Source: Selaginella moellendorffii (lineage: Eukaryota; Plantae; Lycopodiophyta). From it: a stretch of 64,000 bases of DNA. Position numbers and translations under genes: made by a program. The notes below the pieces were generated by a model. The model was not told the origin of the DNA. It saw nothing but the letters and a program-made list of their open reading frames with translations, and ran no database searches. Shown here in pieces: positions 1 through 64,000 of this stretch. The stretch spans positions 444,236 through 508,235 of the forward strand of contig NW_003314321.1 in NCBI RefSeq assembly GCF_000143415.4, in the 5' to 3' direction. Every line of letters starts with the position of its first letter. Position 1 is the stretch's first letter.

Positions 1-26380: not shown

Positions 26381-26942
26381 TGTAAGCAACTAAAGAGAAC
26401 GACTTAAGAGATGATTCATGGGGTTTAAATATAAAGGGAAAAGGCCCATGAATAAAAATGCACCCTCTTTTCCAATTAATTAAGGGTCTTGGGATATTTG
26501 AGGTTTGAATAGTGGGTGACCTCCAAATTTAAGAGCTTATATTTGGTATTATAGAGGGTCTTGTGGCCAACTCTATTGGTTGGCTAACCATATATTAATT
26601 GATATCTAGCAGGTCTAGTTGCTTCAACTAAGCTCAACACGAGAGGCCCAGCCGACCTGAGGGTAGGGTATCAAGAAAGCGGGGCTCTCGAAAAAGCTAC
26701 GGCTCTCAACTTTTATTCACGAGGGTGTGAATTTGTAGGGAATTATAGTGGATTGTAACCAACTAAAGAGAACAACTTGAAAGATGATTTATGGGAATAT
26801 AGAGGGAAAAGACTCATGTATAAGAGTGTATTTTTTTTTTCAATCGGTTAAGGGTTTTGAAATACTTAGGGTTTAGCATCCTTGGGTTTAAATAGTATTA
26901 AGTTGGATGACCTCTATGAAAATCCAAATTTAAAAACTTACA
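26381..26942 (+). mobile_element. Full-length Cassandra-like TRIM nested in the gypsy RT
   Basis: LTR1 26381-26541 and LTR2 26754-26942. Decayed tRNA-Met PBS (TGGTATTATAGAG) after LTR1, about 210 bp non-coding interior, TGATG target-site duplication (26376-26380 and 26943-26947), and 5S C-box remnants GGGTGACCTCC / GGATGACCTC. Confidence 0.88.
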
Positions 26943-28525
26943 TGATGCCGTTTAGTTTGAACAATGCTTTAGCAACTTTCCAGCAAATGATGGACAAGGT
27001 TCTTTGTGATATGCCAGAAGTGACTACTGACTTCATCAATGATGTTTTGATCCACTCAGAGGGGATGTGGGAAGAACACATTTATAATGTTTATAAGGTG
27101 TTGGATTGGTTACGGGAAGTTGGTTTAAAGTTTAAGCAGTCAAAGTGTGTGTTTAGGTCTAAGGACACAACTTATCTTAGGTATCATATTTCTTATGAGG
27201 GCTTGCAAGTTGATCGTGACAAACTTGTGGCTATTATAAAATTCCTTACTCCAAAGTATGTGAATGACATGCAATGCTTCTTGAGTAAGGTATAGTATCT
27301 TGGTCATTTTGTTGATCATTTATTGCACTATTGCAAGTATTGTTGAAGTCGTCAACATCATCTTTCATTTAGTTTATGGACTATGAGTAGGCATTTACGG
27401 ATCTCAAAGAGTTATTGACAGCTTCTCCAGTTTTGGCGTATCTTGACTACACTCGATCTTTCATTTTGTATGAGGATATTTTTGATATCAATCTTGAAGT
27501 TATATTGATGTAAGAGAGCTTGAGTATGCTTAGTCAGTGCCATCCCATTATATATATCAGCTTTACCTTACAACCAGTGGAAGTGAACTATTCCACAATA
27601 AATGAGTGTTTAACAGTAGTTTGGGGTTTCAAGAAACTTCATGCATATCTATATGGTTCTCGAATATTACTAAAAGGTGATCATGCTATAGTTACTTCAT
27701 TATTGAAATAGAAGAACTTGATTGGTCGTACTACTCAATGGGTTTTGAAGTTTTAAATATTTGATTTTAATGTTTTTCATTGCCTGGGGAGTTTTATAAC
27801 TAAAGCTCATGCCCTTTTTTGAGCTCCTCTTCCTTCCTTGCTCTCTTTTCATGTTTTTGATAAGTTTGTTATTTTAGCATTTGTGGATTTTTTAGATAAA
27901 GATTTTATGCTATTAGTGGTTGATGTACTTGATATTCAATGTTCATAAGGTGTAGAACAAGATTTACCTTTTCTTAACGAGGTTCGAAAGATTGAGTTAT
28001 GGATTCAAAGGCTTCACGATGGGTTTGATAATCTCGCATCACTTGCTGATAACTTGTCATTTCAACATTTACATTCTCAATATCACCTTGAGAACAGTTT
28101 TCTTTATTTTGTAAGGATGGATCTTAATGATCATTTCTGGCTAGTGGTGCCTTTGATCTTTATTCCATGCTTTATCCATGCCTACCATGATTTTTCTGTT
28201 CTAGATGGGCATATGGGACATCATCATATGACTGAGAAGCTGAGTAGGTCTTTCTATTAGATGAAGATGCACCATGATATTATTTGGTATGTATATAGTT
28301 GTATTTAGTGCTAAGCTTATAATACTCCCTTTTATACTATAGAAGGACAATTGGAGTCAATTGCAATTTTCCGTTTGTTTGAGTTTGTGGCATTTAATAT
28401 AATGGGGCTTTTTCTACGTTAGACTGTTGGTAATGAGTATGTCATTATTGCTTTTGACTACTTGAATCGCTAGGTGGAAGTCAATGCTCTTGCTAGCGCA
28501 TTTGTAATTATTGTTGGATACTTCC

Positions 28526-28618
28526 TAGTAACTCGCCCCCGTAACTCGTGCCCTGCAGAGTAGTAACTCGCCTCAGTAACTCGCACCCCGCAGAGCAGTA
28601 ACTCGCCCCAGTAACTCG
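28526..28618. repeat. 35-bp minisatellite (about 2.7 units, six GTAACTCG cores) inside the gypsy integrase
   Basis: Units TAGTAACTCGCCCCCGTAACTCGTGCCCTGCAGAG / TAGTAACTCGCCTCAGTAACTCGCACCCCGCAGAG / CAGTAACTCGCCCCAGTAACTCG. Confidence 0.9.
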
Positions 28619-31439
28619 ATATTTTTGTCTGGAGCGAATTCTTTTAGATAATGGTCCCACATTTATGGTTGAGGCATTTCATGTTTTGACATCTAGATTA
28701 GGGATACGTCACACTTTCACGAGTGTTTATCATCACAGTTAAATGGTTTGGTAAAATGGCTCATTTGGACTTTCAAATAGATGATTGTGAAGTATGTAAG
28801 CTTTTAGCAGTCGAATTAGAATGGTTATTTGTTGTTTCTTTGGTATACATATATTATAGGGGTGTAGAGTTTTGTTAGTGCTTCACTATATGAACTTTTA
28901 TATGGTCATGATCCAATACTATTAACGGAGTTGGGTTTACCTTCACGATTACCATAAGTTGCCAATACTAGGTTGTGGGATCAATATTTGATGAGCATTT
29001 TTCCACTTGTCCAAATAGAGTTTATTAAACACCTATGCTGAGTACAATTAAGACAACAACAGTGTTACAACTCCTATCATCGTCCACCTGTGAAATACAA
29101 AGTGGATGATTTAGTGTTAGTTTGTTTTCCCAATCTTACCGTAAATTGTTTATTTAAGAGGCTATTTGTTCAATGGAAAGGATTGTATAGAATTTTGCTG
29201 CAAGTGGGGTTGCAAGTTTATGAGGTTCAACATGACATCCAATAAGTCAATCCTCCAGAAATTGTGCATGTGTAGCAGTTGAAATGCTTCATACAAAGGG
29301 ATCTAAAACAACTGACACCACCTACAGTCGACTAATGCCTCTTACTAATGTTCCTCCAAATCTTGACCCATTCATAAGAGGATCTTGATAGTCTATCATT
29401 TTGAAAGGAGGGGATTATGTGAGGTTCAAATGTACAACTACAATGTCATATATTGATATTAGCGTAGTGGGATTTTGGTAGTTGTTGGATTGGTTTTAAT
29501 TCGGACAACTTGCTTTTGTATATAAACTAAGGTTTTTAGGCTAATTAATATGTACATTTTTATATTCTATTTCCATATTCTATGCATTCATATTGCACTT
29601 AAATAATTAGTATTAATACTAATTATTAAATATTAAAATAATAATTTCTTCTGTAAATTAGGTGATAAAGCAAAACCTCTATTAAATAGTAATTATTGCG
29701 ACTAAGATGTAGTTTACACAAATCTAAATATTATTAAACTATTAATTTATTTAAAATACCTATTTAAGAAAAAATATTGCCACTAAAACCTTAACAAAAT
29801 ATTCTTTATTGTGCCAAAATATTTTTAAAACCATACTTCACTCGCTGTATTGATAAATCTATTAAGCACGAGTAGGTTTTCTTTGCAATTTTCTTTCTTT
29901 GTGCATTGCTAGTTGGTGTTTTGATCAACTTCTTGCTTAGATCTCACTCATACTGCAAAGTCAATCTTTTCACAAGATGCCAGAGTCATGATGATCTATG
30001 CTTGGCTACATTGAGCAAGAGTGCTTGTTGTTGCCATGGTAATGGCTTTACTTGCCCCTTCTATGACTTTACACTGAGAGGAGGAAATTCTCTTCTGCGT
30101 CATGAGGCCCTATGTTATGTGGTAAGGGCGTCCTGTCGGTAATTAGAGCTATCCTACCAGATCCTCCGTGGGCCAGTAAGTCAGTGCTCGAGATGCTGGA
30201 CAATTCAGAAGCACGTAACTGGAGCCACAAGAGAAGCCCAGCTCAGTACCAGACAACATCGAGGCTGGTGGAGCGAAGCTCTCCATTACTGGTGGGTCCA
30301 TGGTGAGCTCGTCAAGCAGCCACACTATGATCTAGCTCTTTAGACAGCTTTAAGATAGAATCATTGGGAAGGATGAGCAAGCCAAGCAGGATGAAGCACT
30401 CTTGAGCCTGAGCAACGTCCTGGATCAGCTCAATGGGATGGAAGATGGCCGTAGCCACGAAGAATTTGTCTCTAGAAACTACCTCTCCTCTCAGGCAAAA
30501 CGAGAGCTTGGTCCTTGAGTTCTGGATTCAAGAACGCGAATCAAATGTGAAGACCAGCTCCACCTGTAAAGACAAGAAACCTCTGGACAAATATCACAAA
30601 ACGACTGACCATGATTGTTCCCCAGCATTGCTGGAGAGCTATTCCAAGCGGTTCAGCTCTGGTTGCTCTATGATGAGGCCAGGTTAACTCAGGAAGTCAG
30701 TTTTCTTACCACCTGTTTGTCTTAAAATAATGCAATCAAGCTTTCAAACTAAAAGTACCTGCTAATGGAGGAAGACCCCCTGCCTTTTTGGTCAAGCATG
30801 CCTGGATTGTGGTTCCAAGGCTGTTTGCTTGTGATTACAGTAGATCCAAGAAAAAATGACCAATATGCATATTGGAATTTTTATGCTGTGGCACAAAAAA
30901 AAGTTATGGTGGTGATGGCGTCACTTCACTTGCATATTAAAATATAAATATAAGATTTTTATCACTTTGATATATCTCATATCAATACAAAAACGAAATA
31001 ATAGATGGGCCAGCACTGTGGCACCAGATGAGAGATTGGATGGCAGCCCCCTGGATTCAGCTGCTGGGGCATTCTAGAGGAGCCTGGAGAAGATGCATGC
31101 AGCATTCACTTGCTTCATCTTTGGCACAGAGAGGCTTTAAAGAACTTCATGTCTTGATTTCTTTTTTCTTTTCTTTTCAAAATGTAATGCACCTTTTTTT
31201 TTTTTACATTTGGCCAAAATAGAGTATTTGAATAAATTCTAATCACAACTTATCTAACTATTGTTTCACAGATTTTGTATGCTTTCTTAAACTGTGGCTC
31301 TCTGTAGACAGGAATATGAAGACAAATAAGGTTGGTTTTAGTTTATGTTGGATTTGATATGACCTGAAGTGTAATGTATTTTTTTTTCCTCTTTTCATAC
31401 TCATTTTAGTGAGTAATACATGCCAAAGTTGAGATTTTC

Positions 31440-32260
31440 CCAAACACCAATGCTAACCATTCTTATGTTTGGTATACCCACCTTTAAAGAACCAAAATAC
31501 TTAGATTGCAATGCTTCTTGGGCAAAAATCCTCTTTGCGAGGATCCATCTCTAGCATCCTTGCCATAAGCTCCATAACACTCTTATCACCTATTATAAAA
31601 TCCAATTTTGGCCATAAATTCTATGCCTCAATCAATCCCACTATTTGGCATTTTCAATTTTTTTTCATTCATAAATTCATAGTCTATGGGATCAAACAAT
31701 TGAAATCCACGAATCAACTTTGCAGATGCACACTTAATTACCTATATATATCTATTGTTGTAGAGTAAAAGCCCCTCTCAACTTTAAGCTACTTCGGAAA
31801 ATGATATGAAAATGTTCCAAAATATTTGCTAAATTGTTCCATAACCCATATGTTTGGCTAAAGTATGTGAGCTTCACCATGTTACATTTCATTAATAAAT
31901 TTTCAGGCTTTATATCCCGGTGGATGATCTTGTTGGAGTAAATTCATGCAAGCCTTGAAAGAATATGCATCATGAATAATTTGATCTTGTGTTTTTCAAG
32001 CTTCCTATAATGTATTAAGTCTGTTTCTATCAACTTAAAGACTGTGAAGTTGTCATCTTTGTTTATTATACCATCAAGAAGGTTGATGATATTCACATGC
32101 CTATCACACTCTTCCAAAATTTCTACCTCATTCAGCATAACATTCAAACTAGAATGTTCTTGTCTTAAATATTTAATTGCAACTTTATTATGGCTTTCAT
32201 TGTTGCATTTAAGCATCACTCTTCCCTGTTACCACACTTTAACATTTTCCAAAAAGTGAT
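31440..32260 (-). pseudogene. Degenerate CMGC (CDK-like) protein kinase
   Basis: VAIK, NEVEILEE, HVNIINLLD, FKLIETDL, a stop, then KIIHRDIKPENLL. AT-rich with stops and frameshifts. Confidence 0.75.
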
Positions 32261-32569
32261 GCTTTGATGAAAAAGGATGATTAGGGCTGCACACTCTTTT
32301 TATCAAATTAAATAGTACATTAATCATAAGGTAATTAGGTTAAACATTAGTGCTTAGATCCAACTCTTTTTATTGATGATTCTTTATTTAAAAGTTACTT
32401 TTACTTTATGAGCTTATAAAATGTTATACAGAAACCATTATGGACAAAAATGAGGACTTCTTAAATGTAACCAAGATCTGAGTTTTTCTAAAAAAGAAGA
32501 AGAAGACGTACCTTGTCGATTTTAATCCATGTTTTGAATGAAAATGTTCGCGACAGCACGTCGTTCTCT

Positions 32570-34872
32570 TTATACGCCATATCGCCTTAGTACATTGCTT
32601 AGCGTGTGCATTGCGTGATAAGCCATGAATGACCGCCTTACTTCGATGATCGTCCCCACCTGGCAAAAAACGCACTAGTTAATCGAGAGACGTGAAAACG
32701 TGGCGCTTACAATAAACAGCATGGAGGTAAAGCTGATGCCGCCAGTTTGATGCAAGGACCGCAACTTATAGTCGATTATAGTTGACACAGTCACTAGCAG
32801 TGCCAGCAAAAATCCACCTGCACGAAGGTAGGCAAACTATAGATAATATACAAGCGTCGCAAAGCTCACCCCAAGTGCGAGCCGAGGTTTGCACTTTCCG
32901 TAGAAATTCCACGGTCGAACGACCAGGCTTAACATCCGCAATCTTTGCCCCTATCCTGTTTATGTACTCTGATATGTCTTTTGCTCCGTCACTCTGCAAA
33001 GTTAAACATGATCATAGTTCCCCCAAGAAACTTAGCAGCAGAAACTTACAACGTCGAGGACGCTGAAAGTGAGAATGAGCAACGCAGTCAGTGTGTGGTA
33101 CAACCATGGTCTTGCGCCAGGTGCAGGGGGTAATGTTGGATTCAAAAGGACTTGTAACTGCCGTAAGAACGGGGTTTTTAATATGCTGCACAGCAAGACG
33201 ATATCGTCAAAACAATCAAATACACTCTTAAGACAATGTACTTCGCAAGGAAGCTGGGGACTGCCATAAGATACGATGACATATACACCGGTAGCATCCC
33301 ATTCGGGTTGATGTCAAACGGAATATAAGGCTCCACTTCCGGAATCCCATCTCCTCTGGAGGCATGTTATGAGAACATAAAAAAAAGCTGAAGAATTGTT
33401 ATGTACCCGGAGCTTGGAAAGCGATCAAAGCCATAAAACTGAAGCTTGATGATCCGACGTCCTTCCGTAACGAGCACAGCGCATGCTGTCATAGTCAAGA
33501 ACACTCCCACATAAAGGAGCAAAGCGGGTCCCCACTTGGAGAAGTCCAATCCTGTTACCAAGTGAATTTATACCCGAGCTTGAAACAGATTCGACTTACT
33601 GGAGAAGCTTATGACCATATTACAGAGGGACTGGGAGGAACTGACAAGAATCCCCATGCAAATAATCAACGTTGATCCTTGACCTGGAAAAGAAGAAAAA
33701 GGATAACCGAGGCGAGCTTAGACTACAGACGTACCAAATCCAGATTCGGTAATCCTACGAGATATCCATTCCAGTAACATTGATCCAGAGGTCAGTAAAG
33801 ACGCGGTAAACAGGAAATGCTTAAACCTGGAAGAAAAGAAGAAACTTCAGCTGTTTTCCGAGACACAATGCATTGAAAACGTACAGATCAGACGCAGTAG
33901 CATACTGGAGCGTTGCATACGACAGTAGGAGTGCTTGAATCACCGAGCATGACAGAGTAAGCCACCAGCTGTGTAGAAAACAAGTGAGCAAGAGAACTGT
34001 TAATGCAATACGATCACTCACGTATATGACTTTATCTTGTCGATTTCTCCTTCCTTTCGCATCTTTTGGAATGGAGGGTACCAAGAACAGACTAGCTGCG
34101 CACAAACGTTGGTAACACCCAAGCCAGCAGCTGAAAGTGTAACGTACATGTATAACAGTGCTTGCGCAAATATAAGGACTCAGCCCGAGGTGGAAGAACG
34201 ATATCTTCGGCTCTTTGAGAAAAGCCCCTTCACTTGCTGGAAGAAAGAAGGGCACTTGGTGTTAAGAGGATCAAAAAAAAAAAAAAAAGGTTCTATGGCC
34301 TTACCTGTAAGAGCGGTGGAGCCGAGAAAATTCGATGGCATTGTCCTGTGATTAAAACCGGGAAGAGGAACAAATTGACCAGCTCTGCAGACCATAAGGA
34401 GGATTATGGTGATGAAAGTGCGACGACGTACTTCACTCTTGAAAAAAGCCATGGCCGCGTCATTGATCACCGAGCCCAGCTTCACCCATCGAATAAACTT
34501 GTTGCTATAGCTCCGCGGTACGTGCTTGATGGACTCCCCTGATAATAAGCTCTCTCCTCCTCCTCCTCCCAGATTTTTGGAAGATACTTCATCCGGAGAA
34601 ATATCAATCTGCGAAGGAATCAATCCAGGAGAAATCCCTCCATGCCTGATGCCCGGCTCGGCTGAAGCGCACACTCCTCTCCACGAAGGATTGGAAATTC
34701 TTGCTCGCAATGCCAAGACTCTCGCTTGAGAAGAACAGCCCAATGCCGCTGGCGACGGCGAAAACAGAGTGAAAAATCTAATCGCAATCGCATTTGAGGA
34801 AGAGATACCGCTGCTCCTCCTCGAGGAGAGAATTCGCACGCCCGGTACGAATGGCGCCCTGGAGCAATCCAT
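32570..34872 (-). CDS. SCY2: Plastid preprotein translocase SecY2 subunit, multi-exon
   Basis: FFKSEVRRRTFIT, VPLPGF, FHLGLSPYICAS, EGRRIIKLQFYGF, IGAKIADVKPGRSTVEFL and the C-terminus VGTIIEVRRSFMAYHAM...LRRYGV*, typical of SCY2. Confidence 0.9.
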
Positions 34873-34961
34873 CCAATAAAGAACCCTAAATTTCTTCACA
34901 CAAGAAAAGATATCGTATATTCACAGCAATGTACAAAGAAGCACAACGTTTGCCACGAAGT

Positions 34962-36435
34962 TCACCTAGTTGCGGGAAACCTACTGACGAAGAAGCGAAC
35001 AATTGGAAGCCTGCCAAGGAATTGACGATGAGAAAGAGAGATGTAGAGACAAAGAGCATATCAACTTACGAGCAGCTGTTGGCCAGGTAGAAAATGGGAA
35101 GACGAGGGAAGAGAGAAGAATCGCGTTTTACACGGGCTATCGATTTTTCGGGATCTGACGCAGTTGCAATGAGTACAAACTGGATCACGCAAAAACCAGA
35201 AGCTCGATCAGAGTTTTGTCTGGAGAAGATTCTCGGTTGCTTACCAATGGATAGAGGATGGCGGTGACGCCGGTGCTCACCAGAGGTGAAAAGAAAAACG
35301 TCGCTAATACGCAAGGACTACCTGGATGACGGAAAAATCAAGCTCTGGTTAAGAAGTAGCATCGACAACACAAGCAAAGGTCCTTACCAAATCCAGAGAA
35401 GAAGGCCCAGTTTGTCTCAAAGAAGACCAGCCGCCTCTCGAGACTCCACTGAGCTAGGCCCCATTTGTACCTGGAAAAGATTACTAAGAAACTGGTCGGA
35501 AAGAACTTTGGCATCTTACTCAAAGCAATAGTAAGCATAAAGCCAGGACAGGAGAACGAAGTACAAGAGTTGCCCGACATACGGAATGAAACTTGCAACG
35601 AATGCCTGTTTGAAAGTTTCAATCTTGTTAAAGAACTAGATTCCCAGCACAAACAAGACTTACTTCGGCAAAAAAGGCACCGATGACGATGACCGAGTAC
35701 AAGTTCTCACCGATTCCACGAGTGAAACTGGACCTAGAGCATGAAAACTAAACCATCCTTGATTGAGTGAATGGATTTCTTCACTCACCTGTCAAAGGCT
35801 GCGGCGGTAGAAGAAGTACCTGTTGATGGCCTCGACGTCGGCTCATTCATAGTCTTCTTTACTTCGTGAAAGACGTGTTGAGCGATTTCGTTGGAGTGAA
35901 TACAGTTGATCACAAAGCTTATCACGTAGATCGGATAGAGCCAGAGTACCTGGAAGACACAATGAAAAGAAAACTAGCGCTAGAGCTCGCCGAGAATGAA
36001 ATCAAGCTTACATAGTACAGCGCGATCAGGAAAGACTGGAGCTTCGGCACTGGCCTGGCCGATCCATCGTCGACATGCGCCTCAAAATCGAGCAGCCAGC
36101 TCAAAGCCGGAATAATCGCTTTCTGGAGAACCAAGACACTGCGGAAACTCGTCAGAAAAGATTTCACGACAAAATATTTCGACAAAGCGAAAACCTTCCA
36201 AGAACGAGCAGGCCATTGAGGAAGCACTGCCCCGTTTTCTTCCGAACTACGCCAGACCTGCAAAGCGGAGAGGAAATTTCAGCTCGATTCGCGAGAAATC
36301 GCGCTACCTCCGGCAGATGAGAAATGCGCGGTCGAATCGGCAAGCGTCCCTGAATCCCGCCAGCCAAAGCATCAGTAATGCGATCCACGGCGACGTCGGC
36401 GCGGCGGAGGCGCGCTCTCCCCGCGACGGAGCCAT
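34962..36435 (-). CDS. EI24 (etoposide-induced protein 2.4) homolog, multi-exon membrane protein
   Basis: LWLAGFRDAC, KTGQCFLNGLLVLG, IIPALSWLL and RLPIFYLAN motifs, with short introns. Confidence 0.8.
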
Positions 36436-36576
36436 GACAGCGAAACCCTATGCCCGACCTAAAAACTAGCTAGCTTTGCGAAGGTTTTTGTCCACGTCGC
36501 TCATGTCATAGGCCTGCATTCTCGCCACGTCATAAAAGTATGACACGTGTCGACACGTGTAATTCCATTCCATCGA

Positions 36577-38013
36577 TCACGGAGGATTGATCTTGAGCGT
36601 TCGCAGGAGCTGGAAATTCGGTGGCTGCTGCGCTGCGGCATAGACATTGACGATCGCGTTGCAAAGAGTGGAATCGCCGCGGTTGCGATACATGGCAATG
36701 AGCTTCTCGGCGCTTCCCACGTCTCTTCTCGCCGCGAAGACGCGCAAGAGCTTGATCGTCGTCAGGTAACCCAAGCTCGAATCGATCTGCCGCTTCTCCC
36801 ATCCCTCTTCCAGCAGCTGCAAAGCTCTGGCGATGTCGTTCCGCGCGAGATATCCCAGGATCAAGGAGTTGAATGGCTGGAACACCGAGTTGTCCGTCTT
36901 TCTTCGCAGCGTCTCCTCGGCCCTGTCGAGCAATCCCACCCTCGCGTAGACTTCGATGATCCCGTGATATGGATTGATCCCATACCTCACACTCTTGCTC
37001 GCGATCGTTTCTTCCAGCACCACCTCCGCCTTCTCGACTTCTCCAACCAGTCCGAAAGCTTTGATCGCGGCAGCGTAGCTATCGTGGAGGAGACGCGGTG
37101 ATCTTTGCTTTACGATGCTCCAGATTGCTCCCACACTGTCCGGATCATGCAAGTAGCCATGGATCTCCATCAAGTTTGCCAAATCCTGCAAGAGCGAGCA
37201 AGAGTTGTGATCACGTAAGTTCCAAGCTGATGACCAACGTACCCTTTCATTCGCAGTGCTGAGGTCCACACTCTTCGCAGCTGCCAGTGCTTCTCTTTCG
37301 AGTCCTCCGAGACCTCCAATTCTCTCCTTGCACTTGAGAAGCGTCAAGTAAGTGTGAAGCATTGGCTTGATGCCCGAGTACCTCAATCTCTGGTAGGACG
37401 CAAGAGCTCGGTCGTGGAAATCCTTGGAGAAGTAGAGAGAGATCATCGCGTCCTCCACCTCGGGAGAGATTGTGGTGAGTTGCTGCTTGTAAACTTCCGC
37501 TCGGCTCCAGGACTTTTGCTTGGCCAAGCTGATGACAAAGGCGGCGATGAGCTCCTCGGTTTTCATGGACTCCGGGAGGCTCAAGAAGATCACTTCAGCT
37601 GGAATAGGAGCGTGCTGCCGACAGAGTAGCGTAAGCTCTTTGATGCAATTCTTCACGCTCAGCTCCACAACGTTGTTCTCTCGAACGAGTTTGAGCACCT
37701 AGCTAGAAAAAATCTTCTCATTCAAGCAATGAAACTGGGAAATTTCTTTCTTTCTCACCTTGAGAGCTTCCTTGTAGCGATTGCGCCCAGTGAGATGATC
37801 GAAGATGCTCCCCACGGAATCTGGCGTGAGAGCATTCCCACGAGACATCCAATCGGCCACAGCTTCCTCGCATTGCCCGCGTCTGGCATCCAGAGCGTCG
37901 AACAAGCAAGCCAAATCCCCCTCGCTCGATCCGGAGCAGCATCTTGAGAGGATTACAGTCCTGCTAGCGTGGATCACTGGCGCGCGCAAGCCATAGCCTG
38001 CCGCTCGCCGCAT
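36577..38013 (-). CDS. P-class PPR protein, likely organellar, two exons
   Basis: Exon 1 MRRAAGY...RNRYKEALK, an intron at about 37699-37758, and exon 2 with helical PPR-like repeats (YAAAIKAFGLVGEVEKAE, YHGIIEVYARVGLLDRAE). Confidence 0.8.
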
Positions 38014-38080
38014 AAACCCTAGCACTGCCTCGCGTAGGTTACTTTCTTTGACTGGAAAAATATTTTGCCCACGAGGAGCG

Positions 38081-39913
38081 ATGGCGGCGGCGTCTTTACT
38101 CGATCGAGAGAGAAGCGACAGCAGCGATTTCGCGTCGCCACTGGCACTCAAGCTCCAGCAGGTATGGCTCCAATCTCAGCTCCGCAAGAAACCTAGCTTG
38201 GATTCTTCAGCGTCGAGCAGCGGTTCGTCGGAGAATCCACCGGAATCGCAGGGATTCGACGCCGGCACTCCAAATGGGGGCGAGATCGACGAGGATCTAT
38301 GCAGCATTCTCAATCTTCTCATGGACGACAGTGATCAGCGCGAAGATCGAAGCATTACTCCAGAGCAAGGTCATGGCGTTGACAAAAGCAGCGATTTGGA
38401 GGTACTGGAGCACGAGCTCATGGAGTTGATCGGCTTGGAGGAGCCGGATCCTGGCGAGCAGGATTCTTCGCAGCTGCTTCCAGAGGAAGAACCAGATCTC
38501 TCCAGCAGTGACTTTGGTGGTTTCGCAACGATGAGATGCTCGCTCTCCACGAACGTCCTCGACAATCCAGAGTGCGATGTAACTTTCGACGCTAGTGAGG
38601 ACGAAGACTCAAGCATGGTGATCCAGCCAGAGGTCGCATGGATGATCGACAGCCCGGTGGGACTCCAGTGGCCAAAGCCATCGCCAAAATACCAGCACGA
38701 AGAAGACCTCCAGCAGCAGCCACCATCTCTACTCGCCACTGGCAAAGGAACTTACTACCAAGTCTTGGAGAGTGTGGGACTGCCAAGCTTGGATCTTGTC
38801 GAGCAGCTCGTCGAGTGTGCTCGAGCGGTCTCTTCCCATGACGTGATGCGAGCCAACCTCTTGGTGGAGGAGATCCGGAGCAAAGTGTCGCCACTTGGAA
38901 CCTCCACGCAGCGGATCGTCTACTACTTCGTCGAGGCTTTGGTGGCGAGGGTGTCCGCCACAGGGAATGGCCTCTTCACGGCAATGTGTCACGCGAGGCC
39001 AACCGCGGGAGCGATGCTCAAGTCGGTCGAGTACATCATGGAACGAAGCCCGTTCTTGTCCGTGAGATACTTCTTCCCGAATCAAGTCATCCTCAACGCG
39101 TGTAGAGGTCACCAGCGGATTCACATTGTCGACTATGGTGCCTGTTTCGGGTTCCAGTGGCCGGCTCTGATGCAAGAACTGGCGAATACTCCGGGTGGTC
39201 CTCCGTATCTGCGCATCACCGGCATCGATTCTCCATTACCAGGGGGTGGCAGCGCCAGCGACGTGGGGTGCATGCTCCGGGAGTATGCGCAGTCGATCGG
39301 GCTGCCTTTCAAGTTCCGGGCCGTGTCGAAGAAGTGGGAGAACATCGACGCTGCGACGCTGCTCCTGAGTGACGATGAAGTTCTAGCCGTCAACTGTATG
39401 TTCCGGCAGACCAACTTGCTTGACGAATCCGTTCTCGCCGAGAGCCCGAGGAAAGTGTGGCTCAACCGGGTGCGGAGCTTGAATCCCAGAGTGTTCGTCC
39501 AGGGGATGAACAACGCGAGCTACAACGTCCCCTTCTTCATGACGCGGTTCCTCGAGGCGCTGACACATTTTGCGCTGCTCTTCGACGCCATCGATTGCTG
39601 CTCGCAGCCGGAGAGCAAGGAGCGGCACTTGCTGGAGCAGGAGAAGTACGGGCGGGAGATCGTCAACATCGTGGCATGCGAGGGATTAGAGCGAGTGGAG
39701 CGAGCAGAGACTTACAAGCAGTGGCACTCGAGGACGCAGCGAGCCAAGTTTGAGCTGCTCGACATAAGCGACCAGGTGTTCCATGACACGGAATCGCTCA
39801 TGGGTATGTATCACCAAAGCTTTGAGCTTCACAGGGACCAGGGGTGGCTGCTACTGGGATGGAAAGGCCAGATCCTCCATGCCTTCTCGGGATGGAGACC
39901 AAGCTCCAGCTAA
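38081..39913 (+). CDS. GRAS transcription factor, LISCL/SCL14-like
   Basis: LVECARAV, QRIVYYFVEAL, IHIVDYG (VHIID), LRITGID, PFFMTRFLEAL, ERVERAETYKQW, LLGWKG and SGW. Confidence 0.93.
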   Translation: MAAASLLDRERSDSSDFASPLALKLQQVWLQSQLRKKPSLDSSASSSGSSENPPESQGFDAGTPNGGEIDEDLCSILNLLMDDSDQREDRSITPEQGHGVDKSSDLEVLEHELMELIGLEEPDPGEQDSSQLLPEEEPDLSSSDFGGFATMRCSLSTNVLDNPECDVTFDASEDEDSSMVIQPEVAWMIDSPVGLQWPKPSPKYQHEEDLQQQPPSLLATGKGTYYQVLESVGLPSLDLVEQLVECARAVSSHDVMRANLLVEEIRSKVSPLGTSTQRIVYYFVEALVARVSATGNGLFTAMCHARPTAGAMLKSVEYIMERSPFLSVRYFFPNQVILNACRGHQRIHIVDYGACFGFQWPALMQELANTPGGPPYLRITGIDSPLPGGGSASDVGCMLREYAQSIGLPFKFRAVSKKWENIDAATLLLSDDEVLAVNCMFRQTNLLDESVLAESPRKVWLNRVRSLNPRVFVQGMNNASYNVPFFMTRFLEALTHFALLFDAIDCCSQPESKERHLLEQEKYGREIVNIVACEGLERVERAETYKQWHSRTQRAKFELLDISDQVFHDTESLMGMYHQSFELHRDQGWLLLGWKGQILHAFSGWRPSSS

Positions 39914-40379
39914 TGGGTGGTAGTGAGAGGTCCGGGAGTTTGCTCCATTCGGGAATATGTTCTAGATTATCAAGGTAAACTGTTGATCAAAGCTAAGGTG
40001 CTTGTCCACGGAACTTTCGTTATCACAAAGGCAAAATGTAGCCTGATTGACTTACAAGAAAATAATAAAGTGAAAAAGATGGTGCCTACTTATACCTATA
40101 AAAATCAATAAAAATGTCATTCATGATGCTTTTATGATAGTTAATGCCAATTTTATGCTTTTTTATTTTCTTCATCCATACCAAAAATATCAATAGCAAT
40201 TACAAACAAGACTAATATGATAGAAAACATCCTCAAGAATTATATGATTGTTGGATTATATATTCAATCTTTATTTCTGAAGAGAGCTATAACACTTTTT
40301 CTATTATGGACAGTGAAGTTTTCTCCTAATAAACAATATGAGTTATTATTACTCATTTACTAATTATATATCCATGGAA

Positions 40380-41070
40380 GAACATGTTATGAACTTACAG
40401 AAATAATGAGACAAACGGATGATAAGAAATTCATAAAATACTAAATAGAATAAGAACATCTGAACAAAATGAAGAAAATATAGAGATAATTAATAAAAAA
40501 ATAACAACAAATTGTACTTTATCAAGTAAAGCAACATAATGATAAAGTAAAACAAAATGTTCCAGGAACCTTAATAATAACAAAAATAAATAAAGATTGA
40601 GATACTCCAAATATAAAAACACAAGATGGCTTAGTATGAAATATAAATATATCTCAAAATAAAGAAATATTATGGATAAAATTTGAAAATGATATAGAAG
40701 GAAAACAATTATGTTCAAAAAATTCCAAATAATATAATTCAAATCATGTTTAAATGAATACAAATAAAAAATTAAATAATTATATTATCAAGAACACAAT
40801 TTCTATACAACCAGCAGCAGCAAGAACAATACATAAAATAAAATGCTTTAATCTGCAATATTAGTACTATGATAGATTTATCCAACTAGGAACTAAAATT
40901 CATTATTGTGCATATACAGCTTCAACTGTGATACAAACATTATGAAAAACCTCAGCAATATTACATATGAGAGATATAGAACACAATCAAAATATAATAA
41001 AAAAAATTTAAACATAAAAAACTATAAATGTATAATACACATAACAACACAAAATATAGAAACACTAATA
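40380..41070 (+). mobile_element. Decayed PIF1-family helicase remnant (Helitron/Helentron-like)
   Basis: Collinear fragments YELTEIMRQTDDKKFI..LNRIR, NIKTQDGLV and RTQF.IQPAAARTIHK in extremely A-rich DNA. Confidence 0.7.
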
Positions 41071-41220
41071 TTGCCCAGCAAATGCTGGATGAGCACCAAA
41101 ATCAATAATTTTATACAACTTTTTTCTTCTGATTTATATATATATATACACACACACACACACAATACTATACAACATAGACTATATATTTAAAACACTA
41201 TTATATTCCCAAAGTGAAAA

Positions 41221-41585
41221 GAAGAATTACTAAGTAAATATTATTGATAAAGATATTATATGCAGTATTACTTGGGAATATGATTATATTTAGAGTATTA
41301 AGATTATAAAAAACTTAATACTTAACCCAGAAAAAATTAAAACAAAAATTGCTAAAAATAATATCTTATAAATTTAAGAATAAATATATTTAGTACACTT
41401 CCATACAAAAAACAATAAAAGAAGAATTACTAAAAATAAATTTTATTAATTAGATGTTACATGTAAAGTATATTTTTACTTGAAATATGCACAAATTTAG
41501 AATCCTAAAATATTAAAAAAAACTAATATATTACTACCCAGACTTATAGAAATGTAAAGAAAAATTACTAGGAATAATTATCATT
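41221..41585. repeat. Diverged direct duplication of about 200 bp in AT-rich DNA
   Basis: Units start GAAGAATTACTAA at 41221 and 41421 and stay collinear through ...TTTAGA...ACCCAG. Confidence 0.6.
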
Positions 41586-42379
41586 AATTAGGGAAGAGCC
41601 CGTGACAGATGCCACGTGTCACATGCCACGTGTCAATAGGAACCCGAGGTTCAGGGCCTTGGGCCACTAAACAAAGGAACAGTGCCAAACTCCCAAGCAC
41701 GAAGCCAAGGAGTGATGGAACCGAACCACGAAACAACTCTCGAGCATAAAGCCCAAGGAGCGAAGGGACAAGAGCCCGGAGTGACTTGGAACAGTCCTGG
41801 AGCAACCAACATCCCAATGCCAGAACCAGCACGCAAAACGGAGCCAAACGGAGTCTGGCACTATTTCGGCATACCAGTGGCCTAACGTGAGGATATGGGT
41901 ACTCCACCAGCTAGCATGGAATGGAACTTGGGCTTAGACCCAAACTGGACGCAGAACAAGGACAAACACGCAAGCGGGAGCTAGACTATACTTCAAGTTG
42001 GTCGGCCATGCCCGACCTACCCACTATCCCTACTATACATTTAGAACCCCCCATAGCCCCCCCCCTTGAGGAACACACACTTCCCCAAGCCTCCCTTAGT
42101 ATCAGGAGTTAGTCTCTGGGACAAGCTCGAAACTTACTAAATATGGAATGTCCCTAGATTGCGAATTTGGACATGGGACGAACACCATTGTGTTCAAGAC
42201 GATCTCTACATTCCGTAGATATGCCAAATGAGCAAATCTGGACACTTTCCATAAATAGCATTTAGGACCGAAATGAGACTAACACAAAGGGCATGATAGC
42301 GAGAGTGTTTAGTAGACACGGTAAGCTATCATCTAGCGATATTGAGGGACCAAGCTCAATATCGCGGGGGTTCCTAACA
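41586..42379 (+). mobile_element. Probable solo LTR (about 790 bp)
   Basis: Abrupt GC-rich island in AT-rich DNA. Ends ..TTAGGGAA / TTCCTAACA form an imperfect terminal inverted repeat. Contains a TATA-like CTATACAT followed by a C-tract and has no credible ORF. Confidence 0.55.
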
Positions 42380-42828
42380 CTAGCAAGTGCAAGTTAACAT
42401 CATGAGTTTCTCATCATCGTGTCAAGTCTGTTTGACTAAATGACAATTTAGGATTTCCTTCCTTAGTGCCCTTCCGGTCTAAGTGCACATGTGATGACCA
42501 GTTTCTCAACTAGCTTAGGCGGAGACTAATAACGGGTCCAGCAATACTGACCTCCTGCCATCATGGTAGTAAGGTAAGAGTGTCTGTAAGGACTAGCCGA
42601 CAGGTAACTTTCGATACCTGAAGTCACATTCGCGACAATTATTTGGAAGAAGAATCTCTTGTTTAGTCACACTTGAGGCTATAAAAGGAAGAGCCTCACA
42701 ACAATTATTATATGAAGGGTGGAATATTGGTAGAAGTTGGAAATGGAGGTGAAGACTCATATAAAATGTATAGGGGCCAAGTGCGAGAAGCAATAAAATT
42801 CTCTTTAGCCATTCCTACACTCTAAACA
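42380..42828 (+). mobile_element. Second LTR-like fragment
   Basis: GGCTATAAAAGG TATA box, an AATAAA signal and an ...AACA end before the return to AT-rich DNA. Confidence 0.35.
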
Positions 42829-43961
42829 AATTGAATTTTCAATGTTGAAAGAATCCTTTATCAGTATTTATATTAAAAAAATATTTAGGGGTTCTTGAAA
42901 GTTTAGATTGTCAGTCTAAAAAATGAGACTTCAGAATTATAATAGTGTTAGAACCACTTGTATATATAATAATATCTTTATACATTGCTAAAATACTATC
43001 ATTCTTGAAAATATAGGATTCTCCACTTTATTTATAATAAACTAAACTTTTGAAGAAATTCTTTATGACTTTCACATTACATTAAAGAGTGGCCTAAATA
43101 TCCCATATTCAACACTTACTAATGCAATATTCACCAATGGAATATTATTGAAACATAATAGTTGTGTGTCTTTAATTCTATGCATGCACACCTTCTAAAC
43201 CCGCTCTTGGGCATTTGCGGTAGTGTTCAAGAAAATTTACCAAACCCATGCAACTATGTATCTTGTTCAAAGAAAAATAGTATATAAGATACAAAAGATA
43301 ATATGTATCTACATCAAGATTTCCTGCCATATTTAAAGCAAGATCTTGAAGAAAATATTAACATCACTCTTGGAGTATTGGAGGCAGTCCAACTCTTTTA
43401 ACAACATCATAAAAAGGGAACTCTTATTCAATTACACTCGAGATCACAAATGAAAGAGCTTCAGAACACCCCTCAAAATGAAGAGGAGGATTATTATGTA
43501 AAGGTTTAGGTGGATTATTGGTTGAGCTTAGAGATGAAGGTGGAGACTTATATGAGAGGTCTCCAAGACCAAAAGTAAACTTCTTCCAGATTATTGCAAT
43601 GCACAAGAAGAATTAAACTTTCCAACAATAAGAATTCTTTGATTAATATACTACATTTCATGACATTTTATTATGACATGGCAATATATTGAATCATAAT
43701 TGTTAGTCTCAATAATTACAACTTACTATTAGAGACAAATGGCTATAGGTTTCTAGAAGTTAAAAACTAACACATAATTAATATGTAATCTTATTTTATA
43801 TAGCTGGTCTGCCATATATAATAATGGCAAATGCACATAAACACACAAACATGCCTTTTTGCAAGATTACCTTTCAATCTCAAAAATATATATAGATTTA
43901 ACTCTTTGATTTATCCAAATCATATATAATACACACTTATATAATATATCAAGAGGAAAAG

Positions 43962-43965
<4 letters not shown>

Positions 43966-44008
<43 letters not shown>
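43966..44008. repeat. (TA)n microsatellite
   Basis: TA run. Confidence 0.95.
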
Positions 44009-44012
<4 letters not shown>

Positions 44013-44713
44013 TTTCTATATAATATTTTAGTGGATTACAAAAGCTATAGAAAGCTTTATGAAGTGGATTTATTAATGCTTTCTACTATGTTGTCCATTT
44101 CTTTTTTTCTCTTACTTGAGATTATTGTTTTGAAAGTAACAAAAGCATTTTTATCAATAGTGACAGTGGTTTCTACATTCTAAAATGAGTAATAAGGACC
44201 AGAAGTGTAATATAAAGATTGTGGTGGTGAAACAACATTAACATTCTCATATTTATATATGCTAGAACTACTCCTAGATTTTTTATCCTCCTTACTTCCT
44301 ATATTTGTAAAACCCTAAAGAATGAATTAGTGAATTAGTGTTCAAATTATTTCTATATTTTTAATCAATTGTTGAAATATATAGAAATTTCAAGTTTGTG
44401 AGAACTTCAATATTCCCATTTTTATTTAGGATAAAAAAGCCCAAAAAATTCTATGAGTTTGGACAACACTTGAACCTCAAAATACTATTAAATAATATCA
44501 ATTATCAAATTCATAAGATGGAATATCTAGAGTTCAGTTATTACCATAATGCTACTCAAGCTATAGACATGATACTTCTTTTTATCATAAATAACGATCA
44601 CAACCGGTGCATCAAGGTCCAGTGGCTATTCAATCTTAAAAAAGATCTGGATAAAAGCTGACAAGGGGCAGCAACTGAAAGAAAGACCACACAAGCAGAA
44701 ACAAAACAGGCCG

Positions 44714-47400
44714 CTAGACACCAATGTCGTATATGCGGTGAGCCAGGAGCTTGGCCATGGAAGATGTTTCTGTCATCTTATTGTGCTTGAGGAAGCGGTC
44801 CTTGAACTCCTTATCATCAATGGGCGTTGCAGCCAGGCTTGCAGCAAGCTTTTTTGGTGACATCCCGCGCTTGCGCATGAAGCCCCGCCCCAATCTCGAC
44901 ATCCTCGCCATGTAACAGCCTCGTCTCCCTGGCTCAAAATCCATTGGCGTCACGTAGTACACCGTCGAACCCGGGTCGCCGAGCATGCCCAAGTAGTTGT
45001 TCGCTTCACGCCGCATCACGAGGGCGTAGAAGGGGGAGGGAGGCTTGCCCTGCAGCTGCCGCACAGGTCGAGCGGACCCCATACGAATTGCCTTGTCTAT
45101 AAACCATGCATGAGCAACTAAAAAGTCAAGAATGCTGAAGGCTCACTCACATGATCCGCTATTCCGAAGAGGTTCGACAGGAAGCTCTGAATAGCTGAGC
45201 CACAGCCGCGCGTCTAACACGGCCATGTAGACGTTCTCCAAGTGTGTAAGGTAAGGGCACACAGTAATAAGAGGAGCAAGCCTTCCGCCGTCATTCAGGT
45301 CTAGCAGGAGCTGCTCCAGCTCCGCTGCACTTACAGTCCCTGTTGTTCTTTTTGTCAGTGTTTTCATCTGGCTGCGAGGGAAACTTACATCGCTCAAGCG
45401 ACTGCAGCGATGAGTCGCAGAGCGGGATTTCATCAAGCAAGAAATCCAGCTTTGAGGACCACGCCCTTGCAGCCTTTGGGAATTGAGTCTTATACCGTGC
45501 ATATGGGTTCCTTTCCTCCAGGTCCTAAAGCAGCAAATTAAACTCTACAGCGATAAAAACAGTGTGTACCTTGGGGTACTCCTTCAGGTTGGAACTGGGC
45601 ACGTATTTCTTCACGTGCCACGCTTGAATTGTCTCGAACAGAGCTCCACCCTCCACAGAGAAGAAGCAACTGTGCCTGAAGGCGGAGATGACCCTCCGCA
45701 ACTCGAGCGTGGCATCCACGGCTTCTCTCAAGCGCGGCGGCACTTTCACACCCTTGAAGAGGCTATCCACATTCGCGTGCTCCTCCATTCCAGATTGACC
45801 AACCCTAAAAGATCCATGTTGTACCATAATATAGAGAATATTCTATAGTGGTCGATGGTTTGTGTGGCCAAGCAAAAGTTTTGATGGATTTCCTTCTTCC
45901 TTTAGATCACGATCTAGATGAAGTTGATAGAAGGTTCCAGGGTCTGAAATGAGGGAGGGCACGAACATCGATGATTCAGGAAGCTGACACTGACGATGGT
46001 GGAGGTGCTTCCAAACTCAAAATGGTCTGTCAAAGCTTTCGAGCGATTGTTAGCTACTGTGTGGCGATCCAGGTGATGGTCGAGTTCTTGACGATAATGT
46101 GTACTCTACTTTTGCAAGGGACTTTGCTTGCAGCGTGCTTGATTCTGTTTGTGCGGAATTTGTACAGCCAGCTGATGGGAAATATCATCCGATCACGCAT
46201 TGGATCTGCCTCGCATGAGAAAACTTTGGAGAGAGGTGTCACTCTTCTTAGTTGTCAGAGATTGCAGGCAGTCTGTCAATCAGTGGAAGCGATGATGCAG
46301 TGGCTGCTGCTCATGTGGTAATCGCAAAAGCTCGTCTTTAAGTGTTTCTTTCCGCAGCCTGCAGTGGCAAAGAGCTTTCCCCTGGATTTTTTTTTTCCTT
46401 GTTTTCTTCTCCTCATAGATTTTGCAGGCAGGAAAATAAACCTTATTAGTCGTTTCCAATAATCATTGAATCTGAAAGTTTGAACGTTCATGCAACTATA
46501 GATTGCTGTCCTTTGCAAGCCCGGGCAAATCAATAAGATTCTGTTGGTAGAAAAGTTTGGTTTTTGTTCTCCAGAGTCTTGTTTAAATGAAAGACGTTAG
46601 ACAATAAAGAGGAATGAGAGGACCAGCGTTCATCGTCTCAGCTCTTTTGTCAAGCTCTTCTTGTCTATGCTATGTCTTCTGCCAATCAGTGGCTTGAGCT
46701 GCTGCTTCTCAGCCAGGATCTCGACGAAGAATGGGAAGTTTTCAGTCTTCCACTTCTTAAATTTTCTTCTTCCCATGCTCGGTCTAGCTCCGCCAGTATA
46801 GTTCCCTCCTGTTCTTGATCACGGGACTCCATGCTGTGCTGGGATAGCGCTGCTCACCGCTGCTCGCCCAGACTTACCGGCCCTTCCTTCAGCTCGCCAT
46901 ACCGCCGCCATCACCAAAACTCTTAGTTAGCTGAGGAAGTGATAGATGTCGTCGTCGCAAACTTTTGCTAAGCTGTGCGAATTGCCTCGCTGTCAAACCC
47001 TTGAGCATATCCTTGGCGAACTCTCAACCATCGTAGTTGCTTGGGCCTCCCGGCAAGAGCGCTCGCATCTCCACTTCTACGTCACAAGCCTCTGCGGAAA
47101 ATGCTCTCGAAAACACCTTCCGCTTTGGAAAGAATCTAAAATCAGGCCACTTGGTCGTGGTGTCAGCCGAGAAACTTGCCTGATCATCTTCTCCCTTGGA
47201 AGAGAAGACACTGAAAGCTTTGAGTTCGACGAAAGGATCTTCCTCTCCAAAAACCTTGGGTCTTCCCCTCCAACTCTCGAGGCCTAACTTCCGAGGGCGA
47301 TGAGTTGTGCGTCCAATGTAACTGTTCTGAAAAGATCATCCTGGCAGCACCTAGATATTCTAGCAAGTGAAGATCTCAAAGATGAACCTGTGAGCCAAGC
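44714..47400 (-). pseudogene. Disrupted gene(s) of unrecognised family
   Basis: Coding-like GC content with consecutive minus-strand ORF pieces (45525-45827, 45143-45502, 44714-45082) broken by stops and frameshifts. No motif recognised. Confidence 0.4.
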
Positions 47401-47449
47401 ATGACTCTTGGTATTTGGCGCATATGCTCTTGGTCTACAACTTTAGAGT

Positions 47450-49705
47450 TTGGTGCAGTATCTTGGTCATTTTGTGGATCATCTTTTTGATTGCATTGCA
47501 CCGTTACGAGCGTTGCTGAAGTCATCAACATCATCTTTCATCTGGTCTCTGGATTGTGAGCAAGCATTCGTGAATCTCAAAGAGCTATTGACGACTCCTC
47601 TAATTTTGGCATATCCTAACTACACTCGACCTTTTATTTTGCACGTGGATGCTTCAAATATTGATATTGGAGGTGTGTTGATGCAAGAGAGTCTGAGTGT
47701 GCCTAATCAGCGCTATTCTATTGTGTATATAAGCCGTATATGGCAACCAGCAGAGGTGAACTACTCCACAACAAAGAAGGAGTGTTTAGCAGCAGTTTGG
47801 GGTTTCAAGAAACTTCATGCATATTTACATGGTTCTCAGATGTTACTTGAAGGTGACTATGCTGCTGTTACTTCACTATTGAAACGAAAGAACCTTGTTG
47901 GTCATACTGCTCAGTGGGCTTTAAAGTTTCAAATATATGATTTTGATGTTGTTCATCGCCCAAGGAGTTCTTTGGCTAATGTTGATGCCCTTTCTCGAGC
48001 TCCTCTTTCTTCTCCACTCTCTTCTCATATTTCTAACGAGCCTATTGTTCCAACATCTGTGGATTTTCTAAATGATGTTGTTGGCGGTTGCTGTACTTGA
48101 TGTTTAGTGTCCACAAGGCACAGAGCAAAGTCTACCTTCTCTTGATGAGGTTTGCGAGGCTCAAAAGATTGAGCCTTGGATTCGAAAACTTCAAGATAGG
48201 TTTGAGAATCCTACATCACTTGCTAATGACTTGTTTTTCCGGCATTTACATTCTCAATATTGCCTTAAAAACGGCCTTCTTTATTTTGTGGGGATGGATC
48301 CTGATAATCATTTATGGATGGTGGTGCTATCTATTTTTATTCTGCGGTTTTTCCATGCCTACTATGATTCTCTTATTCTATATGGGCATATGGGACATCG
48401 TCATATGACGGAGAAGTTGAGCAAGTTTTTCTATTGGCCGGAGATGCGACGTGATATTATTCAGTATGTGCGTAGCTGTGTTTGGTGCCAAGCTCGTAAT
48501 ACTACCCTTCATGCCGCGGAAGGACTGTTGGAGTCAATTGTAATTTCCCATCCGTTTGAGTTGGTGGCATTTAATCTTATAAGACCTTTTCCATAGTCGA
48601 CTGCTAGCAATGAGTATGTTATTATTGTTTATGACTACTTGACTCATTGGGTGGAAGTTGGTGCTCTTGCTAGCACCTTTGCAACTGCTGTTGGATACTT
48701 CCTCCTTAATCGAGTGGTGTTCTAGCATTCTTGTCAAGAGCGGATTCTTTCGGATAATAGTCCCGCGTTTATGGTTGAGACATTTCATGTTTTGACATCT
48801 CAATTAGGGATATGCCACACTTTTATGAGTGCTTATTATCCACAATCAGACGGTCTAGTGGAACGACTCGTTCAGATGTTGAAAAAGATGATCGCGAAGT
48901 ATGTGAACTTTCAGCATTCGGATTGGGATGGTTATTTGCCATCTCTTCAGTATGCATATGTCATAAGGGTGCAGAGTTCTATTAGTATTTCACCATATAA
49001 ACTCCTATATGGTCATGATCCAATATTACCAATGGAGCTGGGTTTACCTTTGCAATTGCCACGAGCTGCTAATACTAAGTCGTGGGATTAGTATTTGATG
49101 AGCACTCTTCCACTTGTCTGAGCAGAGTCTACCGAACACTTAAGCCGTGTACAAGTGGGACAACAACAACACTACAACTCCCATCATCGTCCACTTGCAA
49201 AGTACAAAGTGAATGACTTGGTGTTAGTCCATTTTCCCCATCTTACGGTACGTGGTTTATCTAAGGGGCTCCTTGCTCAGTGGAAACGACTGTATCAAGT
49301 ATTGCAGCAAGTGGGACCACAAGTTTATGAGGTTCGGCATGACGTGTAGCAAACAAATCCTCTAGAAATTGTGTATGTGCAACAGTTAAAACATTTCATA
49401 CAAAGGGATCAAGAGCAATTAATACCACCTACAAATCCGCCAATACCTCCTTTTGATGTTCCTCTAGATCTTGGCCCATCTACAAAAAAACCTTAATGGT
49501 CTTTTATTATTTCGAGAGGACGGAATGATGTGAAGGTTAAGTATACAGTTACAATGCCGTATATTAATATTAGTATAGTGGGCTTTTGATAGTCGTCGGA
49601 TTAGTTTTAATCTGGACCATTTGCTCCTATATATAAGCTAGGGTTTTTAGGTTAATTAATGTGCACATTTTCTGTATTCCCTTTCCATATTCCAAAGCAC
49701 TCACA
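47450..49705 (+). mobile_element. 5'-truncated Ty3/gypsy element (copy B, same family as copy A)
   Basis: RNase H (FILHVDAS, NYSTTKKECLAAVWG, NVDALSR), integrase (GHMGH..CVWCQ, YYPQSDGLVER), purine tract GAGAGGACGGAA and LTR 49529-49705 (TGTGA...CACA). Confidence 0.93.
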
Positions 49706-49976
49706 GTATTTAATAAGTTAAGGAATTGTTTTTACATTTAATTCACATTTTTTAATTTTTTTCTTTGGGATATGTTATTATAAAATAAAAAAATTTATAC
49801 TTAAAATTAAGAGAGAAATGGTTTCATAATGAATTGTTTTTGGCATTTTTATTGAAATACTTTTAAAAATACAAAAGAATAACATGAACCACAAAGCAAT
49901 CGCATTGACCTTGAGACGTCGGATTCTTTAAGTCTACCGACGGCTGCGATTGCTTTCCCTTGGAGACGACGATGAA

Positions 49977-52391
49977 ATGTGGGAGGCGATAATGATCGTC
50001 GTCTCCGCACCAACGAGCAGCGGCAGCGGGAGATTTCTTCTCGACAATCCGATCGATGGCGGCAAGAGGAAGCTCAATCCGGCAGCAGCAGCAGTGGCCC
50101 CGTGGATGAATCCACGGTGCACGCGACTCTCCCTGGTCAGGAGGAAAGCAGCGATTAGGTCAAGAACGCCCGAGGAGAATGCGTCCGAGGATTGCGCCGA
50201 GCAATTGGATCGGCTGGACGCTAATCTGTGTAAGGATGTGGCTGCCACGGCCGCGAGCGCCGAGGATGCGCTGGAGAAGATAATCTCTTCGCAAGACTCA
50301 CAGGTAGCTGGTCGGGTTGTGAGCAATGAGGAATGCTGTGAGATTATCGTTGCGGCATTCTCTCATGGCAATGTGGATTTGGCCTTTTCTTTACTGGATG
50401 CGATGCGGAGTAAGAAACCTCGCATCCAAAGTGATCAAGGTCAGGTCAGTGTTCTTCTTTGTTTTATAACTTCTTCGTTCATCACTTCTCACGCTATGGT
50501 TTCTTTTTCATTAGTTGGTGAGGCGAAAGGAACATGGCAGTGGCCTCAACCCGATGTTTCTACTTATGCCACCGTGATCAAAGGTCTTGCTGCTTCTCTT
50601 CGTGTTTCGGATGCTATACAAGCGGTCTCCAACGTCCGACGTCGCGGAGTTCCTCTGGGTGATGAGGTATTTGTCATTTGATTGTCATTCCAGATTCACG
50701 AAACCGATCGGCTCGTTGTTTCAGGTTCCTTTCGGGAATGTTGTCAAGTGTCCCACTTGTAATGTAGCGATGGCGGTCGTGCAGCCGCAGTGTGGAATCC
50801 AGGTATGGGAATGGCTTATCGAAATCATTCTTCTTTCCTACTTCTTTTCTTTTTTCTAGCTTGTGGCATGCTCCAAATGCCGATATCAATATGAACTCAT
50901 GTCCGGTAATGTGACGAGCTGCGAGTCAGAGTCGATGAGGTGCTGAGCCTTGGACTTCAAGTTTTTGCCTTCATTTAACTTAGAACGTTCTGTTGGCAGT
51001 TCTAGTACTTCAGCTCTCGAGCGCGCACTTCGATTCCTGCAACTTATGAAGCGACCTGTCGCTTCAGCAGTCCACTCCTTTAACGTAAGTAGCTGCAATA
51101 CAACAGTCATATGTCTAAGTTTCAGGCGTTAAATCAGGTAACTGCGCCTAACGGAGTAGCTCGAACTCACAGATTTGCAACTGAGAGCGCTGAAATCCCG
51201 GGGCAGTTAGGAGAAAGAGTTACCATCGCATCTGCAGCTCCAGCACGACAGGGGTTTCGTTTTATTTCTTTCGCGGCAAGAACACCGGGTTGGCAGCCGA
51301 GCGAACCCATGGCAGTAACAAACCACGATACGGGGCGTGAAACTAAACTCTTGAGAGCACCACCGAAGACCGGAGCTACTGCTGCTGCATTCAACACCTC
51401 CCTCGTTGTCCCTGCAGCACTTGTGCTGGCCAGCAGCAATGCTGCTACAGCTTTGATAGATCCGACGCTGCCTCGAGCAATCGTTATAGGTGCTAGCGCA
51501 GCGATTGTCTTTGGTGGTGCAGCGAACGCTTTTCTCCTGCCTAAGCTGAATCAGGTGAGCCCGATCTATCTCTTGCTTTTCTTTTTACTGATTGACTGCT
51601 TTGCTTTCAGATTCCTTCCAGGAGTGTTGATGCCATAGCCTTGAGGCAGGAGCTTTTGTCGCAGTACGAGATGCTACAATCACGCCTTCAACAGCTGACG
51701 GATGCATCCGTCCAGGAGGTTAGGAACAAAAATTCCAGTTTTAGTTTACCAAAGCAGCCGACGTGCAGGTGGTGCGATTGGCTCGAATGTGTCAGCTGGA
51801 AAATAAAATGGAGTCAGTCGGCCAGGACATGTACAGGTGAGAACGCTTCACTTTCTCTTGTATATTTTATGATTCTGAGCACGTACAATTGAAACTTAGT
51901 GCGAGGATCGATCGGGTGCGCAAAGCAAGAGAAGGAATTGATGAGCGCTTGCGTGCACAGCTCGAACTGATAGATAACTACGCCAAGGCAAGCGTAGTCA
52001 TTTTTTGTTTTGTTTTTCCTTCCTCGTGCTCACGTAATTCCTCCGTGTCAGATTGCAGCGATGATTGAGATCGAAGTGGAGATGGACATGGATGTTATTG
52101 CAGCCGAGACAGCAGGGGCCGTGGTAAAATCTCCTGTCCTCCTTTAATTCTTTCATTCTTTCCAGGTTTCACGTTGATGGAATGAATGGTGGCTTCTGGC
52201 AGGCGAGAATTGAAGAGCAAATTCAAGGGCTCATGGAGGTCGAGGAGCTCCAAAAGGTATGCTGGTTATTTCGATCATTCACTCATCCCGCGTAGCAGAA
52301 TTTAAATCTCCTGTTCTCGCAGAAATGGAAGATCCAAGCCGAGGCAGCAGACGAGGTGGAGAGGCTCCTTAGCTCGGCACCGACAGTGTGA
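49977..52391 (+). CDS. Plastid PPR-like protein, At1g64430-like (single PPR, CxxC pairs, TM segments, coiled coil), multi-exon
   Basis: WQWPQPDVSTYAT, EVPFGNVVKCPTC, ACSKCRYQYEL, ARTHRFATE and KWKIQAEAADEVERLL. Confidence 0.8.
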
Positions 52392-52530
52392 GAAGAAATA
52401 AAAGAGAAGGTTTTATACGTCACGAAGCTCTCTCGTCGTGGCACAAGAGAAAAAAGTCCGCAAGAGCAACAAAGTTCCTGGGGAGCGAATTGATTTCTCT
52501 CAAAATGCTGGCAGTGGATCTTTAGATCGA

Positions 52531-52932
52531 TCACTCTGTCGACGACGAAACAACCTCGACCTCGACCGTGGCCGGCTCCTTCGAATCGCTAGCAGCAGCA
52601 GTGGTGGATTTCCTGACAGAAGGGTGGTCGTCGACGCCCAATGCTCGCAGAGCCCAGGATTTGGGAGTGAGGATGTCCCAAATCGCGGGGCGCTCGGAGA
52701 GTGGGGGGTAGCGCGTCGGTCCCTTCCTCCTCCTGTCATAGCCCTTCTTCTTTGGGCGCGACTTGATGTGGTGGGCTGTGGCCTTCTTCTGCGGCCTGGA
52801 CGAGCATTCGATGCCAATCGGGGCCACGCGGGTCTGCGGGAAGCCCAGCGATGGGGATTGCCTCACCTGGAATGGCTCTGTGAGCGATTGTTTGAGCGCG
52901 AGGCGCGACGAGGACGAGACGAGGACCGCCAT
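52531..52932 (-). CDS. PSRP6: Plastid-specific 50S ribosomal protein 6 (cL38)
   Basis: Transit peptide followed by IECSSRPQKKATAHHIKSRPKK...RKGPTRYPPL. Confidence 0.9.
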   Translation of the reverse strand: MAVLVSSSSRLALKQSLTEPFQVRQSPSLGFPQTRVAPIGIECSSRPQKKATAHHIKSRPKKKGYDRRRKGPTRYPPLSERPAIWDILTPKSWALRALGVDDHPSVRKSTTAAASDSKEPATVEVEVVSSSTE

Positions 52933-53488
52933 AGCCAACCAAGCGAAGAACCCTAATTAAAACCCAACGGATAGGATAAGATTCCAATTCTAATGGCATA
53001 TTCTAGAATTTGGTTAGCCTAAACCCAAACATCTAATTTTAATTTAATTAATTTTAATGAGAAATCTTGGCATATTTTAGTGAACAAAATAAAATTAAAA
53101 ATTTAATTTAACGTTTTTCTGCTAAGTGGAAAACGATGTGAAAAAGAGATGTTTGTTCTCCGTGAGGTTGCCAGGTTGCACCTTTGGAGCAAATGTTCTT
53201 TATACTCCCATTGAATTCTTAGGACATGACAAAATGCGATCCAAATAAGTATAATTTGATGATCTAACAAACTAATATCCCTATCAAACACTTGATCCGA
53301 GAGTTCTATGCTTTTCCCATTACGTGCCAATTGAATGCCCCTCTTTGAAACACATTGCATCTGAAATGTGCCGTTGTGACTTCATTGATTTATACATTGT
53401 GGAAAATGAAAGCATACGATACAAATACCCTCTCTTTTCTATCCTCGCGTGATTATAATATTTCCCTCTTCTCTCGTTCTCTCGTTTT

Positions 53489-55635
53489 TCATGCTATCAC
53501 ACTGTGGCAACCCGCAGTGTGCAGCAGCACCGTCTTGATTTCCTCTGGGCCAACTTCTCCTTCCTTGGTTGCCTAGAGGAATCCAAAGTCCATCAGCAAA
53601 GAACAATATAGAAAAATCGATCAAAGGTGGTGCGATTCAAGCAAGCAAGGCGTGTGTTTTCAGCATACCTCGGCTCTGAAGATGTCAAACACGAAACCAT
53701 TGAAGCAACTTATCACTGCTTGTTGAACGTCCAATCCGAGACCATCCAAAGCTTTCATCATCGACAGCAGTAATCCGGGCCTGGATCCGCAGAACATGTG
53801 TATATTGAAATCCTTGCCCTTTTGCATCTTCACCTCGATCTACATCCATGGCACGTCCAAGTTAATCCGACAAATCTTCAAAGACTGAAAGAATCGCTCG
53901 GGAAATTCGAAACAAGAGCTTTGCGAATTCTGGAAGAATAGAGAGAGCTTTGGAAAGAATAATTGGAAGAACTTTGAGAGCTTTGGGAAGAACCCCTAGA
54001 AAGTGGAAGATTTTTCAAGCAAATAACGAGAAAGAACTTTGGGAAGAAGAAGGTGGAATATATATTTCGAGGAAATGTTTAAAACAAAGACAAAGATCTT
54101 CGAGAAGGCGGAAGAACTTTCAAGGGAATGTACAAAGAAACGAGGAAGAACTTTGGAAGAACTTCAAGAAAGGAAGAACCTCTAGTCTCAAGTGCGCAAA
54201 CTTCAAGAACTCGGAAGAACTTTGCAAGGATTTTAAAAGATTTTACCCGCGCTGGCTGCTCCGGCTCGGCGATGGGAGCTTGGGACGTGGATGACTCCTC
54301 TTTGATGAGCGGCCTTGCGGTGGAGGTGGGCGTCAATTCGGGCGGAGGAGGAAGAGAATGGGGAATTTGCTTCTCGGATTGCGCCGCTTCCAGCTCGTTG
54401 TGTAGATCGTTGATCTTATGGAGCAGCTCCTTCAAGTAATCGATGGCGTCGCCCAAAATGGAAGCTCTGTCCATCTGCGAATCAAAGCGCGATCGATGTT
54501 AGCACCCACATTCTTCCCATAAACCGTAGCAGACAAGAGAGAACCTTGGTGATCTTGGGCACCACCGATCGAAGCATGTAGAGGCGATCGTTGAGCTTCT
54601 TCCGCCGCCGCCTCTCCGCCAGCAAATTCTTGGCCGGCATTCCCTTCCTTGATCCACCGCCGCCGCCGCCCTTCTTGCCGGAATCAGGATTCTTCCCCAG
54701 CTCAACCACGCCGGATCCATCGCCGCTCTCCTGGTCGTGATCTTCGTCTTCGTCCAGGAATTCCTGCTCCCACTCCTCGATTCGCCGCTTGAGCAGCGCC
54801 GCGCTGCTAGGATTCTTGGCGTTCTTGGGCGGCGAGGCGAAAAGATGCCCATACCTCTTCTCTCTCGCCATGTTGGGGCTCTCCAGATCGGGCGTGCTGG
54901 AGATTGCCGCTGGAGGAGGGATTTGTGACAGCGTCGACGATCGTGCGTGTGGCTCCCCGGCCCGGCGCAGTGCTCGCTTCTGGAAGAGCGTGGGGCGAGC
55001 CCCAGTTCTTGGCGGCGATGCCGATAGTGGCTTAAGAAGCGTGGTGGTGGAGGAATTGAGGTGCGGGGGGAGAAATCTCGGGCGGCCGCTGCTTGAATCG
55101 TGGATTTTGGCCGCATTCTTGGGAGAGATGATCGCCATGGCCACCGGATTGCTGCTACACGTCGCTGTTGGAGTGGTGGGGGTTTTGGCGAGTGGAATTC
55201 CAGGAATTCCAGCAGTGGCTGACGCTGGGATTCCTCCCAGGGGGCTGGAGGAGCACAGGAATCCTCCTCCCACTCCCCTGTTCTTGGCGGGGCTCGCGAT
55301 CGCGGCTGGATTGCTGCTACTGACAATGTGGCCATTGTCGTCTAGCAGTATCGATCCATCGCTGTCGAGTACGATGGATGGCTGCCCAGAGGAATTCTCG
55401 AAAATGCTGCGACAGAGGAAGGATTGGAGCTGGAGGGCCTCGACGTTGAGAATTCCCGGGCGATGAATTGGCGGCGGCGGCGGCGGTGGCGGTGGCGGTG
55501 GTGGCGTTGCGATAAACCAATCGCTGTCCGGGAATGCGGCATTGTGGTCGTCCTGGAAAGAACAATCTGTGAGGAAATTGCGAGAATTTGCGTGAAGAAC
55601 ACCTTGGAGAGGATGGGATCGAGCTCGTCATCCAT
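53489..55635 (-). CDS. ICE1/SCREAM-type bHLH transcription factor with ACT-like C-terminus, multi-exon
   Basis: [87 protein letters not shown] and EEIKTVLL. Confidence 0.92.
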
Positions 55636-56512
55636 GCCAAGAATCGCATTTCCAGGACTGCTGCCAAGTACACATAAACTTTGGGAAATCGTTGAGAAGA
55701 TCATCAATTTCCTACCTCAAATCTGAGGAGCTGCCGTGAGGAATCCAAGGAGAGCTCGCATTCGCGAGAGAAATCATTCTGGAAAGCTCGCTCGCTCTAA
55801 ATTCGCGACATCTCTCTCGAGAACTTCACTGGAATTTGGGTTTTCTAGAAGACGATGGTTCAAAAGCAGCCAAATTGGAACTCCCAACACCAACAAAAGC
55901 GTTTTGGCATTTTGCGTGGAAGATTTGATCCACCCACGAACGAACACAGAGGAAGAAAAGAAACTTGTGCGTAGAGGTTTTGTGGGAAGGGCAAAATAAT
56001 CGCAGAGGCAGCAAAAAACCCTAATAAGTTAGAGCACCTCCGAAACGGACATGCTCCTTTATTCGCCTGGAGCTTGGAAATTTAAAATGGGAACAAAAGA
56101 GCTTATAGTTTGGCCTGTGGAAAACGGCAACTTGACAATTATGGGCGTGACGTGCAATGACGGGCGCTTACAAGTTCTAAAAATAGTAAACAAATAATAA
56201 TAATAATAATATATGTTTTGAAGACTACAATGTTAATAGAAAATTTTCATACTTTTGTCCTTTAAATCTTTAGTATTCTATATGAGTGCTAATCTAAGCT
56301 ATAAAAACAAATTCTTACAATGATATTGTTATAATAATATTGATTAAACATACCATATCAAATTATCATTTTTTATAACACCATCATATCTAAAAGAGAT
56401 CTATCCATATATTTTATGTCCTTATATTATAAAGTAAGTTGTTATAAAAATTTATATTTTATATTTTCTTCTATATATTCTTGTATTTCAAAATATATAG
56501 ATAATGTAAGGT

Positions 56513-57800
56513 TTGTAATACATGTGTGTGTGTGTCTATATATATAACCCTGCCTAGGTAATACATTAATTATAGTACTATAATATATTCATTGTCCATT
56601 TGTCCATTCATTTTTGTATATGAAAGAGTTTAAACCATATTTATTCCTATATCCTAAGCACTCACATTGGTGGAATTGAAAGGCACTATAACTTATCTCT
56701 AGAGGATAAAACTTTTTAAAAATACTCTACTTTTAATGTTTTGGATTGTGCTTTTTGTTTTTATTCCTTCATTATCTTTTAGGTTTATATTTGTATTAAC
56801 TTTTTGCTAGATTTAGAATTTTAACTATCAATTTGCTCTTACTTTTGAGTTTCATTACAATGCCATATTATCATTAATCAAGGAATATGTCATTTAAGGT
56901 TGCTAATGTTACTCTGTTGAATTGAGCTTTTGGTGCTATAGGGTATATTGATAATTATATTAGTAATGTGTGGTGTATTGCCATTTCTAGCTTTTATGGG
57001 ATATGATTATATGGCTTTTTTTTTCTTGGTGTTTTGTCAGCTTCAACTAATGTGGAGTATGATTGTGACATTGATTGGAGAGTTATGAATGGATGATACA
57101 ATTTAGTTTTTGGTATTTTTTGGAAATTGAGTTTATGGGAAAATGATGTTTACAAATTTGAGTAGATTCTAGATTATAATGTGAAGCTTAATTATTATGG
57201 AGATAATTTTGGAGACAAATTGAAAATTTTATAAAGTAAGTGTCAATCTTTCAATTTACCATTTAATCCCTTCTTTTACCTTTAGCTCTTATTCTCGGCT
57301 TAAGCCACCTTCTCATATTATTAATGTTTATTCCTCATTTACAACATTTCTTTCTTCTGACATATTGATCATTTTTTACTCTTATGATTATTATTTTCAA
57401 TTTAGTGTTGAGTTGAGTGCTTTTTTTTTCCCTCATACTAATTTAGATGTTGATTATATACGTGAAGCTAAAAATCTTGCTTTTGTTTCTTTGATAGTAT
57501 CTTTGATTAATTTTAATATTAAATATTCCTCTATCCCAAAAGTTAAATCACTTTGGCTAGAGTTTTGAGTTGAGTGTATTTCCTTGGTTGTAAGTATTAT
57601 TTAAAGCCTTTATTTTATTGTTATTGCTAAGGAGTTTATATGTTTCTTTGAGAATGTAAACTTTTTTATTGATTTTCCAAACTCAAATGTTGAATTATGT
57701 GTTAAGAAGATTGAATGATGTGAATTTTTTACTTATCTTGTAGTGGCCAAAGTATTTTATCACAATAGGTCTAGGCTTTAAGCACATTTCTCCCCATTTT
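56513..57800 (+). mobile_element. Highly decayed LTR retroelement fragment (LTR at about 56513-56666 plus eroded interior)
   Basis: The LTR-like end TTCCTATATCCTAAGCACTCACA resembles the copy B LTR end and is followed by a PBS-like TTGGTG. Downstream DNA is T-rich and eroded. Confidence 0.4.
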
Positions 57801-57831
57801 TAGCTGACAATTGCTGAAAATTCCTCTTTTA

Positions 57832-57986
57832 TGTAAGTAATTAAAAAGAAAAACTCAAAAAAAGATTCTTAAGAGTTATTTTCTAATTAGTTAATAAAGT
57901 TTTGGGATACTTAAGGTAAAATATCCTTGGGTTGAATAATATTAAGTTGGGTGACCTCCAAAGAAGTTTCAATTTAGGAGTTTACA
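57832..57986 (+). mobile_element. Decayed Cassandra-like LTR
   Basis: TGTAAG...TTTACA ends. Contains CCTTGGGTTGAATAATATTAAGTTGGGTGACCTCCAAAGAAGT, homologous to the LTRs at 26754 and 1517. Confidence 0.75.
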
Positions 57987-58911
57987 TTTTGATACTTTTT
58001 TATCCACTTTTTATTCTTTTATAATATTTCTTCCTCAATTTTTCACACTTTCTCCTTTTTGTCATAACACTTCAAATGTTTTTCTTCGGATGATAGTGGG
58101 AATAAACAAGAGTGCAGCCTCGATGATAGAGTGAGAATAAACAAATACAGTAGTGAAGTGAAAATTAACATTATGAATTATGGAGTAAAGACAAGTGGAT
58201 ACAGTAGTGAACCAAAGATAAATTATATAGATTGTGGAGTGAGGATGAAATAATGAATTTGAATAATACTTTTAACCCTAATGTAATGAGGGTGAATAAA
58301 TGTAATAGTGAAGGGAGGTTGAACATAGATGGCATAGTGAGGATGAGTGTAGCGAGTCTAAACGAAATTAATACTTCAAAAATAAAAATCATTCGAGAAG
58401 GGGATAAATAAGATATAAAAGATGAATAGAGTGAGTTTGACCTCTCATATGCATCGTTGGACAAAGACAAATAAAGAGAGTTTAAGTTAATACAGGTCTT
58501 AAAAGTTAACCAAAAGGAAAATACAAAGGTAAATCTTACTAATGGTTACGAGTCTAAGTTAATGATGGTCTCAAAAACAATTTAGAGACATGATGTATTG
58601 TTTGCTGCAATAATGTTTTATGTATTGCAGTGGTTCTCAAAGTCCTTTGTTGTGGTTGAAAGTTTTACCTTTGAGGTTGGTTCAAGTATTTGGCAGTTAC
58701 ATATGAAATTGCAATTCGCTTATTAAGATTTTATTGTTGACTTATATTTATGTTATAATTTTGGGTTTTATTTCAGTTATAGTTATTAGCAATGATGTTA
58801 GTAATTTCAAAGGAGTATCAAGTTCTTGTAGTAATCTATAATCACCTAGCAAAAACTCTAGATATTCTACTTGATTTATTATTGTCATCTTTTCATCTTC
58901 CAAAAGGGAGC

Positions 58912-59166
58912 ATATATATGTATATATGTATATATGTATATATATATGTATATATGTATATATATATATGTATATATGTATGTATGTATGTATATATGTA
59001 TATATGTATATGTATATATGTATGTATATATGTATATATGTATATATGTATATATGTATATGTATATGTATATATATGTATATATGTATATGTATATATA
59101 TGTATATATGTATATGTATATATATGTATATATGTATATGTATATATATATGTATATATGTATATG

Positions 59167-59198
<32 letters not shown>

Positions 59199-59221
59199 TG
59201 TATATGTATATATATATCTGT

Positions 59222-59261
<40 letters not shown>

Positions 59262-59297
59262 CTGTATATATGTATATATATATATATATGTATGTAT

Positions 59298-59329
<32 letters not shown>

Positions 59330-59330
59330 A
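58912..59330. repeat. Compound (TA)/(TATG)/(TG) microsatellite, about 420 bp
   Basis: Direct inspection. Confidence 0.97.
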
Positions 59331-59713
59331 TAATAGCTAGAAGATGCTAAATATGAAAATAAATTTTAATCCTTTTTTACTTTAATAGGCAAGATATTAC
59401 ACCAATCATATTTCTAGAAATTGGTCATCATCATGAGTTTGAATTTTTATTACTCAATATTTTAGTAAATTTAATTTTATTAATTTAAAAATTAATTTTT
59501 TTACTTTTAAAGGTAACAGTAGAAGTTAATTTCTATGTTAACTTAAAACTAGCCATGTTTATTATGTAAATCTCATAAATAACATCTATATCCTTAAATA
59601 GCAAAACGTTTTAAAAATTAAATAAGCTACTAAAATATGTAGCTCCTTCTAGGAATTTAATTTAGTTTATTTTATAACTTATATACTTTCCTTATTTCTG
59701 GAATTTGTTAATT

Positions 59714-59728
59714 TATGATTTTGAGCTA

Positions 59729-59786
<58 letters not shown>
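59714..59786. repeat. (TA)n microsatellite
   Basis: TA run. Confidence 0.96.
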
Positions 59787-59789
<3 letters not shown>

Positions 59790-60616
59790 TTTAATCATAA
59801 ATTCATATATTTTTATGTTGACTATACCACATGAATATAACACTAAATTCATAAAATTGTAATAAATATCCACATACCAACCTTGTTTATAAAAATAATG
59901 AACTAAATTGAACATTGGAAAAATTTAATATATGGTGTTATTTATTTTCTCAATTATTAAATTAACTATTAAATATTATTAATTTAATAATACTTATTAA
60001 AGATGGGAAGCAAGAAAGCTTACATATGAGTAATAATTATAGCATAAAAAAATGTGACGATATTAACTTTGTTCCACTGCTTTAGCCACTCCATTTTTGT
60101 CACTGGTAGGATGCAAGCTAACTGCATGCTTAATTAGCATCTACAATCTTCATGGTGAAGAAAGATGCTGTTTTGGTCAATGGGAAGTTGTGAAGCAGGC
60201 AATTATATTCACTTGCCATAAATATCAACTACTTGATGGTGCTCATTCAAAGTTAATACATTTGGATCTTTGCAGCAGACATGAACAAATTGTTGACAAG
60301 AGAATTGTTGAGTTTAAACTAAGATACCTTTGTGTTCTTAGTTTCTGCTTCCTTAACTTTACCTTTGGTAGAACATCAGATGAACTACTTACTTTTTTTA
60401 TGTCATGAGAAGTAGAAATATTTCATCAACCTGGAAATTCCACCTTTCAGTTTTTTATAACATCCACTGCCAAGTTTTTTCAAAACTGGAAGCTTGAATC
60501 CACTTGATGGTACCTTTAAACTATAGACTAAAACAGATTTGAAGGCAAAGGTAAGTGCTAGTACTAATTTAAAATTTAACATGATCTAGCTATCCTGTGT
60601 GCTCCACTCAAGCACA

Positions 60617-60624
60617 GCCACGTG
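60617..60624 (+). promoter_or_regulatory. G-box (GCCACGTG) upstream of PSAF
   Basis: CACGTG about 85 bp before the ATG of a light-regulated photosynthesis gene. Confidence 0.5.
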
Positions 60625-60706
60625 TAGCAGCAAAGATTACCATTCATCCATCATCCTATCTCCTTGCTCTGTTTCTGGGGCTCTTCTCCACCAACATCCA
60701 TCTACC

Positions 60707-61462
60707 ATGGCTGCAGCATCGTCCGTCGCCCTCTCCAGCTTGAAGAACCCCGCCATGGATGTCTCCTCGCGCTCCACATTCTCGGGTTTGGCATTGCCCC
60801 CTCGAGGCAGCAGCGGCAGCGCCAAGAGATCCAAGTCTCTCCTCGTCCAGGCGTCCTCCACCTCGGGCGAGCAGCAGGCGGCCAGATCCAATGCTGGTAG
60901 AATGGCGGCTGCGCTGGCGGCGGCGGCGATCATCGGCAGCGCTCCAATCGTGGCGGCGCCGCCCGAGGCAGCAGCGGATGTAGCCGGCCTCACCAAGTGC
61001 AAGGATTCCGCGGCCTTTGCTAAGCGCGAGAAGAAGGAGATCAAGAAGCTCCAGTCGCGGCTCAAGCTCTACGCCGACGACAGCGCGCCGGCGCTGGCGA
61101 TCAATGCCACGATCGAGAAGACCAAGCGGCGATTCAAGTTCTATGGCGATGCTGGGCTCTTGTGTGGCGCGGATGGATTGCCCCATCTCATCGTCGATGG
61201 CGATCAGCAGCACCTGGGCGAGTTCGTCTATCCGGGGCTCATCTTCCTCTACATCGCGGGATGGATTGGATGGGTTGGGCGGAGCTACTTGATCGCTGTC
61301 AGCACTGAGGCCAAGCCCACGCAAAAGGAGATCATCATCGATGTGCCGCTGGCGACGAGCTTGATATGGAAGGGATTTGTGTGGCCGCTGGCTGCCGTGA
61401 GCGAATTCAGGAATGGGAAGCTAGTGGTGGACGCTGCCAACATCACCGTCTCTCCCAGGTAG
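60707..61462 (+). CDS. PSAF: Photosystem I subunit III precursor
   Basis: Bipartite transit peptide ending AAA, then [41 protein letters not shown] and EIIIDVPLA. Confidence 0.97.
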
Positions 61463-61686
61463 ACGAGGATCACAGACAGCTGCGCGAAAGAAGAAGATCC
61501 AAGAACACCGTGTAATTTGTGTAATGAGAGATGGTTTCTAAAATCTCAGCTATCGCGTTGATCGATTCGTGCTCGATTCATTCGCGCTCGATTGGATCAC
61601 AGGAAATATTTCGCAAAGATTCTATTTTCCCCCAATTTCATATTTTTAGGGTTCTAGAGGAAATCTTTAGGGCTCTAGGGGAAGCT

Positions 61687-62827
61687 ATGGCGCGCGCGCT
61701 CGATGTTTGCCCTGCCAGATGCGTGGCGTCAGGTATTCTCGATTATCTCGCTTCCAGCAGCTCATTCCTGTCCAGCAGCTGGCGCGGTGCCAACGAACTC
61801 TAGCAAGCCACGCCTGGCGCTCGTCCGTGGAGTTCCACACACTTTCTCCAGCTGCATTACGATGGAGAAGCCTGAGGCGGCGATCGATGTGGAGCTCGCG
61901 AGAAAGCAGCATTCGGATTACGTGAACATCCTGAGAGGTTCTCTTGTCCCTCGTTTTCTTTCTCGATCGAGCTTCCATTTTCTCACATTTCGTGTTTTCC
62001 AGTCCAGAGCTCGTCGATCACGTCGTGGAGCTCTCACCGATGGACGAGTTCCCCGACTGCCCTTTCATCGAGGACACCGCGGTCGTGATTGGATCCAAAG
62101 CTCTCATCACTCGTCCTGTGAGTTATCTATCGTATCTATCACAGATAGTCAGTGAACTCACGATAACAGGGAGCAAGTTTGAGGCGTGGAGAAGTCGAAG
62201 CAGTGGAGGCAGAGCTTAGAAATCTTGGATTCGAGATTCACAACGTCGAGCCTCCCGGTACCATTGATGGTGGCGATGTTCTCTACGTCCAAAACACCCT
62301 CTTTGTTGGAAAGAGCATGTAAGGCACCTCTCTATAGGTGAACTCAGTACTCACTCTTTTACATCTCCTTGATTAGGAGGACAAACTCGAGAGGAATCGA
62401 GGCACTGGCACGGGCCTTCTCTCCAATACCTGTTGTTCCAATCGACGTTGCTGAAACCTTGCACTTAAAATCAGGTACTGGTATTCTTTCTGTTTTCTAA
62501 AGTCTCTTGCTGCTTTGCTGGCTTGCAGTCTTGTCTCCGCTTGGCCGGAACTCTTTTCTGGCCGAGGAGACCTTCCACGCCAAACAGATGCTCGAGCTGA
62601 TCCGAAAGGCTTCCATGGATTCGTGCGACTGCGTCTTTACTCCACACCAAGGCGCGGCAAATCTCCTTTGGGTGGGAAACACGCTCGTCTATCCGTCTGC
62701 TTATCCTTGCGGAAGCGATCTGGCCGAGTTGTACGCAAACTCTGCCGAGCGCGTCATTCCAGCCAACATTTCAGAGTTCCACAAAGGTGATGGAGGTTTG
62801 ACATGCCTCTCCATTGTCATTGACTGA
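61687..62827 (+). CDS. N(G),N(G)-dimethylarginine dimethylaminohydrolase (DDAH)-like amidinotransferase-superfamily enzyme, multi-exon
   Basis: Spliced product contains ALVRGVP, ARKQHSDYV, FPDCPFIEDTAV, ITRPGASLRRGEV, IDGGDVL, RTNSRG, LHLKS and SEFHKGDGGLTCLS. The exact start (61687 vs 61703) is uncertain. Confidence 0.87.
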
Positions 62828-64000
62828 TCTGAAACTTCTTTTAAAACTCATTGGTTACAAGTCAAGAGGATCGCAAAGTTTTCGGGTGGGCTTTGAGACA
62901 AACTGGGACTCCCAATAGTGAGTTGTAGATGGTCAGCATTCTCTTCCGCAGATTCAAAGAGGTTGATTCTACCTTCTTCGAGGAGATCCACATTCCCCCG
63001 CTTTTGGGCGACCACACTCCCTGGAACGCAATCACATAAGCTGGATGGAAAAGAGCTTTCTCCCACCTGGAATGCTTCTGCCACAGAGGCAGTTTGCTTC
63101 TTAGAAAACTCGTACCTTAACCTGTGAATCAAGCTTGCAATCTCATGATTCCTTTTGCAAGAGCAGAGTTCATAGCTTTGTTTTATGGTGTTGATCAGAT
63201 CAGGTCATGCATGCAGGTTAGTAGAAAGAAATTTCACATGAAAAGAGTGACAAACGTTAAATGAGCCACCAAGAGGAAAGAAATTTTATCACCTACAACT
63301 CCATAACTTGACAAGATCCACATTGGAGGCTGCCTTTGGATTTGAAACAATCACTTCAGCTCCGTAGGAAAAAACTACCAATTAAAATGTAGACAGAAAT
63401 GTTATACTTTCTTCATAACATTTCTTCTCTGCCTTCCAGATGGCATGCTTGAGAAGTGACTCACCACATTGGGGAGGAGTAAAATGAAGAAATATTTGTA
63501 GTTTTACTTTTCTATTACCTCCACAGACAAATAGCGTGCTTTTCCAATCTAATTAGACCATAAATCACATGAATATTCTAAGAGTATTCAATGTTCTAAG
63601 GGCTGACTTGAGTGGATGAGGAATATACAATGATGACCACCAAGGCAAGTATGGGTAATTATAAGTTTTTAGTGATGCCAATTTGGTTTGACAAATATTT
63701 TTATAAATTTTAGAAGTTGATGAATCAAGTTTTATAACTTTACTTAGAGAAGTTTGCAATTGATTATTTTGATGATATTTTAGTAGCTTTATGGAGGAAT
63801 ATGAGATGTGAGTTTTGCAACTTTTGACAGACAATAAGTTCTATTTGAAGTTAATTTATTAAATATCTAAAACATTTTATTTAATTATATAGTGTGAGAT
63901 CATAATTGACTGATTTATGCTTTCAATAATGTATAATCTTTGTAATTTCTTTGGTATGGCTAAATTTTTTTAACAGTTTATAAAAGACTTCCTAGAGATA

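Follow-up and report, generated by a model that had tools for sequence, protein, structure and literature searches.

The window, by which we mean the whole 64,000-nucleotide stretch of Selaginella moellendorffii DNA that was analysed, carries a spliced gene of the dimethylarginine dimethylaminohydrolase (DDAH, or dimethylargininase; EC 3.5.3.18) family. Reading of positions 61000-64000 located an ATG at 61687, a stop codon at 62825-62827 and, between them, coding sequence in six segments, interrupted five times by a short GT..AG stretch (Table 1). Directly upstream, on the same strand, lies the nuclear gene for the photosystem I protein PsaF, and the DDAH ATG falls 225 bp past its stop codon. 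The productive mRNA encodes 286 residues from ATG 61687, or 338 if translation starts at 61531; residues of the window protein are numbered here from ATG 61687. In a scripted check, the RefSeq protein XP_024544846.1 could be placed without a single mismatch, including its stop, on 61531-61732 and the five downstream exons, and this protein or its residues 53-338 served for full-length comparisons. The initial annotation, which proposed an intact spliced reading frame carrying the motifs EDTAV, DGGD, LHLKS and GLTCLS, is thus borne out by the codons of the window, by the joints in transcript contigs and by the exact protein mapping.

At the annotation level, the identity of the gene is already known. 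RefSeq names the S. moellendorffii product "N(G),N(G)-dimethylarginine dimethylaminohydrolase 1" (isoforms X1 and X2, XP_024544845.1 and XP_024544846.1), and an older model is EFJ14900.1. An exhaustive search with exon 6 returned as its top match, at 99% identity, a cluster of six S. moellendorffii proteins from scaffolds of 6.95 and 1.25 Mb, in which the other names are those of older 'hypothetical protein' models. These scaffolds represent the two haplotypes of the assembly, and both carry the gene. The XP_024544845.1/XP_024544846.1 pair, from the 1.25-Mb scaffold, is identical to the window over the first coding segment (67 residues), where the other allele has three differences. The Marchantia (BBN14875.1) and Sphagnum orthologues are likewise labelled dimethylargininase in UniProt/GenBank. 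Therefore, the earlier description of an uncharacterised enzyme stands insofar as our literature search found no study of a plant DDAH, of its assay or of the phyletic pattern described below, but not in the sense of an unrecognised gene; the interest lies in the phyletic pattern and the function. An apparent wheat DDAH in the literature proved to be only a table label, 'DdAh'.

Table 1. Coordinates of the DDAH gene and its upstream neighbour, in window positions.
Feature	Position	Strand	Description and evidence
PsaF gene	60707..61462	+	single exon; photosystem I subunit III, PF02507, E 2e-81
Doubtful N-terminal extension of RefSeq model	61531..61686	+	52 codons; overlaps the stretch covered by PsaF 3' UTR contigs
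Exon 1	61687..61732	+	46 nt, coding from ATG 61687, ends in phase 1; joint 61732/61779 in X1, X4 and X5; XP_024544846.1 mapping
Intron 1	61733..61778	+	46 nt, GT..AG; NAGNAG acceptors; contig joints
Exon 2	61779..61937	+	DDAH core starts here (LALVRGVP); contigs, DDAH alignment, protein mapping
Intron 2	61938..62007	+	70 nt in the productive form, GT..AG; joints skipping 70 nt in X5 and X3
Exon 3	62008..62117	+	110 nt; substrate-binding D85 (62055-62057) and E90/D91 in IEDTAV (62070-62075)
Intron 3	62118..62169	+	52 nt, GT..AG, phase 0; joint in four of four runs
Exon 4	62170..62318	+	149 nt; R110 (62182-62184), DGGD with D138 (62266-62268)
Intron 4	62319..62376	+	58 nt, GT..AG, phase 2; joint in four of four runs
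Exon 5	62377..62474	+	98 nt; R156 (62378-62380), catalytic H184 in LHLKS (62462-62464)
Intron 5	62475..62528	+	54 nt, GT..AG, phase 1; joint in four of four runs
Exon 6, coding part	62529..62827	+	D275 (62789-62791), catalytic C280 in GLTCLS (62804-62806), stop 62825-62827

Family membership, residues and fold

Searched singly, exons 3, 4, 5 and 6 matched positions 47-78, 79-127, 129-162 and 195-248 of the NCBIfam dimethylargininase model NF045660, in collinear order, and exons 4 and 6 each matched DDAHs of solved structure, from human and from Pseudomonas aeruginosa. Collinear matches from independent exons argue against a chance pattern. Exon 2 alone gave no match to solved structures, the single exon translations gave none in Pfam because the pieces are too short, and a word-index search with exon 6 returned only one 103-residue transcript fragment owing to its length window, which makes it blind to full-length relatives. 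At full length, the alignment spans residues 14-283 of the 289 of human DDAH1 (E 1.2e-39) and residues 27-252 of the 254 of P. aeruginosa DDAH (E 8e-31). The best NCBIfam model was again NF045660, covered from position 2 to 248 of its 249; the score of 169.8 bits lies under the cut-off of 340, which is set for a narrow bacterial equivalog, and NF045658, also a narrow bacterial equivalog, scored 126 bits against a cut-off of 450.

The residues expected of a DDAH are retained. The functional residue numbers of human DDAH-1 given here were checked against the alignment. The catalytic triad C280, H184 and D138 aligned with human C274, H173 and D127, and the substrate-binding residues D85, E90, D91, R110, R156 and D275 with human D73, E78, D79, R98, R145 and D269. 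The initial annotation had assigned the catalytic Asp to EDTAV, which is incorrect: it is DGGD whose first Asp (human D127) serves as the catalytic acid, and the Glu and Asp of EDTAV are substrate-binding (human E78/D79). Across 30 aligned homologues from streptophytes, bacteria and Euglena, D85, E90, D91, R110, R156 and C280 were invariant and D138, H184 and D275 at least 90% conserved.

An AlphaFold model built on the homologue alignment (pLDDT 90.1, pTM 0.86) is disordered only at residues 1-22, and its predicted pentein fold, a five-fold beta/alpha propeller, is closest to DDAH. The top 23 matches to the PDB were all DDAHs (TM 0.76-0.86), led by human DDAH-1 (TM 0.86, rmsd 1.5 A, 36% identity) and followed by the P. 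aeruginosa enzyme; RESC5, ArgZ/AgrE, amidinotransferases and ADI came after them at 13-19% identity. With the human alignment, the conservation across 30 sequences and the modelled fold, the proposal of a DDAH-family gene with intact catalytic residues has held up.

Comparison with known systems reveals both kinship and divergence. Human and bovine DDAH-1 (PDB 7ut0, 7usz, 2jai, 2c6z) resemble the window protein in full-length alignment, in predicted fold and in all nine catalytic and substrate residues listed above. Unlike them, the window protein lacks short stretches of the region that links the catalytic His to the C-terminal strand, and it carries an N-terminal extension of 27 residues (or 79, from the RefSeq start) that is disordered in the model. 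The bacterial dimethylargininases (P. aeruginosa DDAH, 1h70 and 3bpb; the Streptomyces-type NF045660) belong to the same family, collinear and with the same Cys and His motifs, whereas the window protein falls below the equivalog cut-offs of 340 and 450 bits and its gene has introns. At the DGGD position, the window protein has Asp where the Pseudomonas/Euglena-type group has Glu. The N-terminal domain of ArgZ/AgrE (6jv1, 6lrg) and trypanosome RESC5 (8dpk), which PDB entry titles describe as part of the RNA-editing complex RESC, share the pentein fold (TM 0.74-0.79).

The weak link in the DDAH reading is the substrate, which is deduced from sequence. A consortium study bears the title 'dimethylarginine dimethylaminohydrolase 2 is not a dimethylarginine dimethylaminohydrolase' (PMC10256801), and, as far as that title goes, DDAH2 illustrates that family membership and retained catalytic residues do not guarantee ADMA hydrolysis. 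The protein could instead be a DDAH-fold hydrolase of another guanidino substrate, e.g., arginine, with deiminase- or dihydrolase-like activity, or another modified arginine, in which case the database name would be misleading. Such a substrate would fit the broad ADI family PF02274 being the sole Pfam model above threshold (34.5 vs 22.8 bits; DDAH_eukar reached 13.7 vs a threshold of 23), the failure of all three dimethylargininase models to reach their equivalog cut-offs, the fold held in common with the ArgZ/AgrE arginine dihydrolases, and a lid residue that differs from that of DDAH-1, with T or I aligned to human L30. However, the dihydrolase and deiminase models fared far worse than the roughly 170 bits of the dimethylargininase model: arcA, PRK01388 and Arg_dihydro gave 26-27 bits against cut-offs of 414-489, and the dihydrolase model for ArgZ/AgrE gave 26.5 against 450. 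Identity to DDAH-1, moreover, is twice that to ArgZ (18%) and exceeds that to amidinotransferases and ADI (13-16%); in the fold search, ADI and ArgZ stood at 15-18% identity, with E-values more than 10 orders of magnitude weaker than those of the DDAHs. Every substrate-contact residue of DDAH-1 is also kept, including F88 (human F76). We therefore regard a different substrate as unlikely, and methylarginine hydrolysis as the better reading of this protein.

Transcripts, start codon and alleles

A run search returned 20 matching runs, all from one organism; those from at least nine studies contained 0.45-0.63 of the sampled words, approximately the exonic share of the stretch. Transcript contigs of four runs from four studies (runs X1, X3, X4 and X5) were aligned to 60400-63400. 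The runs, whose label as RNA is a guess, contain cDNA because they yield contigs without any introns. All five introns are seen as contig joints, each in three or four of the four runs, which confirms the predicted splicing, and the presence of spliced contigs in all four establishes that the gene is expressed.

Two of the introns have alternative acceptors. The NAGNAG at the end of intron 1 lets exon 2 begin at 61776 (RefSeq isoform X1, 339 aa) or 61779 (isoform X2, 338 aa), which explains the two RefSeq isoforms; the contigs show 61779 only. A second acceptor of intron 2, 5 nt upstream, moves the start of exon 3 to 62003, leaving an intron of 65 nt, a shifted frame and a TGA stop at 62086-62088. 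This 65-nt splice occurs in the only spanning contig of run X1 and of run X4 and in one of two in X3, and the in-frame 70-nt form occurs in X5 and X3, although assembled contigs lose minor variants and neither the ranking and proportions of isoforms nor the transcript ends can be read from contig depth. With the frameshifting splice present in contigs of X1, X4 and X3, part of the DDAH mRNA is non-productive.

Were the frameshifted form dominant, as the contigs of X1 and X4 might suggest, the gene would be in the course of being lost in Selaginella, with little or no active enzyme. This is improbable. The in-frame form is found in two runs, the contigs do not allow the isoforms to be ranked, and tandem acceptors separated by only a few bases occur frequently, in many cases with a coupling to mRNA decay. 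Furthermore, the catalytic residues are all intact, and both haplotype alleles retain an open reading frame with one difference in the 286 core residues. At the sequence level, the protein is under purifying selection.

The position of the start codon was considered in relation to the neighboring PsaF gene. In X3, X4 and X5, the depth of PsaF contigs is much above that of DDAH contigs, and the PsaF contigs reach 61604-61635, positions that belong to the DDAH coding sequence of the RefSeq model. The DDAH contigs start at 61641-61646, and a single X4 contig is continuous from 61438. The break between the two sets coincides with variant letters at 61636 and 61643, which are expected to split the assembly graph, and thus it does not fix the transcript start. 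The haplotype alleles differ at four amino acids, of which the 52 codons ahead of 61687 account for three and the other 286 for one, a split with a chance of roughly 0.013 by our own binomial estimate. Similarly, four of the six variant letters in the gene fall at 61636-61673, and the two in the core coding region occupy third codon positions by our reading of the frame. This concentration of allele differences and variant letters before 61687 favours, without proving, ATG 61687 over the RefSeq ATG 61531 as the true start.

Orthologues from Marchantia, Chlorokybus, Mesostigma and Sphagnum have N-terminal extensions of 56-73 residues that are rich in Ser/Thr and Arg/Lys and contain almost no Asp or Glu; bacterial relatives are without such extensions. 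Such a composition is typical of organelle transit peptides, as which the extensions of these streptophyte orthologues may serve.

At the 3' end, transcript contigs extend as 3' UTR to about 62865-63076. Low-depth contigs past the main 3' end were also observed in X1 (62878-63138), X3 (to 63110) and X4 (to 63076), and the sequence is AT-rich after about 63100. The low-depth signal at 62878-63138 may belong to an extended 3' UTR or come from a transcript of its own.

Distribution and descent

The best named matches to residues 53-338 of XP_024544846.1 came from seed-free streptophytes: Diphasiastrum (58%), two species of Riccia, Marchantia, Physcomitrium, Ceratodon, Sphagnum, Mesostigma, Klebsormidium and Chlorokybus. 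These were followed by a MAG labelled Deltaproteobacteria (43%) and then by many bacterial dimethylargininases (37-42%). Among the 120 best matches (at least 149 bits, in a collection including NCBI nr and UniRef), none was named as a fern, gymnosperm, angiosperm or chlorophyte. The exhaustive exon-6 search yielded only 29 clusters, and none of the members checked bore a seed-plant name. The suggested retention in seed-free plants therefore agrees with the protein databases, which name seed-free streptophytes as the only plants among the best matches; on the same databases rests the apparent absence from ferns and seed plants.

Outside the streptophytes, a genome scan found the family to be widespread in bacteria and archaea (at least 593 prokaryotic loci); the closest of these, at 43%, were in MAGs either labelled Bdellovibrionales or unclassified. 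Five loci (L016, L030, L036, L057 and L059) belong to Asgard-labelled MAGs (Promethearchaeota, Hodarchaeota, Thorarchaeota), and their homologues are 34-37% identical to the plant protein; these could be relevant to where eukaryotic DDAHs ultimately came from. A separate set of long proteins (P0010, P0017 and P0019) aligned with residues 25-60 of exon 6 several times over, in 6-10 repeats each. P0010 is from Streptomyces lasiicapitis, and one member of its cluster is named beta-propeller lectin. The similarity is probably fortuitous, arising from a repeat unit, rather than a sign of homology to DDAH.

In a maximum-likelihood tree of 77 sequences, the land plants formed a starred clade (SH-aLRT 98) in which lycophytes, liverworts and mosses each grouped together, and the streptophyte algae were basal to them (support 80-94). 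A wider starred clade (99) united the streptophytes with a small number of bacterial MAG proteins, and Euglena was placed elsewhere, among other bacteria. The tree was built without animal or fungal DDAHs, and a Euglena-seeded search for other eukaryotes gave almost only bacterial proteins. The streptophyte orthologues (Marchantia, Sphagnum, Physcomitrium, Diphasiastrum, Klebsormidium, Chlorokybus and Mesostigma), 41-58% identical to the window protein, thus form one clade in the order of the species tree.

Gene structure provides a second line of evidence. Four introns, in phases 1, 0, 2 and 1, are common to Klebsormidium, Physcomitrium, Diphasiastrum and Selaginella, and the exons between them measure exactly 110, 149 and 98 nt in all four. 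The introns themselves differ greatly in size, at 46-70 nt in Selaginella vs 7-15 kb in Diphasiastrum. The orthologue of Marchantia is intronless, which suggests that its lineage either lost every intron or exchanged the gene for a retrocopy. Shared intron positions and exon lengths speak for vertical descent rather than contamination or recent bacterial transfer, and they trace the gene in this lineage back at least to the ancestor that Klebsormidium shares with land plants. Accordingly, of the two origins that the initial annotation had set side by side, vertical from algae or horizontal from bacteria, the former is the one found: the gene tree follows the species tree, and four intron positions are shared. 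Deeper in time, the streptophyte gene may stem from an older eukaryotic ancestor or from bacteria, in the latter case perhaps by a transfer that reached the ancestor of streptophytes long ago.

The overwhelmingly prokaryotic membership of the family, and the 43% identity to MAG proteins labelled Bdellovibrionales or Deltaproteobacteria as the nearest non-plant relatives, might suggest bacterial contamination or a gene recently acquired from bacteria. Both are refuted, with negligible residual probability, by five spliceosomal introns removed in RNA, the PsaF gene next door, the presence of the gene on both haplotype scaffolds, the intron positions common from Klebsormidium to lycophytes, and the tree; the short introns had been read in this sense from the outset. 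The gene is therefore vertically inherited from streptophyte algae.

Proposed function and meaning for plants

Taken together, the locus is a nuclear, expressed and vertically inherited DDAH-family gene of S. moellendorffii, whose product would probably hydrolyse N-omega-monomethylarginine (NMMA) and asymmetric dimethylarginine (ADMA) to citrulline. In plants, protein arginines are methylated, and protein turnover should therefore release free ADMA and NMMA. In the proposed reaction, these free methylarginines, set free on the breakdown of methylated proteins, would be attacked at the guanidino carbon by the thiolate of Cys280. Methylamine or dimethylamine would leave with formation of a thiouronium intermediate, which water would resolve to citrulline, and the citrulline could go back into arginine synthesis. 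The physiological context would differ from that of DDAH-1, since land plants, and hence the spikemoss host, to our knowledge lack a canonical NO synthase, the enzyme that ADMA and NMMA inhibit in animals, and regulation of NO synthase is therefore unlikely. The enzyme would thus serve to break down methylarginines and recycle their nitrogen, not to keep inhibitors of NO synthase in check. On the disposal of ADMA and NMMA in plants, our literature search found no paper.

The occurrence of a conserved, expressed DDAH in algae, bryophytes and lycophytes, together with the lack of any named one in ferns or seed plants, suggests an ancestral, NO synthase-independent catabolic role for DDAH that was followed by loss. 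More broadly, and as a tentative proposal, there may be an old streptophyte DDAH lineage, dating at least from the split between Klebsormidium and land plants, that clears free methylarginines without NO synthase, is perhaps sent to an organelle in several lineages, and was lost before or within seed plants. If so, seed plants would need another route for ADMA and NMMA, and plant methylarginine catabolism would be directly testable in Physcomitrium or Marchantia. The value of the present analysis lies in a checked gene model, in shared-intron evidence of vertical descent and in the experimental opening that transformable bryophytes offer.
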